This document shows positions 1 through 64,000 of a stretch of 64,000 nt of DNA, piece after piece; the first letter of the stretch is position 1, and the number at the start of each line of letters is the position of its first letter. The stretch comes from a virus. Made by a program: the position numbers and the translations under genes. The stretch lies in IMG/VR virus record IMGVR_UViG_3300009151_000035, positions 64,001 to 128,000 of that record; one strand, written 5' to 3'. The notes below the pieces were generated by a model. The model was not told where the DNA came from. It worked only from the letters and a program-made list of their open reading frames with translations, and searched no databases.

Positions 1-1068
1 AACGTTGACGCTGGATCAGGATTCATCAGCACTGGTGGTAATGTAGTTGGTGGCAATATCCTAACTGGTGGATTGATTTCAGCCACAGGTAACCTTACTG
101 CTGGTAATATTAGTACCGCAGGTTCTGGTGGTAACATCAGCGGCGCCAATGTAATCAGTGGTATCACATTGTCGGCTAGTGGCAATGTTATTGCTGGCAA
201 TTTAAATGCTGCCGGACTAAGTTTAAGTTCAAATGTTGTGAGTAACTTGAATGTTACTTCTAACATTGCTGGTGGAAACATTAGCACTGTTGGATTATTG
301 AGCACAAACAATTTCAGTATCACTGGTAATGTAATTGGTAACTTGGTTCCATCTGCCAACGTAACATATAACTTGGGTAGTACAAGTTCTTTGTGGAAAG
401 ATTTGTATTTGTCTGGCAACAGTATCTATCTTGGACCACAAGCTATCTCATCAAATGTGTCAGGAGTTAGCGTTGGATCCGGTGATTTTGCGGCTGGCAA
501 CATAAACACCACTGGTAATGTTTCTGCTGTTGGCAATGTTATCGCTGGCAATGTCACAACTACTGGGCAGTTGATATCCACTCAACCAGGTAACGCAGCT
601 GATGGCGGTGGACAAATATTCCTTAACGGGTCTGGCGATAACAGAATTGATTGGGCAGCAGTGGGCACAGGCGCTCCGGCATTTACCACAAGAAGTGCTG
701 GTACAAAACTAACATTGTATCCAACATTATCTGGCAGTCTAACAGACTATGCTATAGGTATTGACTCAGCCACAATGTGGTTCAGCGTGCCTGAAAATAC
801 CAGTGGTTTTAACTTTACTTGGTATGGTGCCACAACACAAGTAGCAAGTCTAAGTGGTACTGGCGTATTTTCAGCAGTAGGCAACATCACCGGCGGCAAT
901 TTGTTAACTGGTGGAATAATCTCTGCTACTGGCACTGTTACTGCTGGCAACGTGTTGTTTGGGTCTGGCTTTGTGTCAGGCACAGGAAATATCACAGGTG
1001 GAAACATCTTCCAGGGCAGTTACCAAGTGCTAGACACAGCATCTACTGTAGACGGTGGACTATATTAA
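1..1068 (+). CDS. Tail/virion fibre-like protein, 5'-truncated by the window edge
   Basis: Frame is open from base 1. GNITGGN-type repeats, an LVPSANVTYNLGS..LWKDLYLS motif and a C-terminal DGGLY typical of phage fibre proteins. Confidence 0.75.
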   Translation, partial: NVDAGSGFISTGGNVVGGNILTGGLISATGNLTAGNISTAGSGGNISGANVISGITLSASGNVIAGNLNAAGLSLSSNVVSNLNVTSNIAGGNISTVGLLSTNNFSITGNVIGNLVPSANVTYNLGSTSSLWKDLYLSGNSIYLGPQAISSNVSGVSVGSGDFAAGNINTTGNVSAVGNVIAGNVTTTGQLISTQPGNAADGGGQIFLNGSGDNRIDWAAVGTGAPAFTTRSAGTKLTLYPTLSGSLTDYAIGIDSATMWFSVPENTSGFNFTWYGATTQVASLSGTGVFSAVGNITGGNLLTGGIISATGTVTAGNVLFGSGFVSGTGNITGGNIFQGSYQVLDTASTVDGGLY

Positions 1069-1071
1069 TAG

Positions 1072-1077
1072 TAAATA
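1072..1077 (+). promoter_or_regulatory. T4 late-type promoter core TAAATA, 6 nt before ATG 1084
   Basis: The same hexamer recurs just upstream of many structural genes and resembles T4 late TATAAATA. Confidence 0.55.
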
Positions 1078-1083
1078 TGCTCA

Positions 1084-1758
1084 ATGACAAATACAGTACA
1101 GCTCAAGCGGTCAAATGTAGCTAATGCAGTTCCGAGCGCCGGGAATTTGGTTGCCGGCGAGCTGGCCATCAACTATTCTGATGGCAATTTATTTTACAAA
1201 AATTCCAGCAATGTAGTAACAGTAATTGCCAGCAACCAGTTTGTGTCAGTCTCTGGCAATATAACTGGCGGCAATTTGATTACTGGCGCCGGATCGGGTG
1301 GCAATATTACAGGTGCCAATGTTATCTTAGCCACAACATTAAGCACAAGTGGCAATATTTCAGCGTTTGGAACTGTCCAAAGCGGCAATGTAATTTACAC
1401 CAATGTTGACGGACTGGCAAGTCAAGTATTAACCACATACGGTAATGGCGTAACCTACTGGTCAAACGCATCGGGTGGCGGCGGCGGAAACGCCATTTCA
1501 AACGGTAATAGTAATGTAGCAATTCCAGATATCAATGGCAATGTTCAAGTTGCTGTGGATTCTGTGGCAAATTCTATTGTGATGGGTGCGGGCAGCCTGT
1601 TTGTGCAAGGTCCAATTTCAACACCCAAAGTGATAAACACCCTAGCTCTAGTGCCAAATGTGGTAAATGCTGTGATGATTAGCCCGTTAACTATATCGGC
1701 TGCGGGCAACATTTTTGTGCCTACAGATTCTACTCTCACAATCTTTACTCCAACATGA
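1084..1758 (+). CDS. Short fibre protein with Mtd-N/hyaluronidase-N-like anchor domain
   Basis: N-terminal VQLKRS..AVP...L..GELAINYSDGNLF motif followed by GNITGGN repeats. Confidence 0.7.
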   Translation: MTNTVQLKRSNVANAVPSAGNLVAGELAINYSDGNLFYKNSSNVVTVIASNQFVSVSGNITGGNLITGAGSGGNITGANVILATTLSTSGNISAFGTVQSGNVIYTNVDGLASQVLTTYGNGVTYWSNASGGGGGNAISNGNSNVAIPDINGNVQVAVDSVANSIVMGAGSLFVQGPISTPKVINTLALVPNVVNAVMISPLTISAAGNIFVPTDSTLTIFTPT

Positions 1759-1786
1759 TGCTAAATATCAAATACGAGGATAAATC

Positions 1787-4700
1787 ATGGCAATTCAACT
1801 AGACGGCACAACTGGAATTTCAACAACTGGCAACATTGTTGCTGATGGCTCTCTTGTAGTTGGCAGTTTTAATCCTAGTGCCATCAATGCTTCCGGCAAC
1901 GTAGCTGGACTAAACTTGAACACCAACGGCAATTTAAGTGTTGGCGGAAATACCATTGTTGCTGGGGATTTAACAGTTGTAGGAAATGCGTCACTGAGTG
2001 GTAATATTGTTGGTGACAAAATCACCAACGGAACCACCAGCGTAGAAATTCAAACTCCTAACGGCAATGCCAACATCACAATTGGTGGCACATCAAATAT
2101 TGCTGTGTTTGCCACAACTGGTGCATACATCACTGGCGTCATAAGTGCCAACGGAAACATCACCGGTGGCAATATACTAGGTGGTGCCAATGTTAACGCT
2201 ACAACTCACACAGGCACTACAGTATCGGTAAGTGGAAACATCACCGGTGGTAACTTGAATGCCGCAGGATTGAGTCTGAGTTCAAATGTTGTGTCTGCAC
2301 TTATTTCAAGCAGTAATATCACAACTACTGCTAATATTTCTGGCAATTACATTTTAGGTAATGGCAGTTTGCTTTCTGGCATCGATGCTGCAAGCATTCA
2401 AAACGGCACAAGCAATGTGCGAGTGGTAAGTTCTGGTGGCAATGTAGCTATCAGTATAGGCGGCACAAATAATATAGCTGTGTTTGCAACCACAGGTGAA
2501 TATATCACTGGGTTGTTAAGTGCTAGTGGCAACATCACAGGTGATAATCTTAATACTGGCGGATTGATTAGCTCTTTGGGAAATATCACTGGTGGTAACT
2601 TGTCTGGCACAAGCATCACAGGATCTGTGGTTAGTGCAAGTGGCGATATAAGAGGGGCTAATTTATTTACAAATGGAACTATATCTACGAGTGCTAATGT
2701 GATTGCTCGTGGCTTAGTAAACGCAAATGCAAATGCTAGTGTAAACTTTTATAATGGTGGAACTTATTCTGCCAACATTATTTTATATCAAGAAGGTGCA
2801 AACGGCAACGTGACTGTAAGAGTTGGCGAAAGCACACTCGAAAGTCCTGGAATATTTGGATTGTTTGCAACTGGGTCAATTGGTGCTACTCAAAATATAA
2901 TTTCAGAAGCCAATATTGTTCAATTTGGAAATAGTAGCACTTGGGTGCTGGCAAAAAATGTAAGTAGTGCAGGAGTAGTAAGTGCATCTGGTAATGTAAT
3001 TGCAGACAATCTAAATGCCGCAGGATTGAGTTTGAGCTCAAATATTGTGTCGGCACTTAACTCAACCAGTAATATAACCACAACTGCCAATGTCAATGCA
3101 GGTTATTTTGTTGGCACTTTTGCTGGAAATATTTCTGGCAATATTACCGCTCCAGGTTTGAATACTCAGATTCTATTCAATGATAGTGGAAATGCTGCTG
3201 GAGCAGCAGCCTTTACATTCAATAAAACTTCTAATACAGTTAGTGTGATTGGAAACATCAGCAGCGGTAACGTTGCAACAACCACACAAATCAGTGCTGG
3301 TGGAAATATTATCGCTGCAAATATTAGTACTGGTGGATTGATCAGTGCTACTGGAAATATCACAGGTGGTAATGTCAACACTAACCGTGTGACTGGCACT
3401 GCACTCACACTCATATCCACTGGAGACTTAACACTTAGCACCACTGGTAATATCAATGCCAACAACGAATACATTAACAATGTTCCACAACCGCAACAAG
3501 ATGGTGATGCTGTTAATAAGTTGTATGTTGACAATTTAGTAACAACTGGATTCAATTTTCACCAACCTGTAACAGCAGCTACATATACCACATTGGCCAC
3601 AGCCACAGGTGGCTCAATCACATACACACAGCCAAATGGCGTGGCCAATGGCGTGGGGGCAAAGCTCACAACCACTGGTTCGTTTAATATAATTGACACC
3701 GCAAACATTCAAACTGTTGGTACTAGAGTATTGGTCAAGAACGAAGCCAATGCGGTATACAACGGTGTTTATGTATGGGCCAATGCAACCAATATTGTGC
3801 GCTCAACTGATACCGATCAGTATGGCTCGGACAGTGCAGAATCATTCAGTATCAATGACTACTTCTTTGTGCAAAGTGGCAATGTGAATGCTGGTTCTGC
3901 CTATGTAGTTAGTGCGCCAGCAGGCACAATTACATTTGGTACTTCAAATATTGAATTTAGCCTATTCAGTAGCTCACAAACTTATACTGCTAACACATCA
4001 GCAGGTATCAGTTTAGCTGGCACAGTAATCAATGCATTGGTTGATAATGTTACCACAGCATTCAGCAGCGGCAACATTGTGGTCAAAGCCAGTGCTCAGC
4101 TCACAACACCAAATATTGGTGCTGCCACTGGTACCAGTTTGAGCGCAACCGGTAATATCACCGGTGGCAATTTGTCGGGTACCAGTATTGCGGGCACATT
4201 GACCACAGTCAGTCAAACAAATATCACAAGTGTTGGTACACTGGGCTCATTATCAGTAACAGCCAACACAACCACTGGTAATTTACTAACCGGTGGATTG
4301 ATCTCTGCAACTGGAAATATTTCTGGTAATTACCTCCTAGGCAACGGCAGCCAACTTACTGGGATTGATGCTACATCAATACAAAATGGTACATCAAATG
4401 TTCGTGTGGCAAGTTCTGGCGGTAACGTCACAGTTGGCGTAGGTGGAACAGGTAATGTGGTTGTGTTTGCAACCACAGGTGAGTATGTAACTGGTGTGTT
4501 GAGTGCAAGTGGAAACATCTCAGGTGGCAACTTGAATGCCGCAGGATTAAGTTTGAGTTCAAATGTTGTATCAGCACTCAACTCAACAAGTGCTATCACC
4601 ACAACTGCCAACATCTCAGCTGGCAACTTTATTGTCACAGGCATTATTGTTGATACAACTGGTAATTTGGACCTGCAAACAACTGCCACAAACGGCAATA

Positions 4701-7700
4701 TTACTTTTACAACCAACGGCACTGGTAATGTTTACTCAGGTGCAAATGTATTGGTAACTGGATTGATTTCTGCAACTGGCAATATTACTGGTAACTTCTT
4801 TGTTGGTAATGGGTCGCAACTGACTGGCATTGCTTCAAGTTTTGGCAACGCCAACGTTGTGGCCAATTTGGCTGCACTAGGTTCAAACCCAATATCAACC
4901 ACAGGTAACATCACAGGTGGCAATCTAAATGCCGCAGGATTGAGTTTAAGTGCTAACGTGTTGTCGGCATTGAACTCAACCAGCAATATCACAACCACTG
5001 CTAATATTTCAAGTGGAAATTTGATAACTGGTGCCGGATCAGGCGGTAATGTAACAGGCGCCAATGTTATTTCAGCCACTACATTAAGTGCAAGCGGCAA
5101 TGTTACCGGTAACTACATCTTAGGTAATGGTGCTTTACTAACTGGTGTTATTACAAGTGTGGCCAATATCAATAGTGGAAATTCAAACGTCACAGTTGTT
5201 AGCTCTGGCGGCAACATTTCTATAGGCGTTGGCGGCACAAGTAATGTGGCAGTGTTTGCCACCACTGGTGAATACATCACTGGGTTGCTAAGTGCTAGTG
5301 GCAACATCACAGGCGGCAATTTGAATGCTGCTGGGTTGAGCCTGAGCTCCAATGTTGTGTCAGCACTGAATTCAACCAGTGCTATCACAACCACTGCTAA
5401 TATTTCAGGTGGTAATCTTATCACAGGATCAGGTTCAGGCGGTAATGTAACAGGTGCCAATGTTATTTCTGCCACTACATTAAGTGCAAGCGGTAACGTG
5501 AACACAGTGGGCATTGTGGGCACCGGTAACATATCAACAACTGGTAATGTCTCAGGTGGCAATCTAAATGCTGCAGGCTTGAGCCTGAGCTCAAACGTTG
5601 TATCTGCACTAAACTCAACCAGCAACATCACAACCAATGCTAATATTTCGGCAGGAACTCATACTGGTACTGCTGTAAGTGTAACTGGTGCAATCACCGG
5701 TGGCACAATCACTGGCTCAACCCTAAGTTCAACCGGTAACGTAAACACAGTGGGTATTGTGGGCACTGGTAATATATCAACCACAGGTAACATTTCAAGT
5801 GGTAATTTGTTGGCTGCTGGATTGAGTCTAAGCTCAAACGTTGTATCAGCTCTTAACTCAACAAGTGCTATCACCACAACTGCCAACATTTCAAGTGGTA
5901 ACTTGTTGGCTGCTGGATTGAGTCTAAGCTCAAACGTCTTATCAGCTCTTAACTCAACCGCCAACATTACCACAACTGCCAATGTCTCGGCAGCCACTCA
6001 CATTGGTACTGCTGTAAGTGTAACCGGTGCAATCACAGGAGCAACAATTACTGGCTCAACATTGAGCTCAACTGGTAACGTAAACACAGTGGGCATTGTG
6101 GGCACTGGTAACATATCAACAACTGGCAATATTGCCGGCAGCTTCTTTATTGGTAATGGGTCGCAACTGACTGGCATTGCTTCAAGTTATGGCAATGCCA
6201 ACGTGGTGGCCAATTTGGCTGCACTGGGTTCAAACCCAATATCAACCACTGGCAATATCACAGGCGGCAATTTGAATGCTGCTGGGTTGAGCCTGAGTTC
6301 AAATGTTGTGTCAGCACTGAATTCAACTAGCAATATCACCACAACTGCAAATATTTCAAGTGGAAATGTCATAACAGGATCAGGATCAGGTGGCAACTTA
6401 ACAGGTGCCAATGTTATTTCTGCCACTACATTAAGTGCAAGTGGTAACGTCACTGGCAATTATATTTTAGGCAATGGTGCTCTGCTTACAGGTGTGATTA
6501 CCTCAGTAGCAAATATCAACAGTGGAAATTCAAACGTCACTGTTGTGAGCGCAGGCGGAAATATTTCTATAGGTGTTGGCGGCACAAGCAATGTGGCTGT
6601 ATTTGCTACCACAGGTGAATACATTACCGGTTTATTGAGTGCAAGTGGCAACATCACAGGTGGCAATCTAAATGCCGCAGGCTTGAGCCTGAGCTCAAAC
6701 GTTGTGTCAGCACTTAACTCAACTGCTAATATCACAACCACTGCCAATGTCTCAGCAGGAACCCATATTGGTACTGCTGTGAGCGTATCTGGTGCAATCA
6801 CTGGTGGAACAATCACAGGATCAACCTTGAGTTCAACTGGTAATGTGAATACTGTGGGTATTGTTGGCACTGGTAACATATCAACAACTGGTAATGTCTC
6901 AGGTGGTAATATACTTGCTGCTGGATTGAGTTTAAGTTCAAATGTCTTATCAGCTCTTAACTCAACTGCCAACATTACCACAACTGCAAATATTTCAAGT
7001 GGTAATGTGATAACAGGATCAGGGTCAGGTGGCAACTTAACAGGCGCCAATGTTATTTCTGCCACTACATTAAGTGCAAGTGGTAACGTGAACACAGTGG
7101 GCATTGTGGGCACCGGTAACATATCAACAACTGGTAATGTCTCAGGTGGCAATTTAATTGGTGGAGCCGTAAGTGTAACTGGTGCAATCACAGGAGCAAC
7201 CATAACCGGTTCAACTCTAAGTTCAACTGGTAATGTGAACACCGTGGGCATTGTGGGCACCGGTAACATATCAACAACTGGCAATATTACTGGTAACTTC
7301 TTTGTTGGTAATGGGTCGCAACTGACTGGCATTGCTTCAAGTTATGGCAATGCCAACGTGGTGGCCAATTTGGCTGCACTGGGTTCAAACCCAATATCAA
7401 CCACAGGTAACATCACAAGTGGCAATCTATCAGCTGTGGGCAGAATACTAGTAGGTAGTGGAAATCTAGCAAGTCCAAGTTTTGGATTCTCAGCTGATGG
7501 AGCAACAGACACTGGATTTTATTGGATAAGTGATGGCGTTATAGGTGTAGCTACTAATGGCGCCGATCGTGGAAGATTCGCTGCTGACGGATTGAGCGTA
7601 ACTGGCATTGTGAGTGCAACTGGAAATGTAACCGGTTCAAACCTGTTGACCGGTGGTGCAGTAAGTGCCACAGGAAATGTAACCGGCGGCAACATTATTT

Positions 7701-9970
7701 CTAACACCGTGGTTGGCACAGCACTTACTTTGCGATCAACTGGTGCATTGAACTTGTCATCAACTGGTAACGTTGTATTTGCATCAAACGTGCAGATCAA
7801 CAATGTGGGCTACCCACAACAAGATGCTGATGCTGCTACCAAACTGTATGTTGACAATTTGGCAACAACTGGATTTGCTTTCCACTCACCAGTTACTGCT
7901 GCCACTGTGTCTAATCTGGCCACTGCCACAGGTGGTACAATTACCTACACACAACCCAATGGTGTGGCCAATGGTGTTGGTGCTGTACTGGCTACCACTG
8001 GGTCGTTCAACTTGATCGACACAGCCAACATTCAGACCATTGGTACTCGAGTGCTGATCAAGAATGAAGGCAATGGTGTATACAATGGTGTGTATACATG
8101 GGCCAATGCCACAGCTATTATTAGATCAACTGACACTGATGAATATGGACCAGACAGCACAGCAGCATTGAGTGTAAATGACTACTTCTTTGTGCAAAGT
8201 GGCAATGTGAATGCTGGATCAGCATATATTGTCAGTTCACCATCGGGCACCATTACATTTGGTACTTCAAATATTCAGTTCAGTCAATTCAGCAGCTCAC
8301 AAGTTTACAGTGCCGGCACTGGACTGACATTAAATGGTACCACGTTCAGTGTAAATGCAAGTCAAACACAAATTACATCAGTTGGAACCTTAGGCTCGTT
8401 AACAGTAACAGCCAACACAACCAGCGGCAACTTGCTCACAGGTGGATTGATTTCTGCTTCTGGCACCATAACAGGAACAACCATAACCGGTTCAACCCTA
8501 AGTTCAACCGGTAACGTAAACACAGTGGGTATTGTGGGCACTGGCAACATATCAACAACTGGCAACATTTCGGGTGGTAATTTAATAACTGGTGGTGGAT
8601 CAGGCGGCAGTTTAATTGGATTGAATTTGTTGTCAACTGTGACAGCAAGTGCCACAGGCAATGTGATTGGTGGTAACATTACCACTGCTGGACAATTGGT
8701 AAGTTCAATAGCCACAGGCACAGCACCTTTGGCTATTACCAGCACAACACTGGTGCCAAACTTGTATGTGGCTCGAGCCAATGTAAGCGACTGGGACGTT
8801 ATCAACACAGTCACAACAGGCACATACTATGTGATGATAGCCAATGCTGTGACTGGTAACATTCAAAATTCAGCCAACAGCGCAATTTCTGTCAACGTGG
8901 CTACTGGTGTTGTGACGGCCACTGGGTACTCAACATCCGGCACAGTCACAGCGGCCACTGTTAATGCTGCCGCAATTGGTAACTCGGGTGCCGCATTTAC
9001 TGGCGCAAGTTTGTCGGCTGCCACAATTGGTAATACCAGTGCTGTAGTTAACGGCGCTACAGTTTCTATCACAGGTACGGTAACAGCGGCCACAGTCAAC
9101 GCTGCTGCTATTGGTAACTCAGGTGCGGCATTTACAGGTGCAAGCATTAGTGCTGCTACAATTGGTAATACCAGTGCTGTACACAATGGTGCCACAGTAT
9201 CAATTACTGGTACAGTTACAGCGGCAACTGTCAACGCTGCCACAATTGGCAACTCAGGTGCTACCTTAACAGGTACATTACAAACTGCCTCACAAACTAA
9301 CATCACATCGGTTGGTACATTGACTGGTGGTACTTGGAATGCAACCAGCATCAGTACCACATACACTGATGCTAAGGTAACGTCAGTTGCTGGCCGTACT
9401 GGCGCAGTCACACTGGCACAAGCAGATATTTCAGGCTTGACCACTGGCAGCACTCCAACATTTGCTGGCTTGACTGTGGGCACTGGTACAATCACTGGTG
9501 GCAACATTGTAAACGGTAACGGTAACGGTATTGGTAACATTGGTAGCTCAACAGTGTACTTTAACACAGTGTTTGGTAAAGCAACCACTGCACAATACGC
9601 TGACTTGGCTGAAAATTATACTGCTGATGCTGCGTATGCACCGGGAACTATTTTGGTATTTGGTGGCGCACAAGAAGTCACAATTGCAACCGAAGTCAGC
9701 GATGCACGAGTAGCAGGCATTGTATCTACTAACCCGGCTCACTTGATGAATTCTACACTTGAATCAGAGTTTGTTGCTGCTGTTGCACTAACAGGTCGTG
9801 TGCCAACTAGTGTTGTGGGCACAGTACGCAAAGGCGACATGATGGTGTCAGCTGGCAATGGTGCTGCTCAAGCATGTGCCACACCTGCTATGGGCACTGT
9901 GATTGGTAAAGCCCTTGAAAACTTCAACGGCGAGTCAGGCGTTATTGAGATTGTTGTTGGTAGACTATAA
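1787..9970 (+). CDS. Giant (2727 aa) repeat-rich fibre/adhesin with C-terminal intramolecular chaperone (peptidase G2/S74-like autocleavage domain)
   Basis: SD GAGGA; G/N/T/S/A-rich beta repeats; two DA(V/A)(N/T)KLYVD motifs; C-terminal AQYADLAENY..D..Y.PGT..VFGG..EVT...GIVST.PA..MN...VAL.GRVP. Confidence 0.85.
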   Translation: MAIQLDGTTGISTTGNIVADGSLVVGSFNPSAINASGNVAGLNLNTNGNLSVGGNTIVAGDLTVVGNASLSGNIVGDKITNGTTSVEIQTPNGNANITIGGTSNIAVFATTGAYITGVISANGNITGGNILGGANVNATTHTGTTVSVSGNITGGNLNAAGLSLSSNVVSALISSSNITTTANISGNYILGNGSLLSGIDAASIQNGTSNVRVVSSGGNVAISIGGTNNIAVFATTGEYITGLLSASGNITGDNLNTGGLISSLGNITGGNLSGTSITGSVVSASGDIRGANLFTNGTISTSANVIARGLVNANANASVNFYNGGTYSANIILYQEGANGNVTVRVGESTLESPGIFGLFATGSIGATQNIISEANIVQFGNSSTWVLAKNVSSAGVVSASGNVIADNLNAAGLSLSSNIVSALNSTSNITTTANVNAGYFVGTFAGNISGNITAPGLNTQILFNDSGNAAGAAAFTFNKTSNTVSVIGNISSGNVATTTQISAGGNIIAANISTGGLISATGNITGGNVNTNRVTGTALTLISTGDLTLSTTGNINANNEYINNVPQPQQDGDAVNKLYVDNLVTTGFNFHQPVTAATYTTLATATGGSITYTQPNGVANGVGAKLTTTGSFNIIDTANIQTVGTRVLVKNEANAVYNGVYVWANATNIVRSTDTDQYGSDSAESFSINDYFFVQSGNVNAGSAYVVSAPAGTITFGTSNIEFSLFSSSQTYTANTSAGISLAGTVINALVDNVTTAFSSGNIVVKASAQLTTPNIGAATGTSLSATGNITGGNLSGTSIAGTLTTVSQTNITSVGTLGSLSVTANTTTGNLLTGGLISATGNISGNYLLGNGSQLTGIDATSIQNGTSNVRVASSGGNVTVGVGGTGNVVVFATTGEYVTGVLSASGNISGGNLNAAGLSLSSNVVSALNSTSAITTTANISAGNFIVTGIIVDTTGNLDLQTTATNGNITFTTNGTGNVYSGANVLVTGLISATGNITGNFFVGNGSQLTGIASSFGNANVVANLAALGSNPISTTGNITGGNLNAAGLSLSANVLSALNSTSNITTTANISSGNLITGAGSGGNVTGANVISATTLSASGNVTGNYILGNGALLTGVITSVANINSGNSNVTVVSSGGNISIGVGGTSNVAVFATTGEYITGLLSASGNITGGNLNAAGLSLSSNVVSALNSTSAITTTANISGGNLITGSGSGGNVTGANVISATTLSASGNVNTVGIVGTGNISTTGNVSGGNLNAAGLSLSSNVVSALNSTSNITTNANISAGTHTGTAVSVTGAITGGTITGSTLSSTGNVNTVGIVGTGNISTTGNISSGNLLAAGLSLSSNVVSALNSTSAITTTANISSGNLLAAGLSLSSNVLSALNSTANITTTANVSAATHIGTAVSVTGAITGATITGSTLSSTGNVNTVGIVGTGNISTTGNIAGSFFIGNGSQLTGIASSYGNANVVANLAALGSNPISTTGNITGGNLNAAGLSLSSNVVSALNSTSNITTTANISSGNVITGSGSGGNLTGANVISATTLSASGNVTGNYILGNGALLTGVITSVANINSGNSNVTVVSAGGNISIGVGGTSNVAVFATTGEYITGLLSASGNITGGNLNAAGLSLSSNVVSALNSTANITTTANVSAGTHIGTAVSVSGAITGGTITGSTLSSTGNVNTVGIVGTGNISTTGNVSGGNILAAGLSLSSNVLSALNSTANITTTANISSGNVITGSGSGGNLTGANVISATTLSASGNVNTVGIVGTGNISTTGNVSGGNLIGGAVSVTGAITGATITGSTLSSTGNVNTVGIVGTGNISTTGNITGNFFVGNGSQLTGIASSYGNANVVANLAALGSNPISTTGNITSGNLSAVGRILVGSGNLASPSFGFSADGATDTGFYWISDGVIGVATNGADRGRFAADGLSVTGIVSATGNVTGSNLLTGGAVSATGNVTGGNIISNTVVGTALTLRSTGALNLSSTGNVVFASNVQINNVGYPQQDADAATKLYVDNLATTGFAFHSPVTAATVSNLATATGGTITYTQPNGVANGVGAVLATTGSFNLIDTANIQTIGTRVLIKNEGNGVYNGVYTWANATAIIRSTDTDEYGPDSTAALSVNDYFFVQSGNVNAGSAYIVSSPSGTITFGTSNIQFSQFSSSQVYSAGTGLTLNGTTFSVNASQTQITSVGTLGSLTVTANTTSGNLLTGGLISASGTITGTTITGSTLSSTGNVNTVGIVGTGNISTTGNISGGNLITGGGSGGSLIGLNLLSTVTASATGNVIGGNITTAGQLVSSIATGTAPLAITSTTLVPNLYVARANVSDWDVINTVTTGTYYVMIANAVTGNIQNSANSAISVNVATGVVTATGYSTSGTVTAATVNAAAIGNSGAAFTGASLSAATIGNTSAVVNGATVSITGTVTAATVNAAAIGNSGAAFTGASISAATIGNTSAVHNGATVSITGTVTAATVNAATIGNSGATLTGTLQTASQTNITSVGTLTGGTWNATSISTTYTDAKVTSVAGRTGAVTLAQADISGLTTGSTPTFAGLTVGTGTITGGNIVNGNGNGIGNIGSSTVYFNTVFGKATTAQYADLAENYTADAAYAPGTILVFGGAQEVTIATEVSDARVAGIVSTNPAHLMNSTLESEFVAAVALTGRVPTSVVGTVRKGDMMVSAGNGAAQACATPAMGTVIGKALENFNGESGVIEIVVGRL
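4777..7420 (+). repeat. Near-identical internal duplications within the giant fibre
   Basis: TTGGTAATGGGTCGCAACTGACTGGCATTGCTTCAAGT occurs at about 4802, 6151 and 7304. The blocks GNANVVANLAALGSNPISTTGNIT, LSLSSNVVSALNST and NTVGIVGTGNISTTGN are each repeated several times. Confidence 0.85.
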
Positions 9971-10024
9971 TTTTTTTGAGACAAACCGTCACCACATGGT
10001 AATTACAACTGGATACAATTTAAA

Positions 10025-10717
10025 ATGGGAATGACACTTCTAGGTGGAGCAACAGGTATTGGTGGAATGACCATAACAAGTCCTGTCACAGTAAATTACA
10101 GTGTGGTGTTTGATGGCTCAGGAGATGCCATTACATTTGGTGCCAACTCAGCCAACTTGGCTGCAGGTGCCGGAGACTTCACCTGGGAAGCCTGGATTTA
10201 TTTTAACTCAGTGCCGTCAACAGAAATTGACTTGTTTGAATCACAAACAACTGGAGCATTTAGAGTTCTCAAACGCGGCTCCAGCTCGGGATTGAGTTTT
10301 GACTGGTTTGGTGGCACTTCTTATTTGATTCAAGCAGACGCAAGCATTACCACAGGTACCTGGCACTGGGTAGCAGTAAGCAGGACGTCGGGCACAATAA
10401 GTGCATACTACGATGGCACACGAGTCCTAAATCAAGCTATTGCAACCACTGGTGTTGCACCCGTTGCTTCTTATGGTGTAGGTGGTCGAAACAGTGGTGC
10501 CAACAGTCTCAACGGTTATATTTCAAACCTGCGCTTGGTCGTAGGCACAGGTCTTTATACAGGTGCCACGGTAAGTGTGCCCACCAGTCAAGCCACAGCA
10601 GTGTCGGGCACTCAGTTGTTGATCTGCCAGAGCGCCACACTCACAGACAACAGCGCCAACAACTACACAATTACTGCTGTGGGTAATGCCGCAGTCAGTA
10701 CTGTGACCCCATTCTAA
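10025..10717 (+). CDS. Concanavalin A-like lectin/LamG-domain virion protein
   Basis: SVVFDGSGD, GDFTWEAWIY, WHWVAVSR, YYDGTR and GYISNLRLV motifs. Confidence 0.85.
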   Translation: MGMTLLGGATGIGGMTITSPVTVNYSVVFDGSGDAITFGANSANLAAGAGDFTWEAWIYFNSVPSTEIDLFESQTTGAFRVLKRGSSSGLSFDWFGGTSYLIQADASITTGTWHWVAVSRTSGTISAYYDGTRVLNQAIATTGVAPVASYGVGGRNSGANSLNGYISNLRLVVGTGLYTGATVSVPTSQATAVSGTQLLICQSATLTDNSANNYTITAVGNAAVSTVTPF

Positions 10718-10722
10718 GACTG

Positions 10723-11202
10723 TTACTGCGATACTTCAACACTGCGTTCCACAGAAACCAGTTTTTGTTGAACAGCATCAATGTTCACAGTGTTCCACAA
10801 ACCAGGATGCATGGGCTTGGGCCATACTCCAGCTTGAATCCACGCATGTCCAATGTGTTCGTCATTCAGCACCGGCACAAATTCCGCATCCAACACACAT
10901 ACCCAAGTGTGATATTCAAAAACACCATCTGCTGATGTAAACTTTTCTAGCGGTACAAGTCTGTGATATTCTGGAAAATGACCCAGTTCCTCAATACATT
11001 CTCTTTCCATGCCACCCAACAGCGTTTCGCCAGATTCAACTTTACCTCCGGGCAGTCCCCAGGTTTCTGGATGTTTTGCATCGTTGCGCAAGAGATACAG
11101 GTAACGGCCTGTACTCCGGGATAAAAACCAAACACCCACAGCCTTTACAGTACTAGACTCCAGGCTCCAGGCGGGTAGACTCCTTGATAACTTTTTATCC
11201 AT
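10723..11202 (-). CDS. NUDIX hydrolase (true start uncertain; overlaps the gp15 3' end)
   Basis: Nudix box GGKVESGETLLGGMERECIEELG; LNDEH motif. Confidence 0.9.
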   Translation of the reverse strand: MDKKLSRSLPAWSLESSTVKAVGVWFLSRSTGRYLYLLRNDAKHPETWGLPGGKVESGETLLGGMERECIEELGHFPEYHRLVPLEKFTSADGVFEYHTWVCVLDAEFVPVLNDEHIGHAWIQAGVWPKPMHPGLWNTVNIDAVQQKLVSVERSVEVSQ

Positions 11203-12563
11203 TGTTCACCAGTCCATTCATATTGTGTACCAGTAGTTATGTTTGTAACATACTGAGCAGCAGTTTCGTCAGCACTCACAAACACCACACGCCAGCGTGT
11301 GCCGTTCCACTCAATGATGTCATTGGCATAGGCAATTAGTGGTTGACCACCTGTGCCATCCCAAGAATTAGGATTGTCCACATTGTCCCAGTTGCCAGTA
11401 TCTTCAGTTAGCAAATATCTAACGCCTGTAACAGGTGCAGGCAACCCGGCATTTGGTCCGCTCGCAAGAGGATTTATAATGGCGTCAATAGGTGCCAGTG
11501 TGTTCTGTGGTGCCGTATCTGAATCAGGAGTAAAAATTACCAGTCTATCATCGTCGGGGTTGATAATAATAGTTCCAATGATTGGGTTAGCAGTGTCTGG
11601 TGCCGCAATAGGTGGGCGGTTCAGTCTAATTTGGCTGATACCAGGGCGTAACACGCCATACGCTGAAATCACAGCAGGCCACAACAGCGGCGAGTCTGCC
11701 ACGATAGCAGTGGGATCTAAATCTTCATAACCGCCATTGGGCACAATTGTGGGATTGTACAACACTTGAATTTGATTGTCAATCACAACTAGTTTGTAGT
11801 TCCACGGTGTGAACATTTGTCTTGTGCCCAGCAATAAGTCATTGTTGGTAATAGCATCAGCAGCATCACCTTGTGCATCAAATATGCCGGCAATGATACG
11901 TTCCACCACGCCCAGCTTCTTGATCTTGGCCGGAGAGGAAATCCATATAGGCATGGAGAATTTGATGCTGGCAATGTCAATGGGATTTTCTGTGCCCTGC
12001 GGAATGACTCTTGAACTCCAGCTTAATGAATCCAAATACATCACACTCAAACTTGACCAGTCAATGTAGTTGTCTGTGCTTTGTAGTTCTAGCGAAGGAT
12101 TGAACAGGGTCAAAATTTGCTCGAATAACTGCAATTTCTGATTGGTGTTTGATGTCCAAATATCCAGTGTAATACTCAGTTTATATGGCACAGGCATCAG
12201 TCGTTCAATGGTAAATGCATTGCCTTGTGTGGTTTCGTATGTTTCTGTTTCTGTATCATAAGTGCGTTGACGCACACTAAATCTATCCACAAAGGTAGGA
12301 TCTTGTATTCTTGGACGATCATATTCAAGATTGTTGATGTAAAAGGTCATTAGCGGAGTTGATGGCAATGCACTGGCTGAGTTTTCTTGAATGATAGTTT
12401 GTGCATTACGACTGGCATCACCATACCGCACAGGCACACGCAACAGAGTGGCTTTGTTTACGCCATCAGTTTCGTTGCCGTACTCAATTTGGAACCCTGA
12501 AAAGATTCTGGTAAATTGCAGCAGGAACCTGCGTATTTGTGCGTCGTAAAAAAATTGTTGCAT
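11145..12563 (-). CDS. gp15: Tail terminator/sheath stabilizer (T4 gp15-like) with C-terminal extension
   Basis: FFYD.QIRR...F...F, RVPVRYG and PVPYKLSITLDIWT......LQLFEQILTLFNP motifs; adjacent to gp14. Confidence 0.8.
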   Translation of the reverse strand: MQQFFYDAQIRRFLLQFTRIFSGFQIEYGNETDGVNKATLLRVPVRYGDASRNAQTIIQENSASALPSTPLMTFYINNLEYDRPRIQDPTFVDRFSVRQRTYDTETETYETTQGNAFTIERLMPVPYKLSITLDIWTSNTNQKLQLFEQILTLFNPSLELQSTDNYIDWSSLSVMYLDSLSWSSRVIPQGTENPIDIASIKFSMPIWISSPAKIKKLGVVERIIAGIFDAQGDAADAITNNDLLLGTRQMFTPWNYKLVVIDNQIQVLYNPTIVPNGGYEDLDPTAIVADSPLLWPAVISAYGVLRPGISQIRLNRPPIAAPDTANPIIGTIIINPDDDRLVIFTPDSDTAPQNTLAPIDAIINPLASGPNAGLPAPVTGVRYLLTEDTGNWDNVDNPNSWDGTGGQPLIAYANDIIEWNGTRWRVVFVSADETAAQYVTNITTGTQYEWTGEQWIKSYQGVYPPGAWSLVL

Positions 12564-12565
12564 GT

Positions 12566-13924
12566 TTATCTTGAAAAAGGTGGTGGTGGGTTAGGTGGCA
12601 AGAAGCCACCTTGATCACCATTGTCTGCTCGGGGTTTGAGAGCCTGACTCAAACTTTGACGCTGTGGTATAGCACCCAAGTCAGTAGTATTGGTAGTGTA
12701 TGTATTGTTCACAAAGCCCGAGCGTTGAGTTTGATTGACGGGCCCATTGTCCAAATTGGTGCGTACTTTTTCTTCAATCTTGATCCACATGCGACCGTTG
12801 AAACGGAACAATCTATTAGGCTTATAATCTAATCTCAAACAGTAATCTCCGGCTACAGGGTCGGGAGGAAAACTCACACCCGGAGTAACAGGCAAGCCAT
12901 TAGGTGCTTTACCATCACCGGTGAGATATCCTGCGGTATAACCATCTGCTCTTGGGGTAACATTCATACCACCTTGTGTGCCATCTACTGTGGTGCCGCC
13001 CATGGTATACAAACTGGTTGGGTTAGCAGGTTGTCCATCTTCTGTTGTGGCCACAACATAAAACTTTTCAACGTCATATCCGCTGAGTGGAACTTCCACA
13101 TTGGCCTGAGCCAGTATGTCATCATTGATCTGTTGATCTTTGGGTCTGGTACTCTGCATGTCAGAGATTGTGGGCGGAGTATATGGAGCCCAAAACTCAG
13201 TGTTGGTAATGTCTGTGCCAGCAGGTGTATTTTTAATAGCACGATAATAAACATCGCCGTAGTTTACAATGCTGCCACCAGGATAGAAATCACCCGGATC
13301 CCAAATGTACTCGGCCACAAATGGCTTATCCAGTATGTTGTTGTATTCTTGTGCGTTGGTAAGTGGTGTGGCTTTGATACGCCATAAGTGTGGCAACCAA
13401 GTTTGACTGAATCCTTCTGACGCAAAGTTAGCATCCTGGATCACATAGTATCTGGGCAAGGCCAGTGGCAAGGCAGCGTTTAGGGGGTTGTAATCTTTCA
13501 AATTTGGCACTTCAATCACATCACCGTTCATGAGCTTGCGACCAAATGTGTCAATCATGTCGTTATAGTGAAAGGTCACAAACAGCGTGTCTGAGTTCAG
13601 AAACAATCCAAACTGGGTCAAGTCAAAGTCCACATCCTGCACACGATACACACCACGCATGACGTAGATGTCTGGATCATAGATTCTATCACGGTTTTCT
13701 AGCAACAGCAAGTCTTGAATATTCAAGGGACTTTGCGTGTCGTAAATGGGTTGAGTGACATCATAGTTGCCACTCAGTGCAGAGTCCTCACCACCAGTTT
13801 GTGGACCCATGTACTTGTGAACATAGATATCCAATCCGCCCACAGTGTACATTTCACTGATGGTACGGTCAAAAAATTGATAGTCTCGTGTGCGATTTGG
13901 GCGGTATAAACTTAGGCGTGGCAT
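12566..13924 (-). CDS. gp14: Neck/head-closure protein (T4 gp14-like)
   Basis: DYQFFDRTISEMY..GG.DIYVHKY and LTQFGLFL..DTLFVTFH motifs, GDVIEVP; upstream of gp15. Confidence 0.7.
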   Translation of the reverse strand: MPRLSLYRPNRTRDYQFFDRTISEMYTVGGLDIYVHKYMGPQTGGEDSALSGNYDVTQPIYDTQSPLNIQDLLLLENRDRIYDPDIYVMRGVYRVQDVDFDLTQFGLFLNSDTLFVTFHYNDMIDTFGRKLMNGDVIEVPNLKDYNPLNAALPLALPRYYVIQDANFASEGFSQTWLPHLWRIKATPLTNAQEYNNILDKPFVAEYIWDPGDFYPGGSIVNYGDVYYRAIKNTPAGTDITNTEFWAPYTPPTISDMQSTRPKDQQINDDILAQANVEVPLSGYDVEKFYVVATTEDGQPANPTSLYTMGGTTVDGTQGGMNVTPRADGYTAGYLTGDGKAPNGLPVTPGVSFPPDPVAGDYCLRLDYKPNRLFRFNGRMWIKIEEKVRTNLDNGPVNQTQRSGFVNNTYTTNTTDLGAIPQRQSLSQALKPRADNGDQGGFLPPNPPPPFSR

Positions 13925-13930
13925 AGTGTA

Positions 13931-13936
13931 TATTTA
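13931..13936 (-). promoter_or_regulatory. Late-type promoter TAAATA, 6 nt before the gp14 ATG
   Basis: Minus strand reads ATAAATA-TACACT-ATG. Confidence 0.6.
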
Positions 13937-13944
13937 TGGGCAGG

Positions 13945-13973
13945 TTGACCAATAATTCACAACCTGTTATACT
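13945..13973 (+). promoter_or_regulatory. Sigma70-like early promoter (TTGACC-17-TATACT)
   Basis: TTGACCAATAA repeat family; 17-bp spacer; TGn extended -10; ATG 13980 lies 6 nt downstream. Confidence 0.8.
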
Positions 13974-13979
13974 TTGGGC

Positions 13980-14255
13980 ATGAAAGTAGTTAAACTCAAC
14001 CGCAGATTCCGCCAATACAAAAAACACGGGCATGTGATTGCTGTGCGATGTGATAGTTGGCTTGGGGAAGGCGTTCCTCTTGAAAAAATATGCGATACCA
14101 AACTGGGAGCCCGGGGTTTCATGCCCCACAATGACTGGCATGCATATTTTGGCAAGGCTAATGGGCACGGTCGTCGCCCGTTTTGGATCACATTCCGCCG
14201 GGAATCAGATCTTACTTTAGTACTACTTTCTGCCCAATTGACCAATAATGCCTAA
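13980..14255 (+). CDS. Hypothetical early protein (basic, about 91 aa)
   Basis: ORF directly behind a consensus promoter; ATG 13980 preferred over TTG 13974. Confidence 0.6.
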   Translation: MKVVKLNRRFRQYKKHGHVIAVRCDSWLGEGVPLEKICDTKLGARGFMPHNDWHAYFGKANGHGRRPFWITFRRESDLTLVLLSAQLTNNA

Positions 14256-14266
14256 CGTGCTATAAT
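14238..14266 (+). promoter_or_regulatory. Sigma70-like early promoter (TTGACC-17-TATAAT)
   Basis: TTGACCAATAA...TGCTATAAT with a 17-bp spacer. Confidence 0.85.
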
Positions 14267-14293
14267 ACACACTTGTTCACTACAGGAGCCTGT

Positions 14294-14584
14294 ATGCAAA
14301 AGGCAGCAAATTTTGTTGCAAAGTACTCTACTGCCAACAAGTCCAAAGCAGTCGTGCCTTATGACAAAATAAAAGCTACAGAAAAATGGCTAGAGTACAG
14401 CCTGGACATTGTTGACATGAATAAAATTTTGATGAAGTCAGATTTTAACACCAAATGGCAATTGATGGAGGCATTAGACATTGCAGAACGCAAACGCAAA
14501 TACATGTACAATCACAAAAACTTTGAACTCAAACGTGCCCTGCGTTTGTTTGACCTCTGCCGAGATTTAACTGCAAATAAGTAA
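14294..14584 (+). CDS. Hypothetical protein
   Basis: AGGAG SD before ATG 14294 (ORF track starts at TTG 14273). Confidence 0.6.
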   Translation: MQKAANFVAKYSTANKSKAVVPYDKIKATEKWLEYSLDIVDMNKILMKSDFNTKWQLMEALDIAERKRKYMYNHKNFELKRALRLFDLCRDLTANK

Positions 14585-14592
14585 GGACACAC

Positions 14593-15726
14593 ATGAGCAC
14601 CACATTCAAAATCAAACTGCTAAACCCCCGCAGTTCCGACACCAACATCTTGGGCATGGAGCCAACCTGGCAGGTCCAGCCCACTGAGTATCGAATAAGC
14701 AGACTTAGCAAAGCGTTCTCCTGGTACAACTATTTCTACGGCAAAAAAGATGCCAGGGACATGATTGTGCATTACTTGGAAGCACATGACCGCCGGGCAG
14801 ATGTGCGACTGCTAAAAGGCATTCCAGACTCGGCAATTCGACTGACCACAGGTTGGTTGTGCCGCATGAGCATGGTGGGCTTGGAACTACATGACACAGA
14901 ACAGCTCAAATTGCAAAACCAATTGAGAGAAATTTTAGACAGCAAGCAGGCCGAAGTCGCAGAAGTCACAGAAGAGCCTGCTGTGGCCAAGCCCAACATC
15001 CAGGACCGACTGCGCGAAAAAGCGTCAGAGTGCAATGGTGAACTGGATGGCATGTTTGACGAGTTTATGTTAAGTGGCGCCAAAATGACAGCAGACTTTA
15101 AGCCTGTCACAATCATGCGTGGCCTCAATGTAGCACCACAAATGATCAGCCAAATTTTGGACAACTGGAAACGCAAACTGTTAGAGTTTGAAGCAGTGGC
15201 GGAAGGCAAGGATGCTCAATTAGTTGAAGCCTACAGCTATCTCTCCAAAATTCAACTGCGCAATGTGATCAAGTTTTGCGAAGCTGTTGTAAACGACTGC
15301 GGTGCTTATGTACAGATTAAAAAAGTGGAACGCAAGCCACGCAAGGTTAAGGCAGTGCCACCAGAGAAACGTGCGGCCAAGTTCAAGATGCTGGCAGAGT
15401 TTGCAGAGCTCGAGCTCAAATCATTGCCAGCCGCAAGCCTTGTGGACAAGGCAGAGGCCTGGCTGTATGACAGCAAAAAACGCAAGCTAATTCACCTTGT
15501 GGCAGACAGCCACACACAGGCATTCACTGTAAAGAACAACTCCGTCATTGGGTTCTCAACAGTAGAAACAGTACAAAAGACTCTGCGCAAACCAGCAGAA
15601 CAGCTGAAAGGCATTGTGGGTGTAGGCAAGCCAGCCGCTCGCAAAGCGTTCAAAGATATCAAAGCCACCGAAACTGCATGGAACGCTCGTGGCACAGAGA
15701 ACTTGATCATACTTAAGAGCTGGTAA
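14593..15726 (+). CDS. Conserved hypothetical protein of large T4-like phages
   Basis: 377-aa ORF with SD AAGGA; C-terminal KKRKL...VK...IGF.....KTLRKP.EQL motif recalled from myovirus hypothetical proteins; function unknown. Confidence 0.65.
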   Translation: MSTTFKIKLLNPRSSDTNILGMEPTWQVQPTEYRISRLSKAFSWYNYFYGKKDARDMIVHYLEAHDRRADVRLLKGIPDSAIRLTTGWLCRMSMVGLELHDTEQLKLQNQLREILDSKQAEVAEVTEEPAVAKPNIQDRLREKASECNGELDGMFDEFMLSGAKMTADFKPVTIMRGLNVAPQMISQILDNWKRKLLEFEAVAEGKDAQLVEAYSYLSKIQLRNVIKFCEAVVNDCGAYVQIKKVERKPRKVKAVPPEKRAAKFKMLAEFAELELKSLPAASLVDKAEAWLYDSKKRKLIHLVADSHTQAFTVKNNSVIGFSTVETVQKTLRKPAEQLKGIVGVGKPAARKAFKDIKATETAWNARGTENLIILKSW

Positions 15727-15734
15727 ATACTGGC

Positions 15735-16697
15735 ATGCATGCTATTCCAGACGAGGATCCTGGCGATCCTCGTGTTTTCGTTCCCAATGTTGAATTTTAT
15801 ATAACCAATGTTTGCAATTTAACTTGCACTGATTGCAATCGATTCAACAATCATAATTTTCGTGGCTGGCAAAATTGGAATGATTATGCCGAGCAGTACC
15901 AACAATGGGCCAAGTATATTAAATTACAACGCATAACTATTCTTGGCGGAGAACCATTATTAAATCCTACCATATGCGATTGGATTGATGGCATCAATCA
16001 ACTGTGGGGCAAGACAGTGCAGGTGCTTACAAATGGCACGCGGTTGAATCATGTTCCAGATTTGTATGATCGCATGATCAAATTCAATGATCCAGTGTTG
16101 GTTTGTAAAAAAAATTGGATTGGTATTAGTTTACACAATGAAAACGACAGACAACGTTGTTTTGCTGAAATACAAAAGTTCCTTAAAGGTACAATCACTT
16201 ACTATGCAAAAGATCATCCAGACAACGTAGACAACAGCGCCACTTATGGCGCAGATCATGCATTTATAGACAGCAATGGAATGAGAGTGCATGTATGGGA
16301 ATATAATTCTTTTTACAAGTCTGCAATACAAAGAAATGCTCAAGGCAGGCTCAATTTATGGAACAACGATCCAGAAGAGGTGCACAGATATTGCGGATTT
16401 GTGCAGTATAAATGTTATCATTTTATAAAAGCCAAACTCTACAAATGCGGACCAGTTGCACTATTTCCCGAGTTCGATCAACAGCATACGTTGAATATAT
16501 CAGATCAAGATCGAGATTTGATCAATAGCTACCTCCCACTTAGTGTGGATCAGTTTGAACAGAGAGGTCAAGAATTTTTAGATCATATAGATGACATGAT
16601 CCCTCAATGTAAATTTTGCCCCACTGACAAACAACTTTCTGGTAAAAAATTATTTGCAGTGAGCAAAAAAATTAATTCAGTCAGCGGGTTTGACTAA
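15735..16697 (+). CDS. Radical SAM enzyme with C-terminal Cys-rich (twitch/SPASM-like) domain
   Basis: CNLTCTDC, LGGEPLL, LTNG; C-terminal C...C..LYKC...CKFCP. Confidence 0.9.
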   Translation: MHAIPDEDPGDPRVFVPNVEFYITNVCNLTCTDCNRFNNHNFRGWQNWNDYAEQYQQWAKYIKLQRITILGGEPLLNPTICDWIDGINQLWGKTVQVLTNGTRLNHVPDLYDRMIKFNDPVLVCKKNWIGISLHNENDRQRCFAEIQKFLKGTITYYAKDHPDNVDNSATYGADHAFIDSNGMRVHVWEYNSFYKSAIQRNAQGRLNLWNNDPEEVHRYCGFVQYKCYHFIKAKLYKCGPVALFPEFDQQHTLNISDQDRDLINSYLPLSVDQFEQRGQEFLDHIDDMIPQCKFCPTDKQLSGKKLFAVSKKINSVSGFD

Positions 16698-17364
16698 CGT
16701 GAAAAAAGTATTGTTGACTTTTGGCGATAGTTGGCCCCAGGGAGCCGAGCTCGGAGATGGAAAACGATACGGTGAAATTTTACAAGAACAAATGGGGTTT
16801 GACGAGTTCTATAACTATGGCCGTGGTGGCACCAGCAATGAACACATGTTGCAACAGTTGCAAAAATATCTTGATGAACACCACAGAGCAGATCACAAAA
16901 CAACTGCAATTTTTTTCTTAACCAATCCGCATCGCACAGCATATTGGCCCCAAGACTCGGATTTTAACATACACGGTTCTGCTCGACAGCATTGGAATGA
17001 TGATGCCAAAAAAGTGTTTATGCAAACATGGTTGCATTTTCACACAGAAGAAGTAACTGTGATGCGATCAAGTCTGAGTGTATGTGCATTGCAAACATGG
17101 TGTAAACACAGTGGCATAGAAGATTATTATTTTTCAGGATGGGTAAAGTATCCTACTTGGTTGCCATTTGTAAATGCCGATAAAATCTATGCTGGAGGAC
17201 AAGAAACTGCGGCTGATTGGTTTGGTGCTCTTGACCACAACGGTGACAGTTTATACAATGTAGAGGATAATCCATACATTCGCCCAAATTTTTGCCATCC
17301 AAATCAATTAGGGCATCAACACATAGCTGACCGATTGCAGAGCTGGATGCAATCTAAACAATAA
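16690..17364 (+). CDS. SGNH/GDSL-like esterase or acyltransferase
   Basis: FGDSW, GRGGTSN, C-terminal HPNQLGH. Confidence 0.7.
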   Translation: MTNVKKVLLTFGDSWPQGAELGDGKRYGEILQEQMGFDEFYNYGRGGTSNEHMLQQLQKYLDEHHRADHKTTAIFFLTNPHRTAYWPQDSDFNIHGSARQHWNDDAKKVFMQTWLHFHTEEVTVMRSSLSVCALQTWCKHSGIEDYYFSGWVKYPTWLPFVNADKIYAGGQETAADWFGALDHNGDSLYNVEDNPYIRPNFCHPNQLGHQHIADRLQSWMQSKQ

Positions 17365-17385
17365 ATACAAGGACACGGAGTCCCT

Positions 17386-18153
17386 ATGGCAGAACAGCAA
17401 GACACACTATCTCAGCTCAAGCAAAATCTCATTGAGTATGTACAGCTTCAGCTGGGCAGCCAAATCATTGATTTGGAATTGGATCCAGCACACTACGAAG
17501 CCGCATATACCAAAACAATTGGCACTTACCGCCAACGAGCACAAAATGCCTACGAGGAAAGCTACAGTTTTTTCACCTTGGTGAGGGATGAAAACATCTA
17601 CACATTGCCCCAAGAAGTTGTGAGTGTGCGACAGTGTTTTCGCAGAACGTTTGGTGACTCAACTGGACCGTTTGCCAGCAATTTTGATCCGTTTGCACAG
17701 GCCAGTTTGAACGTTTACCTGATGAATTTCAATGTGGCTGGTGGTCTTGCCACATATGATTTTTACAGTCAATATGTTGAGTTAGCTGGACGTATGTTTG
17801 GTGCATACTTCAACTACACATTCAATCCTGTCACAAAGAAATTGCAGTTGATCCGCGATCCCAAGAATACAGGTGAAGCTGTGCTGATTTGGACTTACAA
17901 TTTGAAACCAGAAATCAATCTCTTGAGTGACTTTCAAATATCACAGTGGATCCGTGATTACATGGTAGCCAACTGCAAGATGATTATTGGTGAAGCCCGT
18001 GAAAAGTTTGGCACTATTGCCGGACCACAAGGCGGTGGTACCCTAAATGGCACTGCTATGAAAGCCGAAGCCAAGACAGCCATAGACGAGTTGTTAGGCC
18101 AGTTAGTTAACTATGTAGATGCCAGCCAGCCCTTGACTTGGGTGATTGGTTGA
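17386..18153 (+). CDS. gp13: Neck protein (T4 gp13-like)
   Basis: LIEYVQLQLGSQIIDLELD, WIRDY..A.CK.IIGEAREKF, GPQGGGTLNG motifs; preceded by TAAATA and SD GGAG. Confidence 0.85.
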   Translation: MAEQQDTLSQLKQNLIEYVQLQLGSQIIDLELDPAHYEAAYTKTIGTYRQRAQNAYEESYSFFTLVRDENIYTLPQEVVSVRQCFRRTFGDSTGPFASNFDPFAQASLNVYLMNFNVAGGLATYDFYSQYVELAGRMFGAYFNYTFNPVTKKLQLIRDPKNTGEAVLIWTYNLKPEINLLSDFQISQWIRDYMVANCKMIIGEAREKFGTIAGPQGGGTLNGTAMKAEAKTAIDELLGQLVNYVDASQPLTWVIG

Positions 18154-19280
18154 TGAATTTTTATCATCGTGACATTGATTGGGTAGTTTCCCCAGATTTT
18201 GATTTAGAAACTTGCGTTGATCGAACTATACGTGCTTGCCAGGGACACAATGCAAAGTTGATGATTGCCATGTTGTTCTGGGAGCCACACGATATGACTC
18301 CAGAAATTGAACGCAAGATACAATATCTAGTGACTCAACTCAAACTGAACGGAATAGACACAATCGGATTAATGCATCACAGTTATGGTGACTTTGCCAC
18401 AGTGCCATTTTTAGAACTGGTCAAAGTTGATTGGTGTTTATGGAAGACTTGGAATCTTATTAAAGTACATAAAGTCAGTGAGCAAAACTTGCACTGGAAC
18501 AATCAAGCTGACAAGTTTTTATTTCTCACTGGCAAGCCTTACAGAATCAACAGAGCAAGATTGTTATGGAAATTAATTGGTGCCGGTCTTAAAGACCGCA
18601 TGGTTTGGAGTTTGTTTTGTCATGATGACAGCGATTTTGATTTTACACACACTCAGTTTCCAAACTTTTCGAAAGAACAATTGAGAATTTGGATTGATCA
18701 GCATCTGAGCAATCCAGACAATATTGAACTAGCAATTAGAGATACCCCTTCGTTAAGTGCCCACTATCAGGGATTTCCTTACGACCCTAAATTATTTGCC
18801 GACACACTATTTCGTCTAGTGTCGGAAACAAGTTGTCGAAATGAAAACGAAATATCAAGTTATTTTCGGCACTATCCCACTGAAAAATTTTACATCACGG
18901 CGTTTAATTCCCAACCTTGGATTTTGGCTGCTGACCCAGGACTATTGAGTTATTTAGAAAATGAAGGATATGATGGATTTCGTTGGGCACTAAGTGAACC
19001 ATACGATCATATATTACCTCAACAGTCAAGGATAGATGCAGTTGTGAGGTGCACCAAGTCTTGGGTAGAATCCGGAATCCCTGATCATGATCGAATAAGA
19101 AAAAGTGTAGAACACAATGCCAGGCATGTTGAAAGTCTAGCACTAAAACAAAGAGATGCATTAGACTCTGTTAATCAACGATACCGTTTAGGGCTTTCAG
19201 AGTTGACAGATCTTTTTCCCATACTTGATCGTGATCCATATGTGGAAAAATATCACGGATTTACCTGGGAATACCTGTAG
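18153..19280 (+). CDS. Putative glycosyltransferase (GT10/GT-B-like)
   Basis: KFLFL.GKP.R..R, LVSET...PTEK...P.I.....G....L...GYD, similar to the GT10 nucleotide-sugar binding motif; TGATG overlap with gp13. Confidence 0.5.
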   Translation: MNFYHRDIDWVVSPDFDLETCVDRTIRACQGHNAKLMIAMLFWEPHDMTPEIERKIQYLVTQLKLNGIDTIGLMHHSYGDFATVPFLELVKVDWCLWKTWNLIKVHKVSEQNLHWNNQADKFLFLTGKPYRINRARLLWKLIGAGLKDRMVWSLFCHDDSDFDFTHTQFPNFSKEQLRIWIDQHLSNPDNIELAIRDTPSLSAHYQGFPYDPKLFADTLFRLVSETSCRNENEISSYFRHYPTEKFYITAFNSQPWILAADPGLLSYLENEGYDGFRWALSEPYDHILPQQSRIDAVVRCTKSWVESGIPDHDRIRKSVEHNARHVESLALKQRDALDSVNQRYRLGLSELTDLFPILDRDPYVEKYHGFTWEYL

Positions 19281-19306
19281 ACAAGTTTAGAAATTTAGTC
19301 TATAAT
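19278..19306 (+). promoter_or_regulatory. Sigma70-like promoter (TAGACA-17-TATAAT), leaderless to ATG 19313
   Basis: 17-bp spacer; the -35 overlaps the TAG stop of the upstream gene. Confidence 0.7.
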
Positions 19307-19312
19307 GTTGTT

Positions 19313-19834
19313 ATGGACTTGATGATTGATCTTGAGGGCTTGGGAACAGGCCCTGACACTACTATTCTTACCATTGCCGCCCAGGCATTTGATCCTTTTG
19401 GCTCTGGTTATTATGAGCAATCATTCTACGCCAGAGTCACACTGGAAAGCCAAGAAACTCGTAGCATACAGCAAGGCACCATAGAGTGGTGGGCCACACA
19501 ACCTGCTGTGGTGCGTGACGAAGCATTTGCTGAAGAAGATCGCATGCCCTTGGATGAGGCTCTAGACGGATTAGGCCGACTGATCTGGCATGCCAAGCGT
19601 ATTTGGGCCCAAGGTCCAACATATGACATGAATATACTGGAGCATGCTTACAAGAGCTACAACAAACCCTTGCCCTGGCAATATTACATGGTGCGTGACA
19701 GCCGTACAGTGTTCTCACTGTGGCCAGACCAGCCCTTGCCTCCTACCACACACCATGCGCTAGAAGACTGCCGCAGACAAATTGGCATGTTACAAAATAC
19801 ACTTAAATACCTCAAAGTTCAGGAGTTGAAATGA
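19313..19834 (+). CDS. DEDDh 3'-5' exonuclease (DexA/Rv2179c-like)
   Basis: MIDLEGLG, WAQGPTYD, RDSRT and HHALED motifs. Confidence 0.85.
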   Translation: MDLMIDLEGLGTGPDTTILTIAAQAFDPFGSGYYEQSFYARVTLESQETRSIQQGTIEWWATQPAVVRDEAFAEEDRMPLDEALDGLGRLIWHAKRIWAQGPTYDMNILEHAYKSYNKPLPWQYYMVRDSRTVFSLWPDQPLPPTTHHALEDCRRQIGMLQNTLKYLKVQELK

Positions 19835-20493
19835 TCATTGGCATCTGTGGATTCATTGGGTCAGGCAAAGACACTATTGCTGACTATCTGGTAAATTTGC
19901 ATCACTTTCGTAGAGAAAGTTTTGCTTCGACACTAAAAGATGCTGTGGCACAAGTGTTTGGCTGGGATCGAACCATGCTGGAAGGACGCACAAAACAAGC
20001 TCGTGAATGGCGCGAGCGTGTGGATCCGTGGTGGGCAGAACGCCTGGGTATGCCCACACTAACACCACGTTGGATCTTGCAATACTGGGGTACAGAAGTG
20101 TGTAGAGCAGGATTCCATGATGACATCTGGATTGCCAGCTTGGAAAACAAACTGCGTCACAGCCAAGATGATGTTGTGATATCAGATTGTCGTTTTCCTA
20201 ACGAAATTTTAGCTATCAAGAATGCTGGCGGTCGTGTGATCCGTGTGGTGCGTGGGCCTGAGCCAGCATGGTACAACTCGGCAGTGAGTGTCAATCGTGG
20301 TGCCAATGGCAATTCAACTTGGGCTCTTAGTCAGCGTAAATTAGAAAAACTAGGCATCCATGCGTCAGAAACTGCATGGGTAGGAACTGAGTTTGATGCT
20401 GTGATAGACAATAACAGCACCCTTGATGACTTGTATCAGCAAGTTAAAAATCTGGTTCAAGATCGCCCTGTCGCCATGGAAGATCGCTCTTAG
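19831..20493 (+). CDS. gp1: Deoxynucleoside monophosphate kinase (T4 gp1-like)
   Basis: IIGICGFIGSGKDT P-loop, FASTLKD, TPRWILQYWGTE, VISDCRFPNE, HASE. Confidence 0.9.
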   Translation: MIIGICGFIGSGKDTIADYLVNLHHFRRESFASTLKDAVAQVFGWDRTMLEGRTKQAREWRERVDPWWAERLGMPTLTPRWILQYWGTEVCRAGFHDDIWIASLENKLRHSQDDVVISDCRFPNEILAIKNAGGRVIRVVRGPEPAWYNSAVSVNRGANGNSTWALSQRKLEKLGIHASETAWVGTEFDAVIDNNSTLDDLYQQVKNLVQDRPVAMEDRS

Positions 20494-20788
20494 ACAGTTC
20501 TACTTCACAGTTTCTACAAACTGATTTGAGATTCTTGAGTCCAGTATTGTTTAGGTCTCCATCTGTGTGATACACAAAAATTTGTGCTGCATACTTGGCT
20601 CGAAATCCACAACGATCACAGCTCATTTTTTTCTTGTAGCCTGCTGATTTCCAGCGTGGCTCTCTGGGTTTTAACCCACGCCCTTTCCTAGCACAAGTCT
20701 CACACCTTGATCGATAGTGTGTGATATCCTCACGAATATAGTTTACAGCACAGGGGCGTTGATGGCAGGCTTGACAAATGGGTCTCAT
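20444..20788 (-). CDS. Zn-finger/HNH-like protein (possibly catalytically degenerate)
   Basis: Four CxxC pairs; VYHTDGDLNN..LKNL..VCRNC resembles an HNH motif; TAAATA lies 4 nt upstream. Confidence 0.65.
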   Translation of the reverse strand: MRPICQACHQRPCAVNYIREDITHYRSRCETCARKGRGLKPREPRWKSAGYKKKMSCDRCGFRAKYAAQIFVYHTDGDLNNTGLKNLKSVCRNCEVELSKSDLPWRQGDLEPDF

Positions 20789-20852
20789 ACGGTATTTAGC
20801 GGCACGGACCTTTGGTAAAGGTATTCAAAACGGCTGTTTTTTTCAAGGTCTC

Positions 20853-20860
20853 TATAAATA
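20853..20860 (+). promoter_or_regulatory. Perfect T4 late promoter TATAAATA upstream of the tail sheath gene
   Basis: Exact consensus followed by SD AAGGA and ATG 20885. Confidence 0.8.
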
Positions 20861-20884
20861 TTAGAACTTGAAAAGGATTCAACC

Positions 20885-23800
20885 ATGGCTCTCATATCAC
20901 CCGGCGTACAAGTAACAGTAATTGACGAAAGTCAATATATTCCATCAGCAGTCAACACAGTACCATACTTTGTAATTGCAACAGCACAGAACAAAGTATC
21001 TGGTGCTGGCGTGGGAGTAGCTGCTGGTACCACAGCGGCCAATGCTAACAAAACATATTTAATCACCAGTCAGCGTGATTTAACAGCCACTTTTGGTGTG
21101 CCATTCTTCTATAACACCACAACCGGTACCCCAATTAATGGTTACGAACTCAATGAATACGGCCTGTTGGCTGCGTATAGTTCATTGGGTATTAGTAATC
21201 GTGCTTATGTTCAGCGAGTGGATATTGATTTAACCGAACTCACAGCTAGCCTAACACGACCAACTGGAACCCCAGCTGATGGCGCATATTGGTTGGACAC
21301 ATCCACTTCTGTATGGGGTATTCAAGAATGGAATCAATCTACTGGTCAATTTGAACTAGTTACTCCGTTGCTTATTACCAATGCTTCAGATGTGACAGAA
21401 AGTACTAGTGGAACAACTGGACAGCCAGTTTATACACCCAACACCACAGTGGGCAGCATTGGTGATTACGCTATTGTATCACTAGGACAGGCCGAAGCTA
21501 TTTTCAACGTGGGCTGGTATAAAAATTCTAGCAATGTATGGGTTACAGTTGGCGGTCCAGCATGGCAATCATCATATCCAACAATCCAAGGTAATGTGAC
21601 CAATCCCACACTCACTGCAGGACAAAGTATTTTTATTAACGGCACATCAGTATCTGTGCCAGCTATTCCAGACAATACATTGGCTGGATTTGTTACTGCT
21701 GTTAATAATGCAACCATTGTAGGTGTGACTGCTGCGGCGGTGAGTGGCAAGTTTGTAATTTATGCCAATGATCTTGCAACCAACGATGGTAGCACTGCAA
21801 GTGGTGGTATTGTAAGTATTCAGCCCAATGCCGGCGGCACTGCATTGTGTACTGCACTTGGCATTTCGGCTATAGAATATTTGACTCCAATCTTTTTGTC
21901 AGCCTATAGCTATCAAGCACCACGTTGGAACACATCGGGCCCTACCCCAAGACCTACTGGATCTGTATGGAATAATGTCAGCCCAGCAAACAATGGTCTA
22001 GCCGTTCAACTAAAACAATATAGTGCTGCATTAGGAGAGTGGGTGTTACAAAGCTGCCCTGCATATTTTAGCACAACCGCTGCAATCAATGCTTTTGATC
22101 CGTCTGGTGGTGGCAAAAATATTCCAGTTGGAACACTTTGGGTGCAACCCAATGCAAACTTTGCCGAAACAGCACCATTACCGTCTCAAGGATATGAATT
22201 TTATAGACAGACAGCTTTTGGTCAAACCATAGTAACCGGAACTACCACACCAGGATCTAACAGTGATCCTTTGTTTGTGGCAGGCAATAGATTTACAATA
22301 TCTGCATCCCAAGCTGGTAGCACTGTAGCTAACACCGCTACAGTTATATTAAGTGGAACCAGTGTTGCCAGTTTCATTGCCGACATTAGTGCAGCCAATG
22401 TTCCTTATGTGTCTGCTAGTGTTAACTCAGCTGGAAATATTGTGTTTACTCATAGTCAAGGAGGAGTTATTGCACTGTCACCGGTGATTGGCTATGGCAC
22501 ACCAATCTTAACTGCTGGATATACCGCTAACACTACATTTTGCCGACTTTCGGTAACCAATTACACAACACTATTGTTGACTAACTTCTGTAGCGATCCA
22601 GAGTTTAAATATACTTCTAGTGCTACTGCACCTTATCAAGATCCAGCTGACGGCAGATTGTGGTATTATTCAACTCCAAGTCAAGTTGACATTATGATCC
22701 AAAACGGTGGCGCCTGGAGAGGTTATCAAAACGTTACCAACGATGTGCGTGGTTACGATCTTACCCAAACCAATGCCAGCGGCCCAATCTGTGCTGCCAC
22801 AGCACCTGTCACACAAAATGATGTGTCAGCAAGTGCTCTAGTGTATGGCGATTTGTGGGTGGACACCAGCGACTTAGAAAATTATCCCATGTTGTATCGT
22901 TGGGAGGCTGTGAGCGGAGTGGATCAGTGGGTGTCAGTTAATACCACTGACCAGGTCACACAAAATGGTGTGTTGTTTGCTGACGCTCGTTGGGCGCCAA
23001 ACGGCACAACAAATCCTGTAAGCGATCCAATACCAACTATTGTGAGTTTGCTGACCAGCAACTATTTGGATTTAGATGCTCCCAGTTCTGCACTATATCC
23101 GCAAGGTATGCTGTTGTGGAACACACGCCGTTCAGGTTACAATGTCAAGAGCTATCAAAACAATTACTTTAATGCTACCACATTCCCAGATGCAACATTG
23201 CCTGCTGTGACCAGCACCTGGCTCACAGCGTCAGGCAACAAGCAAGACGGCAGCATGTATGCTGGTCGACTGGCCCAGCGTCAAATGGTTGTGGCTGCAA
23301 TGAAGTCAGGTATTGATACTAGCCAAGGCGCTAGAGAAGATACTGCTCAGTACACACTGATTGCGTCACCGGCTTATCCAGAGTTGATTCCTAACATGAT
23401 TGCACTCAGCAATGAGCGTAATAACACACTGTTTGTGGTTGGCGATACTCCAATGCGATTGCCAGCTACAGGTGCTGACATTACAACCTGGGCCACCAAC
23501 AACAATGGTGTTGGCACAGTAGCAGGTGACGGTCAATCTAGCACCAGTAACTATGCTGCAACATTCTATCCAAGCTGTACAACTACAGACTTGAGTGGCA
23601 ACACAGTTGTGACAGCACCAAGTCACATGATGGTTAGAACAATCATCCGCAGTGATGAAGTTAGCTATCCATGGTTGGCACCAGCTGGTACACGACGTGG
23701 TGTAGTAGACAATGCCACACAGATTGGTTATATCAATGGCGCTACTGGTGAATTCCAGCCAATTGGTGTAAACCAAGGCTTGCGCGATGTGCTGTACAGT

Positions 23801-24208
23801 TTGAATGTGAACCCAATTACATTTATTCCGGGTGTGGGTATTACCAACTTTGGTAACAAGACATCAACCACAACTACCACAGCACTGGATCGTATCAACG
23901 TTGCACGCTTGGTAGCATTCTTGCGCGGACGCCTGGAAGAAATTGGCAAATTGTATCTGTTCGAACCTAACGATCAGATCACACGTAACGAAATCACCAA
24001 CACTTGCAACAGCTTGATGGTTGATTTGATTGCCAAACGTGCTATCTATGACTACTTGGTTGTTTGCGACTTGAGCAACAACACGCCAGCTCGTATTGAC
24101 CGCAACGAATTGTGGGTTGATATTGCTATTGAACCAGTTAAGGCTGTGGAGTTCATCTACATTCCTCTGCGTATCAAGAACACTGGAGACATAGCAGCAG
24201 GCCTGTAA
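20885..24208 (+). CDS. gp18: Contractile tail sheath protein (T4 gp18-like), enlarged to 1107 aa
   Basis: MALISPGVQVTVIDES start; PWLAPAGTRRG, RDVLY..NVNPI, FGNKT, ALDRINVARL, LFEPND, DIAIEPVKAVEFIYI. Confidence 0.95.
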   Translation: MALISPGVQVTVIDESQYIPSAVNTVPYFVIATAQNKVSGAGVGVAAGTTAANANKTYLITSQRDLTATFGVPFFYNTTTGTPINGYELNEYGLLAAYSSLGISNRAYVQRVDIDLTELTASLTRPTGTPADGAYWLDTSTSVWGIQEWNQSTGQFELVTPLLITNASDVTESTSGTTGQPVYTPNTTVGSIGDYAIVSLGQAEAIFNVGWYKNSSNVWVTVGGPAWQSSYPTIQGNVTNPTLTAGQSIFINGTSVSVPAIPDNTLAGFVTAVNNATIVGVTAAAVSGKFVIYANDLATNDGSTASGGIVSIQPNAGGTALCTALGISAIEYLTPIFLSAYSYQAPRWNTSGPTPRPTGSVWNNVSPANNGLAVQLKQYSAALGEWVLQSCPAYFSTTAAINAFDPSGGGKNIPVGTLWVQPNANFAETAPLPSQGYEFYRQTAFGQTIVTGTTTPGSNSDPLFVAGNRFTISASQAGSTVANTATVILSGTSVASFIADISAANVPYVSASVNSAGNIVFTHSQGGVIALSPVIGYGTPILTAGYTANTTFCRLSVTNYTTLLLTNFCSDPEFKYTSSATAPYQDPADGRLWYYSTPSQVDIMIQNGGAWRGYQNVTNDVRGYDLTQTNASGPICAATAPVTQNDVSASALVYGDLWVDTSDLENYPMLYRWEAVSGVDQWVSVNTTDQVTQNGVLFADARWAPNGTTNPVSDPIPTIVSLLTSNYLDLDAPSSALYPQGMLLWNTRRSGYNVKSYQNNYFNATTFPDATLPAVTSTWLTASGNKQDGSMYAGRLAQRQMVVAAMKSGIDTSQGAREDTAQYTLIASPAYPELIPNMIALSNERNNTLFVVGDTPMRLPATGADITTWATNNNGVGTVAGDGQSSTSNYAATFYPSCTTTDLSGNTVVTAPSHMMVRTIIRSDEVSYPWLAPAGTRRGVVDNATQIGYINGATGEFQPIGVNQGLRDVLYSLNVNPITFIPGVGITNFGNKTSTTTTTALDRINVARLVAFLRGRLEEIGKLYLFEPNDQITRNEITNTCNSLMVDLIAKRAIYDYLVVCDLSNNTPARIDRNELWVDIAIEPVKAVEFIYIPLRIKNTGDIAAGL

Positions 24209-24210
24209 AA

Positions 24211-24235
24211 GTGGGGTTCAAGGACCCTATTTTTT
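24211..24235 (+). terminator. Putative Rho-independent terminator after the sheath gene
   Basis: GTGGGGTT-CAAG-GACCCTAT stem (with G-U pairs) followed by a T-run. Confidence 0.55.
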
Positions 24236-24276
24236 GACCTCAAGTCTAAGATAAATAAAACTAGGAGATATATACA

Positions 24277-24912
24277 ATGCCAAGTTCATCATTAAACAAA
24301 ATGACAGTACCGCTTGCAAGCGATCAAAGCTCAAGCACCCAAGGTCTGTTAATGCCAAAACTTAGATATCGCTTTAGAGTGATGTTTGAGAATTTGGGAG
24401 TTTCAACACCAACAACAGAGTTAACCAAGCAGGTTGTGAGCTTTGCTCGACCTAACTTGACGTTTGAAGCAATCACATTACCAATTTACAATTCAACATT
24501 GAAGTTGGCTGGTCGTCATAGCTGGGCAGACGTTGCTGTTGAGATCCGTGATGATGCATCAGGTAATGTGTCCAAATTGATTGGCGAACAAATCCAGAAA
24601 CAAATGGACTTCTTGGAAATGAGTTCAGCTGCATCTGGTATTGACTACAAATTCTTGACCAAGTTAGAAATGCTTGACGGTGGCAACGGTGCCAACGAGC
24701 CAGTAGTCCTTGAGTCATGGGAACTGTATGGTTGCTATATTGTGAGTGCAGACTACGGTCCAATGAACTATGGTACCAATGAAGCAGTAGCAATCACCAT
24801 GAACATCTCTTATGACAACGCCAACCAAGGCAATCAAGGTGGTGGCGGTATTGGTGGTGTTATCGGCCGTACTGTGAACGACGTTGTTACAGGTATCGGC
24901 ACAGGACCCTAA
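24277..24912 (+). CDS. gp19: Tail tube protein (gp19-like)
   Basis: Follows the sheath; PKLRYRFRV, RPNLTF, KLAGRHSW, ESWELYGC, I.MNISYDNA. Confidence 0.85.
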   Translation: MPSSSLNKMTVPLASDQSSSTQGLLMPKLRYRFRVMFENLGVSTPTTELTKQVVSFARPNLTFEAITLPIYNSTLKLAGRHSWADVAVEIRDDASGNVSKLIGEQIQKQMDFLEMSSAASGIDYKFLTKLEMLDGGNGANEPVVLESWELYGCYIVSADYGPMNYGTNEAVAITMNISYDNANQGNQGGGGIGGVIGRTVNDVVTGIGTGP

Positions 24913-24922
24913 GGTCTAATCA

Positions 24923-26113
24923 ATGTCTAGCTTCGGCCAGGACTTTCTTAAAGGCTTTACTGCGACAAACAGCTTGCGTGACTACACTCACGCAAGTAAA
25001 ACTTTTCGCACTAATGCCTACGAACTCAAACCCAGATTTAAGTTTTTATTTCATGTTCAATTTTCATTGAACTACAATCAGATACCTGCATTGAAAAATA
25101 GTAAAATTTTTAATCCTGAGAATATTTCTAATCTTAGTTTGGCGGTAAAAACAGTTGACTTGCCCAAATACAATATTGATGTTGCTACGTTGAATCAATA
25201 CAACCGCAAAAGAATTGTACAAACTAAAATCAACTATGAACCAGTAAACATTACATTTCATGATGATGGCGGCGACAACATACGTGAAATGTGGTATCAG
25301 TATTATTCTTACTACTACAAAGATCCAGCACAACAATACATTTCAAATGCTCCAACCGAGTATGGCACAGTTGGTCTAAATGCTACCAAAACAAATGGAT
25401 TCAGCTATAACAATCGAGACATCTATCAACAGAACCGTGTGGGCAGTGTGAATGACTGGGGATACATTGGCGAAAACTTCATGGACGGCACACAAACAGC
25501 AAGTGGCAAGCCACCATTCTTTAGAGACATTCAGATCATTGGATTTGATCAACACAAGTATGCTAGATACATCTTGATCAATCCATTGATCACCAACTGG
25601 AACCATGACACTTACGATTATTCACAAGGTAATGGAACCATGCAACATACCATGACCATACGCTACGAAACTGTGAAATACCTCAACGGTGGACTTGGTA
25701 AACCGGATACCAATATTCGTTGGCCAGACGCAGCACACTATGATGAAGTACCAAGTCCATTGGCACGTGCAGGATCCACTGCAACTATTTTTGGGCAAGG
25801 TGGTCTTTTAAGCACAGGCGAAGGCATCCTGGCAGACTTAGAATCAGGATCAGTGGCAGGCTTGATTGGTGCAGCACAAAAGGCTGGCGCAGCCTACAAC
25901 ACATTCAAAGGAAAGAATTTGCAATCTATTGTGCAAAGTGAAGCTATATCATTGGGCAAACAAGTTATCAGTCAAAATGGTGCCAATGCAGTTAGAGCGG
26001 TGATAAACAAAGCTGATGGTTGGGCGTTTCCTGTACAGTCAACTCAACGAGCATATACTCGAGTTATAAATTCAGCAGCAGCAACTGGTGACGACCTTAG
26101 AGGACTTATATAA
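24923..26113 (+). CDS. Tube-fold baseplate/tail-tube initiator protein (gp48/gp54-like)
   Basis: PRFKFLFHV, VKTVDLPK, YEPVNITFHDD, LINPLIT, MTIRYE parallel the tube fold. Confidence 0.6.
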   Translation: MSSFGQDFLKGFTATNSLRDYTHASKTFRTNAYELKPRFKFLFHVQFSLNYNQIPALKNSKIFNPENISNLSLAVKTVDLPKYNIDVATLNQYNRKRIVQTKINYEPVNITFHDDGGDNIREMWYQYYSYYYKDPAQQYISNAPTEYGTVGLNATKTNGFSYNNRDIYQQNRVGSVNDWGYIGENFMDGTQTASGKPPFFRDIQIIGFDQHKYARYILINPLITNWNHDTYDYSQGNGTMQHTMTIRYETVKYLNGGLGKPDTNIRWPDAAHYDEVPSPLARAGSTATIFGQGGLLSTGEGILADLESGSVAGLIGAAQKAGAAYNTFKGKNLQSIVQSEAISLGKQVISQNGANAVRAVINKADGWAFPVQSTQRAYTRVINSAAATGDDLRGLI

Positions 26114-26478
26114 TGTCTACAGGTTCAGTCAATTACACCAATACCAATCTTGATCAAACTGTGCGAGTGTTTGACAGATTCTACAACTTTGAAGCCAATG
26201 TGCCTGCTGCTGAGTATGATATTGTGTTGAGTTTTTTTAAACAACAAATGGGAGATGCCAGAGTAGCAGGCAACTTCACAGTGAGTTTGTTTCAAGTGGC
26301 AGAACAAACCAATATTCCGGCACTTACACTGTTAGACAGTTTTCAAGGTGTAGATGTCATGACAATAAATCTCAACATGGCCTACTATCTAAACAATATC
26401 CGCAGCAGAGCCACACTACTGGGTGTAAATGTACAACCGGTACCCAACTACTATGCTGCCAGAACAGTGCTTCAATGA
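26113..26478 (+). CDS. Hypothetical (probably structural) protein
   Basis: Translationally coupled ORF within the tail operon. Confidence 0.6.
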   Translation: MSTGSVNYTNTNLDQTVRVFDRFYNFEANVPAAEYDIVLSFFKQQMGDARVAGNFTVSLFQVAEQTNIPALTLLDSFQGVDVMTINLNMAYYLNNIRSRATLLGVNVQPVPNYYAARTVLQ

Positions 26479-26906
26479 GCAAGTGGGCACAAGGCGTCTA
26501 TCAAGTTATCAACCCTAAGAAATATGTGGGCCAAGGCATGCCCAGATATCGATCAGGTTGGGAACATTCATTCATGCGTTTTTGCGATACCAATGACAAC
26601 ATCATGCAATGGGCCAGTGAAAGCATCCGCATTCCTTATCTGCATCCACTAACTGGCAAAATGACCACGTATGTGCCAGATTTTTTGATCACTTACAAAA
26701 CTCGTGACCACACACTTCGAGCGGAGTTGATTGAAATTAAACCCAAAGGTCAAAGCGCCATCACTGAAGGCCAAAAGCCCAGAGACCGTGCCGTAGTAGC
26801 CGTAAACTACGCCAAATGGGACGCTGCGGTCAAATGGTGCAGAAATCAAGGCTTGACTTTTAGGGTAATAACTGAAGACGATATGTTTAAGAACGGTAAA
26901 GCATAG
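26475..26906 (+). CDS. gp4: Head completion nuclease (T4 gp4-like, TnsA-type PD-(D/E)xK)
   Basis: NPKKYVG, YRSGWE..FM.FCD, WASE..RIPY, YVPDF, ELIEIKP, NYAKW.AA..WC, FRVITE. Confidence 0.9.
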   Translation: MSKWAQGVYQVINPKKYVGQGMPRYRSGWEHSFMRFCDTNDNIMQWASESIRIPYLHPLTGKMTTYVPDFLITYKTRDHTLRAELIEIKPKGQSAITEGQKPRDRAVVAVNYAKWDAAVKWCRNQGLTFRVITEDDMFKNGKA

Positions 26907-26920
26907 CCACTAAATATGGC

Positions 26921-27412
26921 ATGACGAGAAAACTCGAAGAACTTTTTGATTTACCACCCTCCACTGAAGAAGTGGATGTTGCTGTTCCTTCAATAGCAGA
27001 AAATCGCACCGCCATCCAAACACTAGATGATGCTATCAATAAGATAGACGCTGCCTTGCCGGCTGTGCGTGGCTTGGAGTCCACTGACCAAGAAATGGAC
27101 GAACTAGCTGGCCTAGCTACTGCCAGCTACCGAGACCTGATGGACCTTGGCATGCAGGTAGACTCAAGATTTGCTAGTGAAATATTTGGTGTAGCCAGCA
27201 ACATGCTAGGCCATGCTATCACAGCCAAAACAGCCAAGCTGGACAAAAAACTCAAGATGATCGACTTGCAGATGAAAAAAATGCGATTGGATCAGCAACA
27301 AGCGGACAAAGATCCAGAGGCCACTGCACAGCAAGGCCAAGGCCATGTGCTCAGTCGCAATGAATTGCTGGAAAGAATTCTGGGTAAGAATCAAAACGCT
27401 CAAAAAGAATAA
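26921..27412 (+). CDS. Probable terminase small subunit (gp16-like)
   Basis: Helical 163-aa protein; LMDLGMQVD.R...EIF.VA..ML and C-terminal SRNELL; late-type promoter upstream. Confidence 0.55.
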   Translation: MTRKLEELFDLPPSTEEVDVAVPSIAENRTAIQTLDDAINKIDAALPAVRGLESTDQEMDELAGLATASYRDLMDLGMQVDSRFASEIFGVASNMLGHAITAKTAKLDKKLKMIDLQMKKMRLDQQQADKDPEATAQQGQGHVLSRNELLERILGKNQNAQKE

Positions 27413-27432
27413 ATATATCACAGGAACCTGAC

Positions 27433-28041
27433 ATGAAACCATTTGCCAAATATCTAGCAGAAAGTGAACGCACATACGATTATCGTATCAAAATGTGCGG
27501 TCGCATTCCGGACGATCTTGTGCGTCAACTCAAATCAAAACTGGATCAATTTGACCCAGCCAAACTGGGCGACGTCAAGACTACTCCTATTCAAAAGATC
27601 CTCACAGACTTTCCAAACAATCAGAATGACGCTGTGACAATGTTTGATGTGAGTTTCAAGTATCCAGCAATTGAGCCACAGATCAAACAGTTGTTTCAAA
27701 TGCTAGGTGGTGATCCCAATCTTATTGTGATGCAAACACAGCCACACGTGGATGGACTTGTTGATGAGATGGACAAAATTGAATCTGAAAACAAAGACCT
27801 GTTGGCAGACACAGATTACCCTGCAGACAATGCTGAACAACGAGCACTCAAGAAAGACTACTCAGCCGGACCATATGATCATGCTGTGTTGAAGAATGCT
27901 TACCGCAGTGATTTCACAGTGGCTGGTGGTCGGACACCTCCTGCCAAGACCACTAACCAACTTCCCCAGGGCAACAAAAGCCCTATGACCAATATCAAGC
28001 GTCAACCCAAGCCTGCAACCGGCGCCAACCCAAGAGGATAA
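27433..28041 (+). CDS. Putative capsid-internal protein
   Basis: N-terminus MKPFAKYLAE resembles the T4 internal-protein capsid targeting sequence. Confidence 0.5.
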   Translation: MKPFAKYLAESERTYDYRIKMCGRIPDDLVRQLKSKLDQFDPAKLGDVKTTPIQKILTDFPNNQNDAVTMFDVSFKYPAIEPQIKQLFQMLGGDPNLIVMQTQPHVDGLVDEMDKIESENKDLLADTDYPADNAEQRALKKDYSAGPYDHAVLKNAYRSDFTVAGGRTPPAKTTNQLPQGNKSPMTNIKRQPKPATGANPRG

Positions 28042-28045
28042 TGAA

Positions 28046-30289
28046 ATGACATTTTTTTACGACTTAAACAAAAAGCTGGACGAGATTCGTGCCACACCTA
28101 GCAAGACACATGGCCAGTTGAACGAGCAGTCAGCACCTGCGCATAAATCAAAGAGTCAGTTAACACAAGCACTCAATGAGCGTGACATGGGCAAGCACAA
28201 CAATGCCACAACAGGCTTCAAAGCACTGGCTAAGAAAGCTGGCGGCGGTGAAAAAGGCAACAAGATTGCCGGTGCACAATTCCAGAAGATGAAGAAGGCC
28301 GGTCAACTAGAAGAACAAACAGTTGAAGAAAGTCTTAAAGACAAAGCCAAGTTGGTAGGTCATTTGGCCAAAGATATGGCAAGAAAAGGTCTTGAAAAGT
28401 TGGGTCACGGCGACGACGAAGCCATGCGCAAAGATTTGCAAAAGAAAGTGGGCATGCCACAAACAGGCAAGAAGCCTGGCGCTACAGAAGACTATGGCCC
28501 AATGGAAGCTGGTGCTCCAATGACAGGCAAGCAGAAGTCATTTGCTGACAAGATTGCTGTCGCCAAAAAAGAAGTTGACGAGCGCATTGGTGATGTGGCT
28601 GCCGAAGCTATTAAAAATGCATTGAGCCCCAAGCAAAAGAAAATGGCTGCATTGGGCGGCAACCCAAAAAGAATTGATGGTCCTGATCTTGCTGCGTTGC
28701 GCAAAGGTGCTGACATGGGCGAAGATGACGATAATAATCCGTTTACATCATACAAGAAGCCTCGCAAAGACGTTCCTCAAGTTGGGTCAGTTGAACGTGG
28801 TGCCAAGCACGATATCAAACACAGCACCTCAGATCCAAGATATACAGGCCGTACTGTAACACGCCGCACAGATGACCAAGGGCATTCAGTAGGCGCCGAT
28901 GATGATGCAGACACACAAGCAGGACCACGCGGACGCGGACGTCCCAAGGGTACCAAACAAAGTATTGGTGCCAAGGGACCATCAGGTCGTTCAAAGTTGA
29001 TGACAAAAGAAAATGACCGTGATCCAGGCGAATACGATCAAGAAGGCGACATGGCCAAAGACAGTATCAAGACTGTGGTACGTCATGCACAGGCCTTGGA
29101 AAAGATCCTAGGCGACAACGACAACTTGCCAGAATGGGTGCAAGCCAAGTTGGCCAAGATTGAAGGCATGATGACTGCTGTGGATGACTACATGCAGAAT
29201 CAATCCGGCGATGAAGAAATGGCCATGGGCGAAGAGTCTACAAACAAACGTGACAACCGTGCTGAAAAGGCCGGTAAGAAAGTTACCAAGGACATTGAGT
29301 ACGACGAGAAGAAGAAAGATGGGATCCATGGTAAAAAGCGTGGCTCAGAAGATGCCAAGGCCGAAAAAGCCGGTAAGAAAGTAGCCAAGGACATTGAGTA
29401 CGACGAAAAGAAAGACAAAAAAGAAGACAAGCCTAAGAAAGTAAAAGAGCAAGGCGGAGCAGAAACTCCTACAGCATCAAGTGGCTTCAGCTTTGGACAA
29501 GGCATTTACGATTCAATGAATCGTGAACTGGAAAAGATGATTGCTGAATCTATGAGCGTGAACATGAGCGACTCAACCGAAGGTGGCAAGAGTTTGACCA
29601 TCACTGCCACAGACGAAGATGCACTCAAGCTGGCTGGTTTGCTTAAAAATGCAGGCCTGGGTGGCGGTGAGCAAATGGGTCAAGAAATGGGCCACGGTGA
29701 TGAACACGGTCATAGTGAAGAGCCATGCCCAAGTTGCGGCATGAGTGATTGCGGATGTGGCGATATTGACGAAGCCCTAGCTGAAAACAATCCAGATTGG
29801 CCAACTGACCAAACAGGCACAGAAGATGCCATGATGTATAGTGATGGATTGAACGGTCCTAAGTCAACTGGTCAATCACAGGTGCCAGTATTGGCCAGTC
29901 AAGAAGACCGCCAACACACATACGAAGAAGATGAAGCTCTTCGTAGAATGATGGAAATGGCTGGTGTTCAGCAAGACAATCTCAAGCCATGGGAACGCAC
30001 CATGAAAGAAGATGCCGAAGAGGAAGAACTTGACGAAGCTGAGAAATGTTCAGCTTGCGATTGCGATCCATGCGAGTGTGACGAGTCTGTGACAGAAAGT
30101 TTTGAACAGATGCTGAGCCGCATGCGTGACATTGCCGGCATCCGAGAAGCCAAGAAGCCTGACTTCCCCGACTTAGACAAAGATGGCGACAAAAAAGAGC
30201 CAATGAAAAAAGCTGTTGCTGACAAAGAAAAAAAAGTTGAAGAAAGTATATTTGCTTTGACCAATCAATGGCGAGCCTACAAGGGGTAA
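28046..30289 (+). CDS. Large charged modular protein, putative capsid-internal polyprotein
   Basis: Many hydrophobic-x-E sites; AT-hook RGRGRPK; LPEWVQAK module; two Cys clusters; DLDKDGD; RMxxxAG(V/I) repeats. Confidence 0.6.
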   Translation: MTFFYDLNKKLDEIRATPSKTHGQLNEQSAPAHKSKSQLTQALNERDMGKHNNATTGFKALAKKAGGGEKGNKIAGAQFQKMKKAGQLEEQTVEESLKDKAKLVGHLAKDMARKGLEKLGHGDDEAMRKDLQKKVGMPQTGKKPGATEDYGPMEAGAPMTGKQKSFADKIAVAKKEVDERIGDVAAEAIKNALSPKQKKMAALGGNPKRIDGPDLAALRKGADMGEDDDNNPFTSYKKPRKDVPQVGSVERGAKHDIKHSTSDPRYTGRTVTRRTDDQGHSVGADDDADTQAGPRGRGRPKGTKQSIGAKGPSGRSKLMTKENDRDPGEYDQEGDMAKDSIKTVVRHAQALEKILGDNDNLPEWVQAKLAKIEGMMTAVDDYMQNQSGDEEMAMGEESTNKRDNRAEKAGKKVTKDIEYDEKKKDGIHGKKRGSEDAKAEKAGKKVAKDIEYDEKKDKKEDKPKKVKEQGGAETPTASSGFSFGQGIYDSMNRELEKMIAESMSVNMSDSTEGGKSLTITATDEDALKLAGLLKNAGLGGGEQMGQEMGHGDEHGHSEEPCPSCGMSDCGCGDIDEALAENNPDWPTDQTGTEDAMMYSDGLNGPKSTGQSQVPVLASQEDRQHTYEEDEALRRMMEMAGVQQDNLKPWERTMKEDAEEEELDEAEKCSACDCDPCECDESVTESFEQMLSRMRDIAGIREAKKPDFPDLDKDGDKKEPMKKAVADKEKKVEESIFALTNQWRAYKG
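29261..29417 (+). repeat. Direct repeat (about 55 bp, 99-bp spacing) encoding AEKAGKKV(T/A)KDIEYDEKK
   Basis: Copies start at 29261 and 29360. Confidence 0.85.
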
Positions 30290-30294
30290 AAATC

Positions 30295-30468
30295 ATGACA
30301 CCATACAGTGAAATTGCAGCCGAACTAGCACAACGCAAAGCCAATGAATATGTGCCTCCGTCAATTCCTTCGGTGAGACAACAACCCGTGGAAATTCCCG
30401 GAGTGATGTATCAAACTCGTGAACTATTTCAACCCGTGGTCAGTCAGCCCAACAAGGATAACAAATAA
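30295..30468 (+). CDS. Small hypothetical protein (57 aa)
   Basis: SD-like AGGGG before ATG 30295; TAATG coupling to the next gene. Confidence 0.5.
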   Translation: MTPYSEIAAELAQRKANEYVPPSIPSVRQQPVEIPGVMYQTRELFQPVVSQPNKDNK

Positions 30469-30767
30469 TGGCTATTCAAGTAATCAAAGACACAGCAGGT
30501 AATGTGTTGTGGACAACAGACAAAGCGCAAATCAATTCTGAAAGCACTAATGTTACCTATCAAGTGTTCGCTACTGCTCTGGGCACTGCTAATGCTGTAG
30601 GTAATCTATATGCAAATGCAGTAAGTGTACCTAACGGAACCACTCAAGAAATTTATGTAGGTGCAGGCAACTATTTGACCTTGACCGGTAACAATTTTAC
30701 TGCTCTTGCATTAGGCACAGCAAGTTCTGCACAAGAAGGTGTGATCGGGTACGGAAGCAACCCATAA
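30468..30767 (+). CDS. Small beta-rich putative virion protein
   Basis: SD AAGGA; composition rich in T/A/G/N. Confidence 0.55.
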   Translation: MAIQVIKDTAGNVLWTTDKAQINSESTNVTYQVFATALGTANAVGNLYANAVSVPNGTTQEIYVGAGNYLTLTGNNFTALALGTASSAQEGVIGYGSNP

Positions 30768-31150
30768 TGCGAGCACAAGAGTTTGTGACTGAGGATCGCA
30801 AAGGTAAAATACCTGGTGGGCATGATCATGCCATGCCCGGTGCCCATACCATGCGTGACAATGGCGGCTACGATCGTATCAATCATATGAATCGCATGAT
30901 GATGGCAGCTGCCATGCATGATGGCAAGAGTAAAAAAGCCATTCCAAGAGATCAAATGGATCCTGCGTCATGGGTTGAAAAATACAACACAGCACATCCA
31001 TACACCAAAGAAGAAGATAATATGATTCATGGTGCCATGAAAACTATTGGTGCAGAAACTATTCACGCAGTATCAGATCATCGCAGCAGAGAACAACCAG
31101 ACACTCACAAGGTCAGTCCTGTGAAAGGCTTTGCAGGATATCCCCGATGA
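30767..31150 (+). CDS. Putative internal protein, paralog A
   Basis: MRAQEFVTE N-terminus; C-terminus SPVKGFAGYPR. Confidence 0.6.
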   Translation: MRAQEFVTEDRKGKIPGGHDHAMPGAHTMRDNGGYDRINHMNRMMMAAAMHDGKSKKAIPRDQMDPASWVEKYNTAHPYTKEEDNMIHGAMKTIGAETIHAVSDHRSREQPDTHKVSPVKGFAGYPR

Positions 31151-31539
31151 GAGCACGAGAATTTTTCAATGAAGGTCGCACAGGATCATTTACTGCTGAT
31201 GTGGGTCGAGCACTGCCTGGAGCTTTTAAAATTCCTGCTTTAAAAAATCAAGATCCGTATTTGCAATATCGTTTTGGTGTTGCCATTGCTGGTGCCAAAG
31301 GTGCGGCAGCTCGTGCCAGAGATGGCGTGCCACCATTTGATGGCAAAGAGTCAGTGTTTGGTGAAAACGAAATTGTTGTGAGTTATGATCCTGAGGCAGA
31401 AGTCTGGATCAAAGATGCGCTCAAGAGCATGGGCATGCCACCTTCAGACGCCATACGCATTGGCACCCAAGCATCGGAAGAAATGTCTGATGTAGATAAA
31501 ATCAGTCCAGTAAAAGCATTTGCTGGCTATCCACGGTAA
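31147..31539 (+). CDS. Putative internal protein, paralog B
   Basis: MRAREFFNE N-terminus; C-terminus SPVKAFAGYPR. Confidence 0.6.
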   Translation: MRAREFFNEGRTGSFTADVGRALPGAFKIPALKNQDPYLQYRFGVAIAGAKGAAARARDGVPPFDGKESVFGENEIVVSYDPEAEVWIKDALKSMGMPPSDAIRIGTQASEEMSDVDKISPVKAFAGYPR

Positions 31540-31567
31540 ATAGTAGTATATTACTGCAAGGCCTACA

Positions 31568-32380
31568 ATGAAAAAAATATTAGCCATACTGCTGACCATA
31601 GTCAGCATGTCATCTCAAGCATGGGATCAACGTGCCCCACTGCCAGCACAAGCCTGTCAAGTACACTCGCCTTGGGGTTGGGCACAAACAGTAAGACCAG
31701 CACAGCCAATCTGCAGAGAAGCATATTTGGTAGCTTATGATGCTCCTGCAAAGATTCCTGTGTATGTGAGTTACACCCTGTTGCCACAAAATGCACTTGG
31801 ATGCTTTCCTCGTACCAATGCATTTGTAGCAGATCAATCAGTGCCAGGTGGTGCCAGACCAGATGACTATGCTGGCACAGGCTACGACAAAGGGCATGCT
31901 GCTCCTGATGGCGACTTGAGCTGGAGTCAACAGGTAGAGTATGAGTCATTCCTAATGACCAACATGTATCCACAACACGGATCACTCAATCGCGGCATTT
32001 GGAAACTGTTAGAAACATCCGTACGTGGTTGGGCTGTGCAACACAATCAGCCATTCACAATCTTTGTGGGTGCCATGTACAACAGCAACGACCCCACAAT
32101 TGGTAACGGTGTTGTGGTACCACACGGCTACTACAAGCTGGTGATCAATCAAGCCACAGGGCAAGTGGCTGGTTGGATTTTTCCACATGTCAAACCCTAT
32201 GTAAACTTGGGCAACGATCTAACCAAATTTCGTGCTCCTATAGCTCAAATACAAGAGTATGCTGGAGTAAAGTTTGCGCTGCCCGCCGCCGCCAAAGAAA
32301 TTGCACCCGGTACAGAATGGTCAGTTGACTTTGGCGCACTCACCAACGCCAAACGTCAAAAGTGCGGCCGAGCTGAATAA
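31568..32380 (+). CDS. DNA/RNA non-specific endonuclease (NucA/EndA family) with signal peptide
   Basis: MKKILAILLTIVSMSSQA signal peptide; YDKGHAAP, ESFLMTNMYPQ...LNRGIW..LE. Confidence 0.9.
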   Translation: MKKILAILLTIVSMSSQAWDQRAPLPAQACQVHSPWGWAQTVRPAQPICREAYLVAYDAPAKIPVYVSYTLLPQNALGCFPRTNAFVADQSVPGGARPDDYAGTGYDKGHAAPDGDLSWSQQVEYESFLMTNMYPQHGSLNRGIWKLLETSVRGWAVQHNQPFTIFVGAMYNSNDPTIGNGVVVPHGYYKLVINQATGQVAGWIFPHVKPYVNLGNDLTKFRAPIAQIQEYAGVKFALPAAAKEIAPGTEWSVDFGALTNAKRQKCGRAE

Positions 32381-33445
32381 TTGAAGATATTTGATTTCAG
32401 AGAACCCGCCCTTCCACCACGGATGATTGAGCCAATAGCTCAGTCGAGACTTTCTCTAATTCTTCCTGACAATTGTGTTGTGTTGGACAATACTCCAGTT
32501 ATTTTATCAGCTGGTGTTTGGGCGAATGCACATTGGCAATTACAACTGCTGAAAGATCAAGGAGTTACAGGGAAGATTGTGTTTATCAATGGCACACATG
32601 ATCCTGTCAAATATAGCAACCGACAATTGCATGAGCAGCTTGACAAAATAAAAAATTATTTTCCCAATTCAAAAATAGCATTATTAAGCAGCCGAGTGCA
32701 ACATTGGTTTGACAACGTTCCAGAATTTATCTATGTTCCATACCCCATTCAATTGGGCTATGTTCATCACACCCCTAAACCACGACACAAACGAATTGGT
32801 TGTTTAAATCGCAATAACACTGCACATCGTGTTTGGTTAATGCATAATTTATTAGAACAAAATCTATTAAGATCAGATTGTGATGTTTTTAGCATGAGCT
32901 TTGAACATATTCATAACAAGAATTTTACTCAAGTTGCTGGGTGGTTGGGCAATGCTCTTGCTCCAATAGATATTGATTATGAAATAGCCAAATGGCCAGC
33001 ATCAATTGCCACCCACCCAGATAATTTTCCAAATGATTTCACAACAGATCATCCAGCATGGAATACTGCAATCGCTGTAGTGACAGAAACTGAATCTGGA
33101 TGGATGACCATGATAACCGAAAAAACTTGGAAAGCAATTAGAAGTCGCAGTTGTTGGACAGTATACATGGCTGATGTTGGGTACAAGTTTTTGAGAGATG
33201 TGGGATTTGAACCTGATTTTTTTGGTAGGCATGCTAGTTTTGTTGATATAAACCCTATTATAAAAATTTGCAAAACATTTGATACAGAAACAGTGGCATT
33301 AGATTACTATCACAGTCAAACTCACAAAATAAATCACAATTTTGAGTGGTCAGGTGGTGACGATCAGGATGCTGCTACAAATTTTACTGCCCCCTGGATG
33401 CAGAAATTTTTATCAAAATTCCAACAAGACCTAGCCCGCCTGTAA
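32381..33445 (+). CDS. Putative glycosyltransferase (GT10/GT-B-like)
   Basis: CLNR...HR, VVTETE...ITEKTWK, LRDVGF; paralogous to 18153 and 40999. Confidence 0.5.
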   Translation: MKIFDFREPALPPRMIEPIAQSRLSLILPDNCVVLDNTPVILSAGVWANAHWQLQLLKDQGVTGKIVFINGTHDPVKYSNRQLHEQLDKIKNYFPNSKIALLSSRVQHWFDNVPEFIYVPYPIQLGYVHHTPKPRHKRIGCLNRNNTAHRVWLMHNLLEQNLLRSDCDVFSMSFEHIHNKNFTQVAGWLGNALAPIDIDYEIAKWPASIATHPDNFPNDFTTDHPAWNTAIAVVTETESGWMTMITEKTWKAIRSRSCWTVYMADVGYKFLRDVGFEPDFFGRHASFVDINPIIKICKTFDTETVALDYYHSQTHKINHNFEWSGGDDQDAATNFTAPWMQKFLSKFQQDLARL

Positions 33446-33452
33446 ATACAGC

Positions 33453-34601
33453 ATGAGCAATTTTTATTGTGCCGCACCCTGGCGTGGCCTACACATCAAT
33501 CCCCGTGGCGACGTAAAGACTTGTTGTGCCGGCAACCCCAACATGCTGGGCAATTTAAACTCACAAACCATTGAGCAGATATTGAATAGCAATCTCATGA
33601 CAGACATACGCACCAGTTTGGCCAAAGGTGAGCCGCACGAATACTGCTCTAATTGTGTGCGAGCCGAACGCTTTGGTGCGGACTCAGAGCGTCAATGGCA
33701 CAACAATGTAAATCCCAACTTTGATTATACTACAGCTGGAGACCAGTATCACTATCCTGTGATTGTGGATGTGCGTTGGAATACCACTTGTAATTTAAGT
33801 TGCAACTACTGTGGCGAGTCATGCAGCTCAAAATGGGCGTCGATCAAAGGCATTCCTTTTAAGAGCGGTGCAAGACCTTACTATGATTCAGTCTGTGATT
33901 TTATTGAACAACACTACGAACACATACACGAAGTCGCACTTGTAGGCGGTGAACCTTTGTTACTGCCAGAAAACAACAGACTGCTAGATGTCATACCAAC
34001 GGATGCCATAGTCACGCTGATCACAAACTTAAATGTAGATTTGGATTCAAACAAGATATTCCAAAAGTTATCAACCCGTAACCGAGTAGGTTGGTCAATG
34101 AGCTTTGACAATATAGGTGACCGCGTGGAGTATGTGCGACACGGTGCCAGCTGGGAGTTGATCAAAGAAAATCTCGCCAAGATCAAACATCTGATGACCA
34201 CTCAAGGACAGTGGGGCGGTATACATGCAGTGTACAACATCTACAATGCCACACGCATTTGTGAGTTAAGGCAGTTTGCTGAAGACACAGGTACTACAGT
34301 GCTGTGGCAGAATTTGTTTCAGCCTGAGTACCTTGATCCATTCTTACATGGCGCAGGTGTTGCACGTGAAGCCATAGCAGAGATTGAACGTTTTTATGAG
34401 ATGAACATTGCCACACCTGCTGAGCGGCAGTTTTTTGACAATGCATTGACCACATATCGCAATAGATTGAATGAGGACAAAGTCAGCAAAATTGACACAG
34501 CATTTTTCAAGCACATACATGAAAATGAAACTCGATACCATCCAGATAAAGCTGGTGAATTTCAACGGCTATGGCCGGAACTAGCATTTTTATGCAAATA
34601 A
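33453..34601 (+). CDS. Radical SAM enzyme with N-terminal twitch/SPASM-like domain
   Basis: YCAAPW...DVKTCC...CSNC, then CNLSCNYC and VGGEPLL. Confidence 0.9.
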   Translation: MSNFYCAAPWRGLHINPRGDVKTCCAGNPNMLGNLNSQTIEQILNSNLMTDIRTSLAKGEPHEYCSNCVRAERFGADSERQWHNNVNPNFDYTTAGDQYHYPVIVDVRWNTTCNLSCNYCGESCSSKWASIKGIPFKSGARPYYDSVCDFIEQHYEHIHEVALVGGEPLLLPENNRLLDVIPTDAIVTLITNLNVDLDSNKIFQKLSTRNRVGWSMSFDNIGDRVEYVRHGASWELIKENLAKIKHLMTTQGQWGGIHAVYNIYNATRICELRQFAEDTGTTVLWQNLFQPEYLDPFLHGAGVAREAIAEIERFYEMNIATPAERQFFDNALTTYRNRLNEDKVSKIDTAFFKHIHENETRYHPDKAGEFQRLWPELAFLCK

Positions 34602-35155
34602 CACCAGTCGACGAATATAACAATCTTTTTGAAATAACAGATATAATATCTCACGATCTCATGGAAAAAATATTGTCTACGCCATGGCTAGATTTGCCTT
34701 GGTCACGTCAAGAAGGACAGGAACATTGGTTCCGCCGCCGTATTTCAAATGACAGTGTACCCTGGACCACTGAGTGGAATGATCACATAAACAAAATGTG
34801 GCCCAAGGTAGGAGAAGCCATTGGAAGAAAATTAGAAATATCATATGGCTCCACATGGTGGATTGACGAGCCAGAATTTACATGTGACATGCACACCGAC
34901 GGTGATTTAAAAGGAGCCATGCAAATAATTTGTATTGCTGCCCACAAACAATTGGGAACTTGTTTTTATCATGACAAAAATGGAACTCAAGTAAGAAAAC
35001 AATTTTTATCTATACCAAACACCGGTTATGTAATGTTAAATTTTCCCAGGAAAAATGGACTTACTCATTTGCACTGGCATGCAATGTCATGCAAAGTACC
35101 TCCGGGAACTTTTAGACTAAGTAGCTATACCTTATTAACACCATCAAAACAATGA
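34592..35155 (+). CDS. 2OG-Fe(II) oxygenase superfamily protein
   Basis: HxD (MHTDG), distal H (HWHAM) and RxS (FRLS); ATG 34592 preferred. Confidence 0.65.
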   Translation: MQITPVDEYNNLFEITDIISHDLMEKILSTPWLDLPWSRQEGQEHWFRRRISNDSVPWTTEWNDHINKMWPKVGEAIGRKLEISYGSTWWIDEPEFTCDMHTDGDLKGAMQIICIAAHKQLGTCFYHDKNGTQVRKQFLSIPNTGYVMLNFPRKNGLTHLHWHAMSCKVPPGTFRLSSYTLLTPSKQ

Positions 35156-36297
35156 TAACTAAAAGTCCTACATTTTGTCCAGCACCATGGACTAGTCTCA
35201 ACATTGACCAAGCTGGTGAAACCAGCCCGTGTTTTCATTGTGTTGATATGATTGGCAACAACAAAAAAAATACCATCCAAGAAATCATACATGGCGCTAA
35301 AGCAACCAGCATGCGAGAAGCAATGGCACGTGGCGAATGGCATCCAGGGTGCAGTTGGTGTAAACGACTGGAAGAAACCACAGGCACCAGTGGTAGAACC
35401 GTAAGAGGTGCAAGTGAAGAAACACTAGCGGCAATTGACAAGGACATTAACTTTTTTAAATTAGAACATCTAGTGGTTAACTGGAGCAATCTTTGCAACT
35501 TAACCTGTGTGTATTGTAATGACCAAACATCTACTGCCTGGCAAAGTGTTAAAAAAATTCCTATCAATCATGTGAAAAATGAACATGCAGATTTGATTGA
35601 TCTAGCACAAACTCAAGGGCACAACATACAGGGACTTAGTTTGGGTGGAGGAGAACCCTTGCTGCAAAAAGGACTTGAGGTATTTTTAAGCTATCTCAAT
35701 CCTGCCACAGTGTCAGTAATGGTCACAACCAATCTCAGTATGGAGATCACAACCAATCCTATCTATCAGTTATTGAAAACTTGGCCCAAGGTAGAATGGA
35801 TGGTCAGTTTTGACAATGCCCACAAAGAAAAATTTGAATATGTAAGAGACCGAGCAAACTGGGAACAGTTTGTAAAAAACATACGGCAAATGAAACAGGA
35901 TGGACAACGTGTAAACGCACATCCTGCTTACAGTATCTATTGTGCATTGGATCTTGTTGAATATTATGATTTTTGCATTGAAGAAAATTTAGGTGTCTAC
36001 TGGTGTGAACTCAATCATCCAATAGAATTAGACATAAGAAGACACAATCAAAATTTACGACACAGTGCAGTTGCAGCCATTGATCAGGTTCTAACCAAGT
36101 ATGGCGATAAAAAAAGTCTAGCCATTGATGTGCTAAAAACTTATCGCAATACATTACAAGACAATAGTTATCTTCGAGACCAAGAATTTTTCAAACCATC
36201 AAACACACTAAAATGGCATGAGAAAATTGAAAACACTTTGAGCAAAAAAAATAAATTTGTTGATCTGTGGCCAGAGCTGACAAAGGAAATGCAATGA
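35152..36297 (+). CDS. Radical SAM enzyme with N-terminal twitch/SPASM-like domain
   Basis: FCPAPW...SPC...CSWC, then CNLTCVYC and GGGEPLL. Confidence 0.9.
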   Translation: MITKSPTFCPAPWTSLNIDQAGETSPCFHCVDMIGNNKKNTIQEIIHGAKATSMREAMARGEWHPGCSWCKRLEETTGTSGRTVRGASEETLAAIDKDINFFKLEHLVVNWSNLCNLTCVYCNDQTSTAWQSVKKIPINHVKNEHADLIDLAQTQGHNIQGLSLGGGEPLLQKGLEVFLSYLNPATVSVMVTTNLSMEITTNPIYQLLKTWPKVEWMVSFDNAHKEKFEYVRDRANWEQFVKNIRQMKQDGQRVNAHPAYSIYCALDLVEYYDFCIEENLGVYWCELNHPIELDIRRHNQNLRHSAVAAIDQVLTKYGDKKSLAIDVLKTYRNTLQDNSYLRDQEFFKPSNTLKWHEKIENTLSKKNKFVDLWPELTKEMQ

Positions 36298-37043
36298 TGC
36301 CACAGGTCACTACTCCACCTTGGCATAGTAATATCAGTTTGACTGCTGGCAAAACTTATCAATGGTGGCCTACAGATACTGAAGAAAGTTTTGACCGTAT
36401 GATGCAAGATCCTGTACATCGTGCATACTTTCAAGAAAAAGCATGGGATAAGCCAGACACTATTAGCTATAAAATAAACAGTGACGGATTTAGGTCAGAA
36501 GAATTTGATCCTTTGGCTGATAATTTAGTGGCATTGGGTTGCAGCTTTACCATGGGTATTGGATTGCCATACAAAGATTTATGGCCAACTAGATTGGCAC
36601 AAGCGTTAAATTTAAGAGCATGCAACTTTGGATGGGGTGGCGCCAGTTCAGATCAGTGTTTTAGATTGGCCGATTATTGGATTCCACGATTGAAACCAAA
36701 ATTAGTAGTGCTTTTAAATCCGCCACGTGGTCGAATGGAAGTTGTGGTGAATGAGACCACAGGAGAAACTGATACTGTAATGCCCATGAGCAATCACCTG
36801 GATGTGTTTGTTAAAAAATGGTTAAGTGTAGATGCAAATCAACGATTAAATAATCGCAAGAACAGTCTGGCCATTGAAGCTGTATGCAATCAACTCAGCA
36901 TACTATTCTTAAGCTACGAAGCAGATGTCTGGATGAGCCGCAGTAGGGAAGAAGCAGAGTATGCAAGAGACTATATGCATGCTGGACCAAGAGGTCATGC
37001 AACATTTACCGAAAGAATACTGGATGATTGGTCTAAAAAGTAA
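36294..37043 (+). CDS. SGNH-like esterase or acyltransferase
   Basis: YKINSDGFRS, LGCSFTMG.G, GWGGAS, DYMHAG (DxxH). Confidence 0.65.
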   Translation: MMPQVTTPPWHSNISLTAGKTYQWWPTDTEESFDRMMQDPVHRAYFQEKAWDKPDTISYKINSDGFRSEEFDPLADNLVALGCSFTMGIGLPYKDLWPTRLAQALNLRACNFGWGGASSDQCFRLADYWIPRLKPKLVVLLNPPRGRMEVVVNETTGETDTVMPMSNHLDVFVKKWLSVDANQRLNNRKNSLAIEAVCNQLSILFLSYEADVWMSRSREEAEYARDYMHAGPRGHATFTERILDDWSKK

Positions 37044-38607
37044 TTTAGAAACAGTGCTGGTCAAAGCACCACACAGGGTCGAAACATACACTGAACAGGA
37101 ACTCACAGAGTTTGCACTATGCGCTGATCCTGTGACTGGTCCGCTGTATTTCATGGATAACTTTTTCTTTATCCAGCATCCCACACGCGGCAAAATGCTG
37201 TATCATCCTTTTGACTATCAGAAGCGACTGATCCATACCTATCACAACTATAGATATTCAATATCACTGATGCCTCGACAAACAGGCAAGTCAACTTCGG
37301 CAGCTGGATATCTCTTATGGTATGCTATGTTTGTGCCAGACTCAACAATTCTTATTGCTGCACACAAATACACAGGCGCACAAGAAATCATGCAACGTAT
37401 TAGATATGCGTATGAACTGTGCTCCAATCATATTCGAGCAGGTGCTACCAGCTACAACAAAGGTTCGATAGAGTTTGAAAATGGTAGTCGTATTGTTAGT
37501 CAGACCACAACAGAAACAACAGGCCGGGGTATGTCAATCTCATTGCTGTACGCTGACGAATTTGCATTTGTGCGCCCCACCATTGCCAAAGAGTTTTGGA
37601 CTTCAATTTCTCCCACATTGGCCACTGGTGGTAAGGCAATTATCACATCAACCCCCAACTCAGACGAAGATCAGTTTGCATTCTTGTGGAAAGGTGCCAA
37701 CAAATGTGAAGATGAACATGGCAACACCACAGAACTAGGCATCAACGGATTCCGAGCATTTAGATCATACTGGCGCGAACATCCTGACCGTGGTGATGCC
37801 TGGGGTTCAGAACAACTGGCCCAATTGGGCGAAGAACGTTTTCGCAGAGAAATGGATTGCGAATTTGTTATCAACGACGAAACATTGATAGCACCTATCA
37901 AGCTGATGGACTTGGAAGGTGCAGAGCCCATACGTAGAACTGGGCAAGTGCGTTGGTATAAAAATCCTGTAAAAGATGGCATGTATGTAATAGCACTAGA
38001 TCCTAGCTTGGGCACAGGTGGCGACCCTTCTGCTATACAAGTATTTGATGCAAGAACAACGGATCAGATTGCTGAATGGCGGCACAACAAAACTGACATT
38101 CCCACACAAATTAGAATTTTAGCAGACATTGTTAAAGAACTGCATGGTGTAGTGCAAGATGAAAAAAGCATTTACTACTCAGTAGAAAACAACACTATTG
38201 GTGAAGCTGCACTAATCAGCATAGCAGAATATGGCGAACAAAATATTCCTGGGTATTTTCTAAGCGACAACTCGGTACAAGGCACAAGTGGGCGCAAAAT
38301 TCGCAAAGGATTTACAACCACAAACAAAAGCAAAATTGTAGCTTGTAACAAGTTCAAAATTTTAGTAGAGTCTGGGCGAATGAAAATCAACTCAAGGCCC
38401 TTAGTGAGCGAACTCAAAACGTTTGTGGCTATGGGTACCAGTTACGAAGCCAAACCAGGCGAAACAGACGACTTGGTAATGGCCAGTTTGTTAGCTGTGC
38501 GCATGTTAATGATGTTGCAAACCTACCATGCAGACTTGGATACACACTTAAAAGACCACGGAGATATGATTGTTGAGCCGTTTCCATTCATATCAATGAT
38601 GCGCTAA
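37024..38607 (+). CDS. gp17: Terminase large subunit (T4 gp17-like)
   Basis: YQKRLI, MPRQTGKS (Walker A), LLYADEFAF (Walker B), ITSTPN, ALDPSLG.GGD, VENN, DDLVMA; ATG 37024 preferred over 36961. Confidence 0.95.
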   Translation: MIGLKSNLETVLVKAPHRVETYTEQELTEFALCADPVTGPLYFMDNFFFIQHPTRGKMLYHPFDYQKRLIHTYHNYRYSISLMPRQTGKSTSAAGYLLWYAMFVPDSTILIAAHKYTGAQEIMQRIRYAYELCSNHIRAGATSYNKGSIEFENGSRIVSQTTTETTGRGMSISLLYADEFAFVRPTIAKEFWTSISPTLATGGKAIITSTPNSDEDQFAFLWKGANKCEDEHGNTTELGINGFRAFRSYWREHPDRGDAWGSEQLAQLGEERFRREMDCEFVINDETLIAPIKLMDLEGAEPIRRTGQVRWYKNPVKDGMYVIALDPSLGTGGDPSAIQVFDARTTDQIAEWRHNKTDIPTQIRILADIVKELHGVVQDEKSIYYSVENNTIGEAALISIAEYGEQNIPGYFLSDNSVQGTSGRKIRKGFTTTNKSKIVACNKFKILVESGRMKINSRPLVSELKTFVAMGTSYEAKPGETDDLVMASLLAVRMLMMLQTYHADLDTHLKDHGDMIVEPFPFISMMR

Positions 38608-38617
38608 ATAACAAACT

Positions 38618-40984
38618 ATGGCTATAGAAAACATTTCCCAAGACGTTGCTGACTTGCTGGCAACCAAAGACTATGATGTCAAATACACGGACGGGCAAGG
38701 ACAGGATGCCTCACCAGAGGAATCCAAAACATTTGCGTTTGACTGGGTTGCAGGATCTGGCAAAAACTACGGCACAGTGGTAATTGTGCTGGGCGATGAC
38801 AACGACCTGCAATTGTTCTTTGGAGACAATCTGGGCAAAACCATGGAAAATCCCCAGGACAAACTGGACTGGTTTGGCTCAGAACGTGAAACAGGGTTTT
38901 TGCCCGAACTCAAGAACTTTGCTACACAGCACAGATACACATTCAGCCCCAAAGACATCAATCAACTCAAGCATACCATGCAAGGTATGGCTGCCATCAA
39001 AGAAGGTTTATTTGAAGGCTACTATGGCACACGCCGAATCAGCTACGTGGGCCAGCAAACAGAAGCCAGACTGGTGATCAAACACAATCGCATGATCGGC
39101 GAAGATGACAAACGCTATCGTTATGTGGAAAGTTTGTTTATTGAAACTGTGGATGGAGAACGATTCAAACTGCCATTTGTGAAACTGTCAGGTGGCAGAG
39201 CCATGTTAGAACATGTGAAGCAAGGCGGTAGACCATACGACATTCGTGGACAGCACATCAATGAGATTGTGAGTGAAATGGCTGTGTTAAGCAGATTTAA
39301 CCGAGCCAGTCAGCAACGAGTGTTTGAAGGCATCACACAAGAACTGGTAGAAACAGTTCATCACTACTATTCGGAACTGCGTGAAAGTTTACAACACATG
39401 GCCACAGGCCGCGGCTACAGTCAATATTTTGAATCATGGACACCAGCAGATATTGCGGATGAAACTGCCTTGGTAGAAGATCTCAAGACCATGTTTATTG
39501 AACAAACATTAGATGCCAGAATTGAGGCTGCATTGCCCACACTGGCCAAAATACAACAACGAGGAAACGCTATGAAAGAAGCACAAATTTTTGAAAACTG
39601 GGCAAATCAAATCATGGAGGGCACATGGGCCTTGCCAGATACACCAGAAGCACAAGCCAAACTAGATGAACTCATGAGCCAAGAACTCATTGTTGGTCCA
39701 GACGCTACCAATGCCAAAGAACAACTGTATGATATCTTAGGCGATGATCAATTATTTGACATTCTGTCTGACTTGGCTGAACAAGATCCTCGTGCTAACT
39801 GTTGGGATGACACAGATGTTCAAGCTAGATTGCAAGAACTTGGTATTCAAATGAACACCACACCTGACGCTGAACAACAACAGCCTGTGGCACCTCCTGC
39901 TGGCGAACCGGCACCAGGCACTGCTCCTGAACAAGGTATGGCGGAAGGCAGTTCAGAAAACAAATATTCTAACTTATCTAACCGCGGAGTAAATCGTGGA
40001 ATAAATCGTGCCGGTGATGATTTTAACAGATTGATGGATCTTGACCAAGCAGAATCACCACATTATAAAACACAACATCAACAAGATACAAAGCAAAGAC
40101 TAAAAACTCGTCCAATGGCAGGTCCTAAAGGGCAATTACCCGAGCAAGGTATGGCAGAAGATCAGTTGGACGAACTAAGTCCCGGCACACTCAGCAACTA
40201 TGTAAATCAAGCAGTAGATGATGTGGCTGATCGCAGCCATAAAACAGGTTTCCAAAAGGGTGCAAGAGTTGCATTTAATGCAGTGGCCGGCGGACTTCCA
40301 AAATCAGGTAGATTTGAAAAAGATTCTAAGATTGACAATCGCAAAGTTGGCATCAGCCGCGCCATAGGCAGAATGGAAGAAAACACAGAACTCAACGCCA
40401 TGCTGAAATATGCTGGCATTCCGGTGAACGAAAGTCGTATCCATGAAAACTCTGAGTACACCTATGAAAAAGTTGCCAAAATTTTAGCCCGTGAAAAACC
40501 AGGCCTGTCAACAGACAGACACAGCAACGAGTTCTACAGTGCAGTGTATCATGAACTGATTGCCATTGGTATGACACCAAAAGCTGCTCGCAATTTGATC
40601 TCGTATGATAAAGACTTCATGCGTGATGTAGCAAGCACATACGATCATTATCAAACAAATCCCGGGCTGGATGAAAGCAACTCCGGCATGCTCATGCCCG
40701 AAGCAGATCCAATTGCCACAGTAGAAGCCATGCCTGACTTGAGCGCACCAGTTGTGGAAGGTTCATGCAACTCAACCATGGAGGGAGAATACTGCCCCGA
40801 ACACGGCCTGGCCGAATGTGGCATGTATGAAATGGGCACAGTAGCAGGTTCGATGGCACCAGTGATTGGTGAAGCACCACAGGATCCGATCAACTACAAT
40901 GCAGCTATCACCGGTGCCTACTACGAAAGCAAATCTGATACTGCACTATTAGCAAGAATAAAATCACTGGCTTTGCTAAAGTAA
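38618..40984 (+). CDS. Large late protein with a conserved-looking N-terminal half and a modular C-terminal half (putative internal/head protein)
   Basis: TAAATA upstream; repeated PEQGMAE linkers; LxE sites; ELNAMLKYAGI; Cys/His cluster; C-terminal LARIKSLA. Confidence 0.65.
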   Translation: MAIENISQDVADLLATKDYDVKYTDGQGQDASPEESKTFAFDWVAGSGKNYGTVVIVLGDDNDLQLFFGDNLGKTMENPQDKLDWFGSERETGFLPELKNFATQHRYTFSPKDINQLKHTMQGMAAIKEGLFEGYYGTRRISYVGQQTEARLVIKHNRMIGEDDKRYRYVESLFIETVDGERFKLPFVKLSGGRAMLEHVKQGGRPYDIRGQHINEIVSEMAVLSRFNRASQQRVFEGITQELVETVHHYYSELRESLQHMATGRGYSQYFESWTPADIADETALVEDLKTMFIEQTLDARIEAALPTLAKIQQRGNAMKEAQIFENWANQIMEGTWALPDTPEAQAKLDELMSQELIVGPDATNAKEQLYDILGDDQLFDILSDLAEQDPRANCWDDTDVQARLQELGIQMNTTPDAEQQQPVAPPAGEPAPGTAPEQGMAEGSSENKYSNLSNRGVNRGINRAGDDFNRLMDLDQAESPHYKTQHQQDTKQRLKTRPMAGPKGQLPEQGMAEDQLDELSPGTLSNYVNQAVDDVADRSHKTGFQKGARVAFNAVAGGLPKSGRFEKDSKIDNRKVGISRAIGRMEENTELNAMLKYAGIPVNESRIHENSEYTYEKVAKILAREKPGLSTDRHSNEFYSAVYHELIAIGMTPKAARNLISYDKDFMRDVASTYDHYQTNPGLDESNSGMLMPEADPIATVEAMPDLSAPVVEGSCNSTMEGEYCPEHGLAECGMYEMGTVAGSMAPVIGEAPQDPINYNAAITGAYYESKSDTALLARIKSLALLK
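39926..40160 (+). repeat. Two 22-bp direct repeats (CCYGARCAAGGTATGGCRGAAG) encoding PEQGMAE, 213 bp apart
   Basis: Copies at 39926-39947 and 40139-40160. Confidence 0.8.
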
Positions 40985-40998
40985 CACAATAGGCAATC

Positions 40999-42006
40999 AT
41001 GCATGAGGTAGCACCATTCCCAGGTGGTGATCCGTTTATTTTTTCAATGCCTCAATGGTTACCCATAGTTCAGAATCACCAATCAACTGAACTATGGGTT
41101 CCTTTTTGGTGGACTAATTCGAAAGAGATTAAAAAGTATATAAAAACTCACTTAGTCAAAAAATTAGTTTTTTATGATCTATTTCATGCTCATCCTGGAC
41201 CTGATCAATCTTGCCTTAACATAGTTCGGCATTATCAAAAACTTATACCAACGGTGTTAGTAACAGCTTGTAAAACACCCATACCTGGTATAGACAATAT
41301 TTTGCATTTTGATTTTTACTGGAATCGCACCAAATATGCATATCTTGACAAACAGTCAAGTTGGAAACAACAATCGCCAGACAACTACAATCAATGGCCT
41401 GTAGAATTAACTAGACGTCCCGGTGCCATACTTTCTTTGTATGGAACAAATAATTGGGGGCTCAAGCAACATTTATATCATCAGATTAAACACGTTTCTG
41501 GATATCACGGCGGATATGATGTTAACAATACAAGTTTGCCCAGTGAGACTGGTATTAACGATCTGACCAGGTTGCAGGCAACACCACCGGCTAGAAAATA
41601 TTTTGACAATACATACATATCAGCACAAGTTGAGTCATTATGCAAAGGGCCCACTATATTGTATTCAGAGAAAACATATGATCATTTGATACAGGGAAGA
41701 TTTGTAATGAATTTTGGCCCAAGACATTTTTATCGTACTCTTGTGAATGATGGATGGAAACTACCAGTTGGTATAGATTATGAGTGGGATGATATAGAAG
41801 ATCATCATAATGATTCACATAAGATTGCCACTGAACCTAGATTTCGGGCTTACATCCGATGTCTATTAGAGTTGTCATCCAACATGGAACAACTACACGA
41901 ACTGTTTGTTACTAATCGTGATGTGTTTGCTCACAACCATGAGCAACTCTGGCAAAAGCCCTATGATATTATCAGTTTAGAACAACTTGCTCATAAATAC
42001 ACTTGA
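40999..42006 (+). CDS. Putative glycosyltransferase (GT10/GT-B-like)
   Basis: ISAQVES....YSEKTYD.L..G.F..NFG......L...GW; AT-rich insert. Confidence 0.5.
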   Translation: MHEVAPFPGGDPFIFSMPQWLPIVQNHQSTELWVPFWWTNSKEIKKYIKTHLVKKLVFYDLFHAHPGPDQSCLNIVRHYQKLIPTVLVTACKTPIPGIDNILHFDFYWNRTKYAYLDKQSSWKQQSPDNYNQWPVELTRRPGAILSLYGTNNWGLKQHLYHQIKHVSGYHGGYDVNNTSLPSETGINDLTRLQATPPARKYFDNTYISAQVESLCKGPTILYSEKTYDHLIQGRFVMNFGPRHFYRTLVNDGWKLPVGIDYEWDDIEDHHNDSHKIATEPRFRAYIRCLLELSSNMEQLHELFVTNRDVFAHNHEQLWQKPYDIISLEQLAHKYT

Positions 42007-42031
42007 CACCAAGGCAAATAGCGCATATACT
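42003..42031 (+). promoter_or_regulatory. Sigma70-like promoter TTGACA-17-TATACT for the gp32 operon (late-type TAAATA also at 41994)
   Basis: Consensus hexamers with a 17-bp spacer. Confidence 0.8.
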
Positions 42032-42128
42032 ACATGGTGTATGCGCTTTATTGTTTGTGCGTCACAGGCAACAAAGATCTAATTTTAGATAGGCAACACA
42101 TAGGCAACTTTTTTAGGAGAAACAAACT

Positions 42129-43124
42129 ATGGCATCTTTAGCAGAAATCCGAGCAAGACTACAGGCAGCTGAAAACAAAGGCAACTCAAACCAAGGTGGA
42201 GGCGATCGAGCAATTTATCCACACTGGAATATGGAAGAAGGTCAATCGGCCACACTACGCTTCTTACCTGACGGTAACACAAAAAACACATTTTTCTGGG
42301 TCGAACGAGCAATGATCCGACTGCCATTCAACGGCGTCAAAGGAGAAATGGAATCCAAACAAGTATTCGTACAAGTACCCTGCGTGGAAATGTGGGGAGA
42401 CGCTTGCCCGGTACTGGCAGAAGTTCGTACTTGGTTCAAGGACAAGAGCCTTGAGGACATGGGTCGCAAGTACTGGAAAAAACGTTCATATCTGTTCCAA
42501 GGTTTTGTGCGTGAGAATCCCATCTCCGAAGACAAGACTCCGGACAATCCCATCCGCAAGTTCATCATTGGACCTCAACTGTTTACCTTGATCAAGGGTG
42601 CGTTGATGGATCCTGAGCTGGAAGAATTGCCAACTGACTTGATGCGTGGCTTGGACTTCCGTATCACCAAGACCCAAAAGGGTGGCTTTGCTGACTACAA
42701 CAGTTCCAAGTGGGCTAGAAAAGAGTCAGCACTCACAGAAGCTGAACAGGCTGCAATTGAAACTCACGGCTTGTATGACTTAAGCACATTCTTGCCCAAG
42801 CGTCCTGGCGATGTTGAACTGAAGGTGATCAAAGAGATGTTTGAAGCATCAGTAGACGGACAACCATACGACACCGAGCGTTGGGGTCAATACTTTCGTC
42901 CTGCAGGCGTAGCCGCACCCGGTGGTGCTGCCAGCGATGCTGATGACACTCCGGCACCTGCTGCTAAGCCAGCACTGAAGGTGGCTGCACCAGCAGCACC
43001 TGCGGCTGAAGATTCGTTTGATGAAGAACCAGCGTCTGCTGCCGCGCCAGTCACAGCAGCCAAACCTAGTGGTAATGCCCAAGACATTTTGGCCATGATC
43101 CGCGCACGTCAAAACAAGCAGTAA
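42129..43124 (+). CDS. gp32: Single-stranded DNA-binding protein (T4 gp32-like)
   Basis: ATLRFLPDG, CVEMW..ACP, YWKKRSY, G.DFRI.K..KGG.ADY..SKW; acidic Ala/Pro-rich tail; SD AGGAG. Confidence 0.9.
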   Translation: MASLAEIRARLQAAENKGNSNQGGGDRAIYPHWNMEEGQSATLRFLPDGNTKNTFFWVERAMIRLPFNGVKGEMESKQVFVQVPCVEMWGDACPVLAEVRTWFKDKSLEDMGRKYWKKRSYLFQGFVRENPISEDKTPDNPIRKFIIGPQLFTLIKGALMDPELEELPTDLMRGLDFRITKTQKGGFADYNSSKWARKESALTEAEQAAIETHGLYDLSTFLPKRPGDVELKVIKEMFEASVDGQPYDTERWGQYFRPAGVAAPGGAASDADDTPAPAAKPALKVAAPAAPAAEDSFDEEPASAAAPVTAAKPSGNAQDILAMIRARQNKQ

Positions 43125-43750
43125 TGCTGACAGCTCTTGATCAAGAGCTGTTTCCTAAACTTTGTGAAGTGGTAGCAATGCCACTTCACAATCAGTGGAT
43201 TTATTTGATTCAAAAAAATGGAAGCAGTAGTTTGAGATTACAACAAGAACAAAACAATCTTGATGTATTTTGTAATGAACAAATTTTGTCACTTGATTTT
43301 GTAGATGTTTATATCCGAAATCCAAAAGCCAGATATGTAAGTGGAGTCAACACTTATTTGCAACATCTATTTCGAGATCATCCAGAACTTGATGTCAAAA
43401 CTGCCTTATGGTTTGCCAAACGCTACAAATTTTTAAACACACACTATCTGCCACAGTTTCACTGGGTAGCAAATCTAAGTCAGTATCTCAAACCCACAAC
43501 TAAAATACGATTTAGAGATTTAAAAGAGCTTGACAAAATAACTGATTTTCGAGACCGTGCTTTGATTGATCCACCCAGTCAAGATTTTGTAAAAAAATTA
43601 CTTGAAAATGACCCTAGTGCAGAGTTATGGTGGTATTTAGATCAAATCTTGCTTGACTTAGATGGTAAACTGTTGACCTGGCAAGAACTCATTAATCATT
43701 ACAAGAGTAATTATCCAGACATCATAGCACATGTATTGCCCAAGACTTGA
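43124..43750 (+). CDS. Sulfotransferase (Sulfotransfer_2-like)
   Basis: IQKNGSSSL (5'-PSB), IRNPKARYVSG (3'-PB), HYLPQ. Confidence 0.7.
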   Translation: MLTALDQELFPKLCEVVAMPLHNQWIYLIQKNGSSSLRLQQEQNNLDVFCNEQILSLDFVDVYIRNPKARYVSGVNTYLQHLFRDHPELDVKTALWFAKRYKFLNTHYLPQFHWVANLSQYLKPTTKIRFRDLKELDKITDFRDRALIDPPSQDFVKKLLENDPSAELWWYLDQILLDLDGKLLTWQELINHYKSNYPDIIAHVLPKT

Positions 43751-44615
43751 TCATTTTGTTAGATTCAATCCCAATGGTACCGTAAGCCGTTGCGGTCACA
43801 TGGTCAACCCACCGCAGTTTGAAAATCTTGAACAATTAGAATTGAGCAAATGGTTGAGCGACATTAAGGTTAAATTTCAAACAGATATTTGGCCAACTGA
43901 ATGTAGTCGTTGTAGTCAAATTGAACAGCAAGGTAATGACAGTATAAGAACATACGCAATAAAATTAGATCAACAAGAAACACAAGTTGATTATTTACAA
44001 GTAGGTGGAGTATTAGACAATGTATGTAATGCAGCTTGCCAGACTTGTAATCCAAACTGTAGCACTAGAATTGGCAGTTTAATTGGGAAAACTTTTCCTA
44101 TTGTAAACAACAGTGATCAGTTTAAAAATCTTCCACAACAGCGCATTAGACATTTGGATATTAACGGGGGAGAACCCAGTTATAGCAAAAACTACAAAAC
44201 ACTATTGGCCAATTTGCCACCTAACCTTAAAACGTTACGTCTTAATACCAATTGCAATGTGGTGTTGTATGAATTGGTGGACATTGCACAGTCTGGTGTG
44301 AACGTTACTGTTACTGTAAGTTGCGATGGCATTGGTCCAATACACGAGTTCATGCGATGGCCGATCAAGTGGGACACTTTTTATAAAAACTTAATGGTAT
44401 ATAAAACCATGCCAGTAACATTAAATTTGTGGACCACAGTTAGCTGTTTGAATGTCGAGGATTTGCCTAACATACAGGCATTTGCTCAAGAACTTGACAT
44501 TGATCATTCTTATGCATATCTTGAAGAGCCTGCGATTTTAAGTATAAACAATAAAGATCAACAATCAATAGATGCATACATACAAAAACAAAAAGACCTA
44601 AGGGGGATCAAGTGA
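43731..44615 (+). CDS. Radical SAM enzyme with N-terminal twitch-like domain
   Basis: YCPR...VSRC...CSRC, then CNAACQTC and NGGEPS. Confidence 0.85.
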   Translation: MYCPRLDHFVRFNPNGTVSRCGHMVNPPQFENLEQLELSKWLSDIKVKFQTDIWPTECSRCSQIEQQGNDSIRTYAIKLDQQETQVDYLQVGGVLDNVCNAACQTCNPNCSTRIGSLIGKTFPIVNNSDQFKNLPQQRIRHLDINGGEPSYSKNYKTLLANLPPNLKTLRLNTNCNVVLYELVDIAQSGVNVTVTVSCDGIGPIHEFMRWPIKWDTFYKNLMVYKTMPVTLNLWTTVSCLNVEDLPNIQAFAQELDIDHSYAYLEEPAILSINNKDQQSIDAYIQKQKDLRGIK

Positions 44616-45085
44616 AATACTATACTGTGGTGGAATGCGATCACACTCAAGTTATTGCTGACAAAATTTATAATTTTTTAAAAACTCAGACTGAGTTGTT
44701 GCAAGTAATAAATTTTGGATGGAATTTTATTGATCATATTGCAGTTCTTGAGCAGGTGCCAGAATTGTTTGAATTTTTTAAAAACAAAAAACTAGTACCA
44801 AGAAATGCCGCAGTTACCATAATTGAAACTAACAAACATTTGCCCCGGCATATCGATCAGCTGCCAGTTGTGGCAAAAATGAACTTTCCTGTAATTAATA
44901 CCCAAGGGTGGGCCAATCGTTGGTATGTTGATAACAAGTTAGTTGCAGAACTACAAGATATGCCAACACCAATAGTGTTCAATTCACAGATTGAACACAG
45001 CGTAGAAAGAACAACAGCAATCAAGATTCCTAGAATTGTTGCTAGTTTTACATTTTATAACGAACCACTGCACTTACTACAATGA
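44612..45085 (+). CDS. 2OG-Fe(II) oxygenase-like (DSBH) protein
   Basis: RHID (HxD), MNFPV, IEHSV, PRIVAS. Confidence 0.6.
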   Translation: MKYYTVVECDHTQVIADKIYNFLKTQTELLQVINFGWNFIDHIAVLEQVPELFEFFKNKKLVPRNAAVTIIETNKHLPRHIDQLPVVAKMNFPVINTQGWANRWYVDNKLVAELQDMPTPIVFNSQIEHSVERTTAIKIPRIVASFTFYNEPLHLLQ

Positions 45086-45627
45086 AAATAGCAATAACTG
45101 GTCATACTGCGGGAATTGGATTGGCCCTCAGTAAACAATTAGTTGAGCAGGGGCATGAAATTATTGGCCTAAGCAAAAGGCATGGAGATAACATACGCAA
45201 TATACCTAAAATATGTGATCAAGTTGAACCTTGTGATGTATTTGTAAACAATGCTCAAGCTGGTTTTGCACAAACAGAATTGTTGTTTGAAATGAGCAAG
45301 CGATGGAAACATTTACGCAAACACATTGTGGTGATCAGCACTATAATGACTCAAGATCCAATAAGCATGTTACCGGGTATTGAGATGATTGAATATCGAG
45401 CACAAAAAGTCACACTAGAACATGCAGTGCAACAATTGAGACATGCCAGACTTGGCATAAAATATACGATTGTTAGACCAGGAAATATTGCTACCAGTGC
45501 AGATAAAACTGTGCCGCCGGCTGCTGATGTAGACAACTGGGCTAGAGTGCTAATAAATATTTTGGATATGGCACAAGCCAACAGCTTGGTTGTTGCTGAT
45601 ATTTCGTTAGGCCCGGTGTTCCAATGA
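45082..45627 (+). CDS. Short-chain dehydrogenase/reductase
   Basis: ITGHTAGIG, FVNNA, YRAQK (YxxxK), VRPG. Confidence 0.85.
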   Translation: MKIAITGHTAGIGLALSKQLVEQGHEIIGLSKRHGDNIRNIPKICDQVEPCDVFVNNAQAGFAQTELLFEMSKRWKHLRKHIVVISTIMTQDPISMLPGIEMIEYRAQKVTLEHAVQQLRHARLGIKYTIVRPGNIATSADKTVPPAADVDNWARVLINILDMAQANSLVVADISLGPVFQ

Positions 45628-46766
45628 CTCCAAAAGAGATGTTAACCAACTCATATTTTTGTCCCATGCCATGGTCTGGAATGATGTATAACTTCGATGG
45701 CGAAGTGAAAAACTGTATTCGTAGTGCCGGTAAACTTGGTAATATCAAGGAACAACCTATACAGCAGATTTTGATTGATAACAACCGACCCAGGCAAGAT
45801 CATATTGTAAACCAACAACCAGTGGCCACTTGCCATACTTGTTATGACCTTGAAGGTAGCAATACAGGTTTAAATATCATTAGCGATCGTGTGTTCTACA
45901 TAAAAGAACTCAAGCACACTCCTACTTCTTTATATACTCCTGGAAATTTCGACCTTCAAGCCATTGACGTAAGATGGACCAATCTTTGTAATTTTGCATG
46001 CGTCTACTGCGGCCCCATGTTCAGTAGCAAATGGGCCAGTGAGTTAAAAGTTGTTCAACATAGCCCTACTACAGATCAGATTGATCAGTTCAAACAATAT
46101 GTGTTTGAACATGCTGCGCAACTCAAACATGTATATCTAGCCGGTGGTGAACCACTGCTGATGAAAGAGAATTTAGAACTATTAGTGTTGTTAAAAAAAG
46201 TCAATCCAGATGTAAACCTGCGCATCAATACCAATCTTAGCAAAGTAGATACTCAGGTGTTTGATTTGGTATGCGGATTTAAAAACGTTCATTGGACGGT
46301 GAGTGTTGAAACTGTAGAACAAGAATTTGAATACATCAGATATGGCAGCAGTTGGATAGACTTCCAAGAAAATCTTAAAACAATCAAAAATTTGAATCAT
46401 AAGATATCTTTTAACATGTTGCATTTTTTGCTAAATTATCAAAGCATATTTGGTTGTGTAGATCATTTGAAATCTTTGGGATTCCACAACAACAGTTTCA
46501 TAATCGGAGCTTTACTTGACCCACTATACCTAAATGTTAGACATTTGCCAGATCATGTGTTACACTCACTGAAATACACGCTGCAAGAAAAAATTAATCA
46601 ACAACCAAAGTATCTCTTAGAACAAAGCTATCGAAATATGTTGAGCTATTTGAATCAACCATTTGAAAAAAATCTAGCAGGAGCAATAGAAAAATTGCAG
46701 ACGCTGGATCAAAGAAGAGGATTAGATAGTAAAACAATTTTTCAAAATTTATACAACTTAATTTAA
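45624..46766 (+). CDS. Radical SAM enzyme with N-terminal twitch/SPASM-like domain
   Basis: FCPMPW...VKNC...CHTC, then CNFACVYC and AGGEPLL. Confidence 0.9.
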   Translation: MTPKEMLTNSYFCPMPWSGMMYNFDGEVKNCIRSAGKLGNIKEQPIQQILIDNNRPRQDHIVNQQPVATCHTCYDLEGSNTGLNIISDRVFYIKELKHTPTSLYTPGNFDLQAIDVRWTNLCNFACVYCGPMFSSKWASELKVVQHSPTTDQIDQFKQYVFEHAAQLKHVYLAGGEPLLMKENLELLVLLKKVNPDVNLRINTNLSKVDTQVFDLVCGFKNVHWTVSVETVEQEFEYIRYGSSWIDFQENLKTIKNLNHKISFNMLHFLLNYQSIFGCVDHLKSLGFHNNSFIIGALLDPLYLNVRHLPDHVLHSLKYTLQEKINQQPKYLLEQSYRNMLSYLNQPFEKNLAGAIEKLQTLDQRRGLDSKTIFQNLYNLI

Positions 46767-46780
46767 AAAGGAAATAACCC

Positions 46781-47833
46781 ATGGGCAAACCATTTGATGT
46801 AAGCAAGTTCCGCAAGGAAATCACCAAAAGCATTGACGGACTTTCAATCGGCTTTAATGATCCAACAGACTGGATCTCCACAGGCAACTATGCCCTGAAC
46901 TACTTGATCTCAGGCGACTTCAATCGTGGCATTCCACTGGGCAAAGTCACTGTATTTGCCGGAGATTCAGGTGCGGGTAAAAGTTATATCTGCTCAGGTA
47001 ATATTGTGAAGAACGCACAAGAGCAAGGTATCTTTGTGGTGCTGATTGACAGTGAAAACGCACTGGACGAAGACTGGCTCAAGGCACTTGGTGTGGATAC
47101 AAGTGACAGCAAATTGCTAAAATTGAGCATGGCCATGATTGATGATGTGGCAAAGACTATCTCCACATTCATGAGTGACTACAAGGCCTTGCCAGATGGC
47201 GAGCGTCCCAAGGTTATGTTTGTGATTGACTCGTTGGGCATGTTGCTCACCCCCACAGACGTGAACCAATTTGATGCAGGCGAAATGAAGGGTGATCTAG
47301 GCCGTAAGCCCAAAGCTCTCACCGCCTTGGTGCGCAACTGTGTGAATATGTTTGGTTCATACAATGTGGGTTTGGTTTGTACCAACCACACATACGCAAG
47401 CCAGGATATGTTTGACCCAGATGATAAGATCTCAGGCGGTCAAGGTTTCATTTACGCCAGCTCAATTGTTGTGGCTATGAAGAAGATGAAGCTGAAAGAG
47501 GACGAGGACGGCAACAAGATCACTGACGTGATGGGCATACGTGCTGGTTGCAAGGTCATGAAAACACGCTATGCCAAACCGTTTGAAGGTGTGCAAGTAA
47601 AGATCCCCTACACAACAGGCATGAGTCCGTACTCGGGACTTACTGACTTGATTGAGAAAAAAGGCCTGCTCAAGAAAGAAGGCAACAGCTTGGTATTCAC
47701 CACAACCGAAGGCGAAATTATCAAGAAGTTCCGCAAAGGATGGGAACGTAACGATGACAACTGCCTTGATACCGTAATGAAAGATTTTGCAAATATCAAG
47801 GAAGAAACAGTGTCAGACGCTGTTGAAGAATAA
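46781..47833 (+). CDS. uvsX: RecA-like recombinase UvsX
   Basis: STGNYALNYLISG, AGDSGAGKS, IDSENALD, VIDSLG, TNHTY, GG.G..YASS. Confidence 0.95.
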   Translation: MGKPFDVSKFRKEITKSIDGLSIGFNDPTDWISTGNYALNYLISGDFNRGIPLGKVTVFAGDSGAGKSYICSGNIVKNAQEQGIFVVLIDSENALDEDWLKALGVDTSDSKLLKLSMAMIDDVAKTISTFMSDYKALPDGERPKVMFVIDSLGMLLTPTDVNQFDAGEMKGDLGRKPKALTALVRNCVNMFGSYNVGLVCTNHTYASQDMFDPDDKISGGQGFIYASSIVVAMKKMKLKEDEDGNKITDVMGIRAGCKVMKTRYAKPFEGVQVKIPYTTGMSPYSGLTDLIEKKGLLKKEGNSLVFTTTEGEIIKKFRKGWERNDDNCLDTVMKDFANIKEETVSDAVEE

Positions 47834-48931
47834 TTGACTTATTGCTCTCAAAAGTTTTGGTGGCTTACGGTAGAACCCGAACGCCGCACAGTTGCCAGTT
47901 GCTGTGCAGCTACTCCGCAACGAGTAGATTCTACAACAACAGATTTGTTTAATATTGTTGAGTTTCAGCAAGACAGGCAAAACATGCTTGAGGGCAATCA
48001 AGTCAGCAGTTGCGAGGCAACTTGTTGGCAACCAGAAAGGCAAGGAAGACTTAGTAGACGATTGGTAATGCACAGTGATCAAGTAACGCATACTAATATT
48101 GAATGCATGCCAACTACATTGCATATTGTTCTTGGTAGTGATTGTAATCTAACTTGCAGTTATTGTTGTAAACAGTATAGCACTGCTTGGTTGAGAGATA
48201 TTGAAAATAATGGCGTATATTTTGATCAAGAAAGATTTCGAGTAAACATCAGTGACAAGGTTGTATCTAAATTAGGACAAAAAGCCATCAAAGGAAGTAA
48301 ATCCTATTTAGGCATTTTAGATTCTGTTATGCAATACAAACATGCAGACACTATTGAAATTACTGGCGGCGAACCTTTTTTATATAACGGGCTTGTTGAT
48401 ATTGTAAGTGGTTTTCGACGTTCAAATATTTTTACAGGACTGGGTGTTAGCCCGACAAGATTTCGAAGAATATTAGATCAGTTACCTCGCACAACCACGT
48501 TGACAGTGAGTGCAGAAAATATCGAAGCCTTGTATGAATTCAATCGGTATGGCAACTCATGGGATCAGTTCCAGGAAAATTTACAAACAATAAGAGAATT
48601 TGGATTTGACTATCAGTTTTGTAGTGTGATCAGCAACACCACCATTCAAGGATTCAGACAATTTTTAGATTGGTCCGGAGATCGCAAAATTATAATTAAC
48701 CCATGCAGTGATCCTGATTACCAAAGTGCATCAGTGCTAGATGACGAAACCAAAGAACTTGTAAATTCTTGTAAATATGACCGTTACGATGATATCGTAA
48801 CACAGTGTATAAACGCAGCTACCAATGATTACCAAGTCACTCAGTTTAAACAATATATAAAAGAATTTGCGAAAAGAAGAGCATTGTCATTTGATGCTTT
48901 TCCGCAAAGTTTTCAAAAGTGGATCAATTAG
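47834..48931 (+). CDS. Radical SAM enzyme with N-terminal twitch-like domain
   Basis: YCSQKF...ASCC...CEATC, then CNLTCSYC and TGGEPF; TTG start abuts the uvsX stop. Confidence 0.85.
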   Translation: MTYCSQKFWWLTVEPERRTVASCCAATPQRVDSTTTDLFNIVEFQQDRQNMLEGNQVSSCEATCWQPERQGRLSRRLVMHSDQVTHTNIECMPTTLHIVLGSDCNLTCSYCCKQYSTAWLRDIENNGVYFDQERFRVNISDKVVSKLGQKAIKGSKSYLGILDSVMQYKHADTIEITGGEPFLYNGLVDIVSGFRRSNIFTGLGVSPTRFRRILDQLPRTTTLTVSAENIEALYEFNRYGNSWDQFQENLQTIREFGFDYQFCSVISNTTIQGFRQFLDWSGDRKIIINPCSDPDYQSASVLDDETKELVNSCKYDRYDDIVTQCINAATNDYQVTQFKQYIKEFAKRRALSFDAFPQSFQKWIN

Positions 48932-48943
48932 TAAAGGAAAAAT

Positions 48944-49201
48944 ATGGAAACAATCGTAAGTGAAATCTGGAGCGAACTCAAGCGGTTTGTAAACACTGTT
49001 GATCGAGCCGAGGCGGCAGAGACTGTGGTGCAAATCTTAATGGACAATGATAGTGATGTAGAAGATATCCGCAACGCTTTCAAAGGTGATACTGATATCA
49101 AACGAGCACTCACAGCATATCTTGACAACGACAAAGACTATGCTGAAGACGAAGAAGATCCTGAAGAAGAGGATTACAACGAAGACGACTGGGAAAATTA
49201 A
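48944..49201 (+). CDS. Small hypothetical protein with acidic C-terminal tail
   Basis: SD AAGGA; coupled to uvsY. Confidence 0.65.
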   Translation: METIVSEIWSELKRFVNTVDRAEAAETVVQILMDNDSDVEDIRNAFKGDTDIKRALTAYLDNDKDYAEDEEDPEEEDYNEDDWEN

Positions 49202-49653
49202 TGTGGTATAGTCGAGTAGTGGCTGGGCTTGATGCTATTCCAGATTTTATAGCACACTACGAGCGTGAAATAACTGACGCTAAAAAAGACTGCCGCATTG
49301 CTGGCATTGTTGAAAAAAACATAACAGCACTCCCGGGTATTACTGAGTTTAGATACAACCAGCTTCAAGAGATTGAAGCTGTGTTGAACTATCTCAACAT
49401 CCAACTGCGCAAGATACGCAGAAAACACTTTCAAAAATACCTGGAAGGCTATGCCCGTGCGCTTACTTCACGAGATGCTGAAAAGTATGTGGATGGTGAG
49501 GACGAAGTGATTGACTACGAAACCATAATCAACGAAGTGGCATACTTGCGCAATCGTTGGTTGGGCATCATGAAGGGTCTGGATACCAAGCAGTGGCAAA
49601 TGGGTCACATTGTTCGTCTAAGAACTGCTGGCATGGAAGACATCCAGGTGTGA
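49201..49653 (+). CDS. uvsY: Recombination mediator UvsY-like
   Basis: Helical 150-aa protein; KYLE.Y.RAL...DAEKYVDGE, I.K.LD.KQWQ; near uvsX. Confidence 0.75.
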   Translation: MWYSRVVAGLDAIPDFIAHYEREITDAKKDCRIAGIVEKNITALPGITEFRYNQLQEIEAVLNYLNIQLRKIRRKHFQKYLEGYARALTSRDAEKYVDGEDEVIDYETIINEVAYLRNRWLGIMKGLDTKQWQMGHIVRLRTAGMEDIQV

Positions 49654-49853
49654 AACAAGACTATTTTGATTGGAAAAATCAACAGGCTGTAAACAATCAA
49701 GAACAACTTGAATTGCAATGGCAACAAGTTCGCAGCCAGTTGACTCTCGAAGAATTGGCCTGGCAAAATGATCTAGAAGAAATACAACTTGTATTGTTGA
49801 TTGTTCTAGTCGCAAGTTGGATTGCATACTGGTATTTTTCGGTACACTTGTAA
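49650..49853 (+). CDS. Small protein with C-terminal transmembrane helix
   Basis: GTGA overlap with the uvsY stop; hydrophobic IQLVLLIVLVASWIAYWYF. Confidence 0.45.
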   Translation: MKQDYFDWKNQQAVNNQEQLELQWQQVRSQLTLEELAWQNDLEEIQLVLLIVLVASWIAYWYFSVHL

Positions 49854-49873
49854 TTACAGTGATACATAACAGT

Positions 49874-50635
49874 ATGAAAATTGCACTTGTCACCGGCGGC
49901 TTTGACCCGCTACACTCCGGGCACATTGCCTATTTCAAAGCAGCACGCACACTGGGCGACATGCTGATTGTGGGTCTCAATTCGGATGAATGGCTCACAC
50001 GCAAAAAAGGTCGGCCGTTTATGCCGTGGACAGAAAGATTGTGTGTGATAAACAATCTTGCCATGGTAGATGAAGTTTACACCTTTGATGATTCAGACGG
50101 TTCTGCATGTCATTTTATACAGCAGATTCGAGCACACTATCCTGATGCTGACCTTGTGTTTGCCAATGGCGGCGATCGTACACACACAAACATTCCAGAG
50201 ATGGATGTTAAAGATAGCAATTTAGAATTTGCATTTGGTGTAGGCGGATCCAACAAAACAAATTCAAGCTCGTGGATTTTGGAAGATTGGAAAAAGCCTC
50301 GGACTCAACGAGCTTGGGGGTATTATCGTGTGCTACACGAAGTCGGCGCCAACACCAAGCTGAAAGAACTCACAGTCACACCTAAAACTTGCCTGAGCAT
50401 GCAACGACATGACAAGCGAGCAGAGTTTTGGTTTGTGGCCGAAGGTGAAGCCACAGTATACACACTGGATTCTAGTACCGATAGAGATGTTAAAGACCAT
50501 CTTACTGTACATGAGTCATGTTGGATCAACCGTAACGAATGGCATCAACTGTGCAATGAAACTGATCGCCCACTTCGACTGATTGAAATACAGTTTGGCG
50601 AAGATTGTGTGGAAGAAGATATCGAACGCCTATGA
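49874..50635 (+). CDS. Cytidylyltransferase-like (HIGH) nucleotidyltransferase fused to a type II mannose-6-phosphate isomerase-like cupin
   Basis: VTGGFDPLHSGH, GLNSDEWL.RKKGRP, FANGGDR; then RAWGYY, LSMQRH..RAEFW, IEIQ.G..C.EEDIER. Confidence 0.85.
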   Translation: MKIALVTGGFDPLHSGHIAYFKAARTLGDMLIVGLNSDEWLTRKKGRPFMPWTERLCVINNLAMVDEVYTFDDSDGSACHFIQQIRAHYPDADLVFANGGDRTHTNIPEMDVKDSNLEFAFGVGGSNKTNSSSWILEDWKKPRTQRAWGYYRVLHEVGANTKLKELTVTPKTCLSMQRHDKRAEFWFVAEGEATVYTLDSSTDRDVKDHLTVHESCWINRNEWHQLCNETDRPLRLIEIQFGEDCVEEDIERL

Positions 50636-51312
50636 AGCCAATTCCAATTTTCGTAGGGTATGATCCAAGAGAAGCCATTGCATATCATACCTGTGTAAAT
50701 TCAATCATACGCAACAGCAGTCAACCTGTGGCCATTGTGCCTGTGGCACTAAATTTGTTTCGAGACTACAGCGAAACACACACAGACGGAAGCAATCATT
50801 TTATCTACACACGATTCCTTGTGCCCCATCTCATGCAATACGAAGGCTGGGCAGTATTCATTGACGGCGATATGATTGTGCGTGGAGACATTGCAGAACT
50901 TTGGAACTTGAGGCAACTTGACAAAGATGTCATGGTAGTCAAACATAATTACAAAACCAGCCGGACCGAAAAGTACCTTGGCGCCAAAAACGAAGACTAT
51001 CCATGCAAGAACTGGTCAAGTGTTATACTGTGGAATTGCAACAGCCATCCCAATAGACGTCTCACACCAGAATTCGTGCAAAAGTCCACTGGCGCCGAAC
51101 TGCATAGATTCACATGGCTAAAGGACGAACGCATAGGCGAATTGCCTCCAGAATGGAATTGGTTGCCTGATGAATACGGGCCAAACCCCGCGGCCAAGCT
51201 CTTGCATTATACCTTGGGCACTCCATGCTTTCACGAGTTTGCTGATACACCACAAGGCAACGAGTGGCACCGGGAACGCATGCTTACAGAATATTGTCAA
51301 CAACGCATATGA
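50632..51312 (+). CDS. GT-A fold glycosyltransferase (GT8-like)
   Basis: IFVGYDPRE, F.YTRFLVP, FIDGDM (DxD), KNWSSV.LWN, WNWL, LHYTLG.P. Confidence 0.8.
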   Translation: MKPIPIFVGYDPREAIAYHTCVNSIIRNSSQPVAIVPVALNLFRDYSETHTDGSNHFIYTRFLVPHLMQYEGWAVFIDGDMIVRGDIAELWNLRQLDKDVMVVKHNYKTSRTEKYLGAKNEDYPCKNWSSVILWNCNSHPNRRLTPEFVQKSTGAELHRFTWLKDERIGELPPEWNWLPDEYGPNPAAKLLHYTLGTPCFHEFADTPQGNEWHRERMLTEYCQQRI

Positions 51313-52070
51313 TTTTTTTAAGCAAAAATGGCAAGGATGAATACATTAACATGCTTGCGTATGGCTGTGGACAACAACCAGTCGCTGATTTTGATTATGA
51401 TGCCAGTGACCAACCTATAGTTTTGCGTGGTATCTTAAAACACAAAATAATGAAACGCTGTTGGCACGACAAGCGAGATTTTTATTACGTAGACACTGGA
51501 TACTTTGGCAACGGTCGATGGAAGCAATGGCATCGCATTGTAAAAAATAATTTGCAGTTGACAGAGATACAGAATAGCCCGGGAGACCGTTGGGAAAAAC
51601 ATGGACTCAAATTTCAACCATGGCGACAAGGCCGCAATATTGTGGTGGCTGCACCTGATGAGAAACCTTGTAAATTTTATGAGATAGATCTCAATACTTG
51701 GATAGAACAAACAGTTGCCATAATTCGACAACATACTGACAGACCAGTAGTAGTAAGACAACGATCTCCCAAACGCATAGACAGAATAACCACAGATACC
51801 CTAGCACAAGCTCTAACAGATGCACATGCCTTGGTCACATTCAATTCTAATGCTGCAACCGAAAGTATATTATTAGGAGTTCCTGTATTTACTCTTGCTC
51901 CTAACGCTGCTGGACCAGTTGGATTGCAAGATCTATCGCAAATTGAAAAGCCGTATTATCCCGATCAGGATAAATTACATGCATGGGCCTGTCATTTAGC
52001 TTATGGACAGTTTCATAACGACGAACTTAGTGACGGCACAGCCGCTAGAATATTATTTGAACATGACTAA
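51309..52070 (+). CDS. Capsule polysaccharide biosynthesis-like (KpsC/KpsS-type GT-B) protein
   Basis: YVDTGYF, TDRPVVVR, VTFNSNAA.E..L.GVPV. Confidence 0.6.
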   Translation: MIFLSKNGKDEYINMLAYGCGQQPVADFDYDASDQPIVLRGILKHKIMKRCWHDKRDFYYVDTGYFGNGRWKQWHRIVKNNLQLTEIQNSPGDRWEKHGLKFQPWRQGRNIVVAAPDEKPCKFYEIDLNTWIEQTVAIIRQHTDRPVVVRQRSPKRIDRITTDTLAQALTDAHALVTFNSNAATESILLGVPVFTLAPNAAGPVGLQDLSQIEKPYYPDQDKLHAWACHLAYGQFHNDELSDGTAARILFEHD

Positions 52071-52824
52071 ATTTGCAGTAGTTACCAGTATGGATCATGC
52101 ATATTATGAAAAATGCGGGCGTGCCTGCATCGAAAGTTTCAATCAGTATTGGCCCAACAGCATACCCTTGTATGTGTATGATGAAGGCATTCAAGATCGA
52201 CCTAAACATAAAACGGTACACTATCAACCCTGGACAGATCTTGGAAAAGACTATAAAGAGTTCATTGCAGGACCTTGGACCTCTAGAACTATCACTTTTG
52301 CTAAAAAAGCATTCAGTATCATGGCAGGTGCTCGGGATATAGATTGCGATAGGTTAATTTGGCTGGACGCTGATGTAGTTACACTACAAGAGATAAATCA
52401 ACATCTTTTGGATTTGATTTCTCCCCCAGAGATATTGAGCACACATTATGGTGTGATGCATCCTTGGCCCAGCGACACTGATCAAACTAGATTTAGTTTT
52501 AGTTGCGAAACTGGTTTTTTTATATTGAATCGCCGACATGCCATGTTTGAGACCATGATGAATCAATATCAAGATTGGTATGTGACCGGCAGAGGAAATG
52601 AGTTACGAAGATTTTATGATGGCGAAGTTTATGGAGCAGTAATCAAAGAAATGGAAAATCAAGGTGCTAGAGTTATGGAACTAAATCCGGAACAGCGACA
52701 CAGAACACCTATTCCTCGCAGTGTAATGGCTCCTTATATCATGCACTACAAGGCTGGAGCGAAAGAACCTTTTAACAGCGAAATGCTGTTACAGCATCAT
52801 GGCATCAGTAGCAGTATATCATAA
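52063..52824 (+). CDS. GT-A fold glycosyltransferase
   Basis: AVVTS, LIWLDAD, CETGF, MHYK; paralog of 55201-56010. Confidence 0.7.
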   Translation: MTKFAVVTSMDHAYYEKCGRACIESFNQYWPNSIPLYVYDEGIQDRPKHKTVHYQPWTDLGKDYKEFIAGPWTSRTITFAKKAFSIMAGARDIDCDRLIWLDADVVTLQEINQHLLDLISPPEILSTHYGVMHPWPSDTDQTRFSFSCETGFFILNRRHAMFETMMNQYQDWYVTGRGNELRRFYDGEVYGAVIKEMENQGARVMELNPEQRHRTPIPRSVMAPYIMHYKAGAKEPFNSEMLLQHHGISSSIS

Positions 52825-53710
52825 GTCGGTTCCTTCAAGTAATAAAAATCTTGAGAAGCCTTTGATTTTGACCAACTTTTCTCAAGGTGTAAAAAGAACT
52901 GGCGATGTAGTAATTGATGTGCAAGGATATGAGTGTGTGTCAACAGATGTTGGCATGATACAAGGTTGGGTACACGCTCTAACAGATACTCCGCATTTGA
53001 AGTTGCGTCACTCAGCGATACTATCACATCGCAGCATTGTTGCAGCAGATAGCAATTTATTCTTGTACAAAAACAGTACCAACCCAGGAAATTATTTGCG
53101 ATACAGCTTCAATGGTATTTTTCCTAATTCTGGAATTTACTGTGATGATCAAGTTGATCCTGCAAGATGGCAGCAAATACAACGCAATCTCAATCTTGCT
53201 GTAAAAGACTATAGGAAATCAGGACAACACATTTTGCTATGCTTACAACGTAACGGTGGTTGGAGTATGGCCGGACTTGATGTAGTTGCGTGGACACTAG
53301 ATACTATTAACACTTTAAGAAAACATACTTCTAGACCAATTGTGATTCGTGCTCATCCGGGAGATAAGTCAAGTAAGAATTATGTAAAACAATTGCAGGG
53401 ACTTGTAAATGTAAATATCAGTGAACCGGGAAGAACCATTGAACAAGATTTAGTTGACTGTTGGGCAGTGATCAATTACAATTCCAGTTCCGTGGTTGGT
53501 GCTGCCATAGAAGGATATCCAGTATTTGTAACTGATCCTGTCCGTAGCCAATGCAAAGATATCGCCAACACTGATCTGGCCCAAATTGAAAATCCAGTAT
53601 TGTATGACAGACAGTCTTGGTTGGAACGCATATCCATGTTCCACTGGAATTTTCAAGAACTCAGCAATGGTGCATGTTGGACACACATGCGAAAATGGAT
53701 CAATAAGTAA
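52799..53710 (+). CDS. Capsule polysaccharide biosynthesis-like (KpsC/KpsS-type GT-B) protein
   Basis: ILLCLQ, RPIVIRAHP, VINYNSS..V.A.IEGYPV. Confidence 0.6.
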   Translation: MASVAVYHKSVPSSNKNLEKPLILTNFSQGVKRTGDVVIDVQGYECVSTDVGMIQGWVHALTDTPHLKLRHSAILSHRSIVAADSNLFLYKNSTNPGNYLRYSFNGIFPNSGIYCDDQVDPARWQQIQRNLNLAVKDYRKSGQHILLCLQRNGGWSMAGLDVVAWTLDTINTLRKHTSRPIVIRAHPGDKSSKNYVKQLQGLVNVNISEPGRTIEQDLVDCWAVINYNSSSVVGAAIEGYPVFVTDPVRSQCKDIANTDLAQIENPVLYDRQSWLERISMFHWNFQELSNGACWTHMRKWINK

Positions 53711-53714
53711 CAAC

Positions 53715-54386
53715 ATGACACATATAATTAACGATTTACAATTTCCGTTTGAAGACTACTTTCAGAAACATTCTGGAAATATTTTATTATTTGGCAAAGC
53801 TTCTAGAGATGTGGCACTGACCCATGTTAAAAATTATCGCACAGTTGTGGACATTGGTGCTCACGTTGGTATCAGCGTTCATTGTTGGGCGCCACTGTTT
53901 GAACAAGTGATAGCATTTGAGCCAATGGTCGATCATTACGAGTGTCTGATGGAGAATACAAAGAAATTTTCAAATGTAACTGTACACAATTGTGCAATGT
54001 CAAATCAAAACGCCATGCTCAAAGGTGCGTATCGCACACTCAAGAATTCGGGTAGTTTTCAATTGGTAGACGACGAGTTTATTAGAACTAATCGTAAACA
54101 AACAACTATCTATAACATTCCTAGTCGCAGATTAGATGAGTTTGAATTAACTGATGTTGACCTTATTAAAGTGGATGTGGAGGGCTGGGAGTTTGAAGTA
54201 CTCAAAGGCGCCCAGGAAACAATAAGTCGTTGCCGTCCTACTTTAATGATCGAATTCACTGGCGGCGGTGCTCGTAAAAGCATGACCAGTTACAATGTTG
54301 ACGAATATCAAAAATTAATTGATGATCTTGGATACCATTCAGTAGCCAGTGTAGACGACGATACAATATACATTCCCAATGATTGA
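53715..54386 (+). CDS. FkbM-family SAM-dependent methyltransferase
   Basis: VVDIGAHVG, AFEP, LIKVDVEGWE..VLKGA, P.LMIE; ATG 53715 preferred. Confidence 0.9.
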   Translation: MTHIINDLQFPFEDYFQKHSGNILLFGKASRDVALTHVKNYRTVVDIGAHVGISVHCWAPLFEQVIAFEPMVDHYECLMENTKKFSNVTVHNCAMSNQNAMLKGAYRTLKNSGSFQLVDDEFIRTNRKQTTIYNIPSRRLDEFELTDVDLIKVDVEGWEFEVLKGAQETISRCRPTLMIEFTGGGARKSMTSYNVDEYQKLIDDLGYHSVASVDDDTIYIPND

Positions 54387-55215
54387 TAGTTTTTTATATT
54401 ACAATGAGCAAGATGTTTTTTTCTTGCGTGTGCAATATCTTAACAAGTTTGTTGACAAGTTTGTTATTGTAGAAACTGACACAACGTTTAGTTGCCAGCC
54501 GCATGTCGCACAGTTTGATGCAGTGTACAAACAACTACCTTCAGACATACAAAAAAAGATAGTGTACCACTATCTCAAAATTGACAAGAGTAAATTCCAG
54601 TCTGGCGATGAACATTACAAGGACAATAGTCGTTATGTTGAACGCGAAATGCGTCATCAGAAAGCTCGCATGATTCGTGCCGAAAGCAACAATGACTGGG
54701 TTATGGTAAGCGACCTTGATGAAATCTGGGATGTTCGCAAACTGGATGAAGCCAAGGCCTTGGTTGATCAGCATGGCAAAATGTTTTTTGCTCAAGACAA
54801 TCGTACTGCTTTTATAGATTGGCGCATGGATTATGATCGCTGGCCTGGCACTAGATTCACAAGAGTAGACATCATGCCTGATCCTATACAAAAATTGTAC
54901 ATGAGTAAAAAGAAAACATGGGGTGCATTTAATAATGTGTACCTCGAAGCAGGTTGGCATCTTACACTGATGGGCAATGCCAAAATGAAAGCTGCACATA
55001 TAGATAGTCTGCGCGAAGGACCGGGGTGGACAGACAAATTAAAAAAATCAAGCAGTGAAATTGCTCAAGGCATGCTGTCGGGGCATTATAACACCGTGAT
55101 CAAAAAAGGTGGTATGCGAGCAACCAAAATAGGAGTTAATGACTTGGACCCAGATCTGGTAGTATTGGCTAAGAAATTTCCAGATCTATGGAGCAACGAT
55201 TTAACACCTATCTAA
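54379..55215 (+). CDS. GT17-like glycosyltransferase
   Basis: IDSF.Y.NE.D...LR......VDKFVIVE...TFS, E...R, VSDLDEI, GWHL. Confidence 0.75.
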   Translation: MIDSFLYYNEQDVFFLRVQYLNKFVDKFVIVETDTTFSCQPHVAQFDAVYKQLPSDIQKKIVYHYLKIDKSKFQSGDEHYKDNSRYVEREMRHQKARMIRAESNNDWVMVSDLDEIWDVRKLDEAKALVDQHGKMFFAQDNRTAFIDWRMDYDRWPGTRFTRVDIMPDPIQKLYMSKKKTWGAFNNVYLEAGWHLTLMGNAKMKAAHIDSLREGPGWTDKLKKSSSEIAQGMLSGHYNTVIKKGGMRATKIGVNDLDPDLVVLAKKFPDLWSNDLTPI

Positions 55216-56010
55216 GTTGGTCCAATAACTTTCTTGTCTAATTACTTTCAAATCTTTGGGCTTGCTTCTGCCTAATGTTTTGCGATCACCTTTGAGATGG
55301 TCCAAGTATGCACCCCACTTTGAATTGATCAATGGATGACCTTCGCCTGTGATTAGGTGGCTGCTCCAGTCCAACTCGTGTAAACTAGTCTGCCGACGAA
55401 CAGCATCAAAAACAAAACTATCATGCCATTCGTCCAGTGTAAAAATACCTTGTTCGGCGTCATCGTAATACTTTTGAAATTTAGTTAAAAAATCTCTCGT
55501 GCCGGGTCTGCTAAGATTCATGGCATACAGTCCACATTCGGTATATTTGCTACGCCGCCCTAAAAAACATAAATCACTTGTTTCTGGACACAGGTTTTCT
55601 AAATCTTTCACAGTTATAGGACTGTGGCATACAGTATCTGCATCCATCCAGATCAACCAATCAGTATCAGCATGTTTGGCACAATGAAAAATGCTGTACA
55701 CCTTGTGAGCAAAACGAACAGCGTCCCATTTGAATCCTTTGCCAGCATCCCGGCGTTTTGATCTAACTGGATCGCCACTTACATCGCCATTGGCTCGGGG
55801 AACGCCCTGCCACTGTTGTTTGAATGCAGTTAGTTGGTTGACCACGGCAATATCACGTACTAGAAGATTAGGTGCAGTTTCGTTTACGCTACAGCCTTCT
55901 GCGTATACAACCAGATTAACTGGCCAGTTTTGCAAAAATGTTTGGATCATGCGCTGGCCGTACTTTGCATAACCATCTGCATTAAACGTGGTAATTACAG
56001 TGTATTTCAT
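55201..56010 (-). CDS. GT-A fold glycosyltransferase (inverted orientation)
   Basis: VITTF, WDAVRFAHKVY, LIWMDAD, ECG, EWHDSFVFD, DHLKG. Confidence 0.75.
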   Translation of the reverse strand: MKYTVITTFNADGYAKYGQRMIQTFLQNWPVNLVVYAEGCSVNETAPNLLVRDIAVVNQLTAFKQQWQGVPRANGDVSGDPVRSKRRDAGKGFKWDAVRFAHKVYSIFHCAKHADTDWLIWMDADTVCHSPITVKDLENLCPETSDLCFLGRRSKYTECGLYAMNLSRPGTRDFLTKFQKYYDDAEQGIFTLDEWHDSFVFDAVRRQTSLHELDWSSHLITGEGHPLINSKWGAYLDHLKGDRKTLGRSKPKDLKVIRQESYWTNLDRC

Positions 56011-56021
56011 CTCACATACTT

Positions 56022-56870
56022 ATGATCAATAACGTAGCCTATTTTCCTTCTCAATGTGCTCAAAACAGCAGACCCGTAATGAGTGCAGTGCTGGATTATT
56101 TTCAAGCCCGCGGCATACAAACACAAGAGAATTCAATGCAATCGGATGCGGCTGTGATTTGGTCGGTGTTGTGGGCAGGCCGAATGGCGCCTAACCAAGA
56201 AGTATACAAGCACTATCGATCACAAGGCAAGCCAGTGGTCATAATTGAAGTAGGTGCGCTGTATCGCGGTAACACCTGGAAGATTGCAGTAAACAATATT
56301 ACTGCACAAGGCTACTATGGCCACTTGGACAATTTAGACTGGGATCGACCTGCCAAACTAAAGATCAGTTTGGCCAAGCAAATTGGTAGCAAACCCAATA
56401 TTGTGATTGCCGCACAACATGATCGCAGTCTACAGGTTACTGGTGTTGACATGACTGACTGGGTCAATAACACAATTGGTATTCTTAGAAACAACACAGA
56501 CCGTCCTATCACCATACGTCCGCATCCACGCTGTAGACTGTTGTTAAATAGCTTGCCGCCGGGTGTGATTATTGAATCACCGCAAAAGTTAGCCAACACA
56601 TATGACAGTTATGACATGCACTTTGATTGTCATGCTGTAGTCAACCTCAATTCAGGTCCGGGCATACAGGCAGCCATAGCAGGGGTAAGACCAGTGGTAG
56701 AATTGACCAGTTTGGCATATCCTGTGGCGGTAGGGGTTAGTGACATCGAACAGCCTTATGAAAAAGACCGACAACTATGGCTCACACAGATTTGCCATAC
56801 CGAATACACTGTAGAAGAATTGCAAAGAGGAACATGGCTAAAAAGAATAGAACCCGCACTGACCAAATGA
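56022..56870 (+). CDS. Capsule polysaccharide biosynthesis-like (KpsC/KpsS-type GT-B) protein
   Basis: IEVGAL.R, Q..RSLQ, RPITIRPHP, NSGPGI.A.IAGV. Confidence 0.6.
   Translation: MINNVAYFPSQCAQNSRPVMSAVLDYFQARGIQTQENSMQSDAAVIWSVLWAGRMAPNQEVYKHYRSQGKPVVIIEVGALYRGNTWKIAVNNITAQGYYGHLDNLDWDRPAKLKISLAKQIGSKPNIVIAAQHDRSLQVTGVDMTDWVNNTIGILRNNTDRPITIRPHPRCRLLLNSLPPGVIIESPQKLANTYDSYDMHFDCHAVVNLNSGPGIQAAIAGVRPVVELTSLAYPVAVGVSDIEQPYEKDRQLWLTQICHTEYTVEELQRGTWLKRIEPALTK

Positions 56871-64000: not shown

Follow-up and report, generated by a model that had tools for sequence, protein, structure and literature searches.

A candidate head polyprotein with linker-framed, exchangeable peptide cassettes in an uncultured giant T4-related myovirus

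The ORF at 38618-40984 of the window (the whole 64,000-nt stretch of DNA analysed here) lies directly 3' of the large terminase gene and its product is probably a polyprotein associated with the head of an uncultured giant T4-related myovirus. Within the 788 aa of this product, an N-terminal domain of 436 aa would be constant, the middle would be variable and made up of in-frame cassettes, and the conserved tail would carry a scaffold-like helix. On the explanation that we consider probable as a whole, the linker that frames the cassettes is both a cleavage site in the polyprotein and a recombination joint in the gene. The S77 prohead protease would cut after the Glu of the linker at head maturation, leaving separate peptides of 50-120 aa in the capsid. 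The frame-locked linker of about 22 nt would at the same time be a portable joint, at which recombination inserts, deletes or exchanges cassettes with the reading frame intact. Such exchange would take place within the gene, between genes for head-internal proteins and between phage lineages.

The 788-aa protein and its repeated linker

The layout of the locus is given in Table 1. The position next to the terminase gene is a conserved feature: of 33 related loci, 32 have on the same strand a terL homolog whose end lies less than 400 nt upstream. The N-terminal domain is matched by 1768 protein clusters (50% identity), lying in each at the protein's own N-terminus, with total lengths from 172 to 1442 aa. 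It matches PHROG 13484, 'virion structural protein', and is about 25% identical to PA5oct gp278, which its record annotates as detected by ESI-MS/MS, in virions. The AF2 model of the domain has a pLDDT of 84, and fold searches with this model gave no PDB match (best Foldseek E 0.07, best VIA-align Z 6.7). An identity as the portal protein was ruled out, a separate portal ORF being present upstream of the protease. The full-length protein (P0001) matched no Pfam family at E up to 1; a megablast search of 36000-44000 against phage records and an Rfam scan of 39700-41100 also returned no match.

Table 1. Features of the terminase-polyprotein locus, in window coordinates.
Feature	Position	Strand	Basis
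Large terminase subunit gene	36961-38607	+	PHROG terminase large subunit, E 6e-116
Constant N-terminal domain (aa 1-436)	38618-39925	+	Family matches; virion-protein family
Linker copy 1, PEQGMAE then G, 22-nt repeat	39926-39947	+	Repeat and homology breakpoint
Mobile 64-aa cassette (aa 444-507)	39947-40138	+	Absent or present among homologs; AT-richer; predicted disordered
Linker copy 2, PEQGMAE then D	40139-40160	+	22-nt repeat
Module D (aa 515-588), DQLDE start, GRMEE end	40160-40381	+	Replaceable among homologs
Module E (aa 589-686), start NTELNAMLKYAGI, end GLDE	40382-40675	+	Two alternative versions among homologs
Conserved tail (aa 687-788)	40676-40981	+	Cys/His motif 40763-40819; C-terminal helix 40940-40981

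An earlier note on this DNA, made from the sequence alone, had described a 22-nt direct repeat encoding PEQGMAE on the two sides of a more AT-rich insert of 71 codons. The repeat was recovered, its two copies (aa 437-443 and aa 508-514) being identical at 19 of 22 positions and both in frame. The spacing from start to start is indeed 213 nt, or 71 codons, and the insert is richer in AT, with a GC content of 37.7% in its core (39948-40138). The gene as a whole has 45.6%, and none of its other 192-nt windows has a lower value than this core. The insert proper comprises 64 aa. Its minus strand carries no ORF of 40 aa or more. The pattern search for further linkers that the note had suggested found the degenerate pattern only at these two sites of the window (2 seen, 0.18 expected; 2 was reached in 0 of 100 shuffles) and nowhere else in the 147.5-kb contig, and this genome has only one linker-bearing gene. 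The linker consensus reads (L)PEQG(V/M)AE, with G, A or D as the next residue, and the corresponding DNA of about 22 nt reads CCN GAR CAA GGT RTG GCR GAA G in a constant frame. By position, the linker logo has G at P4, V67/M22/L8/I3 at P3, A at P2, E at P1 and G/A/E/D at P1'.

Two other readings of repeated sequence in the gene were set aside. A third, weak copy of the repeat at 40796 (CPEHGLAEC) was rejected as a linker because it falls within the invariant Cys/His motif and its Ala codons are not those of the linker. The 22-nt repeat was also rejected as the target-site duplication of a transposon, since the cassettes are mutually unrelated, share no termini beyond the linker and encode no transposase. 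The further hydrophobic-x-E sites that the note had taken for module bounds stood in part: GRMEE before N, GLDE before S, PVNE before S, CGMYE before M and PVIGE before A are indel or module boundaries among homologs, and IHE, VVE and YYE had no such support. Hydrophobic-x-E tripeptides are not denser in the C-terminal part than in the N-terminal domain (4.3 versus 5.0 per 100 aa), and their plain density, the same in constant and variable parts, was dropped as evidence.

Insertion, loss and exchange of cassettes

Alignment of the homologs showed that they are not colinear and that indels start and stop at the linker, as the earlier note had predicted. The 120 homologs resolve into 41 segment families and 44 architectures. 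The 64-aa cassette is missing from the close homologs P0002, P0003, P0005, P0006, P0009 and P0012, two of which, P0002 and P0003, are shorter by exactly 71 aa; other homologs carry unrelated inserts of 113 or 117 aa at the same joint. The variable module lies between direct linker copies, and alleles without the module have a single linker. Clean indels with a length of at least 30 aa numbered 233. In 91 of them a strict linker lies no more than 5 aa from each of the two ends, as compared with 2.4% under random placement, and in 123 (53%) both junctions follow [LIVMF]-x-E, as compared with 2.2%. An analysis of ungapped-HSP breakpoints, which is noisier than those of the clean indels, gave only a 3-fold enrichment at linkers. 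Linker copy 1 is a homology breakpoint in comparisons with cassette-less homologs and also with foreign cassette-bearing genes, and the homology blocks terminate inside the linker rather than a few codons away.

The modules downstream vary as well. Module D is either absent from homologs or replaced by an unrelated module with an RGMAE end, and a stretch of an unrelated protein of Synechococcus phage S-SKS1, 682 aa in length, matches it at 42% identity. Module E, for which AF2 predicts a confident helical core at about aa 612-684, has a second, unrelated version with a GITE end among the homologs (alignment A3). In the tail, the Cys/His motif corresponds to invariant columns of the same alignment. 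The tail terminates in an amphipathic helix, LARIKSLALLK, a C-terminal motif common to most family representatives, and its C-terminus resembles that of the scaffold protein of the same phage (terminal DLKRLAGL). The linkers are located within predicted disordered segments. The variable parts of some family members contain ankyrin, LysM, SutA RNAP-binding or LPD11 domains; in a Pfam search of 44 long relatives, LPD11 was found in only one, and Ank, LysM, Gly-zipper or SutA-RBD in a few.

Modules also move between unrelated genes, a possibility that the note had raised, and they are framed by the linker each time and occur in many combinations. The window's cassette is found at 77-95% amino acid identity in about 95 protein clusters, and the N-terminal domain is present in only 27 of 91 cassette-bearing clusters. 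Clustering of the N-terminal parts places this cassette in 20 backbone classes, a few of which are truncated N-terminal domains. The sample held 182 cassette families, and 28 families were found in two or more backbones. At the nucleotide level, the cassette and its linkers are 86-90% identical to the copies at three other loci (L059, L051 and L114), as compared with about 50% in the immediate flanks. The relationships of cassettes and N-terminal domains are incongruent, cassettes being 90-99% identical between proteins whose N-terminal domains are 63-70% identical. In one common cassette the fraction of identical codons, 0.69-0.76, is similar to that in the best-conserved parts of the N-terminal domain. 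The synonymous divergence inside this cassette is about that of these parts, and therefore not every sharing event is recent.

Cleavage, linker DNA and competing explanations

The genome encodes an S77 (T4 gp21-type) prohead protease (G000:C1:45936-46574; PF03420 match at G000:C1:45981-46436, 83.5 bits against a cut-off of 27). Its gene lies in a T4-like head module, together with those for the portal, the scaffold and a gp23-like MCP. The five other large linker-bearing contigs that were examined all encode this protease too. The rule for the T4 prohead protease gp21 is L or I at P3, and the linker mostly has V or M there. [quoted passage not shown] Judged by its sequence, the G-(V/M)-A-E of the linker fits the preference of an S77 protease for a cut after Glu with a hydrophobic P3. 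By inference, the linker would be cleaved, and its products would reside in the head and be ejected, perhaps to act as effectors. The 788-aa protein begins with its conserved folded domain, not with a capsid-targeting leader of about 10 aa. T4-CTS-like leaders with a hydrophobic-x-E end are found on the window ORFs at 27433, 30767 and 31147, and T4-CTS-like leaders are also carried by some other linker-bearing backbones. In a crude test, CTS-like N-termini among linker-bearing proteins did not differ significantly from background (24% versus 20%).

The linker DNA is biased at silent sites. Across the set of 90 independent linker sites, the Ala codon is GCR in 90%, as compared with 44% in host ORFs (p 2e-19); the Gly codon is GGT in 69% versus 42%, and the Gln codon CAA in 94% versus 70%. 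A smaller set of linkers showed the same trend. The bias is compatible with a role of the linker DNA as a recombination joint; alternatively, it could stem from shared ancestry, the linkers having moved along with their cassettes, and not from a function as DNA. The DNA may either promote recombination or simply mark the places where recombinants survive. At about 22 nt with mismatches, the linker is short for homologous recombination. A wider proposal is that the linker is dual-coded, a protease site as peptide and, as DNA, a dedicated frame-locked joint (a 'coding PeSL', after the promoter-early stem-loop elements discussed below), which would pool the head-internal polyprotein genes of a large giant T4-like clade into one exchange network of injected peptides. 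We advance this proposal, and with it that of an undescribed diversification system, probably against host defences, only tentatively.

How much the DNA itself contributes bears on a rather unlikely but substantial alternative, that the linker is a peptide-level element only and that swaps come about at any position, through ordinary illegitimate or short-homology recombination. Breakpoints would then seem to sit at linkers because only in-frame joints at module borders survive, and silent-site similarity would be common descent because each cassette brings its own linker. Synonymous differences between linker copies do occur (GGT/GGC, GCA/GCG, GAA/GAG and CAA/CAG), all of them transitions, as copies related by descent would show. 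The length of the linker is short for efficient recombination, and many boundaries lie at RMEE, GITE or VVGE, variants that have no DNA in common with the main linker. The strength of the silent-site bias across 90 sites in many unrelated genes argues in the other direction, as do the homology blocks that end within the linker itself, the three identical linkers in one complete 400-kb genome, and the cassette-less allele L021, which looks like a chimera of the two linkers in the window. Assembly artefacts, by which the mosaic architectures would be metagenomic chimeras formed at a short repeat, deserve very little credence. The relatives do all come from metagenomic assemblies; yet the two copies of the repeat are not identical and fall short of the k-mer length usual in assembly, samples independent of one another yield the same architectures (L033-L038, for instance), the synteny with terL is kept, and reading frames are preserved throughout.

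Other doubts concern the fate of the protein. It is improbable that the linker stays uncleaved, as a flexible spacer or docking motif in an intact beads-on-a-string protein, internal or scaffold-like, of the virion or prohead. The C-terminal part is largely predicted to be disordered (AF2), and the scaffold-like helix in the tail suggests that the whole chain is anchored; N4 vRNAP is a large polyvalent protein that is packaged unprocessed (PMC5512222). Against an uncleaved linker, its invariant Glu, hydrophobic P3 and small P1' match prohead-protease sites (PMC5694885, PMC9026906), all six of the large contigs examined encode the S77 protease, and the same linker occurs in proteins with T4-CTS-like leaders. 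If the cassettes are cleaved, they may still be disposable scaffold or core filler that leaves the head before DNA packaging, like T4 gp22, with variability as the mark of weak constraint; this we regard as unlikely. Singletons make up 136 of the 182 cassette families, and multiple propeptide cleavage sites in giant phages are thought to help clearance (PMC5694885). The window's cassette has no fold or family detectable by Pfam, ESM Atlas or AF2, which makes a filler role possible, and AF2 models it as coil with a pLDDT below 50. However, it stays 77-95% identical in widely differing backbones and lineages, which points to a specific function, and the ankyrin, LysM, SutA RNAP-binding and LPD11 domains in some variable parts also speak against filler.

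If the cleaved cassette polyprotein with a recombining linker is the correct explanation, combinatorial exchange would allow fast diversification of the payload without gene breakage. The T4 idea of modular shuffling would then reach from intergenic DNA into coding sequence, and one short sequence would be selected both as peptide and as DNA. Should the linker be cut, the hundreds of cassette families would form a catalogue of candidate injected peptides, which could be found with nothing more than a 7-residue motif. Foreign peptides are already being packaged by means of the T4 capsid-targeting sequence, and the constant domain with the linker could guide further designs of this kind in T4-like heads.

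Comparison with known systems

The earlier note had thought the system undescribed. No description was found in the searchable literature, where a search for the linker peptide returned only alpha-synuclein papers, but there are clear precedents in the T-even IP locus, in PeSL shuffling and in polyvalent proteins. The T4 internal proteins IPI, IPII, IPIII and Alt carry a CTS and are processed by gp21 (PMC9026906), and the IP locus of T-even phages is polymorphic (Repoila et al. 1994, as cited in PMC4122927). By analogy, the cassettes here would be head-internal, cut after Glu by a protease of the gp21 family, and would leave the head together with the DNA. In both systems the set of genes is hypervariable among relatives, and the phage studied here has T4-CTS-like leaders on small neighbouring ORFs. 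The T4 internal proteins, however, are encoded one by one in small genes and have a 10-aa N-terminal leader apiece, whereas here many cassettes are concatenated in one ORF that starts with the 436-aa domain or with another backbone; what is repeated is a linker inside the protein, and exchange is in frame inside genes. In the giant phages phiKZ, 201phi2-1 and SPN3US, many head proteins are cut after Glu by a gp21-related protease, at multiple sites per protein (PMC5694885, PMC9026906). Their motifs differ, being (S/A/G)-x-E, and these two papers describe neither cassette arrays nor a conserved DNA joint or cassette exchange between genes.

Polyvalent proteins of phages and conjugative elements (Iyer et al. 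2017, PMC5512222) are large mosaic multi-module proteins predicted to enter the host with the DNA. Extensive domain shuffling is a further likeness, and LPD11, the domain found in one family member, is a polyvalent-protein domain. Polyvalent proteins consist of sizeable enzymatic domains, often with an embedded peptidase, and combine two to 15 distinct conflict-related domains per protein, with zincin-like MPTase, ART and DdrB-ParB among the hallmarks; the parts of that paper that were searched describe no common linker (0 occurrences of 'linker'). In the 788-aa protein no such multi-domain hallmark was found (Pfam, E up to 1). The modules here are mostly of 50-120 aa, without known domains and with one fixed linker, which would presumably be cut in trans by the prohead protease. 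The MuF polymorphic toxins of temperate phages have a constant head-morphogenesis N-terminal domain adjoining packaging genes and a variable C-terminal cargo. A constant N-terminal domain near packaging genes with variable cargo is likewise found here. The 788-aa protein has no Pfam match to a MuF (SPP1 gp7-like) domain, and it differs in that its cargo is an array of several linker-framed cassettes, followed by a C-terminal tail that is conserved, instead of one toxin domain.

In the PeSL-mediated shuffling of T4-type phages (PMC2839356, PMC4122927), short direct repeats also flank variable modules, module-less alleles have a single, apparently chimeric repeat, and the same module is found in different contexts. 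The mini-circle model of excision and reinsertion fits the pattern seen here. PeSLs, in contrast, are intergenic, consist of an early promoter and a stem-loop, and move whole ORFs, whereas the linker of about 22 nt is located inside an ORF, in frame and under peptide-level selection. Cassette exchange would thus be the in-frame counterpart of PeSL-mediated modular shuffling.

The polyprotein gene and its linker repeat

The source of the window is a 147.5-kb IMG/VR virus contig with a completeness of about 42% (CheckV). Its T4-like head module comprises a portal, a scaffold-like protein of 364 aa, a gp23-family major capsid protein and a prohead protease of the gp21 type (Peptidase_S77), plus two further ORFs, one small and one acidic (289 aa). 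A tail sheath, a tail tube and a gp32-like SSB are also encoded, so the phage is an uncultured giant T4-related myovirus. The polyprotein gene starts 11 nt past the large terminase gene. Within it, the 22-nt direct repeat described in the earlier note is real: the two copies are identical at 19 of 22 positions, both encode PEQGMAE in frame, and the insert between them, described there as AT-richer, is the lowest-GC 192-nt stretch of the gene (37.7% vs 45.6% GC). The degenerate linker pattern occurs only at these two places in the window, where 0.18 would be expected, and nowhere else in the contig. A weak third copy at 40796 (CPEHGLAEC) was rejected as a linker; it arises because an invariant Cys/His motif of the tail, which may bind metal, lies there, and its Ala is GCC/GCT as opposed to the GCA/GCG of true linkers.

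Features of the polyprotein gene and related genes (positions in the window unless a locus is named)
Feature	Position	Strand	Remark
Large terminase gene (terL)	36961-38607	+	PHROG terminase, E 6e-116
Polyprotein ORF, 788 aa	38618-40984	+	Contains the whole linker/cassette finding
Linker copy 1	39926-39947		
Cassette DNA	39947-40138		
Linker copy 2	40139-40160		
Tail Cys/His motif	40763-40819		SCNxTxEGEYCPEHGLxEC
C-terminal motif LARIKSLALLK	40940-40981	+	Resembles scaffold C-terminus
Scaffold protein, C-terminus DLKRLAGL	L001:2107-3201		Same phage
Small ORF, leader MKPFAKYLAE	27433-28041		T4-CTS-like, ends LAE
747-aa polyprotein-like ORF	28046-30289		
Small ORF, leader MRAQEFVTE	30767-31150		T4-CTS-like, ends VTE
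Small ORF, leader MRAREFFNE	31147-31539		T4-CTS-like, ends FNE

The polyprotein had no match in Pfam. PHROGs and tblastn tie its aa 7-312 to jumbo-phage virion structural proteins. One homolog, PA5oct gp278, is encoded two genes past terL and is annotated in its record as detected by ESI-MS/MS. When aa 1-437 were searched exhaustively without a profile, 1768 clusters at 50% identity were retrieved, with total lengths of 172-1442 aa, in which this N-domain is always N-terminal. Its AF2 model is confident (pLDDT 84), and no convincing match was found among solved structures. At the C-terminus of most of the 148 family representatives stands an amphipathic motif such as LARIKSLALLK, LDRLKELSGMKK or MRRLAGL; two internal motifs of the 747-aa ORF, RRMMEMAGV and SRMRDIAGI, are akin to it. 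The motif may be a shared capsid-interior targeting tag. A second, diverged N-domain family (28-34% identity) has C-termini like DELARILTIMNHRR or AILRLAGLAK; linker-framed cassettes, the window's included, are found in it as well (P0278, P0282, P0284, P0301 and other proteins; loci L152, L081 and L130).

Cassette architectures and exchange between backbones

Many listed homologs have N-domains 90-96% identical, yet the match spans only 56% of the length. The orthologs are not colinear: two of them (P0002 and P0003, 717 aa) are exactly 71 aa shorter, and the alignment gap runs from linker to linker. Other homologs have an unrelated insert of 113 or 117 aa at this joint, each again closed by the linker. 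Of the following module D (aa 515-588) there are two unrelated versions, and some homologs lack it; module E (aa 589-686) likewise comes in two versions. When the 120 listed of 1898 proteins matching at E ≤ 1e-3 were cut at [GA][MVILF][ASTE]E, they resolved into 41 segment families and 44 architectures, in which cassettes recur in differing order and combination. Since this segmentation presupposes the motif, breakpoints were tested independently on clean indels of ≥30 aa with well-aligned flanks in pairwise alignments (n = 233). Both ends fell within 5 aa of a strict linker in 91 of them, compared with 2.4% at random placement, and both junctions directly followed [LIVMF]-x-E in 123 (2.2% at random); frequent junction pairs were GMAE/GMAE, AVAE/GMAE and GMAE/RMEE. 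Of the hydrophobic-x-E sites that the earlier note took as module bounds, those coinciding with homolog breakpoints hold. Plain tripeptides of this form are equally frequent in the constant and variable halves; evidential weight is limited to the specific linker and the breakpoint-coinciding sites.

The suggestion that modules move between genes is borne out by the distribution of the window's 64-aa cassette, which a search against longer proteins found in 95 clusters (77-95% identity, proteins of 213-1605 aa). The N-domain is present in only 27 of 91 cassette-bearing clusters, the rest having at least 8 unrelated N-terminal backbones, several with T4-CTS-like leaders (e.g. MRFKQIIE, MKITDIVTE, MNLLNLIE); in nearly all backbones QG(M/V)AE stands on both sides of the cassette. 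A wider pool of 367 linker-bearing proteins comprised 66 N-terminal classes, a few being truncated N-domains. Its 350 internal cassettes fell into 182 families, of which 136 were singletons and 28 occurred in at least two backbones. By this N-terminal clustering the window's cassette occurs in 20 backbone classes (a few again truncated N-domains). Shared cassettes are 90-99% identical where N-domains are only 63-70% identical. At the DNA level, the window's linker-cassette-linker block matches the related loci L059, L051 and L114 at 90.5%, 90% and 86% identity. In the 45 nt beyond either linker, identity drops to about 50%, as at random; the homology begins and ends inside the linkers.

Several further observations concern the modules and their surroundings. 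The cassette DNA is unusually AT-rich and has long runs that are identical between phages much more diverged in their other genes; it had no Rfam match and no opposite-strand ORF. In this genome the 747-aa ORF is free of QG(V/M)AE linkers; related ORFs of other phages have 2-4 (e.g. L136, L161, L088), and one cassette-bearing backbone group (P0292, P0347) has a start similar to that of the 747-aa ORF (MSDYFFYDLNKK). Some relatives (L074, L162/L086, L144) have two or three adjacent genes with several linkers each, for example 5, 1 and 4 in L074 and 3 and 6 in L162, recalling the clustered IP genes of T4. One module of an otherwise unrelated 682-aa low-complexity protein (L002:2462-4510, AGH31595.1) of the cultured cyanophage Synechococcus phage S-SKS1 matches aa 515-595 (QLDELS...GIGRA) at 42% identity, so some modules reach isolated phages outside the clade.

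The linker as DNA and as peptide

Linker copies differ, and the variation consists of transitions at silent sites, yet codon choice at these sites is strongly skewed. An IMG/VR scan allowing all synonymous codons for Pro, Gly and Ala yielded 90 distinct in-frame sites. Ala was GCG or GCA in 81 of them (90%, against 44% in host ORFs; p = 2e-19), Gly was GGT in 69% (42%; p = 5e-7) and Gln was CAA in 94% (70%). A smaller homolog set agrees, Val being GTG at 16 of 19 sites vs 42%. A complete 400-kb relative has three linkers that share one 15-mer exactly; they lie in a single gene region, and control matches were zero. The cassette-less allele L021 reads as the 5' part of window copy 1 joined to the 3' part of copy 2. 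These observations fit recombination of one linker copy with another, along the lines of the mini-circle model for PeSLs in T4-type phages (PMC2839356, PMC4122927), and they fit simple common descent of linkers travelling with their cassettes just as well.

As a peptide, the linker reads (L)-P-E-Q-G-[V 67%, M 22%, L 8%, I 3%]-A-E over 554 contexts. The next residue is G in 48%, A in 12%, E in 9% and D in 8%, often with S after it. In T4, the favoured P3 residue is L or I; the IP leader, for example, ends in IAE. [quoted passage not shown] This genome encodes an S77 protease, as do 5 of 5 other large linker-bearing contigs, and the three small ORFs with CTS-like leaders are candidate internal head proteins. 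AF2 of aa 435-788 placed linkers and cassette in low-confidence coil and predicted one confident helical core (~aa 612-684) and a terminal helix. The logo, the protease precedent, the S77 co-occurrence, the leaders and the predicted coil together make cleavage at the linker plausible.

Cargo and relation to known systems

The observation in the earlier note is confirmed. Of its reading, the part on architecture and exchange is largely supported and proteolysis is plausible; packaging, injection and function are tentative, cargo being the weakest element. The window's cassette had no Pfam family, no confident AF2 fold and no Atlas neighbour. In relatives, known domains are found now and then in the variable parts (glycine zippers, LysM, ankyrin repeats, a SutA RNAP-binding domain, OCRE and the polyvalent-protein domain LPD11), so that some cargo is plausibly host-directed.

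A literature search found no description of the linker. The cassette system, which is common among uncultured giant T4-like phages, lends itself to direct tests. It appears to work like three known systems combined. It resembles T4 internal proteins, which are head-internal, gp21-cut and hypervariable between relatives, but the polyprotein is without their 10-aa N-terminal leader. Like PeSL shuffling it uses short repeats as exchange points, although its repeat is coding rather than a promoter with a stem-loop. It shares a mosaic build with polyvalent proteins, which are delivered together with the DNA (PMC5512222), but their hallmark domains and embedded peptidase are absent; unlike MuF toxins, it has no MuF domain. 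By their defining features, the cassette system stands outside all of these classes.
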